Below are positions 1-64,000 of a DNA stretch of 64,000 nt, piece by piece. Positions within the stretch are counted from its first letter, which is position 1. Each line of letters begins with the position of its first letter. The translations under genes and the position numbers were made by a program. The stretch lies in NCBI RefSeq assembly GCF_000142905.1, contig NW_013657648.1:264922-328921 (forward strand), written 5' to 3'. Under the pieces are notes generated by a model, which saw only the letters and a list, made by a program, of their open reading frames with translations, ran no database searches and was not told where the DNA came from. This DNA comes from Thecamonas trahens ATCC 50062. Taxonomy: Eukaryota > Protista > Apusomonadida.

Positions 1-1938
1 CCGCGCGAGGCTGGCCTCTCCACCGCAACCTCCTCCCGCGCCATCGCTGCCCATGCCGCCACAGCTTCCAGCAGCGACAGCAGCGACAGCAGCGACAGCA
101 GCGACGACTCGGGATCGACCCTTCATTCAGCCAGGACCGCGGTCAAGGCGGCAGCTCACCTCTCCGGAAGCTCGTCTTTGTCCAACGACTCTTTGTCGCC
201 TTCATCATCGGTGTCACCTCCGCCGCCGTCGGCCAGCAACACCTCATCAAGTTTCGCAGTCAACAAGCGCTCGCCTAAGCGGCACGGCAGCGCTTCGACC
301 GGGACCGGAACCAAGAGTGATGTTTCCGGCGCTGGCCTCTCGTCTGCCGAAGCCAGCCATGGCGACAATGGTGGCGACTCTGGCTCGCCAAAGACGGCCA
401 ACAGCGCCGCGCGCGGCACGGCCAAGGGCAAGGCCAAGAGCAAGGCCAAGCGCAAGGTGAGAAAGGCGAAGGAAGTCAGGAAAGGCCAGAAGCGCCACAA
501 GCGCCGCACAAGCAAGATGAAGCGTGTTCGGGTGCGGAAGCAAAGCGTCTGCTCCCGCTCTTCCCGCTCAGGCTCTGTATCGTGCTCCAAAGCTACTACC
601 TCGGGTGTCAAGGCCGTAGCAAAGCGCAAGAGCCGGCTGGCCGGATGCCGCCACCATCGCACATCGTCAGCCTCGCCTCCGCGATCGACGTCGGACTCGT
701 CAGTTACCGTCGAGTCGCCGCAGGTTATGTTTGCCACTGGCGCGCAACGCGCCTCTGCCAACAAGTCAGCAGAAGGCAAGCAGCAAGTTGCTCTCGACTC
801 GTCACCTGCAACCTCGCTCGCAGGGTCGTCACAGGCATCGTCGTTGGCGTCGCCTTCTGGTGACTTTAAGAGGCGGTCCGGGCGGTCGTTCACCGTCTCG
901 AACCCGAATGCCATCACGGCAGCGCTCAAGATCATGAGCTCAAACGGGAACTCGCTCGCCGAACTCTCCGAACCGGGCTCGTCCAACAGCTCGCAGCACA
1001 GGGAGCGGATCAAGTCCAAGTACGATCGGAAGCGCAAGGGCACGACGCCGTCCCTCTCGATCCTCCCGCGTGGGCAAGGCTCGTCCCAGCTCATCACGCC
1101 ACGCAACTCGCAACAGAGCAACACCATCCTGGTCGTTGACGACAACGGACTCAACAGACTTGTCCTCTCCAAGCTCGTCCGAATGGCCGGCTTTGAGGTT
1201 GAACTGGCCAAGGACGGTCAGGAGGCCGTCGACAAATGGCAGGCCCACGGCTACGTCGCCATTCTCATGGACTGTGTCATGCCAGTCCTGGATGGCTACG
1301 AGGCAACCCAGCAGATCCGGCAGCGCGAGGCTGTTCGGCCGTTCCAAACCCACGTGCCCATCATCGCTGTCACGGCCAACGCCCTCAAGGGTGATCGCGC
1401 CGTCTGCCTCGAGGCCGGCATGGACGAATATGTGACCAAGCCGGTCATCAAAGACGAGCTCATGTCCAAACTGGCCTCGTTCGGCGTTGTCCCTGCCAGT
1501 CGTGAGACTGCGCCAAAGGCGCCAGGCAGCTCTCCGCCCACGCTCCCCAACGCCTCGCCCTCGGATGACTCGGTTGACGCCGAAGGCTCGTCGTCCGGTC
1601 GCCCGGCGTGGCCACCCAAAAACGCGTACTGGCTCGTCCCGTCCAACCACGCCCGGCGCCAGTCGGTTTCGGTCGAGATCCTGCCACACTCGCTCTCAGG
1701 CTCGTCTGATGGCGACGAGCGCTCGGTTCAGACCCAGAAGCTTGCTGCCCAGCGCTCCGTCCTTGTCCGCGCCGTAGGCAACGATGCCGCAGCCGCCAGC
1801 AGCGGCCGGCGCTCCACCATTTCCGCCGCCACGGAAGAAGAGGTCTTCCTCCAACGCCACCACGACGCGTACGAAGAGGTCCAGGGCCGGTCGCGGCTCC
1901 AGCACCACACTCTCATGATGCTCCACGAAGGCAGCTAA
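1..1938 (+). CDS. Response-regulator receiver-domain protein, probably the C-terminal part of a hybrid histidine kinase (5' truncated by window edge)
   Basis: Frame is open from base 1. REC domain at ~1123-1480: ILVVDDN..., ILMDCVMPVLDGYEAT (phospho-acceptor Asp), PIIAVTANA, GMDEYVTKP. Flanks are Ser/Lys-rich low complexity. Confidence 0.85.
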   Translation, partial: PREAGLSTATSSRAIAAHAATASSSDSSDSSDSSDDSGSTLHSARTAVKAAAHLSGSSSLSNDSLSPSSSVSPPPPSASNTSSSFAVNKRSPKRHGSASTGTGTKSDVSGAGLSSAEASHGDNGGDSGSPKTANSAARGTAKGKAKSKAKRKVRKAKEVRKGQKRHKRRTSKMKRVRVRKQSVCSRSSRSGSVSCSKATTSGVKAVAKRKSRLAGCRHHRTSSASPPRSTSDSSVTVESPQVMFATGAQRASANKSAEGKQQVALDSSPATSLAGSSQASSLASPSGDFKRRSGRSFTVSNPNAITAALKIMSSNGNSLAELSEPGSSNSSQHRERIKSKYDRKRKGTTPSLSILPRGQGSSQLITPRNSQQSNTILVVDDNGLNRLVLSKLVRMAGFEVELAKDGQEAVDKWQAHGYVAILMDCVMPVLDGYEATQQIRQREAVRPFQTHVPIIAVTANALKGDRAVCLEAGMDEYVTKPVIKDELMSKLASFGVVPASRETAPKAPGSSPPTLPNASPSDDSVDAEGSSSGRPAWPPKNAYWLVPSNHARRQSVSVEILPHSLSGSSDGDERSVQTQKLAAQRSVLVRAVGNDAAAASSGRRSTISAATEEEVFLQRHHDAYEEVQGRSRLQHHTLMMLHEGS

Positions 1939-1967
1939 CCGCAGTCCTCCCTGCCACTTGGCTCACT

Positions 1968-4289
1968 TTATTCCAGATGATCATAGTTGGCAAGCGCGGC
2001 CTGGGAAGGCGAGCGGGTGATTCGCGCCGATGCAGCGTCGTGTGGTGCGAGGGCAAAGGCCGGATCCATAGAGTTGCGGAAAGAGTGTGAGATGGTCTGC
2101 CGCCGCTCGTGCCAGACCAGCGCAACGAGGAAGATACGAGCTGAGAAAAAGATCGAAACCCACATGAGCTGGCCCGGATCGGACACGCCGTTGAGGACAA
2201 TGTGGAGGCAGAGGAGGGCGGCAACAACGACAGAAAAGACAAGCTCCGACTTGAACGTCCCGGTGGCGCCCATGTAGTCGCTAAACTTGGTAACAAGCGC
2301 GTTGCGGGCCTTGGAGGTCGGCGCCGGCGTCACCGACTTTGCAGACCCGTTGGTGACCCGCGCAGACGAGCCACTCATTGTGATCGAGGCACCCGAGCCG
2401 TCGACAAGACCGTACTTTTCGGTCCGCACAAACTCGCCGCCCTTCTTGACCGAGCCCTCAAGCACGGCGAGCGTGTCGTTGTACGCCATGCCGTAGCCAA
2501 GGAGAACCAGAAGCGGGAAGGTAGCAATCTCCATCCACGGGATGATCTTCTTGGACAGGATGCAGGTAAAGTACATGGCGGTCGGGCCGAGGCCGACAAA
2601 GATGAGAATCGGGGTCAGGTTGCCGACCAAAGTCGAAACTCGATCCGAGTACCAGAAGAGGACGCACGAGGTGAGCGTGGCCAGCGTCATGATAAGATTG
2701 ATAAAGTAGCCGGCGAGGTGAATGGTACACTGGTACTTGCGCCAAAGCGAGAGGTTGCCCTGCCGCCACACATTGCCCAGGTGCTTGAGCACACACTGGA
2801 ACGAGCCCTTGGCCCACCGGTACTGCTGCTTCTTAAACGCCGAGACCGTCGGCGGAATCTCGTTGGGTGCGAGCACGTCATTGACGTACACCATCTGCCA
2901 CCCGCGGAACTGCGCCCGGAACGAGAGGTCGAGATCCTCGGCAAGTGTGTCCTGCGACCACCCGCCTGCGTCCTCGATCGCCTCGCGCCGCCACACACCG
3001 CCAGTCCCGTTAAAGTGCATGTAGTAGCCGAGATGCGTCCGCACCCGCTGCTCAATCATAAAGTGGCCGTCGAGCGCCACAGCCTGGATGTATGTCATGA
3101 GGTTGTAGTACCGGTTGGTAAAGTCCCACCGGGCCTGCACGCATGCCACGCCCTTGCTGCACAGCTTGTCCTTGTAGTACGGCGACTCCTGGTGCTTGTC
3201 GTTGTAAAAGTACGGCAGCGTGTACGCCAGGAAGTCCGGCTCGGGCATAAAATCAGCATCAAAGATGGCGATAAAGTCCGCGTCTGGCTCTAGCCGCATG
3301 CCCTCACGCAGCGCCCCGGCCTTGTAGCCGACCCGGTTCTCCCGCCGCACGTGTTCCACACGGAACTTGGTCGGCGCAACCAGGGCCAGAAACTGCTTCA
3401 CAAGCTCAGGCGTGTTGTCCGTCGAGTCATCCAACAACTGGATGACCAGTGCATGCGTCGGGTACTCGAGCTCCAAGCACTTGCTCAGCAACCGCTCGCA
3501 AATCGCGCCCTCGTTGAAGACCGGGAGCTGAATGAGCACCTTGGGGTACTGGATCTCCTCGTCCTGTCAAAACACCATCACCACACAAGCCACCATTCTC
3601 GCGTGAGCTTTTCTCCAAGCCCAGCGCCTACCATCCCCATCCGACCACAAAAAGACTGCATGCGCCTTCCTCGCACCGACATGCCACCACCGCCCACCGC
3701 TTAAGGGCTCCGTCACACCCGCCACCTTCTCGCACCGCTCCCGGACGCTCTACTTGAATTCTCGATGTCCAACTTGGCAAGCACATAATCATGTACTTGG
3801 TCACTCGCACATCTTGTTACCATGGTCATAGCACGTGTCAACAACTCGTACGGGCATCGGGACGGTGGCGGGCAGGCGGGCAGAGCCAAAGTCGAACGAA
3901 TTTGTAACACCACAAATCCACACCCAGCGGTTGCACGTGGGCATACAGGGGGTGCATGCAAGGGAAAGGCGGGGATTAAAAAGGTGAAAAGGAGATGAAG
4001 ATGTAGCTTGTAGCTTGTACATGATACGTACCGAAAACTGGAGGTATGGCTCAAGGCGCTCAGGCGGGGCAGGCGGGTAGCTCTGGTCGGAATAGCATCG
4101 CTCTTCGCTCCCCGCCTTGAGGAACCAGAAGGAGATGGACATGAACCAATACTGGGCACCATAGAGAAAGAGGAAGACGGTCTGGATGACAAAGACAATG
4201 TCAAACGTCCATGCCAGCACCAACCAAATTGTTGATGGGCCCACGCTCTCGCCCATACCGACGCCCGATGGAGTTCCCGCGCTCGTCAT
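1968..4289 (-). CDS. GT2 processive glycosyltransferase, cellulose-synthase-like (CslA/CslC-type beta-glycan synthase)
   Basis: QLPVFNE, GYKAG, FDADF, TLAEDLD, QQYRW (D,D,D,QxxRW), C-terminal TM helices. Predicted exons 4289(or 4256)..4032 and 3563..1968 joined in phase 0 across a GTACGT...GACAG intron; exon 1 encodes the N-terminal TM. Confidence 0.9.
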
Positions 4290-4493
4290 CGTTTCACCCC
4301 CGCTTGCGAGAGTGCGGTGGCAAGAGGTGAGTCAGGGGGGGGGGGGGGGACACTCTTGGTTGTCGGCCGAGCAGTCGCTCCGTAGGCTCGACGGCTTTTT
4401 TTCAGGTTTCCTCGCATTTACTGCGCTGGCCATTATGGCTCACAAGTACAACACCGCGAGAGCACATGACCTTCAATGGCAAAGATAAGGGGA

Positions 4494-7400
4494 CTAGGTG
4501 CGAGGCGGTCCGCGCAGATCGGCGCTGTTCTCCACGGCAACCTCCTCGACAGCGCGCTTGGCAAGGGTGGCGACTGAGGGAAAAGCGGCCCAGAGCTCGG
4601 TGAGGTCGTGGGCGAGCGAGTGAAGATCCATGGTGGCCCGAATGTACTGCCGATGCTTGTCGTCGACGCAGAGCCGGATGGTAATGTAGAAGAGGATCCA
4701 GGCAATGCGGTAGTGGTGTTGCGCGCCGGTGGTGGCAAAGCGGAAGAGCGAGTCGATGAGATGGGTTGGAATGAGGTGGACGGCTTCAGGCGCTCGCGCC
4801 ATCGAGTTGAAGCACCACAGTGAGGCCAGGATCTTGGAGATCTCCTTCTCCAGCTCACTCAAAAAGTTGTCCATTCCGAGGTCGAGCCGGGCCTGGAGAA
4901 GCCGCGCAAACTTGCCGTCGCCGCATGTCATGAGCGCCACTGCGTTGGGCGGATGGACGCAGAGATTGCCTAGCCCACGCAGACCGTTGCGATACAGGTC
5001 GCCCTTCATGTACTCGGAACTTTGCCAACGCTCGAGGATCTCCACAATGTCGGCGACCGCACCCAGCTCGCCGAAGCGGACCTTGTTCTGGACAGTCAGC
5101 GCCATAAAGGCCGTCGCGTTGACAACCTCGTTGGCAAGCGTCACGTTGCCAACCACCTTTTCAGCGCGGAGCAGTCGCACGAGCTCGTCGACCATGCCGA
5201 TGTCGCGGAGGTGGTCGCGGTTGTCATCGTTATACGCGACCCGAACCAGCAGCCGCAGCGCACCGAGGAGCAGCCTGCACGACGCGTTGCTGTCCTGGAG
5301 AATGGCTAGCACGGCGTGCCCGCCGCCCTGCATCCGTACCGCCACCTTGCCTTCGTCCGAGTCGGTGATGCGGTGGAGCATGTCGATGGAGACCTCAAGC
5401 ACGCTCGAACTGCCACAGAGCGCGTGGACGTTGGCCATGACCCGAAGCACTGACGCCGCCAGGCTGTAGAGCGACGATCGCGGCGCCGAGCCGAGCGCGG
5501 CTTCGTCAAACTCGTCCGAGAGTGTGGCAATGAGCTGCCCGACTTCCTCGCAGATTCCTGCGTTGGCGTCGAGCCGCGCGCTGAGCTCCTTCAGCCGCCG
5601 CGTCCGCTTGTTGTGCTCTGTCCGCCAGAGCTGGTCCTGGTCAAAGGCCTCGACCCGAGCGCGGACGCCGACGTTCGAGTACGTCTCCCGCGACGTTGCA
5701 GACTTGATGCTGACCGACTCACCCTGCCACGGCGCGAGGCGGCCCCAAGCTTGCGACGACTCTTGCGCGTGTACAATGTGCTTCAGCAAGACGGCCGCAA
5801 ACACTGCCGCGCTTGGCCGCTCGCTCGGATTCTTGGCCTCAAAAGTGGCGTTGAGCAGCTCGATGACATCTGGCGGTGTCCGCGCGTCCATCAGCCCGGG
5901 CGGCGCGTAGTAGTTGTCTTTGCCGCGCTTGCCATCGTACGGCAGCGAGAGCGCGCCGAACGACATGTAGAAGCACGCCCAAACGACCACTCCCAGCGAC
6001 CACAGGTCAGCATGCTGTGAGATGAGCGGGCCGGAACCGTCGAGCACCTCGGGCGCTGCATAAAGCGGGTGCAGCTTGGCGCGAATGACCTCGGGCTGCC
6101 GAGTGATGACCATTAAAAGCTGGGTCACTCCATAGTGCGAGATCCGGACCGTCCCAATTTCGTCAAACAGCACGTTGGCCGGATGCAAGTTGCCGTGCAC
6201 AATGCCGAGCTCGTGGAGCCGCTCCATGCCGCGGGCAATCTCAAATGCGTAGTACAGCGGAATCATGCGCGAACCCATCATCTGGTCCGATCGCAGCGCG
6301 TCAAAGAGCGACGTCGGTTCCATGACTTCGGAGACCATGAGCAGCTGCGGCGGCGACGCCGACATCGCCACACCTACCGTTGGCACTGTGTTGGGGTGCG
6401 AGACGCCGCACATCATGCGCAGCACGTCCAGCAGCGCCTCTGTTTGGCCCTGCGTGACGCCGCCAAGAGGAAAAGCCTTGACCATGACGTCTGAAAACAA
6501 AAAATGGCCGCGGTACGTCGGCGTCATCGGCCGCGCGCCTGTCGAGTCAACAGGCCCGTCCTCATCCTCGAGCACCACAAGCTGCGGGTCGATCATGTAC
6601 ACCACCTCGGTCGGGATCTTGAACACCCGTCGCATCAGCCGCGGTGTAGACTCGGTGCCAGAGACCCGGCACATGAACGACATTCGCGCCTCGTGCGCTC
6701 CAGACAGCATCGTCTGCACTGTCTTGTACGCCTCATTCGCAGCCCCAGCATCAAGCCCGCTTTCCTCGCCCGACGCCCGACCGGCTGTCGACGACTGCCC
6801 GCCCCACCCTTGTGACGCGGTCCCAGTCGACTCGAGTGACCGTGGCACTATCACTGTGGCGTCGACATCGACATCGCTGCTAGTCGAGCTTCTCGTGCCG
6901 CTCTCTTCGGTTGACGAGAACGAAGCCGACGACGACTCGTCCACACTCTCCTCGCTCCCACCGTACGAATACTCGGTTGCCTCCAACGAGAGCATGGCAT
7001 CCGACGACGACTCCAGCTCCACCGCCACCATCACCTCGCCTGACATGTCAGCTCGACCGCCAGAGATAGAAGTCGACGTAGACTCGATCTCAATCGCAAG
7101 GTGCGGGCTCTCAAGCCCCAGCGACTCTACCGAAGTGTCCGGCGAGACATGCGGCGAGCTAGCCGGCGAGCGCTTCGACTTGCGCCCAGCCCTCATCCGG
7201 CTACGCGACTTGAGCCGCGGCAGCGCTAGCGAGTTGCACTTGTCGCGCTCGGCCTCTTTGGCAGCCGTGATGAGCTGCTTGATCGTCTCCACCCACTCAG
7301 CGCGGACCTCCTCGGTCGGCGCCACCAGCAGACACTCGCGCGACTGCATCGTGCCGTCGGCGGCATCATCATGCTGGGTAAATGAAAACTTGTATGCAGA

Positions 7401-9745
7401 CTGCACCAGGTCGTGGTCGATGCCGTCCTCGGCGTCAACAGCACCGCTCGAGCTCGCCGAGTACTCAAATGACGCCGAGCAAGTCGACGAGAGGCTGCTG
7501 CTCACCCTTCCAGCCGTATCAGCTGCAACAACCGGCACGACGCTCGAGTCTGCCATCGCTGGCGCCGAGCGCGAGAGGCTGCCCGTCAAAAGATCGGTCT
7601 GAGGCGCCGGCGGGGAGCGTGGGCGGTTAACTTTCCGCTTGGCGGATGACCCACCCTGCTTGCCTTGCTTGCCTTGCTTGCCTCGCCGCGAGCCGCGAGT
7701 GACCTTGCCAAACCTGTTGCGCTTGGCACCGGCCCGGCGCTTGGCTTGCTTCCCGCGCATCTGCGGTGGCCGCGCGCCAGCCGCGATATCAGTCTGCCGA
7801 CGCCTCCGGCGCCCGCCAGCCCTGTAGGACGAGCGCGAGACCGTGAGAGCAGCGAGGTGCAATGACAGGCGGTGGGCGTTGCCGAGGCCCCGGACAACTA
7901 CGTCCTCGGACCGCATGGCCTCGAGCTTGGACACCGACGGCGCTGTGGTCCACAGCAAGCCTTGGCGCGCCCCTCACTCTCGTACAGCGTGACAGTAGTG
8001 GTGGCGGTGATTCTCTCAACCGCACGTGGCCGCTTGAGCTTCAGCGCTGAGGCCTTGTCGAGCCAGACCTTGACGTAAAAGCCCTCGATGGCGACAAAGC
8101 GGCGGCGCCACTTGCCCTTGGCGGCGCACCAGTTGACGTCGGTGCACTTGGAGGGCTTGGCAAACGGGCGCTTGAAGAGAAAGCCGCCAATGATCATGCC
8201 GTTGGCCTCGAGCAAAAGCTTGCGCATGCCCTCAGAGTGCGCATGGCAGAGCGGCGTCTTGCCATTCAGATCCATGTCGCAAAGCGGGATGCCCAGCCGA
8301 ACAAGCTTGGCGGCCAAGTCGAGGTCATCGGCCATGGCGGCGAGATGGAGCGGCGAGCGGTGGGTGACTACGCCGCGAGTGGCGAGGTAGTGTGGCATGT
8401 ACGTCTTCTGCTTCCAATGGGCGTGGGCAAGCGCGCACTCGCCGCCAAAGGCCGAGCGCAGCGCCGCCACGTCGCGGGCGTCGATGGCAGTCTGCAGTTG
8501 GACCAGCCGGCGGCCGAGCATGAACGCGTTGACCATGTCCAAAAAGGTCGGGCGGAGGCCAGGCGAGGCTACAAATGCCTGCTCCAGCACTCGAATGACC
8601 GGCGCCGGCCACGGAATGATGATGTCGTCGTCAAAACCGGCGACTGAGACTTGGACGGCCTTGCGGACCGAAGGCTTGCCTGCCCGCTTCCGACTCGTGC
8701 TCGAGCCCGATCCAGTCGAACTCAGCGGGGTCTGGACCGAGCGGGTGTGCGAGATGCGGGCGTAGTTGCGTGACGGCCGCGCCCAAGGCCGCGACTCGGT
8801 CCCACCGGCAGCCACGTGCCAGGTCTGCGATGAGTCGGACGCGAGCGAGTCCATCGAGCCGACTGAGCCGTTCGCGTCGCCAAGGGTGAGAGAGGACGAC
8901 AAAGGTACAAAAGGTTTGAGCGGTGCGAACTCAATCGACGGGCCCGAAGAGAGGCCCGAGGCCTTGGAGAGCTCCAACGGGCCGGGGATCCAGTTGTAAA
9001 AGTTGCCCGGCGCCGCGTAGACGTCGGCCCGCAACGAATCAGGTCTGATCGAGGTGAACGCCTCCCACGCCAGAGTGGCAAACGACCACACGTCCGCCGG
9101 TTTGTCGTTCTGCTGGGCGCGCAGGACCTCAGGTGCCATGTACGCCCGCGTCCCACAGAAAACCGTGCTCGTGTCCGAGATGTCGGTCGTCGACAAACCA
9201 AAGTCGGCGACCTTGGCCGTAAAGTTGGCGTCCAGCAGCACGTTTTCCGGCTTGAGATCACGATGCACCATGCCGCGCTCGTGCAGGTACGCCATGCCCT
9301 TGCAGATGTCCAGCAGGTAGTTGAGCTGCTCGTCGCGTGAAACAAAGCCGTGTCTGTGGATAACATCCGAGAGGTCGCCATTGGGACAGAACTCGGTCAC
9401 CATCGCCAGCGCGTTGACGTTGAGCGAGGCACCAAAGAACCGGATGCAGTTGGGGTGCGAGATCTTGGAAATGGCCGTCACCTCGGCCACAAACCGCTGC
9501 ACAACTTCGGCGGCATCGACTGCAGCGTGCAGATTGAGCATCTTGACAGCCACCGTCTGCCGCATGTACCGCGCACGGTAGACAGACCCAAACGCTCCGC
9601 GACCGAGCAGCTCGGACGTTTCTGCGCTCAGATCAATGTCATACTCCATGACAACTTCGGAGCTCGCTACGCCTTGGTCGACGCCAACATCAGATCGCGA
9701 CGACGCAGCAGATGCAACAAACGACGACGACGACGACGATGACAA
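4494..9745 (-). CDS. Multidomain protein: TKL kinase - ankyrin - split PH - pseudokinase - armadillo repeats (two ORFs joined near 7945-7977)
   Basis: ORF 7898..9745: LGRGAFGSVY, VAVK, HRDLKPEN, DFG, APE; SPLHLAA/GKTPL ankyrin; GFLFKR...WRRRFV PH start. ORF 4494..7958: PH end (LLVAPTEEVRAEWVETIK), degenerate kinase (HGNLHPAN, SHYG), ARM-like helices. True start uncertain, possibly ATG near 10107 via another frameshift. Confidence 0.75.
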
Positions 9746-10517
9746 ACATGACGTAGCCGATGGCGGCGGCGATGTTGAGGAAGGCGAGAAAGACGCCGAG
9801 GATGAAACGAGGAAGGCTGCTGCTCCTTCTGCTTCTGCTTCTGCTTCTGCTTCTGCTTCTGCTGTCTGTCCTCCTCGTCGCCTCTGGTCTTGGATTGAGA
9901 CGCCTTGCGGGACGCCGACGTGCCGGTCTTCATGGAGGATGCCTTGCTGGTCTTGCGAGACGACGACCTGCTGTTGGTTGCCACCGACGACGACGACGAC
10001 TTTGGTCGCCGAATACGTAGCGAGAGGAACGGCTGCTGTGCCGACTCAAACTCGACCGCAATTTCGTCACCAAGATCCTCCATCTCATGTTCCTTTCCCC
10101 AACTCATGCTGCTAAGGAGGGGAGGGGGTGGGGAGTGGGGGAGGGGGAGGGGAGTGGGTAAGTGTGTTTGTGGGGGAGGGAGGGGTAACGGAGTGGAGAG
10201 TGATGACCACGAGCGGGATCGTGCGACTCTCCTCTTTGCGAGTCTGTTGATCAAGAGAACGAACATGTTTGCGGAAGCAGCGGCTTTTTACTACCGGGTC
10301 AGCAATGCAATTTCGGCATGATCTCGACCATATCAAATTGGATACGCGTGATGGTAAATTTTTGGTGTCCAAACCCTCACCCACGCTCTCATTCGCTTGC
10401 TCAACTCCGGCCGGCAGCAGGCCAAACCCCCTCCCCTCTCCGCGCTCGCGACTCGTGAACAGCGACAACACGTTCGGTGGTCCACACCTCACGCAGCGTC
10501 TGGCAGAACAGGTGGAT

Positions 10518-11915
10518 ATGTCGTGGACGGAGATGCTACCGGAACCACTGTGCTCGCTTCCTCCGGACCAAGCCGCCAATGTGGTGTGTATGGTGGCGGC
10601 GTATCCGCTGGCGCTGGTGGCCGAGCCGCTGGCGAGCAGCGTGGCTAAGGCGACAGGAGCGGGCATGGCCAAGGCACGGATGGGAGTGGGATCTGGCATC
10701 GGACTGGCATTCTGTCTTCTTGCGCTGGGAGTGAGGGGCATGGCCGCGTTGTTTACTCCGCTAGCAGGCGCATGGCTCCTGCTGACTACCCTGCCCAAGG
10801 CCTACGTCCATCTCGGCGTCCTTGTCTTTATGCTCACAGCGCTCAGCTGCGCCCATGCGTGGCGGATGTACACAGATCCGTACGGGTGGACGCTCGACTT
10901 TACCGGCCCGCTGATGATTGCCACTGTCAAGGTGACGTCAATGGCGTTCTCCGTGGCCGATGGGGTCAACAAGCCATGGGCGGTTCTCGACAGCGACGGG
11001 CACAAGATCGGGCGCGGATACGCGGCAGTCCTCCGGTCGTGGCAGGCGCTTGCCCTGGACGCACCGCCGACGCTGGAAGAGTACATCTCGTTTCTGCTGT
11101 ACTTTCCGGTGGTCCTTGCTGGGCCTGTAGTCGACATGCGGGCGTATCTGCAGTTGGTTCGTTGCGGGCCCCAGGCCTCGCTGGCCGCCCGCAGCTGGGA
11201 GGCTGTCAAGCGGCTCGGTCTTGCGATTGGGTGCTACGGCGTCTTTGTTCTCCTCTCGGAGCACTTTCCGCAATCGCTGTACTTTGATCCGGCCTTTATC
11301 GGAGAGCACTCGCTCGGCTACCGGGCGCTGTACATGTACCTGGCCCAGACCGGGCTGCGGTTCCGGTATTACTTTGCCTTTGCGCTCGCTGAGGGCGCTT
11401 GCCGTGGTGCTGGGCTCGTGGCGGTGACCAATGTCGACATTGTCGCTATCGAAACAGCGCAGAACTTCAAGGTCGCTGTCGAGAACTGGAACATCGGCGT
11501 CGCCCGGTGGCTCAAGCTCTACGTTTACCATCGTGTCGCGCCGGGCTCGTCGTTCATCAACGTGTTGGCAACCAACGTGGCCGGTGCCATCTGGCACGGC
11601 TTCTACCCGGGCTACTACCTCGCGTTCCTTCTCGGCTCGTTCTGCACCCAGTTCTCGCGCCTCGTCCGCCGCAAGCTCCGGCCACACGCGCTGGCGGCTG
11701 GAACGTGGGTCAAGGCTGGCTACGACACCGTCGGTTGGGCCGGCTCGGCGCTCATTCTCGGCTACGGCTCTGTCCCGTTTACCCTCCTCCGGCTTGACCA
11801 GACGCTTGACGTATGGAGCGCACTGCACCACTGCGTCCCTTGGCTCATCTTCCCGGGCCTGGTCCTGCTGATGGTGCTACCATCGCCGGAGCGAGTGCGG
11901 CGCAAAACGGCATAG
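10518..11915 (+). CDS. MBOAT lysophospholipid acyltransferase (Ale1/LPCAT-like)
   Basis: Multi-TM protein with DFTGPLM, KVTSMAF, RYYFAF, ENWNIGVARWLKLYVY and AIWHGFYPGYY (catalytic His). ATG at 10518 preferred over the longer ORF start at 10269. Confidence 0.9.
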   Translation: MSWTEMLPEPLCSLPPDQAANVVCMVAAYPLALVAEPLASSVAKATGAGMAKARMGVGSGIGLAFCLLALGVRGMAALFTPLAGAWLLLTTLPKAYVHLGVLVFMLTALSCAHAWRMYTDPYGWTLDFTGPLMIATVKVTSMAFSVADGVNKPWAVLDSDGHKIGRGYAAVLRSWQALALDAPPTLEEYISFLLYFPVVLAGPVVDMRAYLQLVRCGPQASLAARSWEAVKRLGLAIGCYGVFVLLSEHFPQSLYFDPAFIGEHSLGYRALYMYLAQTGLRFRYYFAFALAEGACRGAGLVAVTNVDIVAIETAQNFKVAVENWNIGVARWLKLYVYHRVAPGSSFINVLATNVAGAIWHGFYPGYYLAFLLGSFCTQFSRLVRRKLRPHALAAGTWVKAGYDTVGWAGSALILGYGSVPFTLLRLDQTLDVWSALHHCVPWLIFPGLVLLMVLPSPERVRRKTA

Positions 11916-11916
11916 C

Positions 11917-14745
11917 TCACGGCTTCAGCACGAGAAACGGATGGACGAGCGCCTCGGCAGCCTCGATGCGGCGGTTCGGGTTGCGGGTGAGGAGTTTGTC
12001 GAGCAAGTCAACAGCCAGAAGAAGCGGCGAGTCGGGACTGGCCCAGCGCGAGACGTACGCCATACGCTTGACGATCTCCTGGTAGCCAAGAAAGTCGTCG
12101 TCATCGTCGCTCTCGTCGTCGCCGCCGTCGCTGTCGCCAGCCTCAGTCCGGGCAGATGCAAGCAACTTGTTGCCGAGGAGGATGCCTGCAGACCAAACGT
12201 CAACCTTGTGGTTGTACGGGACTCTGTCCGAGCTGCGAACCTTGGACGGCTGGACCTCGGGTGCAAAGTAGCCAGGCGTGCCGATACGCCCGAGCGGGAG
12301 CTCGCCAGCACTCGGGTCGGCGATGTTGTACTCTTCAAACGCCGAGTCAAAGTCGATAATGACCAGGGCCTGGCGTGCGCCGTCAAACACCACGTTGTCG
12401 TCCTTGATGTCGCGGTGGATGAGCGAGAGCGCATGGAGGCGAGCTATGCCGGCCAACAGCTGGCTCGTGTAGCTCTGCGCCGCAGCGAGCGAGTCGGCGA
12501 TAAACTTGGTGCTTGCATCAACAAACTCGGTCACGAGCACCTTGGCCCGCAGCTCGGGAAAGTACCGCGACCAGACAAGCTGTTGTAGGCCGGGCTGACC
12601 GCGAACCCGCTCCAGCACGCGCTCCTCACGCGAGTCGTCCGGATCCTCTAGACTCATCTTGACTGCCACAGGCACAAGATCCAGAACCTTGGCCTCGCCG
12701 TCGTCGACCGCCTCCAGTGCCTGTGGTGCATCTTCCGGCTCTGGAGACGAAATGGTCTCCAGCCGTGGTCCGCCATAGCCGGCCTTGAACACCGCGTTGG
12801 TCGATGCCGTCGCCAGACAGTGCTCAAAGTCGCACACAATCTCGCGCCGAATCGCCATCTTGACTTGCAGGATCCACACTCGTTGCGCCTCCTTCTCAAA
12901 CACGCCAATCGACGAAGACGACGAGGAGGAGGAAGAGTCGAGCGACGACGAGAACCGCAGCTCAGGCGGCAGCTCCACTGAAGATGACGAGTTAGAAGAT
13001 GACGATGACGAAGAAGAAGAGGAAGAAGAGCTTGAGCTCATGCGGCGACTGCCTGGATGCCCGTAGCCGGGCACAAGCCCCGGATGGAGGATAGGGCCGG
13101 CAAACGGCATGTATCCACGGCCGTGCATGAGCGCTCCGGCCATCTCTGGCGGAGGGAACGGTGGAATGTGCGGCGGGGGTGGAGACCGGGATCGCGACGA
13201 GGACGACGACGACGACGACGACGACGAGGACGACGAGGACGAGGACGAGGATGACGAGGACGAGGAAGATCCGGCCGCCCACTGCAAGATGGCCGACTCG
13301 TCGTTGGCAACAACGGCAGCCGCAGCCGCCTGGGCCGAGACAGCGTCGGCACGGGCACGATCCAGTTCAGCCAGCACCACAGCGGCGTGCGCCTCTGTCC
13401 GCGCCGCCTTGCGCATCCGTCGCTCATGCTGGGCCTCGGCCTCGGCAGCTGCTTCGGCCGCCTTGGCTGCCGCCGCCTGCGCATGCCGCAGCGCCGCCGC
13501 CTTGCGCTTCTCGGCGTCTTTAGCCTTGGCCTTGGCCTTGGCCTTGGCCTTGGCCTTACCTTTGCCCTTGGCCTTGGCCATAGCCTTGACCTTGCCTTTC
13601 GCCTTGGTCTTGCCTTTCGCCTTGGTCTTGCCTTTCGCCTTGGTCTTGCCTTTGGCCTTTCCCTTTCCCTTTCCCTTGGCTTTGGCTTCGACCTTGGCCT
13701 TGGCCTTGTCCTTGTCCTTGTCCTTGTCCTTGTCCTTGTCCTTGGCCTTGGCCTTGGCCTTGACTTTGCCCTTGCCCTTGCCCTCCTTCGATCCCTTCTT
13801 ACCCTTGCCATCAACCTTGCCCTTACCCTTGCCCCTGCCCTTGCCCTTGTTCTTGCCCTTGTTCTTGCCATTGTTCTTGCCCTTGTCCTTCCCCTTGCCT
13901 TTGCCCTTGCCCTTGCCCTTGCCCAGCAGATGGTGCTTGTGTGCTGGCTCTTGTTCGGGATCAGCATCGGGGGCAATCAGCGGGTCATTGTGAAGCTTAG
14001 CACGCTTGGCACGCTTCAGCTTCTTAGCACGGGTCTTGGCTTTTGCCTTGGCCCGCTCCATGGCGTTGGGCACATGATCGTCGACGTCACTTGCGGCGTC
14101 GTACACAACCATCTCAGCGTCGGGCTCGGTCGCGAGGTGGAACACGCCGCGGTCGACCAAATCGGCCTCGTAAACGACGCTGACGTCGCCATCGCTTCCA
14201 TCGACATCGGGCGTCCGCGCCAGATCCAAGACGGCGATACGCTTCCGCTTGCGCCTCCGCTTCATGCGGACTGAAGGAGACGGTGACGCACCACCGGGCA
14301 ACGACGAGACGTCGATGACGACAGATGAGCTGCCAGCGCGCAGGTCGGCATCGGCCTCGACATCTTCTAGAGCCGAGTTGTCCAAGTCGACCACGTGGCA
14401 CTCTGCATGCTTCAGCTGAGCCTTTTCAGCCCTTCGCTCAGCCCGGATCTTTGCCCGCTCAACCTTGCGGGCCCTCCGAGCCTTCTTCGCCTCGAGCTTT
14501 GCCAGCAGCTCCTCTGCGTGCTTCTCCTTGCGCGCCGCCGTCTTCTTGGCCTTGAGCGCCGCTGCATACGCGCGCCGCTTCGCCTCCTTGGCCTCCTTGG
14601 CAGCACGGGTCTCATCTACATACGCTCTCACAGCTGCCGCCCGTTCTCCAGCCCATCGTCCACCCGCCGATTCACCACCATTCCCGCCACTTGCGCCCGC
14701 CAACACGTCTCCGCGCCACCGCCTCGGACCTTCATCACCAGCCAT
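11917..14745 (-). CDS. Ser/Thr protein kinase (C-lobe resembles Cdc7) with long Lys-rich and poly-Ser N-terminal region
   Basis: VAVK, IHRDIKDDN, IDFD, GTPGYFAPE, DVWSAG, DLLDKLLTRNPNRRIEAAEALVHPF. First ATG at 14745. Confidence 0.8.
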   Translation of the reverse strand: MAGDEGPRRWRGDVLAGASGGNGGESAGGRWAGERAAAVRAYVDETRAAKEAKEAKRRAYAAALKAKKTAARKEKHAEELLAKLEAKKARRARKVERAKIRAERRAEKAQLKHAECHVVDLDNSALEDVEADADLRAGSSSVVIDVSSLPGGASPSPSVRMKRRRKRKRIAVLDLARTPDVDGSDGDVSVVYEADLVDRGVFHLATEPDAEMVVYDAASDVDDHVPNAMERAKAKAKTRAKKLKRAKRAKLHNDPLIAPDADPEQEPAHKHHLLGKGKGKGKGKGKDKGKNNGKNKGKNKGKGRGKGKGKVDGKGKKGSKEGKGKGKVKAKAKAKDKDKDKDKDKDKAKAKVEAKAKGKGKGKAKGKTKAKGKTKAKGKTKAKGKVKAMAKAKGKGKAKAKAKAKAKAKDAEKRKAAALRHAQAAAAKAAEAAAEAEAQHERRMRKAARTEAHAAVVLAELDRARADAVSAQAAAAAVVANDESAILQWAAGSSSSSSSSSSSSSSSSSSSSSSSSSRSRSPPPPHIPPFPPPEMAGALMHGRGYMPFAGPILHPGLVPGYGHPGSRRMSSSSSSSSSSSSSSSNSSSSVELPPELRFSSSLDSSSSSSSSSIGVFEKEAQRVWILQVKMAIRREIVCDFEHCLATASTNAVFKAGYGGPRLETISSPEPEDAPQALEAVDDGEAKVLDLVPVAVKMSLEDPDDSREERVLERVRGQPGLQQLVWSRYFPELRAKVLVTEFVDASTKFIADSLAAAQSYTSQLLAGIARLHALSLIHRDIKDDNVVFDGARQALVIIDFDSAFEEYNIADPSAGELPLGRIGTPGYFAPEVQPSKVRSSDRVPYNHKVDVWSAGILLGNKLLASARTEAGDSDGGDDESDDDDDFLGYQEIVKRMAYVSRWASPDSPLLLAVDLLDKLLTRNPNRRIEAAEALVHPFLVLKP
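13520..13925 (-). repeat. Coding Lys dipeptide repeats (KG)n, (KD)n, (KA)n, (GKTKAK)3
   Basis: 6-bp period runs cttgcc/cttgtc/cttggc and an 18-bp unit on the + strand. Confidence 0.9.
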
Positions 14746-15424
14746 GACCTCACCCAATGCGCCTTCTCTCCTTGTCACTCACTCTCCTTGCAAATACCCT
14801 GCTCTCCTCCCTTGGTCTCGTCCGTTGGCTCTCCAAGGAGAAGTGGTAGCCCCTGCCTCTGCCTCTGCCTTTGCCTCTGCCTCTCCTCTCTCCTGCTCAA
14901 CTCGGCCACCATCATCACTTGCTGCCACTTTGCACTACTTTTGACAGCCGAATTGAGTGACATTGATGATGCCCTTGCAAGGCGCTCGCGGATGATGTAC
15001 ACCGACCGACAGCATTGCATAGCATTCGATGATATGCTCTGATTCCCGGTTGTACACCTCCTCCACACACACATACACACATACACATATATACCGTATC
15101 ATCTACCTCGCTCTCTGATCCGAGATTTGCGCCTCGATGACTACCGGAGAGATAGGTCGGGCGTCCGGATCGGCCTACACAAGCTGCTGTGGTCTGGACG
15201 CAAAGTGCTCAAGACAAGACTGATCAAAGGTAGCCACTTACCGCTCCGGCATTCGTCCGATGGCGATGCCCGTGCCAAACATGCCAATCATGAAGAGGAC
15301 GGCTAGAGGACAGCGGTGGGTGATGATTGATTGGTCCGACAATGAGTCGAGTCGGGTCGAGTCGAGTCGGGAGGGACAGGAGCAGTAGACGGCCTCCGAC
15401 ACCCACATCACTCTCACAACAACG

Positions 15425-16602
15425 ATGGTGTTCTTTGTGTGTAGCAACTGCGGTGACTGGTACGCCAGATGAAGTCCTTCTTCCCACAGCTATCTCTCCC
15501 CTTGCCTCCCTTGACTCGATAGCTTGTCCAGTGTCCGTACATGGTGGTTCGGCTTGCCTGCCACTACCGCCACCCAAGGATGGATGGGAGGATCCGTGGC
15601 GAGGCACATGGCGCCAGCCTGACCCCGTCCATGCTCGCAGTATTGACACACACACCCCAAGTCAATCGATCCCTCCTCATAGTCATGTACAAGACGATAC
15701 CATCGCAACGATTGTTGAGTCTGGGTGTGACTTGAGCCATCCCGTCGACGTGACTAGCCTCTTTCAACAAATCTTCCTCAAGCGGTCTATGCCCCTCCCC
15801 CCCCCTTCCCCCACTACTCACACGCTCACTCTCTCCCTCTGTCTCGCTTGCCACACTCATGATCGTGCAACTCATCGCTTGTTTCGGTTGGACGACGGAT
15901 GGATGGGACAACGTGAACAAATGCTTTTACAGCCTCAAAAAGTCCGCGGTCGATAAGCACTGTTACCGCTGCAACCCGGACTCGGTCTCGTGCATGGACT
16001 GCAACTCGACGTTCTTCGGCAACGATTACAAGTCGCACACAAAGTGCATCTCTGAGAGCGAAAAGTACAAGTTTGCCAACGGCCGCAAGCGCAAGCCGGC
16101 ATCGGCGCCGACGCCCACCCCACCGCCGGCCAAGAAGCCCAAGGCTGCGGCCAAGAAGCCCAAGGCCTCTCCGGCCGCCGCCAGCACCGCTGCTACTGCA
16201 GTGACTTTCCGCTGGAAGACTGCACTCCGCCGCGCGCTCCGCGCTGGCCCGATGACCAAGGATGCACTGCGGACAAAGGTTCTTGCCACCATCGCCGCCG
16301 CGGTCGCCAATGGCAAGGTTGTCCAGGGCTCAGCCCCGTCTGTCTGCGACGCCCAGTTTGACGCCAAGCTCGCTCGCAACCTGATGAAGAACCGCATCTC
16401 GCAGCCGACCGACGACACCTACGTGTGGGGCGCCTCGGCTGCTCCGTCGGCTGCGCCGTCTGCCGCACAGTCATCGGACTCGGACTCGGACTCGGACTCG
16501 GACGCGAGCTCTGCTGCCGCCGATGCCGCTGCCAAGAAGAAGTCGTCCTCCTCCTCCTCCTCTTCCTCCTCCTCGTCGTCATCGTCGTCGTCATCATCAT
16601 GA
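15425..16602 (+). CDS. LYAR: LYAR-type C2HC zinc-finger nucleolar protein
   Basis: Exons 15425..15459 and 15933..16602 (GTACGC...TACAG intron) give MVFFVCSNCGDCLKKSAVDKHCYRCNPDSVSCMDCNSTFFGNDYKSHTKCISESEKY; later FRWKTAL motif and poly-Ser tail. Confidence 0.9.
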
Positions 16603-16642
16603 CTCGGCTGTGTTGGCCTCGCTTCTACTAGCACCGCCATCC

Positions 16643-17563
16643 TTAAAACTCGACAAAGATCGAAAAGTCACGGAACTCGAGGTAGTCGTGGCGGGCGTGG
16701 ATGGTGGCGTCGGGGAAGACAGTGGCCAGCCACTGGCAGATCTCGTCGTAGTCGTAAAAGGCAAAGCCCGGGTAGGACTTCATGTGGCGCTGCGAGAGCA
16801 TGTTAAAGTACATGCCACGGCGGGAGAGCCTGCCCATCTTGACGACAAACGGCTTGGAGACCTTGTCCCACAGCTTGGCGTCGCCGATGGTCATGCAACC
16901 CGAGCAGACGTAGTAGTCGGCGGCGACGCCTGCATCCGGGTCCAGGAAGTCTTGCACCACAAACTTGGGCCTTGTCTTGTCTTTTGGCCCACGGACAACC
17001 TTGACGTCGGCGAGGACGGGATAGCGTTTGAGGAGCTTGCGGAGCTGACCACCACGGACCAGGCCATGCCGGACATTGGCGGTCCTTACCATGACCTTGG
17101 ACACATCGATACCAATATACCGCATGTCGACAGCTGGTGCGTTTTTGCGAACATACTCAAACAGCGCGCCTTGACCGCACCCAACATCGACCACTTGCTG
17201 ACCATCCAGCGCGTGAAAGCCATCGGTATAGTTAGCGAGGACGTCGAAACGAATCTCCTGGCGCTCAAGCGAGGACCACTTGGTGGCAGCAAAGGAGAAA
17301 CCCAACTTTTCAGCCTCTGCATCATACATGTTCTTGTTGTACTCGCCCAGCTTTCGCCGAAGCTCTTCCAAATCATCCGGATCAGACCATCCGACAACGT
17401 CACGGACATACTTTGAATCCGTCCTGCCGCCACCGGCTGACATGCTCCGCCATGCCACCACTACCGCCAGCAGCGCCACTGCCGCCGCCACCACCACAGA
17501 CACAGTCACAATGGGTATTCTGCCCTGCACCTGCGCCAGACTGCTGCTATCATTCTTGCCCAT

Positions 17564-17600
<37 letters not shown>

Positions 17601-17626
17601 CTCTGTCTCTGTCTCTTCCTCCCCAT
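16643..17626 (-). CDS. Class I SAM-dependent methyltransferase with N-terminal membrane anchor
   Basis: TM segment IPIVTVSVVVAAAVALLAVVVAW; motif I VVDVGCGQG; YIGIDVS; ADYYVCSG. Confidence 0.8.
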
Positions 17627-18408
17627 CGCTTTCGTCAGAGACAGGTCTGCCAAGTCCGCCTACCGGCTAGCTAACCGGGGTAGCAGCGAGCTCACTGTCC
17701 ATCGGTCGGCGACGGTTTGAGGATAACGTCGCCAAGCTCACCGCACTCGCCTCCATCGACAGGACCGTCGCCGTCACACCGATCGTACTGCTGCCAAGAC
17801 CGACATCAATATCCATCTTGTCATCGCCGACGACGGCTCTGTTCTCGAGAGCGAGTCGATCATAAACCGCCCGCCGTTGTCGGCCGGAACGCTGGGCAGC
17901 CGATCGGTGGCTCCGGCACATTCTGCTCCAATCGCACCTCGCTAAGATCACACACTACCGCAGAGTAGGACGCAGCTTGGAATCGGCTACTGGGTTTAAA
18001 GCGGGTAGACTCGGTTTTGATCGCGGATTCATACTGAGCAAGCTGCACATAGACACGAACGCTATACCTGAGCCACAACCTGCACCTCGAGCTAGAAGCC
18101 TTTGAACAACGCCATGAGAATGACGTCGTCAAGCATCGGTTCGCCGTCGATCATAGTGATCGCCACCAGCCGCTTTTTATCCTCGTCGCGGAATAGAACT
18201 GCAGCTCACAAGCCTCGTCTCCCCCGATCATGTACACTCTTCACTCGCACAGAAGCACAACTTCCACCGTGGTCATACTGCTACCCGCTCTACACATTTA
18301 GTTACATGTAGTCTTGTTGATTATGATGGGCTACATGTTGTTCGTGTGTGTGTGTATATCATCATCCAACCTGCCTGCCGCTTATCGCTGATCACACATT
18401 CTCATTGT

Positions 18409-21400
18409 TCACTCATTGGCCACACCTGTTTGTGCATTGGCGAAAGAGATCGGGCCGGAGTCGACTAAAGTCTGGACTTCAGAGGTGACGACAACATCAC
18501 GGATGCGATGGAGCTCGGCTTTCTCGACACGGACCTCATCTTGCGGCCGGAGCCGCCCGGAGGATTCGTCAAACTCAATCCACTCATACGCAGGTGGCTG
18601 CTGAACAAGATCGGCGGCAAGCTCAGCGATAGCTCTCGAGCTGCGGCGGCGACGCGGCGGGGAGGCCGCAGCTCGAGAGCTGCGGCGGCGACGCGGTGGT
18701 GAGGCTTGCGTCGATCGGCGGGCACGGTTTGGAGCAGTACGGGCACGCGGCGGCGAGGCTGGAGTGGCAGAGCCGGCAGGACGGAGCCGGCTGGGTGCTG
18801 CGTCGTCCAAATCGGCGGCGTCGAGGTCGCCGTCGATGACTACGCCGCGGAAGATGGAACGGCGGCCAGCCACGTGGGCGCGTGTCGGCGCCAGCAGACC
18901 TTCGACAGAAGGGACAATAACTCGGGCACGGTGCGGGAGCTGACTACCGCTGTCGCTGGCGCCGCTCTCGGTATCGGACTCGTCGTCAGACCGCGGCATG
19001 TCTGGTGGTAGATTGTCTTTGGCCTCGGTCAGGTTCCATTTGGCCGGCTGGCCAAAGGTGCCGATGAACCCGAGGCCGCCGGCACCGGGGCTGACCCGCC
19101 AGAGGCGAGCCCGAGAGTCTGACGCCCCCGAGACTAGATAGCCCGAGTACCGCTTGCGCCGCGAAGAAACGATTTGTAGTGAGACAAGCGGGACGTCCCA
19201 TGCATGAGCCTGGACAAGCGCGACTAGGCCAGCGTCGACCGACCACCGCATGGCACCCGGATCCGAGCTCACCCGCAACGAGTAGACCCCGATCCGCCCG
19301 CGCGAGTCACCTACAAACAGCATCGAGAGCATCGGGTCGTATGCGACCGCCTTGACCGATGTTTCAGCCTCGGGCGGCCGCCGAGTCGTCACTGGCGGCA
19401 TCTTGGTATCCCACAGTTGCCAAATTCGCACGATGCCGTCGCCAGAGCCAGCGGCAATCGCCGGCAGCGCACCGCCAGCTTTGGCCCTACTCGGCGGCTC
19501 GACAAAGGTCATGGCGCCAATCGACGCTGCGTCAAGCGCCGCGACATGGTCGAGAACGCCTGCAGCGTGCGACGACTCGACGAGCTCGCGATGCTCGGGC
19601 GCCTGCATCCGTTGCAGCTCCCGCTGTGAGTTGAGGTTCCACACTACAATCTCGCCATCGTACGCTGCCGACGCCAGCAAGTTGGGCGGGTAAAACTCGC
19701 AGCAGAGTACGTCCTCACGGTGTGGCTCGTCGTGCCCTCCAAGACCACCAAACTCGCTCGTCCCTCCGCCATCGTACTCGTACTCGTACTCGTATTCGTC
19801 GTCCTCCGAGTCCTCTTCCCACGCCACGGTTGATGCAAGCAAACTGCTCCGCCGCGGCGTCGGAGACGCCTTGCCTGCAGTTCGTGCGCGCATCGCCCGG
19901 GCACGGGCTCTTGTTTCCGCTCGGGCGCGGGCTTTGGCCTTGGCCCAGCCAGACGATGAGACGTCGACGCCATGCTCAGCGGCAGCCCGAGATCGGCGCG
20001 CTCGGCGCGCCCGGCGAGACGCACTCTCGCCAGCACTCTCGCCATCGTCGTCAAACACTCCGCCATGCGAGGGAAGCTGCTTCCACACATACGCGTCGGC
20101 ATCGAGCTTCGTGTCGCGCCACACCGCCAGTCGCCGTGACCAGCCGACGGCGATCACATACTTGTTATCCTCGGTCGGTCGCAGCGTGGTAAGCAACTCG
20201 TGAGCGGCCTTGCGCGACGTCACCCGCGCCACTTGCTCCATCACAAACGTGTTGTGGGCCGAGTGCTGATGCGCAAAGGCAAGGTCCGAGACCTCGGCCG
20301 AGTCAATGTTGTGCAGCTCTTTGAGGAACTTGCCGTTCATAAAGTTCCAGATGAAGACTTTGCCCGTCCGCGATGCCGTCGCAATCCGAGTCTTGTTGCA
20401 CAGAATCATGGCGGTCAGCGGATCGCCGCGCGTCGCGCCGGCAAACTCCTTGATCTTGGTCCCGGTTGTCACCGACCACACCGCTACCGTTCCGTCCTCG
20501 GATGCAGTCACCACATTGCCAAAGTACGGCTCGTGAACAACTGTCACCAGCGGCTGATAGTGGGTGATGTCGAGTGCATGCTCGCGCTTCTGGACCCGCG
20601 AGAACGAGTACAGCTCGTTCGACGACGCCACAATCCGCCGCCGCAGCCGATCCGGCAGCAGTTGCGTGACCGCGTCTGGTGGGCCATCCATGCCATGCCG
20701 CCGCCACTCCTCCAGATTGCCCAGCTCGACGCCGGCAAATGTAGCCAAGCAGTTGCTCACTCGAATGTCCCATACCTTGACCGTGTTCCCAGTGTCGAGC
20801 GAGAGAAGCTGGTAGTCGTTGAGACCCGGAACAACCTTGGCAATTGGTGCCGTGTGGCCGGTAAACACCAGCAGCGGGTCGGTCAGAATCGACGGCTTCC
20901 ACACTCGCAGTCGTGTGTCGCGCCCACCGGTGGCCAGAAACGGGACCTGGCTCAGAGTTGTCCATGTGGCCACCGAATGCACACCGCCCGGAACTGCCCC
21001 GATGCGAAACGGGCCAGGCGCGCCGTCAGGCCGCACGCTGCCGACCACAAGCGACGTGTCCGGCAAGTCGTACGCTGCCGCAAACTCGCATGATGCGCTC
21101 GGCAGGAGCACAAGGCCCTTCATCCACGCCTCGTCATCACTCACAGGTAGCGCAATGTGCGAGAGCGAGGTTGGAACGTCTCCGGCACGAATGGCGCGCA
21201 CGTCGAGCGCATGGCCCAGCCCGCGATCGTCGGTCATGACTGCAAGCTTGGAGAGGCCAAAGATCGAGACACAGCTGGTGTCGTCGCCAATTGCAAAGAG
21301 TGCCCGGTCTGGATCGCTCAGCAGGCTTGTGTAGTCGAGCGCGAGCGGAACGTTGGCCAGCGACGGGACTTTGTCGCGGAACGACATCGACGAGACCGCA

Positions 21401-22356
21401 GTCTCGATCTTGAGCCGGAACGACTTGAGCGGGCCGATCTTGAGCGTCGAGACCTCGTCAAAGCCCAATATGGTGTTGGTTCCTTCAAGCTTGTACATGT
21501 GGACTCGAAAGTCATGAGCGCCGAGAGCAAGCGTCTCAAAGTCGGAGATGTACGTGGCGCAAGTAACCCGCGGAGCTGAAGCCGGAGCATGAACCGTCAG
21601 CACCCGCTCGAGAGTCGTTGTCTTGTAAGCAGCAAGCGTGCCGTCGCTGGCCACTGCCATGTAGTTCTTGAATGTCGGCGCGTAGAACATGTGCGCAATC
21701 GGCGCGGCCAGAGGGTACTTTGGTGGCGGCGGCGGCGGATCGCGAGCAAAGGTGGTGGCTGCGGCCTCGCCGGCGGCCGATGAGCCGCCGGCGTCAAGGG
21801 ACTCGGGGACTTCACCAAGCATGCCCGCCGAGGTCGAGATAAAGTGGTCGATGAACTCTTGCGCGTCAACGGTCCCGTCTTGGTTGGCGTCGATCTTGTG
21901 GAAGAGCTCCTCAACCTTGTCTGTGTCCACGCCGAGATCTGTGCCCAGAATGGGACCAAAAGCATCGACAAACTCACCGAGGTCTAGCCCACCCGATTCG
22001 TCCTCATCAGCCTCTTCAAACTTGAGAATGGCGGCCTGGAGCGAGGAGATGCGGACGAGTGACTCGACGTGGAGCTCGTCCATGTACGATGTGAAAGGCT
22101 GCAGCGAGGCATACGAGGCCCGCACATTGGTTGGCGCTGCTGGAGGCGCCACAAACGAGCTCACGTCAACCATCGAGTCCTGCCGCCGCACCTCGCCTCC
22201 GTCTGCCAAGCTACCGCTTCCGTTGCTGTGGCTCGCGGCCAGTTGCTTGCCCGTCACCAGCGCCCTCAACGACGCCTGCGACTTGCTCCGCAGCACCGCC
22301 CGCGACTCCGACAGTCGCAGCGAGCTCAGCTGTCGCCTCGACTTACCTCTCCGCAT
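18409..22356 (-). CDS. EF-hand plus WD40-repeat protein (WDR49/EFCAB8-like, probably ciliary)
   Basis: Two EF-hands (DEDESGGLDLGEF, DANQDGTVDAQEF) followed by many WD repeats (ATGGRDTRLRVW, GHTAPI, VKVWD, VTASEDGTVAVW, SAAYDGEIVVWN). Confidence 0.8.
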   Translation of the reverse strand: MRRGKSRRQLSSLRLSESRAVLRSKSQASLRALVTGKQLAASHSNGSGSLADGGEVRRQDSMVDVSSFVAPPAAPTNVRASYASLQPFTSYMDELHVESLVRISSLQAAILKFEEADEDESGGLDLGEFVDAFGPILGTDLGVDTDKVEELFHKIDANQDGTVDAQEFIDHFISTSAGMLGEVPESLDAGGSSAAGEAAATTFARDPPPPPPKYPLAAPIAHMFYAPTFKNYMAVASDGTLAAYKTTTLERVLTVHAPASAPRVTCATYISDFETLALGAHDFRVHMYKLEGTNTILGFDEVSTLKIGPLKSFRLKIETAVSSMSFRDKVPSLANVPLALDYTSLLSDPDRALFAIGDDTSCVSIFGLSKLAVMTDDRGLGHALDVRAIRAGDVPTSLSHIALPVSDDEAWMKGLVLLPSASCEFAAAYDLPDTSLVVGSVRPDGAPGPFRIGAVPGGVHSVATWTTLSQVPFLATGGRDTRLRVWKPSILTDPLLVFTGHTAPIAKVVPGLNDYQLLSLDTGNTVKVWDIRVSNCLATFAGVELGNLEEWRRHGMDGPPDAVTQLLPDRLRRRIVASSNELYSFSRVQKREHALDITHYQPLVTVVHEPYFGNVVTASEDGTVAVWSVTTGTKIKEFAGATRGDPLTAMILCNKTRIATASRTGKVFIWNFMNGKFLKELHNIDSAEVSDLAFAHQHSAHNTFVMEQVARVTSRKAAHELLTTLRPTEDNKYVIAVGWSRRLAVWRDTKLDADAYVWKQLPSHGGVFDDDGESAGESASRRARRARRSRAAAEHGVDVSSSGWAKAKARARAETRARARAMRARTAGKASPTPRRSSLLASTVAWEEDSEDDEYEYEYEYDGGGTSEFGGLGGHDEPHREDVLCCEFYPPNLLASAAYDGEIVVWNLNSQRELQRMQAPEHRELVESSHAAGVLDHVAALDAASIGAMTFVEPPSRAKAGGALPAIAAGSGDGIVRIWQLWDTKMPPVTTRRPPEAETSVKAVAYDPMLSMLFVGDSRGRIGVYSLRVSSDPGAMRWSVDAGLVALVQAHAWDVPLVSLQIVSSRRKRYSGYLVSGASDSRARLWRVSPGAGGLGFIGTFGQPAKWNLTEAKDNLPPDMPRSDDESDTESGASDSGSQLPHRARVIVPSVEGLLAPTRAHVAGRRSIFRGVVIDGDLDAADLDDAAPSRLRPAGSATPASPPRARTAPNRARRSTQASPPRRRRSSRAAASPPRRRRSSRAIAELAADLVQQPPAYEWIEFDESSGRLRPQDEVRVEKAELHRIRDVVVTSEVQTLVDSGPISFANAQTGVANE

Positions 22357-22482
22357 GGCGGTACTCTCAGTGAGTTTCAGAGGGGTGTGTGACGTCTAGC
22401 GACGACTACATGGCTGTGCGTAGCTGTTCGCGCCGTGAAGGGGAGCGGAGCGGCGAGGGTGGCGGCCAGGGCAAAAAAAAGT

Positions 22483-22554
22483 AGTCCACAGTGGTAATCG
22501 AAACCACAGCCTTCTGTTCCGTAGACAGATGTCATGCCACTAGACCATGCGGAC
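22483..22554 (-). tRNA. tRNA-Arg(ACG), copy 1
   Basis: GTCCGCA-TG-GTCTAGTGGCATGAC-A-TCTGT-CTACGGA-ACAGA-AGGCT-GTGGT-TTCGATT-ACCAC-TGTGGAC-T cloverleaf; T8 terminator 2 nt downstream. Confidence 0.9.
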
Positions 22555-22582
22555 GAGTTGAGAGAGAAAGGGAAATCTACAC

Positions 22583-22606
22583 TATTTGAAGCGTGCTTTG
22601 CTTTGC
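22583..22606 (-). promoter_or_regulatory. Conserved 24-bp element upstream of tRNA genes (also 22746-22769, 22908-22931, 40439-40462, 40751-40774)
   Basis: Ungapped alignment of five instances, + strand consensus TAYTTGAANNGTACATTGCWTTGC, 27-32 bp from each tRNA 5' end. Function is inferred. Confidence 0.65.
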
Positions 22607-22646
22607 TTCGGAGAAAGAGCAGGGTGGCCACCTGGACAAAAAAAGT

Positions 22647-22718
22647 AGTCCACAGTGGTAATCGAAACCACAGCCTTCTGTTCCGTAGACAGATGTCATG
22701 CCACTAGACCATGCGGAC
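22647..22718 (-). tRNA. tRNA-Arg(ACG), copy 2
   Basis: Identical to copy 1; T7 terminator. Confidence 0.9.
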
Positions 22719-22809
22719 GAGTTATTTGGAGCGGTCAATCTTCAGTACTTGAATGGTACACTACTTTGCATAAGCAACATGAGCAGGGTGCCGAGCACGG
22801 CAAAAAAGT

Positions 22810-22881
22810 AGTCCACAGTGGTAATCGAAACCACAGCCTTCTGTTCCGTAGACAGATGTCATGCCACTAGACCATGCGGAC
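22810..22881 (-). tRNA. tRNA-Arg(ACG), copy 3
   Basis: Identical to copy 1; T6 terminator. Confidence 0.9.
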
Positions 22882-23966
22882 GAGGGTGACTACGTCTCCA
22901 CATACGGTACTTGACGGCTACATCGCATTGCTCATGCTATCAGTGTTGTCCGCAAGCGCACACGTACCGTGCAGTTTGCTGGAGCAAGCAACCCAACAGT
23001 ACCACTAGCTCAATGCCCGGAAGGTGGGTGTTGGCGTTGCCTGGATGGAGGGGCAGCATGCCGCCTGCGTGAACTCGAGTACGAGCCTAAACCTCATACC
23101 TAGCGGTCAGAGGAGCAGTGCAACAGCCATCTCCCTGGCAAAGGCAATAATCCATGCGATGTCCTCCCACGTGTGCATCGAGTCAAAGTCGCAAGTCGAT
23201 GGTGAAATGTGCGACGATGACGATCGCAAACACGGCGCGTGGACGTGAAAGCAACGCAACGCAAACGGCCAAGATGCGAGCAAACACTTGTGGAACATGC
23301 GCAGCAGCAAGTACAGGAGCAGCAACCCAGAGCAACTGGAAGAACAATGTATGGCTCATGACGCAAAGGTACGCAGCAGTCTGCGACGAGTCCATTCAGC
23401 TCATGGTAGGTGACCGGGCCGGGGGGAGAAGGTTGAGGACAAGGTTTTTGGCAAAATGCCAGGTGTGGAGAGCGACCTGAGGGAGAAGCCGCCAGTCACA
23501 GCCAAGTAGCGACGAGCCACCAGCAACGAGACTCACACCATCCATCGCTGTACCCTTACGACTTCAATCTATCTTCCAAACCATGTTCTTCTTCTCCGTA
23601 GAGCAGTGTTCTAACGATGCTGAACTTGGGGCGGCAACAGCCACTCGAAAGGCGCCAACTATCTCCCCCCCCCCCGCCCAAGTCTTGGCCCCGAGTCCTG
23701 CCTGCGAGAGGCCTCATCTGAATTGGATTGGCATGCCCACTCTCTAGCTCACACTGCGGCTTGGACTGCTGCTGCCGATCCATGATCAGGCGCTAGACGT
23801 TAAAGTAGTGGCCTTTGACGGGCTGGGGGAGAGTGCGGCTGCTCCTGGCTGGCCTTGGCTTGATCTTGGGGCGATCTCGGCCGATGGGAAGCCGGGAGGG
23901 TGGGAGAGGGGGGAGGATGGGGTGCGTGGCAGCTTGCTGCTCAAAGGTTCATTACGGTGAGGAGGA

Positions 23967-24640
23967 TCAGATGTGGCGGATGCCAAGGCCCTCGACACAG
24001 CTCTTGTAGCGGACGAGCGAGGTGCGCTTGAGGTACTTGAGCATCTTGCGGCGCTTGTTGAGCATGGCCTGGAGGCCCTTGCGCGAGTGGACGTCCTTCT
24101 TGTGCTTCTGCATGTGGGTGGTCATGTACTTGATCTTCTCACTGAGGACGGCGATCTGAACCTCGGGCGAGCCGGTGTCGCGGGTATCCCGGGCCCAGGT
24201 GGCAATGGCCTTCTGGATCCGAGCCTGGTTGATCTCCATCTGCGAGGCGGTGGCGTATGAGATGGCCGACATGACGGCAGGGTTGTTCTTGTACGGCTCG
24301 ACAAGCTCCTCGGTCACACCGAAGCGGTACTCTCCCTCGAGGTCGGCAGGCATGCGACCCTTGGCTGCCGCGTCCTCGGCCTCCCGTCCGCCGAGGGCAT
24401 GCCACTTGAACTCGGCGTCCTCAAACAAGCTATCGTCCTCACTCTCGGCATCAGCAGCCTTGCCTGCTGCCGTGTCCTCGTACGGTTCCCGCGTCAGACG
24501 CGTCTGGAACCCGCGGAGGCCGCCTGAGAGCCGGCTCCGCCCGCCCTTGCCACCGCCGCGACAGCCGCTGCTCCAACCCGCCCTGCACACCCAGCCACAC
24601 CCATGCTTGCCCCTACTGCTACTCCTGCCATGCGGAACAT
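23967..24640 (-). CDS. MRPS15: Mitochondrial ribosomal protein uS15m
   Basis: DTGSPEVQIAVLSEKI...HKKDVHSRKGLQAMLNKRRKMLKYLK is the S15 signature. A presequence-like MFRMAGVAVGAS... starts at ATG 24640 in another frame and needs a 1-nt shift near 24520-24545. Confidence 0.9.
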
Positions 24641-24967
24641 TGTGCCCTTCCTCTCTACCCAAGTCTGAGAGTCGAGTCTAAATGCCTCCTTCTACTTCGT
24701 CTGTCTGCCTCGGTCCGGTCCGCAAGTGGTGGGATGGGGCACTGCGCCGCGTCGGCCGACGAAACGAGTGAACGATCTCCGTCTCGGGGCCGATGGACAA
24801 GGTGGGTAGAGGAGGGGGAGATAGTGGGCGGGAATAGGTTAGGTATGGTTTATTGGTACCTAATGCCGGGCGAGGGCAGGTATCACACACACACACACAC
24901 AAAGCCGGTAGTGGCCTGTGGTAACGGGAAGTGAGCGGGTGTGGCCGGGAGTGTGGCAAACGATCGA

Positions 24968-26942
24968 CTACCTGCGCTCGCGCGAGCGCTCGCGACGACG
25001 GGGATCGTACGCGGCCTGTGGATGACGCTGCTGCTGCTGGCCATAGGCTGCATATCCGCCGGCGGCCGGCGGCTGCTGCGTGGCCTGCTGGCCGTATCCG
25101 GCAGCGCTGTACGGCTGCTGCTGACCGTAGGCCGGCGCCGCGGCAGGCTGACCCGCGGCTGCCGGCTGTTGCTGCTGCTGCGAGTAGTTGTAGTTGTACG
25201 GAGAGACGCCATAGTAGGCCTCGTACGCCTTGGCGTACTCATCGTATGTGGCGTAGCCGTAGTACGGGCCCGACCCGGCGGCGCCGGTAGCAGCCGGCTG
25301 CGCGGCCGGCTGCTGAGCAGGCTGGGCGCCGTAGCCAGTGTAGCCGGTGCGCTGAGCGCCACCGCGTGCAGCGTAGCCGCCCTGAGCACCATAGCCGCCC
25401 TGGGCACCATAGCCGCCCTGGGCACCATAGCCGCCCTGGGCACCATAGCCGCCCTGGGCACCGTAGCCGCCGCGGCCGCCGCCGTAGCCGCCGCCGCCGT
25501 AGCCACCTCTATCCCTGCCACCACCACCGCCGTAACGATCACCCCCTCCTCCCTCGCGATCACGCCCGCGCCTCCCTCCGGTCGACGGCCGGACCGTGGC
25601 TGAGATGCCATTCACCATGTGGGTGCCTACCTGCAGCGCCGCTGCGGCTGACGCTCCATCGCTAAAGATCACAAACCCATAGGCACGGCTAGGATCGTTC
25701 TGCTGGGGAATAACCACTGTTTCGTCAATGTTGCCGTACTGCGCAAAGGCGGCATGCAGGTCGCCCTGCGTCACAGCGGGCGTCAGGCCACCCACGTAGA
25801 TCTTTCCTGGGTTGTCGACCCGCACAGCCTCGCCACGCCGCGGCGGAGGCGGTCGCCCGTCACGCCGCATGTGCTCGCGCGCCACAGCCTCCTTCACTTC
25901 GATCTGTCGCCCGTCAACGTCCGAGTGGAGCCCAAGGTTGGCCTCGGCAGACGGCCGGTCGGCAAAGATGACAAACCCGAATCCGCGCGACTTGCCCGTC
26001 GTCTTGTCACACATCACAAGCGCGTCCGCAACGTTCGCTCCACGCGACCGAAAGTATGCTCCCAGCGACTCTATAGTTCACAGCGTGAGTGGTGGCGGCT
26101 CGAACGCACGGCACGTGCGCGACCCTGCTGTGATCGCGATCGTGATCGCGACCAGCGCAGGTGGCCGGCCGAAAGGGGGGGGGGGAAGACGAGGAGGGGG
26201 GATAGAGATACGTACCGTCGGTCGTGTTGTAGGAGAGTCCGCCCACAAAGGTCTTGACCACGCCAGCTGTGGTTGTGGGGAGGTATGTGAGTGGTAGTTG
26301 AGGGGGAGGAAGGGAGATCCATACGTGGCGGGAGCAGAAGGTCGTGAAATCCTGACCTTGGGCCAAGTGGCGGAGAGCGGGGGAGGGAGGGGGGANNNNN
26401 NNNNNNNNNNNNNNNNNNNNNNNNNNNNNNNNNNNNNNNNNNNNNNNNNNNNNNNNNNNNNNNNNNNNNNNNNNNNNNNNNNNNNNNNNNNNNNNCGGAA
26501 ATGTCTGATTGAGGGAGCAAGCGGAGTGAGTGGGGGCCCCGCAGATTTAGCAATTGTGAGCACGGGCGGGGTCGATGGAGGGGCTTGCCACCTAGTCCGT
26601 TGAACTCACTTTGAGCAAGTACATGTAGTCACTCAAGAGGTGGGGGGGGGGGGGGGGAGGGGAGAAAGGCAACATACCTGAGTATGCCTCGGGCTCACCG
26701 CGCTGGACAGGCTCGACCGCGGTGTGGCCTCCTGCCGGAGCTGCGGGGTAGGCCGCGGTGACCGGAGGCGCGGCAGCTGGTGCAGCCGTCGGCTTGAAAT
26801 ACTGGAGGCTGGGCGCGGCGGCTTGCATGTAGTTCCCGCCGGCGGCGCCGGCAGCAGCCGGGGCTGCGGCTGCGGCGACCGGTCCGGCTGCGGGTGCAGG
26901 TGCGGGTGCTGCTCCACTTCCACCGGGCGCGGGAGTGGCCAT
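24968..26942 (-). CDS. Two-RRM RNA-binding protein with Gly/Tyr/Gln-rich tail (hnRNP A/B, Musashi/DAZAP-like)
   Basis: Predicted exons 26942..26678, 26266..26216, 26070..24968. RNP2 TFVGGL/IYVGGL, RNP1 RGFGFVIF/RAYGFVIF, (GGYGAQ)5 repeat. An N-gap lies in intron 1. Confidence 0.85.
26396..26495. other. Assembly gap (100 N)
   Basis: N run next to a G-rich tract. Confidence 1.
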
Positions 26943-27094
26943 GGTGCGGGTGGAAAGGGTGGAGTGTCGAGGGCCGAGCGCCGTGTCGCCTTGGGCGCGC
27001 GACCAGCGGCCGGCGGCCGGCGGCCGATGGCCAATTGCAGCCGACCTGCAGCCGACAGCCGGTTTGGTGAAGTGATTGAGGAGCAGACTCTCCT

Positions 27095-28546
27095 TTACGC
27101 GATGTAGGCCTCGGCAGAGTTGAGCTCGTCGATGTATCGATCGGTGCCCGATTCGGCAGCGCTAGCGTCGGCGTTGGCGTCGGCGCCAGCGTCAGCCCGA
27201 GAGTTGGCGCCGGCGGTGGAATCAGGGTCAGGCACCGAGGCCGAGGCCGAAGCGGTCGTGTGGGCATCAGGCACCGAGGCCGAGGCCGAAGCGGTCGTGT
27301 GGGCATCTGCGATGCTCTCTAGGAGCAGCTGTTCGGGTGACTTGGTGGCGGATGAGGCGGCGGCGTCGCCGACGAGTACGCCCTTTGTGGTCTCCTTGGC
27401 GGCGATGCCGACAAGCGACTTGTAGCCGATCTTGTTGATGTTGAGGACCGACTCGGTGACGTGGCCGACGGCCGAGAGTGTGTTCTTAGTCACTTCGCCG
27501 GCGTCGCCGCCGTAGCGGTGGGCGACAACGTCGGTGGTGGCGGATGAGACGTTGGAGGCGAGGATGTGGCCGGCAGAGTAGAGCGAGGAGAGCATAGTGT
27601 CGACGGCCGAGATGGCCGAGACACCGACGCGCTTGGCAGCCATCATTTTGGGTCCGGCCGTACCCGAGTTGAACTTGCGGCCGTATTCGGTCTCCGAGAT
27701 GGCGTCGGCTGCGGCCTGGCCGAGGGTGCTGGCCATGGCGCGGACGCCATTAACCAAGGCGTCCGACACGGTCACAGCCGCCGACGACAGCTTGTTCACG
27801 TACGCCACCTTGGTCTTGACTCCGTCTGAGACCACTAGCGGCTTACTTGCCGGCTTGATCTTCGACTGCACGAACACGCCCGTCGACGCCACGCCCGAGC
27901 CGACCACCTCGGCCGACGAGATCACCGCCTTGCCCACCGTCGCCGCCGACGAGTCCAACACGTTGGCCACCCCGGTCATGACTGCCGCCACCGTCGATGA
28001 CGGCGGAGCGGTGCTCTCTGGAACTTCTCCTGCCTCGAGCGATGCTGCGCCGGCAGTGGTGATGACCGGAATGGCAGCAGGCTCCGCATCGATTTGCGAC
28101 GACTCCGCAGGAGGAGCATCAGCGGAAGCCTCGTCAGCAGATGATTCGGCTCGATCGAGCGGCGGCTCAGCAACAACTTCCTGCTTCTCTTGCGTCTTGT
28201 CGGCAAACTTGGTGTGGAAGGCAAGCAAGTTGTCGAGAATGACGTGGGCTTGCGGCGGAGCGTGCGGCGGGAGGACGATACCCATGTACTGGGCACCTGG
28301 CAGAGGAAAGACATAGTTTCCAGGCGAGACTTTGAGAGCAGGGACATGTGGACCAACTAAGGGAATTCGTGCTTCTCCACAGAGAAGGAATCGGACAGGC
28401 TCTGGCTCTGATGGCACCTCCCAGTACTCGAGCTCGGCTGGCTCGGCTGCTGTCTTGGTCTGTTCGTGGATGTGAACACAGGTGACGTCCGGAATGCGAA
28501 GGAAGACTCTTCCGCTCCGCTCCTGGCACTCTTCACTCGATGACAT
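27095..28546 (-). CDS. Senescence-domain protein (spartin/ERD7-like)
   Basis: N-terminal PALKVSPGNYVFP...MGIVLP segment followed by amphipathic Ala/Val/Ser helices ending TTDVVAHRYGGDAGEVT. Confidence 0.75.
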   Translation of the reverse strand: MSSSEECQERSGRVFLRIPDVTCVHIHEQTKTAAEPAELEYWEVPSEPEPVRFLLCGEARIPLVGPHVPALKVSPGNYVFPLPGAQYMGIVLPPHAPPQAHVILDNLLAFHTKFADKTQEKQEVVAEPPLDRAESSADEASADAPPAESSQIDAEPAAIPVITTAGAASLEAGEVPESTAPPSSTVAAVMTGVANVLDSSAATVGKAVISSAEVVGSGVASTGVFVQSKIKPASKPLVVSDGVKTKVAYVNKLSSAAVTVSDALVNGVRAMASTLGQAAADAISETEYGRKFNSGTAGPKMMAAKRVGVSAISAVDTMLSSLYSAGHILASNVSSATTDVVAHRYGGDAGEVTKNTLSAVGHVTESVLNINKIGYKSLVGIAAKETTKGVLVGDAAASSATKSPEQLLLESIADAHTTASASASVPDAHTTASASASVPDPDSTAGANSRADAGADANADASAAESGTDRYIDELNSAEAYIA

Positions 28547-28699
28547 GCTCGAGTCGTTGAGTGTGTGCGTGTGTGTGAGTATGTATGTGTGTGAGTGTGT
28601 GGGTGGGTGTGTGACGTTGAGTGTCCGTCCGCGAGGTGACGTGGGTACGGAATGGAACGCAGGCTGGGTGCTCGTATTGTGGGGCCATCCGATCGGTGG

Positions 28700-28975
28700 A
28701 GGACCATCCTCGGAGAGAAGGGGAGGATGAGGGAGGAAGGGAGGATGTTTGGTTGTGGAAGCTGTGGAAGGGGAGGGGATGGGGGGGGGGAATGGGATGA
28801 GGTGGGCTGGGATCGAGCACGAGCTTTTCGTGATCTGGGCTTTGTGCGCGTGTGGTGAGTATTGAGCAATCGAACGATAGAGGACCATTCTCGGAGGGAA
28901 GGGGAGGATGAGGGAGGAAGGGAGGATGTTTGGTTGTGGAAGCTGTTGAGGTTGAGGGGAGGGGAGGATGGGACG
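28700..28975. repeat. Imperfect direct repeat of a ~70-90 bp purine-rich element (~28701 and ~28882)
   Basis: ggaccat(c/t)ctcggag.gaaggggaggatgagggaggaagggaggatgtttggttgtggaagctgt occurs twice, 181 bp apart. Confidence 0.8.
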
Positions 28976-29277
28976 TCATGAGGCGGCCCGAGATCACGAT
29001 CGAGCAAGGTTCCCTGATCGGGCTATGATGCGGTGCGTGTGGTAGCAGGCGCCGAAACCTTTGATCGGTGACGGCAGAACATACGCATGAAGATGTATGT
29101 GGCTGTACTTGCGTGCGCGCGCGTGTGTGCGTGTATCTGTCTCATCTCACGCACAGACGGCCTGGCCGAGCGACGAACAATGGTCTCCGCCACACACCTG
29201 CGTTGCGGAAGGAGGCACATCCAAGGCCATACCCAACTCAGCTGCCTTCCCCTGTCACCCTCGTCACGTGCTCTAGG

Positions 29278-32200
29278 ATGAAGCAAGAGTGTGCTTTTGT
29301 GGTTGCAGTACTTGTGGTCTGCAGCGTCTTTGCTGTGGGCTCTGTGGGCTCTGTGGTCATGGGTGGCATCGTGGACGACGACGAGGTGATGAACATGGGT
29401 GAACTGGTTGCTCCTGGAAGTCATGCGCTGGATGTAGTGGACATGTACACCTCTTCTCATGCGTCTACGTTATGTAGCTATCCGGTTCTGGTCTTGTCTG
29501 GTGGGCAATCTCTCGATGTGTGTGGTCCGGATTGGCTTTCTCTCGATGATGCCAGGTTTGTGGCAAAGGCTCCCGTGGCCATCATGGGAAGCCGTGCCGC
29601 CATTGCCCTTGAAGAAATCCGATTCGAGTGTGCAGTCGCTGGCCATTCTGGTGTGATCGTCGAGCATGGGCCGATGATGGACAAGGCTGGTGTGTGGGAG
29701 CTGGTGGTGCGCTCGCGGAGAAGCGATGTCTGCCAGCTAGCGATAGCGCCTCGGGCACAGGCTCTGCCCACGCAGCAGCCGATGCAGGCTCGTACAGACT
29801 CTGGTCACTACAGCCCGCTTGTCACTACCACTGTCCTTGACTCATTCATTTCGACGATGTCCACCTCACCGACGTCAATCTCCCGGGTTGTCGTCACTGC
29901 CGCCGGCTCAGTCTACACCACCTTTGACTACTCGGCACACTTCAAGCTTGCCAACAGCGAGCTGGAGGGCTTTGCCGAGATGCAGGCCAACGCCAAGAAC
30001 GGTGCGTACGCTGTCTACCGCTCGGCGGCCAACCCGGATCGGCTCTTTGTTGCCGGCCAGGGCACCCGCCACTGGGTTAGCGACGACGGCGGTCAGACCT
30101 TCCGCCCCATCGACACGCCGCTTGTGCTCGATGTGGGATACACAGGCATTCTCTCCTCGACTCCTCTTGTTCTTTTGTCGCCGTACGAGACGTCGACCAT
30201 CCTGGCACTCGGCGCCACGGCTGGCTGTCTTGACGCGCATGCCAAGCATGACTGCGCCCGCACCGTCATGGTCTCGCGCGACTTTGGCTCAACCTGGGCG
30301 CTTGTTGCCAGCTATGTCGACTCGGTCCAGTTTGCCCGGCCCGACGATAATGCTCCACTCGGCAGGCTGTTTGCTGTTGTTTGGCCAGGCATGACTGATG
30401 GCAATCAGCCGACTGCGGCCAGCCGCAAGGCCGCCTTTGTCGTCTCGGATTCGTACTTTCGCGCCGATCCGGTGACAATTGTCGACCATGCCCCCCACTT
30501 TCTGGTCTACACTTCACACATCTTTGTCGTCCAGGCCGGTATCGCCAGTGATGGTGGCTACGGCTTGCTGCTCTCTTCTGACCACGGCGCATCCTTTGCG
30601 CCGCTTGACCTGCCAGCCTCGGTCGCCGACCTCGACCAGGACCGCTGGTTTGTTTTCGACGGCGAGGACGGTGCTGTTTTCCTCGTCGTCGTTCACTCCA
30701 CGACCTGGGGCCATCTGTATCTTTCCGACGCAAATGGCCGCGACTTTGCGCTTGTCCTCGAGCAGGTCCATGTGGGCCGCAAGTACCCAGATGTGACCGC
30801 GCTGGCCTCGATCGATGCTGCGCTGATGGCCAATGTGGTGGTAGACGACGATCCTGACGCGCCGGCTACCTCGGTCGCCCTTGTCACTCTGGTCTCGCAC
30901 GACGCCGGCGGTGTGTGGACCCGACTGCCGGCTCCGCCCGGCACGCCGAACGATCCGCCGGTCTGGCTCAACCTCTTTGGCTCTTCCTCCTTGTTCTCCT
31001 CAATCTACGCCCCGATCGATGCTCCGGGCATCATTTATGGCTCGGGCTCGGTCGGCAAGTTCCTCGACCTGCGCCACTCGTACACCTCGACTTTTGTGTC
31101 TCATGATGGTGGCGTGACCTGGATGTCGGTGGCCGAGACCGAGACTCAGGTCGCAAGTCTCGCAGGCGGCTCGGTGAGCGTCGGCATGGACTTCCCGTCG
31201 GCCACTGGCTCGTTCCTCTACTCGTGGGACACGTTTGCTACCGCACCGGCGACCGGCGTCTTTGAGCACGACACGACAAACATAGTTATGGGCAACTTCC
31301 TCCGCCCACAGCCCGGTGCGAACCCGCTGGTTGTCTCGTACAAGGCGTTCAAGGTCTTCAAGAGTGTCTTTCACACCTACATCGTCACCTTTGACTTTAC
31401 AGCTGCCTCGCGTCATCCTGTCGAGTGCACCGATGACGACATGGAGCACTTTGTGCCGGCCTACGACGGCGGATGCATCCTTGGCAGCCGCACCACCTAC
31501 TCTCGCCGCAAGCCCGAGGCGATGTGTGTGAACCCGAGCTCGGGCGTGCCGGCGCCGACTCACGGTGCCATCTGCGCCTGCACAGACGACGACTGGGAGT
31601 GCGACTTTGGCTACCAGCTGCTCGATGACGACGATCCAACCGTGTGCATCGCCGATCCCGACGCTGTCATCGCCCCGCCGCCGGCTTGGTGCCGTCCAGG
31701 CCTCACCTACCAGGGCACCCAGGGCTACCGGCTCATCGCTGGCGACAAGTGCGATACCTCCATGGACGGAGCGGTCAACAAGGGCCCGCTTACTCTAGCC
31801 TGCCCGAGCCACACGCCATCGCCGCCGCCATCGCCGCCGCCGTCGCCGCCACCGCCGCCGTCGCCGGCCAAGCCTGCCCCACGTCCGTCGCCAGCCCCGC
31901 GCCCGTCGCCGCCACCGCCACCGGCCCCTGCCTCGCCGGCACCCGGCTCTGAAACCGCGGATGCTATTGAGCGCGAGGCTGCCGAAAAGCGCAAGGTCAC
32001 TGGCCTCACTCTCGCGGTCATCCTTCTCGTCCTCGTCGTCGCTACCCTTTTGGGTGCCCTCGTCTGGTCGCGGCGCGGCACCACCCTTGCGCGGGTCCGT
32101 GCCCAGCACGACGACTCGTCTGACATGGAGGTCGGCTTGCTGCAGACAGTTGAACGTCGTGATGACGGTCTGCTCCAGGCTGTCGACCATCGCAACGATG

Positions 32201-32388
32201 AGGACCAGCTCCTCGTCGACTTTGGCTTTACCCGCGATGACCTCGTCCCGCGCACATCGCCGGCTACCGCCACAACACCTGCTTCTGACGCCGACGGCGA
32301 CGGCGACGCTGCCAACACCGACACTGCTGGCGATGCGGGCAACATCGACGAAGATCTGGACCTTCTTGGTGACGAGTTGGACCTTTAG
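29278..32388 (+). CDS. VPS10-domain (sortilin-like) type I membrane sorting receptor
   Basis: Signal peptide; Asp-box repeats (SDDGGQTF, SRDFGSTW, SSDHGASF, SHDAGGVW, SHDGGVTW); 10CC module (CILG...CACTDDDWECDFGY...GYRLIAGDKC); Pro-rich stalk; TM; acidic dileucine tail. Confidence 0.9.
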   Translation: MKQECAFVVAVLVVCSVFAVGSVGSVVMGGIVDDDEVMNMGELVAPGSHALDVVDMYTSSHASTLCSYPVLVLSGGQSLDVCGPDWLSLDDARFVAKAPVAIMGSRAAIALEEIRFECAVAGHSGVIVEHGPMMDKAGVWELVVRSRRSDVCQLAIAPRAQALPTQQPMQARTDSGHYSPLVTTTVLDSFISTMSTSPTSISRVVVTAAGSVYTTFDYSAHFKLANSELEGFAEMQANAKNGAYAVYRSAANPDRLFVAGQGTRHWVSDDGGQTFRPIDTPLVLDVGYTGILSSTPLVLLSPYETSTILALGATAGCLDAHAKHDCARTVMVSRDFGSTWALVASYVDSVQFARPDDNAPLGRLFAVVWPGMTDGNQPTAASRKAAFVVSDSYFRADPVTIVDHAPHFLVYTSHIFVVQAGIASDGGYGLLLSSDHGASFAPLDLPASVADLDQDRWFVFDGEDGAVFLVVVHSTTWGHLYLSDANGRDFALVLEQVHVGRKYPDVTALASIDAALMANVVVDDDPDAPATSVALVTLVSHDAGGVWTRLPAPPGTPNDPPVWLNLFGSSSLFSSIYAPIDAPGIIYGSGSVGKFLDLRHSYTSTFVSHDGGVTWMSVAETETQVASLAGGSVSVGMDFPSATGSFLYSWDTFATAPATGVFEHDTTNIVMGNFLRPQPGANPLVVSYKAFKVFKSVFHTYIVTFDFTAASRHPVECTDDDMEHFVPAYDGGCILGSRTTYSRRKPEAMCVNPSSGVPAPTHGAICACTDDDWECDFGYQLLDDDDPTVCIADPDAVIAPPPAWCRPGLTYQGTQGYRLIAGDKCDTSMDGAVNKGPLTLACPSHTPSPPPSPPPSPPPPPSPAKPAPRPSPAPRPSPPPPPAPASPAPGSETADAIEREAAEKRKVTGLTLAVILLVLVVATLLGALVWSRRGTTLARVRAQHDDSSDMEVGLLQTVERRDDGLLQAVDHRNDEDQLLVDFGFTRDDLVPRTSPATATTPASDADGDGDAANTDTAGDAGNIDEDLDLLGDELDL

Positions 32389-32632
32389 TACAGTCTATCA
32401 TCGTGCTGTGTATGTGTGTGTGGGGGAATATGCAAGCAAAGCTAGCGCAGCCAAGAGCACGGAACAGTCCGAACCCATGGCGATTGCCAGCAGAGGAGCA
32501 CCAGCTGAGGCCAATACGGTGAGCACCTGGCAGAGCGCCACAGATAGCCTCCGCACAGTGGGCGGAAGCATCTGACGAGGCGCGGAAGTGATGGTTGGGA
32601 GGGGAGGCCGAGAGAGAGAAAGAGGGCGGCCA

Positions 32633-33034
32633 TCACTCGGAGCGGGAGCTTGCAGAGGCCTGCGAGGCAACGGCGGCGGCAACGGAGGAAGAGGGCGAGG
32701 AGGAGCCGGAGATGAGGTCAGCGGTGACGGCATCGAGGGCTTGGAGATGATGAGCACGGAGGTCCCACTCAGGATGAGGATGGGGCGGATGGCCACAGGT
32801 AGCACAGAGATGATGCATGAGACGATCTGAACCACAGGAAGAGCATGAAGTAATGTTGGTCTTGAGAGAGAGTCGCTTGTGCGAGCCAGCACGACGGCGC
32901 TTGCGTCGGGCGAGAGAGACCTTGTGCTTGGGCACGGCGTAGCTACGGACGCTGGTCTGGCTCACACCGCCACCAACCACGGCAACTCCATGCGCTGCCA
33001 CAAGGGGTCGAACAGCTCCAACAGCACGAAACAT
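32633..33034 (-). CDS. MRPL32: Mitochondrial ribosomal protein bL32m
   Basis: Presequence MFRAVGAVRP..., then AVPKHKVSLARRKRRR and CSSCG...HHLCATCG zinc ribbon. Confidence 0.85.
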   Translation of the reverse strand: MFRAVGAVRPLVAAHGVAVVGGGVSQTSVRSYAVPKHKVSLARRKRRRAGSHKRLSLKTNITSCSSCGSDRLMHHLCATCGHPPHPHPEWDLRAHHLQALDAVTADLISGSSSPSSSVAAAVASQASASSRSE

Positions 33035-33493
33035 AAATGACTAGTTCTTCTAACCCTCCTCACCAACTGCTGTCTATATCAAGTCGACTGGTGCTCCTTG
33101 CCCGCCCCCCCGGCCCTTGCCCCCCCCCCTCCCTCAACAATGGCGGCTTGTGTCGGTCGCGGGATGAACCGCTGCGTTCGTCGCCCGCCGCCCGCCGCTC
33201 GCCGCCCGCTCGCTGTCCGCCCGCCCGCCGCCCGACCACCGACTCACAAGCCGATCGCCTGCCATATGGACGCTAGTAAGCAATTCGGTCGCCTCTTGCG
33301 TGTCTTAATTGAGCTCTGGCTCGTTGAAGTGTGTATCGGTCTGTGTTTGGGGGGCGTTGTGGTTGACTGTCGATCTGGGCTGCTGCTGGGGGGGGAGAGA
33401 GAGAGAGACAAAGAGAGGCAGTGTGCAGGACTTTCTCCAGGTGGCATGCCAAATCCAGCACAAGAGTGGACGCCCTCGCGAGGTGACGGGCAA

Positions 33494-34834
33494 CTACAGT
33501 TCATCGCGGTCCTCAAATTCAACGCCAAACTCGCCGGCAGCCAAGTCGAGGCAGTCTCGGTAGACAAAATCACGCATCGGGTGCTCGGTCGCATCACACC
33601 ATCCGGCTGGCAGCTCGGTCATAGGGTTGCCAAAGATGGCGATGTCGTCGAGAGAGGCAGTGGCCAGCATGGCGAGCTGAGGTGGGAGGCTAGTAATGCG
33701 GTTGAGGGCAATGTCGAGGTAGGCGAGGGCGGAAAAGTCGCCGAAAAACGGCGGGATGGCGGTGATGCGGTTCTCGGAGAGGTCCAGCTCGACAAGCGAA
33801 TCCTTAAAGGCGGCAAACCAGGGCGGGATCTCGGAGATGGCGTTGCCGCGAAGCGAGAGATCCTTGAGCGGAACGCGGGCGGCTACAAAGTCCTTGAGGA
33901 AGGACGGAAAGACGTCGAGCTTGTTGTTGTCAAGGGCGAGGGCGGTGAGCGAGGTGAGCTTGCCCATGGAGCGCGGGAGCTTGGACAGCCTGTTGCTGCT
34001 GAGCGGGAGCCAGACGAGCTGCGCGCCCCAGGCGTCACCGATGCACTCGGGCAGGGCGCGGAGGGCGTTGCCGGAGAGATCCAGCTCCATCAGCGCAGTG
34101 TTCTTGCAGATGACGGTGGGGATGACAGCGAGCGAGTTGTTGGCCAGGTTGAGAACCTCGAGGCGCTTGAGGACCGAGATGGATTTCGGCAGCGAGCGTA
34201 GGGTGTTGTTGCTTGCCATGAGCTCGACCAGGCCGGAGAGCGCCGAGATGGCCGACGGCAGCTTGGTCAGCTGGTTGTCAGAGATGATGAGCCGCTTGAG
34301 CGCTGGAAGCATGGTCACTACCTCGGGCAGGGTCTCAAAGCTGTTGTGGTGCAGGTACAGAGCCTCGAGCTTGTCGAGGTTGGCCAGATCGAGCGGGAGG
34401 TCGTTCAGCTGGTTGACGCCGAGATGGAGCTCGACGAGGTTGGTCAGCGCGCCGATCTCAGCCGGAATGCGAGCGAGGTAGCACTTGGCCAGGGAGAGCT
34501 TGTCGCCTTCGGGCCAGACTGCCGGCTCGCCTGCCTCTTTTGCGGCAGCGACTGTGGAGCGGATGAGGGCAACCCTGGAGAAGCAGTACGGGGCCGAGTC
34601 TGGCTGAGTCGACTTTTGGCGAGCCGCCGCATTGGGGTCGACATACACACCCATGCCGCCCTTGTTCTCAAATGTGAACCCGTTGCCGAGGTCGACCTTG
34701 TCCGGCAGCTTGCCGAGGCCAGGCACTTGAACAGCGACCACAAGAGGTGAAGGGAGGAGTCCAGCCAGGAGGAGAACGAGAGCGAGGGCCACTGCCGTCA
34801 CTACCACATCCATCACACCCCTATTCTTACCCAT
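33494..34834 (-). CDS. Leucine-rich-repeat protein with signal peptide and C-terminal RDEL
   Basis: Hydrophobic N-terminus, ~13 repeats of LxxLxLxxNxLxxLP, ends EFEDRDEL-stop. Start is one of 34849, 34834 or 34813. Confidence 0.85.
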   Translation of the reverse strand: MGKNRGVMDVVVTAVALALVLLLAGLLPSPLVVAVQVPGLGKLPDKVDLGNGFTFENKGGMGVYVDPNAAARQKSTQPDSAPYCFSRVALIRSTVAAAKEAGEPAVWPEGDKLSLAKCYLARIPAEIGALTNLVELHLGVNQLNDLPLDLANLDKLEALYLHHNSFETLPEVVTMLPALKRLIISDNQLTKLPSAISALSGLVELMASNNTLRSLPKSISVLKRLEVLNLANNSLAVIPTVICKNTALMELDLSGNALRALPECIGDAWGAQLVWLPLSSNRLSKLPRSMGKLTSLTALALDNNKLDVFPSFLKDFVAARVPLKDLSLRGNAISEIPPWFAAFKDSLVELDLSENRITAIPPFFGDFSALAYLDIALNRITSLPPQLAMLATASLDDIAIFGNPMTELPAGWCDATEHPMRDFVYRDCLDLAAGEFGVEFEDRDEL

Positions 34835-35257
34835 ACTACGCTCACTCATCTCGTCTTGGCTTGATAGAGTCGAATGGCCATACCCCCTCCGCCCGCGCTC
34901 CCTGTTGCTCGTGAGGGAACTGCCTGTCATCGTTAGCACGGAATTGGACGCACGCCACGAGCACCATCGTCTTGCCGACGTCAGCGATAACGCCGCGCAG
35001 GGGCATGGGACAGCCCCCCTTGCATGTGTGCCCAATTGTTGGATGATGAGCAATCAAGAGCTTCGTGTACGTGCTTTTTGTCGCGCCTCGTAGTTGCTCT
35101 GGTTGTTTAAGGGCGCGGGCAACGTTAGTTGGCTTCCAATGGTTCGGGGGTAGGGGTGGAGGGGTGGGACGGCGTTGGAGATCGAGATCGGGAGGAGATG
35201 TGGACTGGCAACGTTGATTGGCGTCTGACTGGAGGCCCAAGGTCACGTTGGTTGTGG

Positions 35258-35923
35258 CTACGACGAGTAGACATCCACCTTCTTGCCGGCGTTGGCAACC
35301 ACACGGTTCATGTAGTAGAGGCCATTAAAGTAGAGAAGGAAGGATGCGACGGCAAGGACGCCCGGATGCGGACCTGGATTGCCGTAGAGGTATGAGACGT
35401 ACATGACGAGGGCGGCAAAGAGGCAGCCTGGGGCGCGGAACCAGACATTGATGCGGGCGTTCCAGGTCTTTTCGGACTCGCGCGGCATGATGCCGGCCTT
35501 GACGGCAGCCAGCATGGCGTAGTTGAGCGCACCGGGTGCACCCGAGATGAACAGGGAGATGACGTTGACGCCTGGCCCGCCGCGGGAGAACAGGCCGCAC
35601 GGGCAGAGAATGCCGCCAAAGATGATGTGGTGCATCCAGTCGTCCATGGTCAGATCCGAGAACATCAGACAGTGGTAGACATGGATGGAGACGATCATCC
35701 ATGCCGGCAACCGGTTGAACCCGCCCTCAAAGCTCCGGGCCGGATCGACGACGGCCGAGAAAAAGTCTTGGATGCAGCCGGCAGTGATGACCCAGTTGGC
35801 GACCGAGTGGAGCAGGAACCACCGCCCGCGCGCCTTCCGCACATACACAGCATCCACAAGTAGAAGAAAGGCATACGATCCAAGAATGCCCAGCCAATCC
35901 GGAATCTCTCCGTGGAAAATCAT
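35258..35923 (-). CDS. His-rich multi-TM protein, TLC-domain-like, paralog A
   Basis: RWFLLHSVAN, IHVYH, DWMHH, GAPG..Y, NVWFRAPG; ~6 TM. Confidence 0.65.
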   Translation of the reverse strand: MIFHGEIPDWLGILGSYAFLLLVDAVYVRKARGRWFLLHSVANWVITAGCIQDFFSAVVDPARSFEGGFNRLPAWMIVSIHVYHCLMFSDLTMDDWMHHIIFGGILCPCGLFSRGGPGVNVISLFISGAPGALNYAMLAAVKAGIMPRESEKTWNARINVWFRAPGCLFAALVMYVSYLYGNPGPHPGVLAVASFLLYFNGLYYMNRVVANAGKKVDVYSS

Positions 35924-36637
35924 ACCGCAAAGCGAGCGATCCTCTCCCACCGCGCTTTCTGAGCTCTCTCTTTCTTTCTTGCGCCGACCTTGTTGCTCGC
36001 TCGTTCGAGTCCACCTCGGCTGCCTTCTTGACGCACGTTCTCACTTGCTCTCTCACTCGTCGACCTACTATGTGTCTGCCACACACCCACACACACACTT
36101 CCTTCGAGAAAGTGAGTCGAATGTTGGCTTGTCGTTGGCCCGACTGACGCACCATGCGCTCTGTGCGCCGCCGTTCGTGGCCACGTGGCAAACGCCGGTT
36201 GCTCGCCGACGCGCGCAACTCGCTGCGCGTGCCAGCAAAGTCCCATCTTTGCCAGGCGGTAACAAGACAATCCTTCCCTGATCGCGGTCACAGTCTACCT
36301 CGAGATTGCAATGAGGGTTGCGAACGATGTGTGCAGAGTCTCATCTCGCCGTCTACCGATGGCCGAGTGAAGCTTGCGCCTCCCTTGTAACACAGCCGCC
36401 TTCATCTCCCGACCCCCTTCCCCGACCTCTTTCGAGTCTCAGACTGCCACAATCATCATGTCAGCATTTCATGGGCTGATCGTGAGTACGGCCTCTGAGT
36501 GAGGCACCTTGGCCTCGGCCGACAACGGCAGCAGCAGCAACTCGACTCGACTCGACAGTGACAGCCACACTTCCCTCTCCCGTCCCTCCTCCCCCCCTCT
36601 CCCCCCTCCCCCCTTCTCCTCCTCCGGCCCTTGAGCA

Positions 36638-37300
36638 ATGTTTCACGGCGAAGTGTCTGACTGGGTGGGCATGGGCGTGTGCTTTGCTTTGCTCTTGGCT
36701 GTGGACGGAGTCTTTGCGCGCAAGCTCGACGGCCGCTGGTTTGCACTGCATGCAGCCGCGAATTTGGTGGTGGCCTTGGGATGCCTCGGTGATATCATGA
36801 CGGCAGTGGCAGATCCTGCTACTTCGTTTGAGGGTGGCTTCAACAGACTACCGGCATGGATGATTGCTGCCATCCACGCCTATCACTGCATCATGTTCTC
36901 GGACCTGACCATGGACGACTGGATGCATCACGTTGTCTTTGGCGGCATCATCTGCACTTGCGGTCTCTACTTTGGGGCTGGCCCAGGCGCCAACGTCATT
37001 GCGTTCTTCATCTCGGGCGCACCCGGTGGATGCGACTATGCCATGCTTGCAGCTGTCAAGGCTGGCGTGCTCTCGCGGTCAACGGAAAAGGTGTGGAACG
37101 CGCGGATCAACGTGTGGATCCGCGCGCCCGGCTGCCTCTACGCCGCCGCACTGATGTATCTCTCGTACCTTTACGGCAATCCACCGGCGCATCCGGTGGT
37201 TCTCTTCCTTGTCGCCCTCCTCCTCTACTTTAACGGTCTCTACTACATGAACCGTGTCGTCGCCAACACTGGCCGCAAGGTTGAGGTCTACTCATCGTAG
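36638..37300 (+). CDS. His-rich multi-TM protein, TLC-domain-like, paralog B
   Basis: Colinear with paralog A (e.g. SFEGGFNRLPAWMI, MFSDLTMDDWMHH, LLYFNGLYYMNRVVAN). Confidence 0.65.
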   Translation: MFHGEVSDWVGMGVCFALLLAVDGVFARKLDGRWFALHAAANLVVALGCLGDIMTAVADPATSFEGGFNRLPAWMIAAIHAYHCIMFSDLTMDDWMHHVVFGGIICTCGLYFGAGPGANVIAFFISGAPGGCDYAMLAAVKAGVLSRSTEKVWNARINVWIRAPGCLYAAALMYLSYLYGNPPAHPVVLFLVALLLYFNGLYYMNRVVANTGRKVEVYSS

Positions 37301-37731
37301 TTCAAGAGAGCTCATCGCACATATACCTCTGATGGAAGCCTCTAGATTGCACTCTCGGCCTCTAGATGACGTGCTCCAGGACCCACGCCGCTCGGCGCAT
37401 GCCCTCGCTGAGACGCTCGGGCCGCCTGGCCGCGCACCAATCTCCCGACAGCAGCCTCTCTCTCGCAGCTTTATCCAACCCAAGCCGAAGAAACCGATCC
37501 ATCCTGCACCCTCCTCTGCCGCCGATCCCATCATTTCTTCCTTCCTGCCCACGTCATCACCAGCGCCGTCACACTTGTGTCAGTCGCTCTCTTCACGAAA
37601 TGAAATCGAGCTTGAGCGACCCGTCGAGCGAGGAACAGAGACGGCGACGGCAAGGCGGGACAGGGGGGGGGGGGGGGGGGGAGGGACACACAACTCACTT
37701 GAAGCAAGGAGGTAGTTAAGGAGAAGGCACG

Positions 37732-38289
37732 ATGGCAGCTGTTGGAGGAAGCGGAAGTGTGAGCGAGAAGATTGCGACGGCGGAGGCGGCCAAGGCGGCT
37801 GGCAATGAGCTGTTCCAAGCCGGTGATGCGCAAGGCGCGCTGCAGCAGTACTACACGGGCATGTTTGCTGTCAAGGGGCTGGAGGGATCGAGCATGCTGG
37901 CGGCGCTGGGTGGGACGGCGGCAGAGCCTGGGAGTGCTGGTGAGCAGGCGACGGCCAAGGCCCTGCTCATCTCCATCTACTGCAACATGTCGGCGTGCAT
38001 GACAAAGCTGGGCAAGGCGAAGCGGGCCATCGCTTTTGCTCGCGACGCGCTGAAGCTCGATGAGGGGCATGGCAAGGCGCATCTGCGACTGGGCATGGCG
38101 TACGAGGAAAATGGAAACTACGACGGGGCTTACGCAGCGTACACTACGGGTGCAGCAGCGGCAGATGCTGTGGGCGACGCCGCGGGCAAGGCGAGCCTTG
38201 ACAAGCGGGCGGCGCGCGCGGCCAAGATCATCGAAAAGGAGAAGAAGAAGGCGAACAATCGGTTGCGCGGCTTCCTCACCAACTCATGA
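37732..38289 (+). CDS. TPR-repeat protein (co-chaperone-type carboxylate clamp, TTC9/FKBP-like)
   Basis: KAAGNELFQAG, IYCNMSACMTK, GKAHLRLGMAY. Confidence 0.8.
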   Translation: MAAVGGSGSVSEKIATAEAAKAAGNELFQAGDAQGALQQYYTGMFAVKGLEGSSMLAALGGTAAEPGSAGEQATAKALLISIYCNMSACMTKLGKAKRAIAFARDALKLDEGHGKAHLRLGMAYEENGNYDGAYAAYTTGAAAADAVGDAAGKASLDKRAARAAKIIEKEKKKANNRLRGFLTNS

Positions 38290-38329
38290 GCAGCTGCGGC
38301 TCGGAACGTGGGCGCTGGGCGTGATGCGT

Positions 38330-39873
38330 TTACGACGACGACGATGACGAGGATGAGGACGACGACGACGACGAGGCGGCAAGGTCGTAGAGCCCGATGT
38401 CCGAGGTGGAGAGGGTGGAGAGGGCATCGATGTCGGTCCAACCCGAGTCAGACTCGGACCAGCGGCGGCCGTAGGGGATGTGGTCGAGCTCATTGGCCTT
38501 GAGGGCGACGTCGGGCTCGACGTAGTCAAGCACCTTCTTCCAGCGCTGGCAGAAGCGGGCGCGCTCGCGCTTGGTGCGGGCAAAGACGCGCTTAAAGTTG
38601 TACTTTGAGACAAAGTTCTGAGTGACGGCGACGGTAAAGTCCGGGTTGAACACGCCGTGCCACCAGTCGCCAGGGACAAAGATGACCTCGCCGGGCTTCT
38701 GGACGCACTCGATCATCTCGAGCTCCTTGGCATGCTTGACGCAGTAGGGATAGCAGTCATGGAACCAGTAGATGGCCTCGTGATACGCGTCCTTGGACTT
38801 GTACTTCTTGGGGTAGAACTTCTCGCGCGGAATGTGGGCCGGGAACATGACCCATTTCTTGTGGCCCTCGATGAGGGCGTTCCACGCCGAGGTGCCGAGC
38901 GGATCCTGGTGGATGGTCGAGCCCGAGCGCTCAGGGCCGACAATGAACCAGCGGAACGGCGGGCGGACCGAGTTCGGCACTGCACCGTAGTAGTCGTACT
39001 TGAACAGCTCAGGCACGGTGTAGTCGTCAATGAGCCCATCACGGCCGGCCTGGTCCAGAGCTTCCTCAAACAGGTACAGCGGCGAGTCGTCACGGGTCCG
39101 CTTGCAGTACTTGAGGTAGTCGCGCATGTACATCTGCTCGCCGGCCACCTTGAACATCTTGTCGCCGTAGTACTTCATCAGACCGTCCTTGCTCCACTTC
39201 TTGGACGCCGGCCAGTCATCGCACGCACCGGTCAGCATGACCGGCTTCTCAGCCTTTTCGAACATCTTGCGGAAGTAGTGCCCGTCATGGTCGTTGATGT
39301 TGATGTACTCGATGTTGTTCTCCTCGGCCACAGGCTTGAGCATCTTCTTCATCCACTTCTTCTTCTTGTAGAACTTGCGCTTGTGGCCGCCTACCATTCG
39401 ATGATGTGAGTACAGCCGCTCGCGTTCGCCTCGCCCGCCTCGCCCTGCACCCGCATCGCCTGCATCGTTACAAGCTAGCAGATTCACAAGCCGCTGCCGT
39501 CGCTAGTTTCCCCGATCTCTCTCCCATCTTCCATCCACCTCCCTGCCACCATCTACCCCCCGCTACCATCCCCATCCCCCTCCCGACTCCCATCCCGATC
39601 CGATCCGTACGGTTGTGCTTGTTCTTGTTCTTGGCGTAGATCCGCGTCAGAAGGTGCTTGTACGCTGCAGACGATGAGGAGTAAGGCACAGCCAGCCAGT
39701 ACCAAGCGACACATCCACTGTAAGTGACCCTCCTCGCAACCACACAAACACATAGTCCCTCCCCCCTCTCCTGTACTCGCTATATGGCTCTGCTGTGGGC
39801 TGCCATGGTTGTCGGCCCGTCAGCGTGGGCGAAGAAAGCTGAGTCGCTGGAGCAGCGACAGACAGACAGACCG

Positions 39874-39904
<31 letters not shown>

Positions 39905-39998
39905 GGTCATGGCCATCCGAGGAGCAAGCAGGCGGCGGAGTAGACGAAGAAGAGCTGGAAGACGAAGCTGATGACGAAGAGTTAGAGTCAGAGTCCAT
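38330..39998 (-). CDS. JMJD6: JmjC 2-oxoglutarate dioxygenase, JMJD6-like
   Basis: RPPFRWFIVGPERSGSTIHQDPLGTSAWNALIEGHKKW, QKPGEVIFVPGDWWH, AVTQNF, poly-Ser tail. Predicted exons 39998..39902, 39664..39611, 39390..38330, all in phase. Confidence 0.85.
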
Positions 39999-40334
39999 GG
40001 CGGCTCCGCCGCCAAGAATCCGCCGCCGCCGCCGACGAGTCGTCGTTCCGCTGCTGCGCGTAGAGTACATCGTTGTGAAAGAGTCGTGTGTGGGTCATCT
40101 TGGGCCGCTCACCTCTGCCGCCGCTTCCGCTTCCGCAATGCATTGCCATTGCTACTGGCGAGAAATTTCTTTTTGAGTTTTGAACTCACAAACTGCTGCT
40201 AACAACGCCTAGCGCGGCTGGTGAGCGAAAGCATCACATCAACGTGTGTATGACACGTTCCGACCAGAGCTGGTGATAGGCACAATAGAGTAGGTAGATG
40301 CAAGGTGCTCACACGGGCAAAAAAAAACTGGATA

Positions 40335-40407
40335 GCCTTCCTAGGGTATTCGAAACCCTAACCTTCAGCGCCGAAAGCTGACGTCATATCCATTAGACCA
40401 AGGAAGG
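40335..40407 (-). tRNA. tRNA-Arg(TCG)
   Basis: CCTTCCT-TG-GTCTAATGGATATGAC-G-TCAGC-TTTCGGC-GCTGA-AGGTT-AGGGT-TTCGAAT-ACCCT-AGGAAGG-C; T9 terminator at 40319-40327. Confidence 0.85.
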
Positions 40408-40650
40408 ACATACTACAACTGTCGAGTGCATTTTTTAGTATTTGAAGCGTACATTTGATTGCCGCCTTAGGCGGGTGCTCCTGCGCGCTCTACAGGCCGA
40501 CTACGAGCCGCGAGCACCTAGCAATGTTGTGCACAGTATGTACATACTCAGAGTTGCATGAGCTTGGGCTCTCGTAGACGTAGATGTGGGGTCGGCCGCC
40601 GGATGCGAGGTCAGTGAGTGGGAGGGTGGCGGCCAGGGCAAAAAAAAAGT

Positions 40651-40722
40651 AGTCCACAGTGGTAATCGAAACCACAGCCTTCTGTTCCGTAGACAGATGT
40701 CATGCCACTAGACCATGCGGAC
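40651..40722 (-). tRNA. tRNA-Arg(ACG), copy 4
   Basis: Identical to the copies at 22.5-22.9 kb; oligo-T terminator. Confidence 0.9.
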
Positions 40723-40875
40723 GAGTTGATATGGAAGGGGTGATCTGCTATCATTAAACAGTACATTGCATTGTAATTTCTCACGTGCGAGCAGGATCAA
40801 GATGCCGGAAGGTCTGGCGCGAGGACGTGGCAAGCAGTTGGAGGCAGCAGCGGCAGAGGAAGGCAAGACTTGACG

Positions 40876-42540
40876 ATGATCCAAACATTCTCGTCGCGGG
40901 TATCTGAGCTCCTTCCGTTGCTGACGGAGCCCGCGGCTGCGTTTCGTGGCGAGTACTCGCGGCTGCGGGCCGGGGTCGAGCTGATGGTGGGCGCGGCGGT
41001 GGTTGTTCAGCTCTGGCTGCTCTCGTTCCAGCTTAACATGCCGTGGCGGTACACGCAGCTGGACAAGGTTGCTGGCTGGTCGCTGCTCGAGAACTCTCAG
41101 CTGCCGTTCATGCTCATGTTTTGGCTGGCTGCGTCGCTGCCTCTCGGGTATGTGGGCGCGTTCTGGCTGGCGCGGTCGCCGCTGCTCCGTGCGGCGTGGC
41201 ACGCCTCGCGCCTCGGGTTCTTCCTCGGGCGGTCGCTGATCTTTGGCATTCTGTTCATGCCCATCCTCAACTACATGTTCCAAATCCTGCTCTGTCCAAA
41301 GGTCATGGGCTCGCGGCCGCGGCCCACTGAGCTGCACTGCTGGCATGGCGAGCACCTCGGTGCGGCGGTCTACGCGCTTGCGGCTGCGATCGTGCTCATC
41401 TTCCAGGCGTTCGCTGAGGCGCGGACGTCGGACATTCTCATGCACGAGTCGTCGAACCCGCTGCGAACAGCGCGTCACATTGTGTATCTGCGGACCAAGG
41501 TGCTTGTGGGCGTGGCGGCTCTGACCGGGGTCAAGGTGTTTGGCCACTCGCAGCCGGTTGTGCAGCTGGTGGTCTTTTATGTGGCGGCCGTGACGGCCAT
41601 CGTGTATGTCTCGATTCGGACCCCGTTTGTGGTCACGGTCCACGTTGACTCGTTTGGCCCGGGCGTGACTGAGCAGGAAATGGAGCGGCGGGCACAGGAA
41701 GCGGCGCACGAGGTGCCGTCGGCACTCAACGATGTCATTGTTGGCCTCTTTACCGCGTGGCTCTTCTTTCTCATCATTGCCAGCGTCAACTACCGGGCCG
41801 GGTCGGCCTCGGGCGTCAATGCTACACCGTACTTTATGCTGCTTGGCATTCCGGGAATGGCCATGATCGGATTCTACCTCTCGTGGGCGCGGCGCAACGT
41901 GGTCAAGCGCAGCTTGCCTTCAAAGCGCAAACTCCCTCCCCCAGGCACGCTCGAGGCGTTCTGGCGGCATCCAAACCACTCGCACCTGGTGCCTGTGTCG
42001 GACATGGGTGGGCACGCGGTGGCGATGCGGGTGCTCTCGGACGCCGGCGCAACAGCGCTCATGGCGCGGCTCGCCGATGCCGAGCGTGGAACGCTCGCCA
42101 CCGGGTTTGTGACCCGCCTCGAGATTTTGGGTCCGAACCGCTACTCGCTGGCCAGCGCTGGCTGGCGCCGCGGCGGGCGCATGTCTCGCAGCGGCCTTGG
42201 AGTGCTTGCCCCGCTGATGGGGGAACACTCGCAGCTGCAGGCATTTAAGCTCGAAGGCCAGGTGGTCGACGATGAGTGCGTCGCCAATTTTGCGCAGGCG
42301 CTGTCGGCCAACGCCTCGCTCGTCGCGCTCGAGCTGCCGAACAACGGTATTTCCGAATCTGGCCTGCTCTCGCTCGTCGGCATTGCTCTCGGCACTCGTC
42401 TTGCCCGCCTTAATCTCTCTGGCAACGTGGTTGACCCATCCGCCCGTGCCCGAGTGGGCGACGCTGTCCGCGCCATGCTCGCTACCGAAGCCGAGCGCCG
42501 CGGCGATGACGGGCTGCCTCTGCTAGAAGTTCGGTTGTAG
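40876..42540 (+). CDS. Multi-pass membrane protein with C-terminal RI-like leucine-rich repeats
   Basis: ~8 hydrophobic segments, a C...CWHGEH loop, then LQAFKLEGQ, LVALELPNNGISESG, LARLNLSGN. Confidence 0.6.
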   Translation: MIQTFSSRVSELLPLLTEPAAAFRGEYSRLRAGVELMVGAAVVVQLWLLSFQLNMPWRYTQLDKVAGWSLLENSQLPFMLMFWLAASLPLGYVGAFWLARSPLLRAAWHASRLGFFLGRSLIFGILFMPILNYMFQILLCPKVMGSRPRPTELHCWHGEHLGAAVYALAAAIVLIFQAFAEARTSDILMHESSNPLRTARHIVYLRTKVLVGVAALTGVKVFGHSQPVVQLVVFYVAAVTAIVYVSIRTPFVVTVHVDSFGPGVTEQEMERRAQEAAHEVPSALNDVIVGLFTAWLFFLIIASVNYRAGSASGVNATPYFMLLGIPGMAMIGFYLSWARRNVVKRSLPSKRKLPPPGTLEAFWRHPNHSHLVPVSDMGGHAVAMRVLSDAGATALMARLADAERGTLATGFVTRLEILGPNRYSLASAGWRRGGRMSRSGLGVLAPLMGEHSQLQAFKLEGQVVDDECVANFAQALSANASLVALELPNNGISESGLLSLVGIALGTRLARLNLSGNVVDPSARARVGDAVRAMLATEAERRGDDGLPLLEVRL

Positions 42541-42708
42541 TGGATCTGGGTGCGATCGCAGCTGTAAACAACGTGACCACCCGAGGCCGCACGCCCTGCC
42601 AGGCTGAGGAGAGTCGAGGTAAGGGACAGCTAGAGTCGTGAACGATTTGAGTTGGTCCAACGTGCGTGGAGGGGGAACCATTTGACTTTCCGTAGAAAAA
42701 GGCAAGAA

Positions 42709-42779
42709 AGTACGTCAGGTGCCTCCCCCCTCCCCCCCTCCCCCGTCCTCCCCCGTCCTCCTCCCTCCCTCCCACTCAC

Positions 42780-42824
<45 letters not shown>

Positions 42825-44552
42825 GCTCTCTCTCCGTCTGTGTTTATATGTATAGTGTCCGCTTCGCGTGTCAAGTTTGACGACTCTGTGGCTGGAGCGG
42901 TGGCAGCGGTGGTGGACGAGGACGACTCGACGCGGTGGGTGGTACTCGGCTACCAGAGTCAGCCGTCATCGCGTGGGCCGAATGTGCTGGAGGTCAAGGC
43001 GACGGGAGAGGATGGGGTGGAGGAGCTTGCGTGGGAGCTGAGTGACGCTGGCATTCAGTTTGCGCTCCTTCAGGTTGTGGAGCCCAAGACGTCGCTGTGG
43101 AAGCTGGTCTTCATCACCTGGGTGGGAGAGTCGTCGCCGACCTCGGTCCGCACTTTTGTCAACCAGCACACGGCAGACGTGGCCAAGGTCTTCCGCGGCT
43201 ACCATGTTCAAATCAACGCCCGCTCGGAGGACGACATTGCTGAGAGTGTGGTGCTGGATCTGGTGGCCAAGGGCGTGGGCGCAGACTACTCGGCCCACGG
43301 CGAGGGCCAGGGCATGCGATCGTCGGCGCCGCGGCCCAAGCCCAAGCCCAAGCCCAAGGGCTTTGCCATCAAGGTGGCGGCCAAGCCCAAGTGTCAGGTG
43401 TGCAAGAAGGATGTCTTCCCGGCCGACGCCGTCAAGGACTCGGGCCTGACCTGGCACAAGGCGTGCTTCCGCTGCTCGACCTGTGGCCTTGCGCTCAACC
43501 TCAAGAACTTCCGGTCGCTCAAGAACGTCCTCTACTGCGGGCCGCACCTGCCCAAGGCGCAGCACACGCAGGTTGCCGACGATATTCACACCCGCCGCGC
43601 TGTCTCGGCGCCGAAGCGCACCCTTGCGCAGGGCGCCCGCGTCGATCTCGAAGGCGGCAAGATTGTCGACCGCTCGCAGTTTGACGACGCCGCTTTTGAG
43701 CGCGAGTCGCACCTCTCGTCGGTCAACCAGTCGACTGAGAACCGCCCGTCCGAGTCGGCGTACCAGGGTGGTATTGTTCCGGGCTCCAACACCGGGCCGG
43801 CCGTCCGCGAATGGAGCAAGCCCAAGCCGGCCGAGCCGGTCGCCGATGCCTCGGCATCGTCGGGCTCGACCTGGGGTGCACCGCCGCCGTCGTCGTCTTC
43901 AAACTCGGGCGGCGGATGGGGCGCTCGGCAGAACTCGACGCCTGCGCCTGCACCGGAGCCGGAGCCGGAGCCTGAGCCTGCTGCCGACGACGGATGGGGT
44001 CAGGAGGCCGCTGCCGAGCCTGCCGCCGATGCCGGTGGCTGGGGCCAGGAAGCCGCTGCCGAGCCTGCCGCCGATGACGGTGGCTGGGGCGAGGAAGCCG
44101 CTGCCGAGCCTGCCGCCGATGACGGTGGCTGGGGCCAGGAGGCCGCTGCCGAGCCTGCCGCCGATGCCGGTGGCTGGGGCCAGGAAGCCGCTGCCGAGCC
44201 TGCCGCCGATGACGGTGGCTGGGGCGAGGAGGCTGCTGCTGCCGACGACGGCGGCTGGGGCGAGGAGGCTGCTGCTGCCGATGATGGCGGCTGGGGCGAG
44301 GAGGCTGCTGCTGCCGACGACGGCGGCTGGGGCGAGGAGGCCGCTGCCGCTGAGGGTGAGTGGGACCCGAGCCAGTACGAGCAGTGCCGCGTGCTGTACG
44401 AGTACGACGCTGCCGATGACACCGAGATCTCGCTGGTCGAGGGCGAGATTGTGTATGTGTACGAAAAGGTGGCTGAGGGCTGGTGGATCGGTGGCAAGGA
44501 CGACGGCTCTGAGGGCATGTTCCCGTCCAACTACTGCGAGCTCATCGAGTAA
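42709..44552 (+). CDS. Actin regulator: ADF-H (Abp1/drebrin/coactosin type) - LIM (LimE/LASP type) - acidic Trp repeats - SH3
   Basis: KLVFITWVGE (ADF-H); CQVC...WHKACFRCSTC...LYCGPH (LIM); VLYEYDA...EGWW...GMFPSNY (SH3). Intron 42710..42855 splits the ATG (A|TG). Confidence 0.85.
43981..44365 (+). repeat. Coding tandem repeat: 45-bp and 36-bp units encoding AD(D/A)GGWG(Q/E)EAAA(EPA)
   Basis: Nine GWG units plus a final EGEW. Confidence 0.95.
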
Positions 44553-44639
44553 GCTTGACCACACGCCCGCACCGTCGACGCAGCTGATCGATAGATTGAC
44601 CCCTCCCCTTCCCCCCCCCTGGGGGGGGGGTTTCCTTTG

Positions 44640-44768
44640 NNNNNNNNNNNNNNNNNNNNNNNNNNNNNNNNNNNNNNNNNNNNNNNNNNNNNNNNNNNNN
44701 NNNNNNNNNNNNNNNNNNNNNNNNNNNNNNNNNNNNNNNNNNNNNNNNNNNNNNNNNNNNNNNNNNNN
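44640..44768. other. Assembly gap (129 N)
   Basis: N run immediately after a C9-T-G10 self-complementary tract. Confidence 1.
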
Positions 44769-44962
44769 CTGGTCAGGTCACCAACCGACGAACCGACCAA
44801 AGCAACGCGACGCGCGGCACACCAACGACACCAACGACACCAACAACAGCAACAACGACACCAACGACAGCGACTGGTGCGTGGCGACCACACTCGACGT
44901 CCAGTCCAGGAAGAGGATAACGCGAAGGAGCAAGTTGAGGAAGACGGGCCACGGACTGGAGC

Positions 44963-46900
44963 ATGTCTGGTAGCGGAGCAAGAGCAAGAGGCAATGGAGG
45001 ACACATGGCGGGAGCAGGAGGGCATGCGGGGCGTGGAGGAGGAGCTGGCGGAGGTGGTGGACATGGACATGGACATGGGCATGGGAATGGGCATGGGCAT
45101 GGAGGAGGAGGTGGACATGCTCAGGGTCATCGACGGCGAAAGCGCGGAGTCTCGTTTGCGCATCCGTATGTGGCGGCGGATGGCGAGACAAAGTACTCGC
45201 TGCCACCTGCGGCGTATCCCCCGCCAGGCGCCGTCCCTCCTCCTGTGCATGTTCGTGTCTGGGTCGATGAGTTTACCTCGTGGGATGTGGCTACCCAACT
45301 AGTGGCCCTCTACACGCTCATAACCTCGCTCTCGCTCACTCTCCTCACCGCCCTCACTGCGTGGCTCCCGCTCGCCTCCAAGCGCGACTTTGTAGCAGAG
45401 CTGCCGGGCAACATCGTCCGCTCCATCCTGCTGTATCTCGACATGCGGACGCTGGCAAAGGCCACACAGGTGTCACGGGCGTGGCGCGCTCGCGCTGAAG
45501 ATCAGCAGCTGTGGGAGGGCTACTGCAAGGCCGGCTGGCCCATGCACGTTCGTGCCCGCCTTGTGGCCCAGGAGGAGGCTCGTGCTCTGGCGGCATCGGC
45601 ATCAGATGCCGCAGACTCGCTGGTGTTCTGGAAGGACGTTTTTCGCGAGCGTTACGTTGTCGACGCCGGCTGGGAGCGCGGTCTGTTTGCGCAGAGCGTG
45701 CTCGCCGACGCCGTCCCGCGTCGGTGCTTTGACTTTGACGACGACGTCGTCGCTCGCTCTGGCAAGATCGTGTCCGGCGGCTTCACCAGCGTCTACGTCA
45801 CCGACCTGTACTCGGGCGAGCGAATGTCGTCTATTGACACCCATCACTCGTCGTGGATTTATTCGCTCCGCTACTCGACCGCCTTTGACGTGCTCGTCAC
45901 CGGGTGCTGGGACGGCCTCGCGCGGGTCTTTTCGCTCTCGTCGGGCAAGTGCCTCGCACAGCTCGAGGGCCACAAGGGTGGAGTGTGGTCCATCGCGCCC
46001 GACTTTGCCGGCAACAAGGTGGTCTCGGCCTCTAACGACGCCACGCTCCGGGTGTGGGACATGAACACCACGGCATGCCTCAACGTGCTGCAGGGGCACG
46101 CCTCGGGCGTGTACGATGTCCAGCTCGTCAACGATGGCGTGCTCTCGTCGTCGCCGCTGGTGATCTCGGCCTCGGCTGACTACCATCTCAAAATGTGGGA
46201 TATGCGCGCGTCCGGTCGCGAGGCATGCGTTGCTACGTTCAAGGGCCACTCGGACGTGGTCTCGTGCTGCCAAGTTGACGGCACCACCATGTTCTCTGGC
46301 TCGCACGACGGCCTCGTCAAGGCGTGGGACTTGGCGGCCGGCAAGTCGGCACCTGTCGCCAACTTCACCGGCGCACTGCACCGCATCAAGTGCCTTCAGT
46401 TTGACGACGCCAAGCTTGTTGCTGGCTCGACCGACGGCACTGTCCGGTTGTGGAATCGGCGCGACGTCAAGCTCGGCTCTGGCGGCGGCTCGGCGTACGA
46501 CAACGCGTACGAGCCGATGTACACGCTCTACGGCCACACGTCCGAGGTCTCGGCCCTTGGCTTTAACGACAACAAGCTGGTCACGGCCTCACGCGACAAC
46601 ACCCTTCGCGTTTGGTCGGTCGTAGCTGACTCGGGCCTCATTGCCGAGCACGAGGCAGCCAAGGCCTCGCTCTCTGCCGCCGACGCCGCCGCCATCCGCA
46701 CCGCACTGCCAGAGAACCCCAATCCGCTCTCGCTCTCAGTTCTTGTCTCGGACTCGCCAGGCAAGACGCCGAGCTCGCCTCTCAAGTCGCGTATGCGTCC
46801 GTCGTCGGCCTCGCCGTCGCGCCGCCCGCGAGCTCGCCCGTCGTCGGGCGCTCGGCCGCAGACCTCGTCGGGCGCCCGCCGGCGGCATCGTGACGAGTAG
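44963..46900 (+). CDS. F-box/WD40 protein (FBXW7/beta-TrCP/Met30-like SCF substrate receptor)
   Basis: F-box DFVAELPGNIVRSILLYLDMRTLAKATQVSRAWR; ~7 GH...WD repeats; (GH)n N-terminus. Confidence 0.9.
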   Translation: MSGSGARARGNGGHMAGAGGHAGRGGGAGGGGGHGHGHGHGNGHGHGGGGGHAQGHRRRKRGVSFAHPYVAADGETKYSLPPAAYPPPGAVPPPVHVRVWVDEFTSWDVATQLVALYTLITSLSLTLLTALTAWLPLASKRDFVAELPGNIVRSILLYLDMRTLAKATQVSRAWRARAEDQQLWEGYCKAGWPMHVRARLVAQEEARALAASASDAADSLVFWKDVFRERYVVDAGWERGLFAQSVLADAVPRRCFDFDDDVVARSGKIVSGGFTSVYVTDLYSGERMSSIDTHHSSWIYSLRYSTAFDVLVTGCWDGLARVFSLSSGKCLAQLEGHKGGVWSIAPDFAGNKVVSASNDATLRVWDMNTTACLNVLQGHASGVYDVQLVNDGVLSSSPLVISASADYHLKMWDMRASGREACVATFKGHSDVVSCCQVDGTTMFSGSHDGLVKAWDLAAGKSAPVANFTGALHRIKCLQFDDAKLVAGSTDGTVRLWNRRDVKLGSGGGSAYDNAYEPMYTLYGHTSEVSALGFNDNKLVTASRDNTLRVWSVVADSGLIAEHEAAKASLSAADAAAIRTALPENPNPLSLSVLVSDSPGKTPSSPLKSRMRPSSASPSRRPRARPSSGARPQTSSGARRRHRDE

Positions 46901-46953
46901 CCCTTTCCTACCTATCGCATTTAGGTGCAGCAAGCTGCAGAGCGAGTCACAAG

Positions 46954-48162
46954 CTACGGATCAAACACAATGAGCAGGGCTGTCACATTGTCCATCGAGC
47001 CCAAGTCAATTGCCCGCGCCACAAGCTGGTCCACGATGGCCTGCACGTCGAGGCCCGAATTGAGCCGGCGGACGACAAAGCCTGCGGCCACGTCAAAGGC
47101 CATGACGTCCCACAGGCCATCGCAAGCCATCAGCACAAAGTGTGCGTCGTCGGTGAGCTCAATCTTGTTGACAGACGGCACGGCCGTCAGGCCCGACGGC
47201 TTGCCTTTGGTGTACTGGTCATGCTTGAACGTGAGATCGCCGAGCGCTTTGGAGACTGCAATGGAGAACATCGAGCCCGGAAGGACCGGGTGCCGAAGCC
47301 GTCCGTTGGGCATTACCGTCCCGCCCAGCTGAGCCACCCGCTCGCGCTCTGCCGGGTTCTTGGCTGGGTTGTGGCAGGTGGTGAGCTCGGAAATGCCGGC
47401 CGTAGTGCATGTGAGGATGGCTTCCGAGTCACCGGCGTTGGCCACCCAGAGCGTTGTCCCGCGAAGATATGCCACCACTGCAGTCGTTCCGTCGTCGGCC
47501 TCGGTGCTAATGGCCGACTCGAGCCAACTCGTCTCGAGCGTAGCAAACGCCTGCGTGAGCGCAGCCTCAGGATCTTCGGCAAAGGCCGGCGCCGAGACAA
47601 GCGTCTCAATGATGTTGTCTGCACAGTACTTGGCACACTCAGCGCCCGAGTGGCCGTCAAAGACAGCAAATAGCGCGTGCCAACCGCCTTCAGGCAGCTC
47701 CATGGCAGCAGATGACGATGCGGCGCGGGCGGCCAGGTCGAGGCACACCAGATCGGCATCCTCCATCGTCTTGCGCTTGCCCTGATCATGCGCGACTGCA
47801 ACCGAGAGACCCGACGTGCCAATAGCTGTTGCACGCGTCGGCACCGTCGTCACCTGGACTTCTGCCAGCGAGTGCGCCACTGGGCCAGCCTCGCTCACCA
47901 TCGCGGCGCCGACAACGTCACCAAACTCGGCCACTTGCGCAGCTTCAAAGAACACCGCGTCGGCTCCGACGTCATCACCGCTCAGCACCAACGAGCCATC
48001 CGACGACAAACCATCTGAGCAGGATGACGATGACGATGACGATGAGGACGACGAAGAGGACGACGAGGATGAGGACGCGTGAAATGATGCGTTCGCGACG
48101 GAAGGTGCGGGCAGTGCGGCAGGTGGCGTCTCGCCCTCGTCGTTGGTCGGAAGTGCGGACAT
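46954..48162 (-). CDS. PP2C (PPM) protein phosphatase
   Basis: QGKRKTMED, FAVFDGHSG, GTTAV, VANAGDSEA, AVSKALGD, ACDGLWDV, GSMDNVT. Confidence 0.95.
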   Translation of the reverse strand: MSALPTNDEGETPPAALPAPSVANASFHASSSSSSSSSSSSSSSSSSCSDGLSSDGSLVLSGDDVGADAVFFEAAQVAEFGDVVGAAMVSEAGPVAHSLAEVQVTTVPTRATAIGTSGLSVAVAHDQGKRKTMEDADLVCLDLAARAASSSAAMELPEGGWHALFAVFDGHSGAECAKYCADNIIETLVSAPAFAEDPEAALTQAFATLETSWLESAISTEADDGTTAVVAYLRGTTLWVANAGDSEAILTCTTAGISELTTCHNPAKNPAERERVAQLGGTVMPNGRLRHPVLPGSMFSIAVSKALGDLTFKHDQYTKGKPSGLTAVPSVNKIELTDDAHFVLMACDGLWDVMAFDVAAGFVVRRLNSGLDVQAIVDQLVARAIDLGSMDNVTALLIVFDP

Positions 48163-48481
48163 GGGTTGCTGGACGGAGAGGGAGGGGAGAGGGGGGGGGA
48201 AGGGGGGGGGGGAGGGAGGGAGGAGGAAGGAGGGGAGAGTGGTGGGCTGAGTGGACGTGCACGTGACCCGTCGCGAGGGTGAGGTGGGTGAAGGGGCAAA
48301 GCACCCCCGTACCACACACACACCCCAAAGGTGCGGGGAGTGACCTGGGACCACGTGGCTGTTCGGGCGGGGGGGGAGGGGGGGGAGAGGGGGGGGGGGA
48401 GAAGCTGTTTGGCGATTTTCTCCTTCTTTCTCTTTTCTTGGTTTTTTGGGGGGCAACGTGGGTGGCGCTGATGCAGGATGC

Positions 48482-49236
48482 TCAAGCCAGGGAGAGGTCC
48501 TTGGCGGTGGTGGAGATGATGTAGTCAAGCTTGGGGAAGTTGCTGTGGAGATAGGCGTTGCCCTGGGAGTAGATGAGCTCCTGGTTCGGCTCCTGCTGGT
48601 AGCCGGCGTAGATGGCGTCAACGACATCCATACCCTGGGTGACGGTACCGATGCCGGCAAAGCCCATGCCGTCAAGGCGCGAGTTGTCGGCAAAGTTAAT
48701 GAACAGCTGGGTGGTGCGGGTGTTGGGCCCGGCGGCAGCGTAGGAGAGCACGCCGCGGGTGTTGGAGAGCTTGACCGGATCGTCCTTGATCTCCTTGTTC
48801 ATCCACTCCTTGGAGACGGCCGGTGAGCCCGAGATGCCAAACTGAACCACAAACTGCGGGACGACACGGAAGAACCCGTTGAGGTCGTAGTACGAAGCCG
48901 AGCCGGCTGGCGAGCCGAGCGTCACAAGCTCCCACAGCCGGTCAGCGCCGAGCGGCGCATCCGCCCGGTTGACCTCGAGAAGGAACGACGAGTTGTTGTT
49001 GACCGTGGTGTGGAACTGGATGGAGGAGGAGGGAGGAGGGGGAGGTAGTCGCCGTGGCGGTGGTTGGGTGAGTGGGCGCGGTGGGGATGCGATGCGGGGT
49101 GGGGTGGGGGTGGGGGGGTGGGGGGAGGGGGGGGTGGGGGCATGCGTACCTCGACCGAGTACTTGGCCGGAGCGGTGGCGGCTGCAGAGGCCGCAAGGAG
49201 GGCCAGGATGGCGAAGAGAGGAAGAAGGTGATGCAT
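48482..49236 (-). CDS. Secreted/ER cyclophilin-type peptidyl-prolyl isomerase
   Basis: Exon 1 49236..49150 (signal peptide), GTACGC...CCAG intron, exon 2 49015..48482 with FFRVVPQFVVQFG, SNTRG, RTTQLFIN, GTVTQGMDVVD. Confidence 0.9.
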
Positions 49237-49651
49237 GGTGTGGGTGCCCAGGGGGTAGGGGGGGGGAGTGTGGTGGTGGCGATGCCTGCCTGGCAAAGGT
49301 CACGCGTGTCTCGAGCAGTGACAGGTCGGGCTGGGAGCCGTGGCAGTTGGCTCGTTGGTTGGTCGGCTGGCAATTGATTGGTTTGGGCCGCGTGGCTGGG
49401 GATGACGTAATTGGAGCGGTGGCGGGCGCAAAACAAGGTGTGTTTCGGCCAGCCCCGACACGCAGCAGCCTGACTCAACGCAACCGCACACACTCCACAC
49501 GCTCACACACCATACCATCACCGTGAGCACCATTACTTCCATCTGGGTCTCTCTGCTGGTAGCGTGCTTGATACTCGGCGTGACGTGTGATCTGTACACC
49601 TGTGACGAGACAGACACCATCTATAACAACAACATCCTCATCATCAACAAC

Positions 49652-50643
49652 ATGGCTCAGGCAAGTGCGGCTGCGGCCACGCTTCGGGGAATCTCGCAGG
49701 TCATCAAGGCTGTGCCGACGTCGGATGGCGCAGGCGTGCGGCTGATGCGGACGATCGGGACGCGCAAGCTCGACTCGCTTGATCCGTTTCTTCTGCTCGA
49801 CGAGTTTAAGTCGGACGATCCGAGCGGGTACATTGCCGGCTTTCCCGACCATCCGCACCGTGTACGTGGCGAGGGCAGCATGATAGCCAGAGATCCTGTT
49901 TGCTCGCGATGACAGTAGCTTCCCCCGCTCCCCCCCCCCCCCCCTCTCCCCGCAATCACTCACATCGGGCTGGCGCTGCGCAGGGCTTTGAGACGGTGAC
50001 GTACATGCTTGCTGGGCGGATGGAGCACAAGGACTCGGTGGGCAACACCGGGAACTTGGTGCCGGGCTCAGTCCAGTGGATGACGGCCGGCTCGGGCATC
50101 ATCCACTCGGAGATGCCCAAGATGGAGGAGGGCCTCATGTGGGGCTTCCAGCTGTGGTGCAACTTGCCGGCTGCGCAGAAGATGACTCCGCCGCGGTACC
50201 AGGACATTCCGCCGGAGGATGTGCCCGAGGTGACGTCTGCGTCGGGCGCGACGGTCCGCATCATCGCTGGCGAGTTTGAAGGCTCGCCCGGCGCGGTGAC
50301 TGGGGTGGCGACGGCCCCGTTCTACTTTGACATTGCGCTGCCCGAGGCCGAGGCCAGCGTCTCGGTCCCTGTTCCGGAGGGGCACAACGCGTTTGTGTAC
50401 GTGTTTGATGGCGAAGTGAGCGTCGATGGCACGACGGTGCCGTGCCACGCCCTCGGCGTGCTTGACGATGGCGGCGCGGTCGAGGCGCGGGCCGTAGGCG
50501 GGCCGGCGCGCTTCCTGCTTGTCGGCGCCAAGCCGATCGGTGAGCCCGTGGCTCGCCACGGGCCGTTTGTCATGAACACCGATGAGGAGATCATGCAGGC
50601 GTTTATCGACTTCCGAAATGGCGAGCTTGTGCAGCCGCAGTAG
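49652..50643 (+). CDS. Pirin family bicupin
   Basis: LDPFLLLDEF, GFPDHPHR|GFETVTY (intron 49862..49983), QWMTAGSGIIHSE, FQLW, GPFVMNT. Confidence 0.95.
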
Positions 50644-50675
50644 GATTGCCAGTAAAGCAGAGCAGGTGCAGACGC

Positions 50676-53192
50676 CTACGAGAGCGGGGCGATGTAGTCG
50701 GCCGGTGGCGCAAGCGGCGACGACAGCAGGTGCGCGAGCAGGCCTGCACACGAGGTCGAAAACGCGTCGTTACCTGCAAGCGGGAGCCAGAGCGTGTGGA
50801 TGTAGGTCACGATCTTGGACATCTGATGCGGGTACTGGCTCTGCAGCACAAAGCCGGCAATGTCCAGCAGCGAGTGAACGCAACCGAGGATGACTGGCTT
50901 GGGCTGGAGGTTGAGGAGGCGGGCAAGGACCTTCCACAGCGACGGAACGTCTGGGATCGAGACCAAGTACGCAACAAAGATCTGAAAGTACCCGCTCATG
51001 CGCTCCAGATACCGCTCGACGTTCTCGCCGCCGACTCGCCCGATGAGCCGGGCGTAGTTCTTGCCGACCTTGTCCTTGTCAAACGTCAGCGGAACGGTGT
51101 AGATGCAGCGGCGACAGAACTCAGCCCGCATGATGGCGTGCATGTTCGGCGAGTCGCGGACGAGGCGGGCGCAGATAACAGCGAGCGGAAAGACATTGGT
51201 CCGCTTGCCGCCAACCACCTGCTGGCCCTGGGTCACCACCTGCGTCGCCACCATCTGGAACAGCAGGTTCTGGACCTCGCCGGACATGCTCTTGGCAAAC
51301 GAGTCAAAGACCTGCCAGAGCTGGGCAATCTTGCGCGGCTCGCTCGAGACTTGGTTGATCCGGGTAGTCACCTCCTTTTTGATGGCTGCCGCAGCCTCGG
51401 CCATTTTGGGGTTGCTCTCGGTCGTCTTGACCAGATTCTGCGCGGTCGCGCTTGTCTTGCACAGCTCGAGGTACTCGATGTACGCCAGCCCGGACGCAAA
51501 CTCGCGCCCCGGATAGCCCTCCATCTTTTCGCCGCGAAGATTGGGGTCGGCCGCCTCGGCCGCCTGCGCTTCGGCCGCCTTGGCCGCAGCCTTGGCCGCC
51601 TCCTCAGCGGCTGCCTTGGCTTCAGCGGCAGCCTGCGCCTTGGCCTTGGCCGCAGCCAGCACCTCGGCCGCCAGATCGGCAGCGGCTTCGGCAGCGACGT
51701 CTGCAATCACCTCGGCGACGGCGTCGTTGATGGCGTCGAGGACCAGTGCCACCCGCTCTGCCTCGGCGGCCTTGGCCGCCAGGTACGCCTCGACCCGCGC
51801 CACACCGTCTGCGTTCTCGCTCTCGAACCGCTCGCGGAGCTGGACGCGGAGCAAGCCAAGCGCCACGTCGGTCCGCTCGTTGACGTCGGCAACTTGCGAG
51901 GCGAGCGCGGCATGGACCTTGTTGGCGGCGCCAAGCGAGGACTTTAGCTGCGCCGCCGCCGTACTTGCCGCCTTGGCCTCGTGCGCCGTCCACGACGCCG
52001 TCTGCTGTGCCTGCGACGCCGCCACCTCGGCCTGCCGCTCGTCCTCGATGAGCCGCAGTGGCTCCACCGTGAGGTCGCGGAGAGGGGGCATGCGCTGCGT
52101 GCGCTGCGCAATCCCTTGCCCGTGTGCGCCAATGCTGCTGGCCACGCCAGCGTACATGCTTGCAGAGTCAAGCACCTCGTCCGACATCTCGCCGTCGTCC
52201 GACGCCGACATCGCGCTCTGTCGCACGTTAGAGTCGATTTCGCTCGGGTCGTCGACGTCGACGTGGAGGACCGGCGCGCGGAAGGTGCGGGTCGGGCTCA
52301 CGCTGGGCGCGCCCGAGCCAGCACCCGCCCGCGACCGAGGCGGCGGCGAGGCTCGGCTGCCCGCGCTCGATCCAGTCGCAAACACCGCCGCATGCGGCGC
52401 AAGGAGCCCGATGTCGGAAGACTGCGACGAGTCGCTCTCCGAATCCGAGTCCAGCTCAACTCGGAAGCCGCTGCGATTGGCGGCACGTGGCGGGTGTGCC
52501 GGCCGCGCCGGCCGAGACAGCTGCCGCGATGATGGCCGCGACGATGGCCGAGACGATGGCCGCGTCGGTGATGCCTGGCCGCGCAAGTCCGGAGCCAACG
52601 AGAGCGAAGCCATCGACTGCGACAGTGACCGCGAGCGGTCGGCATCCGGCTCGGGTGTGCCCCACGAGAGGCCGGCATGGCCCACCCGGCCCACCCGCCC
52701 ACTGCGGCGGACTCGCCCAACACTGGCCAGTGCTGGCGACGCCAGCCTGCTCCGCGGCGCCTTATTGGGCGTAGGAGTATGTACATGGCGGGGCACCGGC
52801 TCGCGGACCGCAGCCGAGAGCAGCGACGACGACGACGGCCGGGCCAGAGCAGGAGCCGGCGCCGGCGACAGATCCAAGTCGGCGAGCAGCGAGTCGGGCG
52901 TCAGCTCGCGCGAATCGTAGCGCAACCGGCCATGCGAGGTGTTGTCGAACGAGAGCGACTTGCGGGGGCTGCGACCACTTGCGGCCGGCTGTGGAGAAGG
53001 ATGTCGAAGGAGGGTGAGGAAGGGGGGAGGGGGAGGGGAAGGGGGGAGGGGTGATTGGAGGGGAGGGGGGGGGGCAGTGATCGGACTGGGCGGCGGCAGG
53101 GGGAGGGGACGCGGAAAGGGGGAGGGGAAGGCATAGGGGCGTACCGAAGCGTTGGGGTAAAGGGGCCCGACGGGGAGACGGAGAGTAGGCAT
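50676..53192 (-). CDS. GLE1: mRNA export factor GLE1-like
   Basis: Disordered N-terminus, coiled coil, then YLERMSGY...LWKVLARLLN...LLDIAGFVLQSQYPHQMSK. A C-rich in-frame intron at 53144..52989 is likely; start 53192 or 53357. Confidence 0.8.
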   Translation of the reverse strand: MPTLRLPVGPLYPNASVRPYAFPSPFPRPLPLPPPSPITAPPPPLQSPLPPSPPPPPFLTLLRHPSPQPAASGRSPRKSLSFDNTSHGRLRYDSRELTPDSLLADLDLSPAPAPALARPSSSSLLSAAVREPVPRHVHTPTPNKAPRSRLASPALASVGRVRRSGRVGRVGHAGLSWGTPEPDADRSRSLSQSMASLSLAPDLRGQASPTRPSSRPSSRPSSRQLSRPARPAHPPRAANRSGFRVELDSDSESDSSQSSDIGLLAPHAAVFATGSSAGSRASPPPRSRAGAGSGAPSVSPTRTFRAPVLHVDVDDPSEIDSNVRQSAMSASDDGEMSDEVLDSASMYAGVASSIGAHGQGIAQRTQRMPPLRDLTVEPLRLIEDERQAEVAASQAQQTASWTAHEAKAASTAAAQLKSSLGAANKVHAALASQVADVNERTDVALGLLRVQLRERFESENADGVARVEAYLAAKAAEAERVALVLDAINDAVAEVIADVAAEAAADLAAEVLAAAKAKAQAAAEAKAAAEEAAKAAAKAAEAQAAEAADPNLRGEKMEGYPGREFASGLAYIEYLELCKTSATAQNLVKTTESNPKMAEAAAAIKKEVTTRINQVSSEPRKIAQLWQVFDSFAKSMSGEVQNLLFQMVATQVVTQGQQVVGGKRTNVFPLAVICARLVRDSPNMHAIMRAEFCRRCIYTVPLTFDKDKVGKNYARLIGRVGGENVERYLERMSGYFQIFVAYLVSIPDVPSLWKVLARLLNLQPKPVILGCVHSLLDIAGFVLQSQYPHQMSKIVTYIHTLWLPLAGNDAFSTSCAGLLAHLLSSPLAPPADYIAPLS

Positions 53193-53408
53193 GTGTGGCA
53201 AAGAACGACATGGACTCGGCCGACTGTGGAGCGAGTGGCGAGCGAGGACCTGGAGTGGCGCCGAACGCTGCGCCTCGAGCCGAGTGGGGTGTGGCTGCGG
53301 GGGCTGTTGTGTGTTGAGGCGGGCATCGCGGCGGGGAGGCACAGTCGGCATCGTCATTCAATGATCACCGGCTGATACTAGTCGGCTTTCGCGGCAACCG
53401 CGCTGAAA

Positions 53409-56400
53409 CTACAGTCGTCTGCGGGTGCGCTCGTTCTCGGGACAGCCCGAGACCATGAGATGCTGGACCCAGCCCTCTTCGCCCGGGGGGATGTCGTCGT
53501 GGCAGAGCGGACAGCGCGAGAAGCGCTTGGGATCCTTGGCGACGAGGCACTCGCGGGCGGCAACATGCGATGGATAGTCGGTGTTGTGGACCGGCTCCTT
53601 GCACCGCGGGCAGACCTTATACGAGCCGCGGCGTTCGCACTCTTCGAGCAGATGCTCGTGGAGCGAGGCAACCTCGACGGTCTCGTGGCAGGCCGGGCAG
53701 GCGGTGAGGACGGGACATGACTCAAAGTAGTGCTCGTCAAGCTTTCGCTTGGTGAACGTGGGGTTCTTCTCGCCGCAGAAGATGCAAGTCTGGTCGATGT
53801 TCCAGTCGTTGGAGTAGACCTCCTGATTGACCTCGCGGGCCGGCGTCGCCACTTGGCGCTCGGGCGTGATGTTGATGGAAGGACCCTCATCGAACGAGGT
53901 TCGCCGCGGGCGGCGCAGCCCATCGGCGTCGACCCGGTCGCGCGGCGGCGTGGTGCTGGCTGGTGGCGGGCCAGAGGCCGGGCCGGCACCCGGCGCCGGC
54001 GGTGACATCCCTGGGTTGACATTGATGTTGATGTTGATGTCCTTGGTTCCCGACCGCCCGTGCGAGTGCCCGCGCCGACCCTTACCCGGCGAGATGCGGA
54101 CCGAATGCGCGTGAGGGTTGTCCGCGTCCGGCACCACGTCCACCTCAATGGAGTCCTCTGAGTAGTACTCGTACTCGTCGTCGTCGACCGGAGGCGGCAG
54201 CTGCGAAGTGAGCCCGCGCCCGCGGCCTCGGCCTCGGCCTCGCCCGCGTCCACGACCTGCGCCACCGCGTCCACGCCCGCGTCCACGCCCGCGCCCACGC
54301 CCGCGCCCACGCCCACGTCCGCGCCCGCGCTCTGCACCTCGTCCGCGCCCGCGTCCACGTCCGCGTCCGCGTCCGCGCCCTGCGCCGCCCTGGCTGGCTG
54401 CAACTTGCGTGCCCGCCGGCAGTGCCGCGCGAATCTCCTTGAGCAGATGTGGTGAGATGCGCTTGTCGAGCGCGTCCTCCACCGCGCTGGAGTACTGCGG
54501 GTACAGCGCGCAGAGAAGGTTGACGGCGGCTGTGCGAACTTCCTTGGACGCGTTACTAAACGCGTGAGTGTGGCAAAAGTCGAGCGCGTCGTGAACGTCG
54601 ACGGTGGTGGCATCGAGACCAAAGGCGGTGACGAGTGCGGTGAGAATGCGGAGACGGGCGAGGATGATACGGAACTGAGCACCTGGCTTGACCTGCTTGA
54701 GAATGCGGACGCCGATAGGCTCGGCGCCGACGACACGCATGTACGACATGGCGTCAAGCGCCTCTAGGGCCGAGTCAGCAACACGAGCTTGGGCGTTAGC
54801 CGACTTGGCGAGGAGGGTGGTAATAAAGGCGTTGACGGCGGTAGTGAGCTGCGAGTCAGGGACGGCGTCGGCAAAGGCGTTGAGGACCTGCGGCATGGCC
54901 TCCATGGCGGCGGCAAAGACAGAGGCGATGCGATCTTCGAGGCCGACAACAAGAACCTCGGTGAGCGCCGAGAGGAGCGACGCTGGCGAGGCGGTGTTGT
55001 CAAAGTCGCCGCGAATGGCGGCGGTGGTAATGCGCTCGAGAGCAGCCTTGCGGAGCTGCCACTTTTTTGAGTACAGCATGCAGAGCGTGCCCTCACCAAA
55101 CAGTTCGATAAGGTGCCCCACCTGCTGGGCCTTGGCCTTGGACAGTGGCTCTGCGTCAGACGAGCCGGCGTCCATGGCCTGCATGGTGGCCTCAAAGCCG
55201 CCGCCGCTGCCGCCCGGCTTGATCGCGCGAGAGGCGCGCGAGTCGTCCGACCCTCGAGACATTGCGCGCTGAGGCGGCTCGGCCGGTGGGGCGCGCTTGG
55301 CCGGCGGCGCACGCTTGGCCGGCGGCGGGGCGTCAGCGACTTGGTCTTGTTCGGCTCGCTCAAAATGGGCCGGAGCTTGTGCCGCGCCGCGAGCCGGGCG
55401 GATCGGCCGCTCGGATGGGTCGCCGCTTGCAGGCGGGGCAGTCCGCGTCGGCGGCGGAACCGAGTCCTCGTTGAGCTCACTCATTTCGACAACCATGAAT
55501 CCCCCTTGCGGAGCAGCGTGGCTCTCTGGCGGCGAGCCGGCCGAGTACTCGGAGTCTTGCGGTGGCGAGGCCGGCTGCTGGTGCGACTGCTGGCGCGGCT
55601 GCTGGCGCGACTGCTGCTGACGCGACTGCTGCTGACGCGGCTGCTGGCGCGACTGCTGGCGCGGCTGCTGCTGGTGATGCTGCTGGCGCGGCGGTGGTGC
55701 CGGCTCAGGGTTGGCGGGCAGAGGGCGTGCGCCATGGGCCAGTGGCGGCGGTGGTGGGCCAGCTGACGACGACGCCGATGGGTTGTGGTCGTTGAGGAAC
55801 ATGGCGTCCGAGTGCGGGAGCGAGGCCTCGGACGGAACGTTCCGCGGAGTGGCGAGTGCGGACGACGGACGGGCCATGACCGAGCCAAAGGCCTGCTGGC
55901 GGAGGCGGTCGATCTCTACCTTGATTCGTTTGGCCTCGTCGTAGGCCTCGCGGTCGACAGCAGCAAGCTTACGGGCCTCAAGGGCGGCGAGCTCGACACC
56001 GACCTCCTTCAGAAACTCAATCTGCTGCTTGATCTGCTGGCACGCATCGTAGTTTTCAGCCCGCTGAGCGTCAGCCTTGGCGGCCTCGAGCTTGCGGAGC
56101 ATGCGGGCAGTGGCGACGTCGAACGAGAGGTCAAAGGAGAGGTCGTCCATGGGATCGACGTTGGAGGCCTTGTTGATGAGGCCCCACACCGCCGGATTGT
56201 CGTGGAGCATGGCGCCTGAGACGGGGCCCGGCGGAGCGTCAGCTGCGACGAGGCCGAGGCGCGCGGCGGCGGCGTCGACCTGGGCGGCCTGCACGACGTC
56301 GCCGAGGACGTTGATGGCGATGAGACCGACCTGGTTGTACAGATTGTACTTGTTGATGTGGCACTTGTGGACAACAAGCTTGACAAACTCGCCGATGGCG

Positions 56401-56756
56401 TCGATGTGGACCGACTTGAGCTCTCGGGCCTTGTACTCGGTCCTACGGTTCGAGTCGAGCGACATGTAGCCCAGGCGCTGGTACTGGATGCTCTCGAGGG
56501 CCCGCGGCTTGGACGGCGGCAGGTTGCCGACAAACAGCTCAATCTTCGTCGCCACAAGGTACTGGTGCGAGTAGAACTGCAGCTTGCGGATGCGAGCGGG
56601 TGCGTCAAAGGCGAGCACAATCTCCAGCGGGTAGTCACAGAACCGCGGCGAGCGCCAGCCCTTGGTGTGCGGCGTGTGCCGCTCGAGTTCGACCACAGGA
56701 TGCTCGTCGTCCTCGCCGGAGCATGCCACGACAGTGAATTTGAGCTTGCTCGGCAT
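53409..56756 (-). CDS. CEP104: Centrosomal/ciliary-tip protein CEP104 (FAP256)
   Basis: GWRSPRFCDYP...SHQYLVATKIE...KARELKSV...NLYNQV jelly-roll; coiled coil; TOG domain (YSKKWQLRK); four C-terminal Zn fingers (CIFC...HY, CPAC, CPRC, RCPLCH...WVQHL). Confidence 0.95.
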   Translation of the reverse strand: MPSKLKFTVVACSGEDDEHPVVELERHTPHTKGWRSPRFCDYPLEIVLAFDAPARIRKLQFYSHQYLVATKIELFVGNLPPSKPRALESIQYQRLGYMSLDSNRRTEYKARELKSVHIDAIGEFVKLVVHKCHINKYNLYNQVGLIAINVLGDVVQAAQVDAAAARLGLVAADAPPGPVSGAMLHDNPAVWGLINKASNVDPMDDLSFDLSFDVATARMLRKLEAAKADAQRAENYDACQQIKQQIEFLKEVGVELAALEARKLAAVDREAYDEAKRIKVEIDRLRQQAFGSVMARPSSALATPRNVPSEASLPHSDAMFLNDHNPSASSSAGPPPPPLAHGARPLPANPEPAPPPRQQHHQQQPRQQSRQQPRQQQSRQQQSRQQPRQQSHQQPASPPQDSEYSAGSPPESHAAPQGGFMVVEMSELNEDSVPPPTRTAPPASGDPSERPIRPARGAAQAPAHFERAEQDQVADAPPPAKRAPPAKRAPPAEPPQRAMSRGSDDSRASRAIKPGGSGGGFEATMQAMDAGSSDAEPLSKAKAQQVGHLIELFGEGTLCMLYSKKWQLRKAALERITTAAIRGDFDNTASPASLLSALTEVLVVGLEDRIASVFAAAMEAMPQVLNAFADAVPDSQLTTAVNAFITTLLAKSANAQARVADSALEALDAMSYMRVVGAEPIGVRILKQVKPGAQFRIILARLRILTALVTAFGLDATTVDVHDALDFCHTHAFSNASKEVRTAAVNLLCALYPQYSSAVEDALDKRISPHLLKEIRAALPAGTQVAASQGGAGRGRGRGRGRGRGRGAERGRGRGRGRGRGRGRGRGRGRGGAGRGRGRGRGRGRGRGLTSQLPPPVDDDEYEYYSEDSIEVDVVPDADNPHAHSVRISPGKGRRGHSHGRSGTKDINININVNPGMSPPAPGAGPASGPPPASTTPPRDRVDADGLRRPRRTSFDEGPSINITPERQVATPAREVNQEVYSNDWNIDQTCIFCGEKNPTFTKRKLDEHYFESCPVLTACPACHETVEVASLHEHLLEECERRGSYKVCPRCKEPVHNTDYPSHVAARECLVAKDPKRFSRCPLCHDDIPPGEEGWVQHLMVSGCPENERTRRRL

Positions 56757-57194
56757 GGCAAGGCTGCCCTGTGCGGGTTGCGGGTGAAGGGGGGGGGGGG
56801 GGAGGAGGTGAGTGGCGTGACAAAGGCGCGGCGGGCGGTGGGTGGTGGTTGCCTGCTAAAACGCGCGCCAATGGCGGCCAACTTTGAATGTTCATTCATT
56901 CACCAGCCATTCACAGGCTCTGGCTGGCGCGTACCGTGTCCAGGAGTGGGGGGGGGGGAAGGAGGGCAAAGGAGGGAGGGGGGGAGAGGGAGGGAGGGGG
57001 GAGTGAAAGAAAAGGTCGATGTGGGGGGGGGGGAGCCAAAGTGGGGTGAGGTGGAGATGGGAGAGAGGGTGTGGGAGAGGAGAGGTCCGACGACCGGGGG
57101 GAGGAAGCCTGAAGGTGGCGGGACGAAGCAGTGAGCTGAGTCGCGTGCGCGCTGGTGGCCGAGTGTGAGCTTGGGGCATGGTAGCCTGCAACGA

Positions 57195-59765
57195 TTAATT
57201 GAGGCTGTGAACAGAGTGTGGGACGGTGATGGGGAGTGGCGTAGGCGCAACGGGTGCTGCGGCGGATGCGGTAAGTGTGAGGGCTCCCGGGAGGGTTGCC
57301 AAGGGCTCGGCCGAGGTGTCCGAGGTGTCGGTGGACGACGGGTAGCGCGGCGAGATCCGCGGCGAGATGGAGCGCGGCGAGATGGAGTGTGGCGAGTGGA
57401 GGTGGAGATCGACGTCGTGGAGCGAGTCAAAGAGCGAGCCAGGGACTGGGCGCGGTAGCGAGAGATCGTTGGCCGAGGAGCGCGGGGCGATTGAGTCTAG
57501 CTCGGCTTCAAGCTTGATGGCGGAGGGGTTGACGTAGGCACCGGCAAAGTCTGCGGCAAGAGCATGGGTGTCAAGGCCCGAGTGGACGTCGCGTGGGAGA
57601 TTGTCGTCGACGACGAAAACGGAAAGTGGATGCGGGCGTAAGTGAGGGCGAGGATGGTGGGCAGAACGATGCAGGTGACGACGGCCTGGGCGGCTGAGCC
57701 GCGGGCGAGGACAAAGCCCATCGAGGCGAGCGAGAAGATGACGAGCGAGGCGTAGATAAAGACCATGCAGTGCGGGATCATGGAGCCTCCCGACTCATAC
57801 TTTTCGGGTGAACAAAGAGGAGGTTGTAGCGGTCGGCAAAGTGCTTGCACACAAAGTACATGAGAGCGGTGGGGACGATGAGCGGGGCGATGGTGGCGTA
57901 GGTAAGGGCAACGGTGAAGATGGAGATGCCGTCGACCCACTCGACGTAGTACTCAAACGCCTCCGGCTCGCCGAGCAGCGAGGCTAGCGCGTCGGATGGG
58001 AGTGAGGCGTACTTGCCGGACGTCTTCCACAGGTAGAGCAGGATAGGGCCGGTACGGAAGAAGCGGGCGACAGTGACGACTAAGGTGACGATGATAACGT
58101 AGGACATAAAGAACGACGACGAGTTGCCGAGCGAGGCCGCGAGGCGGCGGAGCACGTCCTTGGACGTCATGTCATGGAGCTGCGAGGCAGCCGACGAGGT
58201 CGAGGTGACAAGCATTGGCAGGACGAGAGTGTTGGCGATGAGGAACCAAAAGTACTTTTTGAGTACCGCACGCTCCATCGTCGACTTGAAGTGGAACCGC
58301 TCCGGGACGGCGAGCGCCATGAGGATGTAGGGGAGGCCAACTCGGAAGCCAATAAGCAGCAGCGACGGGATGAGGTAGGCAAAGACCATGTGGGCGCCGG
58401 GCTTGTCGCCGAGCGAGGAAAAGGCCGACGAGTGCTCGATGACCACGTTGAGCGAGAGAAGGAGGCCGACCGGAATCTGCCAGAAGAGCATGAGCGCGAT
58501 GAGGATGGCATAGTTGGCGGCCTGGCGGAGCTTTTTCGACGACCACGAGACCGAGAGGTTATCCCAGATGATGTCCTGCGGATCAGGGGCCATGCGGATG
58601 GCGACCGAGCCGTGCTCAAGGGCGGCGACGATGGAAGCCTCGTCGGGCGAGAGGTTCTCGCGGGCGAGTGTGGCGGCAAAGCGTTCGTTGGTGGCGCGCC
58701 ACGCCTGGCGCGGTGTGGCAAAGGTGGCAAAGCCGACGCCAGTTCCGCACGCAGTGTGCGAGAGCAGGGTGGCGCGGAGCTCTACAGCCGCGTCTGACGC
58801 AGCGTCTTCAAAGTGCGACCCAGCGTCGACGCGGACGCAGCAGCAGCCACGGCAGATGCAGCGGGAGATAGTGCGGGGCGGCGGCGCGGCCGAGTGCGCC
58901 AGCAGTGGCGCGTGCTCCAAGGCGGCGGCGTCGTTGTCACGGTTGTCGCGGCTGTCGCCTGATGCCGAGTCGAGGAGGGCATGGGTGAGACGAAGGCCGG
59001 CGCGGGCGGCGTCGAGGCGGCGGTAGGCCGAGGCGGCGGCGTACCAGTCGATGGCGACCCAAGCGTGGAGGGTGTCAAGCGAGCGAAAGTGTGCTGCGAG
59101 GGCGGTGGCGAGGGCGGCAGGGTCAACGACCGAGGTGGGGAGGCCCAACATGTAGACCGACTGGTTCTGGACGACTTTGCGGGCGAGGTGATGGCGGCGG
59201 GCGTCGAGATACATGTCGCCGATGCGGAAGAGGAGGGCGGCGGTGGCGGCAGCGGTGAGGCAGGTGACGGCGACCATGGGCCAGAGGCGCGGCGAGGCGA
59301 TGGCAATATGGACGGCGGTGGTGTACTGGAAGAGGCAGTCGTGCAACGTCTCGCGGCCGGCCCAAAAGTGATGGGCAGGAGGAGGCCGACGGTCACGACG
59401 GAGAGCAGGCCGAGGAACCACATGAGGTACGCCTGGGTCCGCAGGTACAGCGCCGCGTCGAGGCCGCACAACTCTTCAAACTCGGTGAACGAGCTCGACC
59501 ACGCTTGCGTCGCCCACGACCGGTACGCCGTCGGACGGCGGTTGTGCGGCTTGAAGAAGTACACGTGCGGGAAGCGCCGCCGGAGGACGACCAGCCACAG
59601 CACGAGCCCTGCCGCGAACATGGCGCCCGCCGCCGAGATCACCAGCACCATGCCCGAGGCGTCGGTGGAGAAGCACGGGACCTGTGTCGGTTGCACAAAC
59701 GCCGCGGGTGCTGGCGGCGCCGGTGGTGCCGGCGGAGCCGAGCCCCCGAGAGCCTGCCACGGCAT
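57195..59765 (-). CDS. OSCA/TMEM63 (CSC1-like) mechanosensitive channel, interrupted by three 1-nt frameshifts
   Basis: CGLDAALYLR, GVGFATF, APDPQDIIWDNL, FFMSYVI, YATIAPLIVP, DRYNLLFV, YESGG, AYVNP are spread over three frames with shifts at ~59368, ~57803 and ~57620. Confidence 0.85.
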
Positions 59766-59837
59766 AGTGTGGGGTGTAGAGTGAGTGGGGTGTGGGAGGG
59801 GGGGGGGGCAAGGGGGGGGGGGGGGGAGGCGGTGACA

Positions 59838-61220
59838 ATGGCGCGACAACACGCGACTCGGACGTGGGAGCGGATGGCACGGCTGGAGCAGGCGGACGGG
59901 CAAGAGCGGCAGGTGGAGCTGGAAGCGGTGGTAGCAGCGCTGCCGAGCGGGCAGGCGGCATTTGCATATGGGTCAGGCGCGTTCCGGCAGCGCGGCTATG
60001 CAGCCGACGAGCAGCCGATGCTGGACGTGGTGATGGTGGTGGACGATGCAGTGGCATGGCATGCCGAGGCGCTGGCCGATCCGCAGCTGGCGATGCACTA
60101 CGGCGGCGTGCGCGCGCTGGGTCCGCGCGCACTGGCCGCCGTCCAACGCTGGGGCATGGGTGTGTACTACAACCCGTACGTCGAGCTTGCTGGCCGCAAG
60201 GTCAAGTATGGCGTCGTCGAAGCCGCTGCCCTTGTGGACGACCTCACCTCGTGGTCACACCTTTACCTTGCTGGTCGGCTGCACAAGCCCGTAGCATGGA
60301 TCGGCGTCGAGCCGCTACCGATCGAGCTCACTGCTGCAGTCGACGCCAATGTCGACGCCGCGCTGCGTGCGAGCTGGATCATGCTCGGCGCTGCACCTGC
60401 GAGCGACTCGCTCCCCGCCACGCGGATCTACGAGGCCATTGCCTCGCTCTCGTACATGGGCGATCCGCGGTTTGCGGTCGGCGCCGAGACTCCCTCCAAG
60501 GTCCCCAATATTGTCGCCGGCAACCGCGACGGCTTTGACGCCCTCTACGGTCCACGCCTTGATGCCTCGCCGCTGTTTGAGCGCTCAGCAGATGGAGGCT
60601 GGGAACTGGCACCGCAGCGCGAGCTTCCGCGACTCCCGTCTGCAGTCGCCCGTGCACTGCCTTCTGGTTCAGCCGGTCTCACTCCCGGCGGCCTGGCCTC
60701 CCCCGCCACGGCCGCCACCCTCGCCTCGGCCATCCGCGGAATCGTTGGCGGGTCCGCCGCCAAGGTTCAGATCGCCAAGGGTGTTGTCACCGCTGGCGTC
60801 TTTGGCTCGATCCGGTATGCGCTGGAGAAGCTGGCAAAAGGCGGCGGCGGTGAGTGCAATGCCACGCTCGGTCGACTATGCTCGCCTGGGTCCGTCATGT
60901 CATTGTTGCGGATGTTTCGGCCGTGCCTCTCGGCTCTGTACACGCGCGGTCGGGCGGGGCGAGTTCATCGGTTGCGCATTTCGCCACAGTCTAGTGGTCG
61001 CTACAGGCATGCTACGGACATAAACGTAAGGTCTCCATCATGGTCGCAGGATGCACTACATGGTGCTTGGGTTTCCAGGGCTAGATGTGGGCGAGAAGGT
61101 CAGGAAATGGCGAATAGCGGACTGCCCGACAAATTTGGTCGAGGCAACCTCAAACTTTGCCAGATCATAAATATATATAAACACAAATGCAAAAATATAT
61201 ATTTCAATATTTCAAACTAA
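59838..61220 (+). CDS. TAM41: Mitochondrial phosphatidate cytidylyltransferase Tam41 (Mmp37)
   Basis: AFAYGSGAFRQ, MLD, GVYYNPYV, KYGVV, LYLAGRLHKPV, LSYMGDPRF, KVPNIV, QIAKGVVTAG...YALEKLAK. Homology ends at ~60840, so the real 3' end is uncertain. Confidence 0.9.
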   Translation: MARQHATRTWERMARLEQADGQERQVELEAVVAALPSGQAAFAYGSGAFRQRGYAADEQPMLDVVMVVDDAVAWHAEALADPQLAMHYGGVRALGPRALAAVQRWGMGVYYNPYVELAGRKVKYGVVEAAALVDDLTSWSHLYLAGRLHKPVAWIGVEPLPIELTAAVDANVDAALRASWIMLGAAPASDSLPATRIYEAIASLSYMGDPRFAVGAETPSKVPNIVAGNRDGFDALYGPRLDASPLFERSADGGWELAPQRELPRLPSAVARALPSGSAGLTPGGLASPATAATLASAIRGIVGGSAAKVQIAKGVVTAGVFGSIRYALEKLAKGGGGECNATLGRLCSPGSVMSLLRMFRPCLSALYTRGRAGRVHRLRISPQSSGRYRHATDINVRSPSWSQDALHGAWVSRARCGREGQEMANSGLPDKFGRGNLKLCQIINIYKHKCKNIYFNISN

Positions 61221-61489
61221 CAATATCAAAAATTGTGTTGTGATTGCCTGTCAAGTTATATAAAATGATTATTTTGGTAAATTTTGGTCACATTTTGCAG
61301 CTTTTTTTACTGTTTGTTACTTCCACGCTTGGCCGACAGTCGGCCCAAAGCCCCGACCCACTCAGTCAAGCCGACCGGCGCCACTGAACACACACATGGC
61401 TGCGCGCAACCCGGGGCCTCATCGCTCCAGCCATAACCCAACCAGACCCAGGCTCGTTCCTTTTATCATCAAGAGATACGTAAATCATG

Positions 61490-64000
61490 CTAAAGGTTGC
61501 CAGAGTTCCATGCCGACGAGACCACGCTGTCGTCGTCAGTGTCGCGCAGGCCCGACCTCGACCTTGATCGCGACCGCGAGACGCCCGAAGTGATGGACTT
61601 TGTGGATCCGGACCGGAAAGACCGCGACGACCGCGAAGGGACTGTGATTGTGGCCCCAGAGCGAACGCTCGGACGGACCTGAACCTTGAATTCGCTCCGG
61701 CGCCCGCTCAGCGTCCGTGACATGCTAAGTTTGCGAGCCCGTGGTGGAAGCGACGAGGTGGGGGCGGCCGACGCGGCAGCTGACAGCGTGGCCGATGGTG
61801 CCATGCTCACTGTGGATGATGCAAAAGCAATCGAGCCAACTGATGACGCGCTGTCGTACATGTCAATCTGGCTCGCTTCAAGCTCGTCTCGAGTCTCAGT
61901 TCCGCGAGTCCCTGTTCCACTCGAGACCGAGAGGGAGTTACGGCGCCGCCCGGCTGTCAGTCGCGCCGCCGCAATGCTCCGTCGCCGGTTGCGCTTGCCG
62001 CTGGCAGCCTTGAGCAGAGAGCGCTTGGCAGCGAGTGCCGCCTCCTCCATGCCACCTGGATCTGACGTCGATCGGTGGCGGACGAGCCCGCTGCTGACTG
62101 GTCGCGTCACGGTTAGGCCGTTGTCCGACATGGCGTCGCGGGCGATCGATCGCCGGCGGAGCGGGACAGAACTTATTGTCGAGTTGAGCTTATCAATCCG
62201 GCTCGTGAGCGAGCGCTTCCTGCTCGTGGCGTTGCTGGTGGCGGGGCGGATCTTAGGCGGGTCCGCCTCTGACAAAGAAGCTTGGAGCATGAGCTCGGCG
62301 AGTGCGGGCTCGTTGGCATCGGGACTCGGCTTGGCCATAATAATTGTCGGCTGTACGGGCATGGCGCGACGGATAATGACCACTCCGTCGCCATCGCCAC
62401 CATTACTCTCGAGCGAGTCGGCTGGTTCGATCGAGCACGATGCCGCCAGTCGATCTTCAACAAGCTTCATCGCTGCCCGCGACATCAGCACGCCATCGAC
62501 GAGATGGGACTCGACAAAAGTGCGCGCGTGACGTGCGTCGAGCGCCACCGCGGCGCGGCCGTGGCAGTCGAGCACGCTCTCTACCGCCCGCACCACCTCG
62601 TCGAGCTGCCACGTCTTGTACGTCGAGACCTCGTGCCACGTGTCGATGCACACCCCACCAACAGGAATGGTGGTCGCCGCACTCCCCGCCACCGCCACAA
62701 ACAGAGCCGGTCCGCTCGGCCGTAATGGGCTGGTGGCCGCAGCAACTGCATGCCGGCGGCGAGCCCGGATGGCCACACCTGCCACCAGGCAGAGCAAGAA
62801 AAAGAGACCGACCATGGCACTTGCAACCAGGATCATCGGAAGAGCAGGACTCGGCGCCGCGTCGACCGCTATCGCTTCCCCACATGGCCCGCCGCCGCAC
62901 ACACCGCACGCGTTGAGCTCGAGGCCCGAGCTAGGATGCCCGTCGCAGCCGAGGCAGCTCCGTGAGTCGCCAAAGCACACGCCACAGACGTCGACGGTGT
63001 AGTTTTGGCCAAAGCATACGCCGCAGCGATCTTTGCCCTGTCCGCCACCAAAGCACACCCCGCAGGCGTCGACGTCCGCGTTGCCTCCGCCGCACACGCC
63101 GCATGTGTCCTGTAGAGAGTTGTTGCCAAAGCATATGCCGCACTCGTCGCGATGGAGATCGGCAAACGCCAGACTATCGGCCGCCGACCAGCACACCCCG
63201 CAGCCGTCCGTCCTCGCATCGCCGCCGCACACCCCGAGGCAGTCGTACTGCATTCCGCCGGGTGCACACGTCGTGTTGCAACTTGTTGCACCGCCAGCGC
63301 ACACACCACATGCGTCAACAATCGCACCGCCGTTGCTCATCGGCAGTCCATTGCAGCCGATACACGTCCCGCCATCGCCGCCGCACACTCCGCACACGTC
63401 GAACACCAAGCCGCTATTCGGGACACCGTCACATCCGGCGCAGCTCCGCCCGTCGCCGAAGCACACCCGCACGCGTCCTTGGCTGCACCGCCACCAAAGC
63501 ATACCCCGCAGTCGTCCTTGTCTTCGTTCTGCCCGTCGCACACCCCGCAATCGTCCATCGTCGCGTTGGTAACGCGCCCGGTCTGGCCACCGACGCACAC
63601 ACCACACCTGTCGAGCCGGGCAAAACCGTTGCACATTCCGGCGCAGTCGCGCACGCCGGACTCACACGGACGGGCAGCAATCGGCGCGGGGGCGCGGGTG
63701 GTGGCGGTGGCGACGGTGGCGGTGGAAAAGGCGGCGGGTATGGTGGCGGAGGGGGTGGCGGGAATGGTGGCGGAGGCGACGGCGGAGGAGGAGGCGGTGG
63801 CGGAGATGGCGGCGGCGGTGGCGGAGATGGTGGTGGTGGCGGCGCAGGCGTGACCAGAGTGCCCACGCATGCCGTAGTTGTCGTTCCCGACACACCCTGG
63901 GCCAAGTGGGCAAAGAACTGTGGCGGGAGAGTAACGGTAAAGGCACGAATGTCGGCCACATGCCCATCAAACTCGCCGCCGATCACTGTGGCTGGGGCAA
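61490..64000 (-). CDS. Type I membrane protein with LamG-like fragment, poly-Pro stalk and many DxCGVC(F/G)G Cys-rich repeats (5' truncated; two frameshifts)
   Basis: IGGEFDGHVADIRAF, poly-Pro, ~15 CGVC-type repeats, TM ILVASAMVGLFFLLCLVAGVAI, long Ser/Arg-rich tail. Shifts at ~63688 and ~63468. Confidence 0.75.

Follow-up and report, generated by a model that had tools for sequence, protein, structure and literature searches.

A two-part sequence element upstream of tRNA genes in Thecamonas trahens is a candidate extragenic promoter

Textbooks cite tRNA genes as the prime example of promoters inside the gene, and five such genes in one stretch of the genome of Thecamonas trahens, an apusomonad flagellate and free-living relative of animals and fungi, raise the question of what an ungapped 24-nt sequence found in front of each of them might be doing there. 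The window (the whole 64-kb stretch of DNA that was analysed, with positions counted from its first letter) lies on contig 32 of a 28.7-Mb assembly of 131 contigs with about 62% G+C, all of which was searched. One protein encoded in the window shares 94% identity with a protein listed by NCBI under T. trahens ATCC 50062; positions 26396-26495 and 44640-44768 of the window read N. Five tRNA-Arg genes, all on the minus strand of the window, are called by both ARAGORN and Rfam: four ACG genes, at 22483-22554 (copy 1, with the pair T53:A61 in its T-arm), 22647-22718 (copy 2), 22810-22881 (copy 3) and 40651-40722 (copy 4), and one TCG gene, at 40335-40407, whose body is unlike that of the ACG genes. 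On the same strand each gene is followed by a T-run and a downstream element. This element takes the form GCC-N9-ACCCTC at copy 1 (22455-22477) and lies at 40622-40644 for copy 4; copies 2 (22620-22642, GTC...ACCCTG) and 3 (22784-22806, ACCCTG) have variants of it, and the TCG gene has a T9 run with a degenerate version, ACCTTG (40301-40327).

The five 24-mers, also on the minus strand and 26-31 nt from the tRNA 5’ ends, had been located exactly in an earlier note on this DNA. Each can be divided into an upstream box (box 1) and a TATA-like box. In front of copy 1, where the element (22583-22606) scores 23.8 bits with a position weight matrix (PWM), box 1 occupies 22593-22606 (sense GCAAAGCAAAGCAC) and the TATA-like box 22583-22590 (sense TTCAAATA). 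The elements of the other ACG genes lie at 22746-22769 for copy 2 (box 1 22756-22769; TATA-like box 22746-22753, sense TTCAAGTA), at 22908-22931 for copy 3 (box 1 22918-22931; TATA-like box 22908-22915, sense GTCAAGTA) and at 40751-40774 for copy 4 (box 1 40761-40774; TATA-like box 40751-40758, sense TTTAATGA). That of the TCG gene is at 40439-40462, with box 1 at 40449-40462 and a TATA-like box at 40439-40446 whose sense sequence, TTCAAATA, is the one seen at copy 1; its PWM score, 27.2 bits, is the highest of all genes. We built a degenerate pattern, GCAAWGYARTRNAYNNNNHWAAWW, from tRNA genes elsewhere in the genome and scanned the window with it, allowing up to three mismatches. The scan returned five matches, against 0.46 expected, and these were exactly the five known sites, all in the sense orientation; five matches were reached in none of 100 shuffles.

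The element is not confined to the window. We gathered 66 tRNA genes, with 37 distinct tRNA bodies, from the whole assembly and scored their upstream regions with a weight matrix that was cross-validated by training on half of the tRNA families and testing on the other half, counting a region as a carrier if it exceeded the 99.9th percentile of random 80-nt windows. The element was above this threshold in 52 of the 66 upstream regions and for 31 of the 37 bodies, covering nearly all isotypes. A second set of 17 tRNA genes, recovered solely through the terminator signature described below and standing outside the training, had the element in 14 cases, which brings the pooled count to 66 of 83 genes. 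The reverse search, a scan of the genome with GCAAWGYARTRNAYNNNNHWAAWW at up to two mismatches, gave 46 matches, compared with 6 for a reversed control. More than half of them (25) immediately preceded tRNA genes, and all 13 with at most one mismatch were among these. One match with at most one mismatch revealed a tRNA pair that the first search had overlooked, and another match revealed a tRNA gene with a long intron.

Similarity of this kind could arise if tRNA genes had recently been duplicated along with their spacers, and tandem or local duplicates do exist (for example, four copies of Arg-ACG, five of Ala-AGC, and Thr-AGT). Against this, the motif recurs in 31 of 37 unrelated tRNA families, and comparison between families separates the motif from its surroundings: over 1285 between-family pairs, identity was 0.59 at the informative motif positions, but only 0.26 over the 20 nt preceding the motif and 0.29 over the 18 nt following it, against a random level of 0.26. 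Since the flanks are at random identity, duplication does not explain the motif. The view of the earlier note that recent duplication would be insufficient is thus borne out well beyond the five genes on which it was based, as the motif precedes tRNA genes of nearly all isotypes genome-wide between random flanks; we reject the shared-ancestry reading, which has next to no chance of being correct.

A logo anchored on the motif matches the sense consensus proposed earlier for the 24-mer and shows its anatomy. Box 1 reads CAAWGYARTGnAY (13.2 bits, 13-14 bp) and is composed of two CAATG-like pentamers in tandem followed by nAY; it sits on the upstream side of the TATA-like box, WWYAAATA (8.7 bits), from which 2-3 free bp separate it. 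From the start of the TATA-like box it is 33-40 bp to the 5’ end of the mature tRNA. When the best matches to the two boxes were found independently, their start-to-start spacing was 16 bp in 44 of 52 genes. Information content is about zero on either side of the motif, and the DNA between motif and tRNA is unconserved, as had been claimed, save for a weak CAA, which follows the TATA-like box by about 30 bp (C in 31, A in 35 and A in 30 of 51 genes, at +47 to +49 from the motif start). The position of this CAA is fixed relative to the motif and far less so relative to the tRNA, which suggests that the start site is set by the upstream element and not by the gene body, and that transcription would begin at the CAA, a few nt before the tRNA. 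At the other end, most tRNA genes have oligo-T terminators, runs of T5-T11 no more than about 12 nt from the 3’ end.

The same features bear on whether the element might act in RNA, for instance as a processing signal within a long 5’ leader made from a start site farther upstream. We consider this very unlikely, given the conserved CAA 30 bp past the TATA-like box, the random level of information upstream of box 1, where no further promoter is visible, and a U5-like RNA (see below) that is preceded by the same element, with an equal distance to its 5’ stem.

The 17 tRNA genes that do not carry the element are of three kinds. Five are the second genes of tandem pairs, seven are tRNA-like units with 3’ extensions of 28-115 nt, and five look ordinary, with terminators and no good motif. 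The tandem pairs are homodimeric, with spacers of 25-28 nt, and the downstream member lacks the element in five of five cases, as do the 3’-extended units in seven of seven. T5-T8 runs, which would be expected to terminate Pol III, sit in the tandem-pair spacers. There would be one promoter per transcription unit, and in tandem pairs the element is on the first gene only. With the downstream tandem members and the 3’-extended units removed, 66 of 71 independent tRNA units have the element.

This distribution also speaks to the possibility that box 1 is bound by a factor with a chromatin, boundary or regulatory role (nucleosome-excluding or insulating, for example) and merely accompanies a conventional, TATA-assisted type 2 promoter. 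In yeast, tRNA genes serve as chromatin boundaries (PMC11346459), and our scans also found about 20 motif-like sites that are not at tRNA genes; both observations speak for this possibility. However, these sites are mostly weak, two-mismatch matches without terminators, and the 19 motif loci away from tRNA genes that we searched yielded no Rfam RNA or terminator, bar one intron-containing tRNA. The rigid phasing of box 1 with the TATA-like box (the 16-bp spacing noted above) and its strict orientation are also at odds with a boundary site, and that the second genes of tandem pairs have no such box suggests that it helps to assemble the initiation complex. We therefore find this explanation unlikely, if less so than the one that places the element in RNA.

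The downstream element seen in the window is likewise part of a genome-wide signature of tRNA genes, consisting of a T-run, GCY, nine free bases and ACCCTC, with 136 matches in the genome, compared with 9 for the control. Used as a query for further small-RNA genes, this signature led to genes that Rfam identifies as SRP RNA (E-value 1.6e-14), RNase P RNA (5.8e-12) and U1 (9e-11), and to U2-like, U4-like and U5-like candidate RNAs that were recognised by eye and that Rfam does not call. A family search found 24 5S rRNA genes. For U6 and U2, nothing was found either by searching with the Rfam families or by matching conserved-core patterns at three mismatches or fewer, perhaps due to absence of these loci from the assembly or to their divergence. 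A different box, AAACCCATTT or a close variant of it, precedes the 5S rRNA, SRP RNA, RNase P RNA and U1 genes and, more tentatively, the U2-like and U4-like candidates. Where the 5’ end of the RNA is defined (5S and U1), this box is about 55-65 bp upstream. A TATA-like box follows it at some genes, and in the promoters of 5S (type I) and RNase P a TATA-like box is present without box 1.

The two boxes do not mix: none of these genes (5S, SRP RNA, RNase P RNA, U1, U2-like and U4-like) scores with the tRNA weight matrix, and the AAACCCATTT box was found in 0 of 66 tRNA upstream regions. As judged from their sequences, there are two classes of external small-RNA promoter in this genome, a tRNA class and a AAACCCATTT class. 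The tRNA motif is accordingly no mark of all Pol III genes, as might have been supposed from the earlier note, and belongs to tRNA transcription units and to one U5-like gene. In this sole non-tRNA carrier, which has no A or B boxes, the element scores 22.5 bits and is at the right distance from the predicted 5’ stem. The U5-like assignment is a single case and was made by architecture: the 5’ stem-loop is long and has a U-rich loop of 11 nt, and the RNA also contains an Sm-like site and a hairpin on its 3’ side (folding z = -3.6).

Type 3 Pol III promoters combine a PSE or USE with a TATA box, as in vertebrate U6, 7SK and tRNA-Sec genes, and include the plant USE and Dictyostelium DUSE. The earlier note had drawn an analogy between the tRNA motif and such elements, and it could be argued that the motif is this organism’s own PSE/USE, bound by SNAPc, with tRNA genes using a U6-type promoter common to snRNA genes. 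The likeness is real in that the element is external and bipartite, with an upstream box and a TATA-like box at about -30; the genome has a SNAPC3 gene (E 1.4e-40), and the motif is present on one Sm-type gene without A/B boxes, the U5-like gene. Two differences decide against it. The box that resembles a PSE, USE or DUSE is AAACCCATTT, which lies at about -60 on the other small-RNA genes and is separate from the tRNA motif in the distribution just described; and a PSE or USE stands two helical turns (15-25 bp) from TATA, whereas box 1, at 2-3 bp, abuts the TATA-like box. The analogy therefore does not hold for the tRNA motif, and we regard the SNAPc reading as quite improbable. AAACCCATTT, on the other hand, is alike in position and C-rich core to what we take to be the consensus of the Dictyostelium DUSE and the plant USE. 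DUSE is found about 60 nt upstream of both Pol II and Pol III non-coding RNA genes (PMC7919456).

It had also been proposed that the motif compensates for an altered B box, seen as T53:A61 in the T-arm. The canonical pair G53:C61, with a TTCRA loop, is present in 33 of 37 tRNA families, and the exceptions comprise T53:A61 in Arg-ACG, Arg-TCG and Cys and A53/A61 in Phe, to which A54 in Asn and Val-AAC can be added. The motif is present irrespective of B-box type, and most of the canonical G53:C61 families carry it too, so compensation is rejected. At the same time, deviant T-arms in six tRNA families are an unusual number, which, speculatively, would fit a relaxed dependence on TFIIIC.

Taken at the position where TFIIIB and TATA would be expected, the element behaves as a sequence-specific, promoter-like element, and to that extent the sequence evidence supports the earlier proposal. 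We consider it likely that tRNA transcription units have an extragenic promoter whose core is the 24-mer. In such a promoter TBP, within TFIIIB, would bind the TATA-like box, and box 1 would be read by an additional sequence-specific DNA-binding activity, which is probably not just Brf1 or Bdp1 but a dedicated factor; together the two would fix TFIIIB, and hence the start site at the CAA a few nt before the tRNA. The internal A and B boxes and TFIIIC are probably still in use. An extra factor for box 1 is more likely than TFIIIB alone because the TATA-containing promoters of 5S (type I) and RNase P are without box 1, although one and the same Brf1 presumably serves them too.

The genome encodes one Brf1, with a zinc ribbon, TFIIB repeats and a BRF1 domain, one Bdp1, TFIIB and, in one ORF, a TFIIIC B-block domain (36 bits). 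Two candidate readers of box 1 were ruled out: a Bdp1 with extra Myb/SANT repeats, as the Bdp1 found has a single SANT domain, and a Brf2 paralogue, as no Brf2-like protein was found in the genome and the TFIIB-family members found were TFIIB and Brf1 only. The CAAWG core of box 1 presumably resembles the Sox/TCF-type HMG-box consensus, which we mention as a lead only.

A stronger version of the extragenic-promoter reading can be put forward tentatively, and we think it rather doubtful: that the element is a self-sufficient external tRNA promoter, amounting to a fourth type of Pol III promoter that runs parallel to the SNAPc/AAACCCATTT class, with TFIIIC partly dispensable. A putative dedicated protein would then read box 1 through its tandem CAATG pentamers and recruit TBP, Brf1 and Bdp1 to the adjacent TATA-like box. 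Self-sufficiency of this kind would explain both the drift at T-arm positions that are normally invariant (T53:A61, A54) and the presence of the element on the U5-like gene.

BRE-plus-TATA core promoters, known from archaeal genes, including tRNA genes, and from the TFIIB recognition element of Pol II promoters, offer a further parallel to the tRNA element, as they too have a specific element immediately upstream of TATA, where a TFIIB-family factor (here Brf1) would sit. However, box 1 is twice as long, contains A/T and is unlike SSRCGCC, and its absence from the TATA-containing 5S and RNase P promoters, where presumably the same Brf1 acts, is a further difference.

Among tRNA genes themselves, a TATA box at about -30 and a CAA upstream of the gene are established in plants and Schizosaccharomyces pombe, while animal genomes are without a common signature (PMC3082873, PMC11547032, PMC11346459). 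Thecamonas shares with the plant and S. pombe genes the TATA-like box about 30 bp before the start, the CAA at the presumed start and the T-run terminator, and in all of them the upstream signature is on nearly all tRNA genes regardless of isotype. At the same time, plants and S. pombe have no further sequence-specific element, whereas Thecamonas has the 13-bit box 1 fused upstream of the TATA-like box at fixed spacing, and box 1 is more informative than the TATA-like box itself, unlike the plain TATA of plants and S. pombe. In budding yeast, sequences from about -53 to -30 affect TFIIIB placement, and the HMG-box protein Nhp6 helps (PMC11346459), but the upstream patterns there are of low information and Nhp6 is not sequence-specific, while the Thecamonas element is of high information and near-universal. 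For tRNA genes, the only upstream consensus described to date is a plain TATA with CAA, known from plants and fission yeast (PMC11547032, PMC3082873), and full-text searches of open-access PMC and bioRxiv papers turned up nothing on Pol III promoters of Thecamonas or other apusomonads. The element has the arrangement of the TATA-type tRNA promoter of plants and fission yeast plus a longer, more informative and rigidly spaced box.

If the element is functional, it would mean that eukaryotes vary the architecture of their Pol III promoters more freely than would be thought from model organisms, and that a new DNA-binding specificity resides in TFIIIB or next to it. It would also provide a compact and predictable small-RNA promoter for apusomonad genetic tools and, combined with the downstream ACCCTC element, a simple signature for annotating Pol III units in the lineage.

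A scan of metagenomes for relatives, with the B box and terminator signature as query, gave 12 loci, mostly unrelated (bacteria or other eukaryotes); among them were three marine contigs with one odd tRNA-Pro and no clear box 1. DNA nearly identical to that of Thecamonas is present in marine and estuary metagenomes; none of the runs in which the locus turned up is recorded as RNA. Contigs of environmental strains from four runs had eight variable sites in 22300-23100, and these, which are too few for a test, comprise five in the spacers (26-27 nt) that separate the motif from the tRNA, one at a weakly constrained position of the TATA-like box and none in box 1.

Nearly every small-RNA gene of the T. 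trahens genome was followed on its 3' side by the same succession of elements, namely a T-run, then GCY, nine free bases and ACCCTC. This ACCCTC element is common to the genes for tRNA, 5S, SRP RNA, RNase P RNA, U1 and the U2-, U4- and U5-like RNAs, and within the window it lies at 22455-22477, 22620-22642, 22784-22806, 40301-40327 and 40622-40644. Scanning the genome with the downstream-element pattern gave 136 matches, compared with 9 for a control pattern, and the element is a very good tool for locating small-RNA genes. Candidate roles for it are termination, 3' processing and recycling. The window also has N in place of bases at 26396-26495 and 44640-44768.

On the 5' side, the non-tRNA small-RNA genes carry a second upstream box, AAACCCATTT, which we found at the 5S genes (loci L070-L075) and at the genes for SRP RNA (L078, contig C11:476398-476950), RNase P RNA (L079, C12:254240-254792) and U1 (L097, C10:231741-232293), as well as at L083 and L104, two Sm-class snRNA candidates. 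In genes with a defined RNA 5' end the box sits approximately 55-65 bp upstream, often with CAAATTT about 10 nt after it, and in appearance it looks like an equivalent of the USE/DUSE/PSE. The 5S genes fall into two promoter subtypes, one with a TATA-like box and one without. Behind further AAACCCATTT sites lie stretches that seem to be non-coding and that finish in T-rich runs (L141, C29:286167-286697, minus strand; L142, C47:255257-255787; L143, C58:187814-188344). Rfam returned no match at these three loci, which could encode MRP, U3, telomerase or other RNAs.

All of the Sm-class candidates (U1, U2-like, U4-like and U5-like) have a T4-T6 run and the ACCCTC element at the 3' end; they include L098 (C11:341651-341776, minus strand), L104 (C24:302973-303525) and L083 (C63:125235-125787, minus strand). 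Rfam recognised U1 alone among them, making no call for the U2-, U4- or U5-like RNAs. Trypanosomatids make their spliceosomal snRNAs with Pol III, and the 3' ends of the candidates raise the possibility that all spliceosomal snRNAs of T. trahens are likewise Pol III products.

Five homodimeric tRNA pairs, with spacers of 25-28 nt (C20:404120-404293, C57:66238-66402, C35:357542-357712, C5:593886-594067 and L105:315-488), have the tRNA upstream box before the first gene only and the ACCCTC element after the second only. Their spacers contain a T5-T8 run, which should halt Pol III. Other, tRNA-like genes continue into a 28-115-nt extension, in some cases with a hairpin, before the T-run and ACCCTC element, and do not have the tRNA upstream box; these are an array of four units of ~194 bp (L047, C18:409422-410086), L048 (C62:26596-26678), L038 (C14:431563-431770) together with a paralogue, L081, in which N fills the tRNA-like portion, and a gene at C80:14600-14670. 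The same T-run/GCC-N9-ACCCTC element follows a tRNA-Pro-like gene in three marine metagenome contigs (L106-L108), in which the D-arm region is split by ~110 nt and no clear box 1 of the tRNA type was seen upstream; this gene may come from a relative.

Several tRNAs are altered at normally invariant T-arm positions, with T53:A61 in the window's Arg-ACG and Arg-TCG and in Cys-GCA (C79:43893), A53 facing A61 in Phe-GAA (C64:100650), and A54 in Asn-GTT (C52:137575) and Val-AAC (C18:1937). One tRNA gene has a ~110-nt intron (L059, C25:89934-90557, minus strand), and 96-nt intron-containing tRNA genes form a cluster of five, with members on either strand, at C64:77500-81100 (L084), where the upstream box is present at four of the genes.
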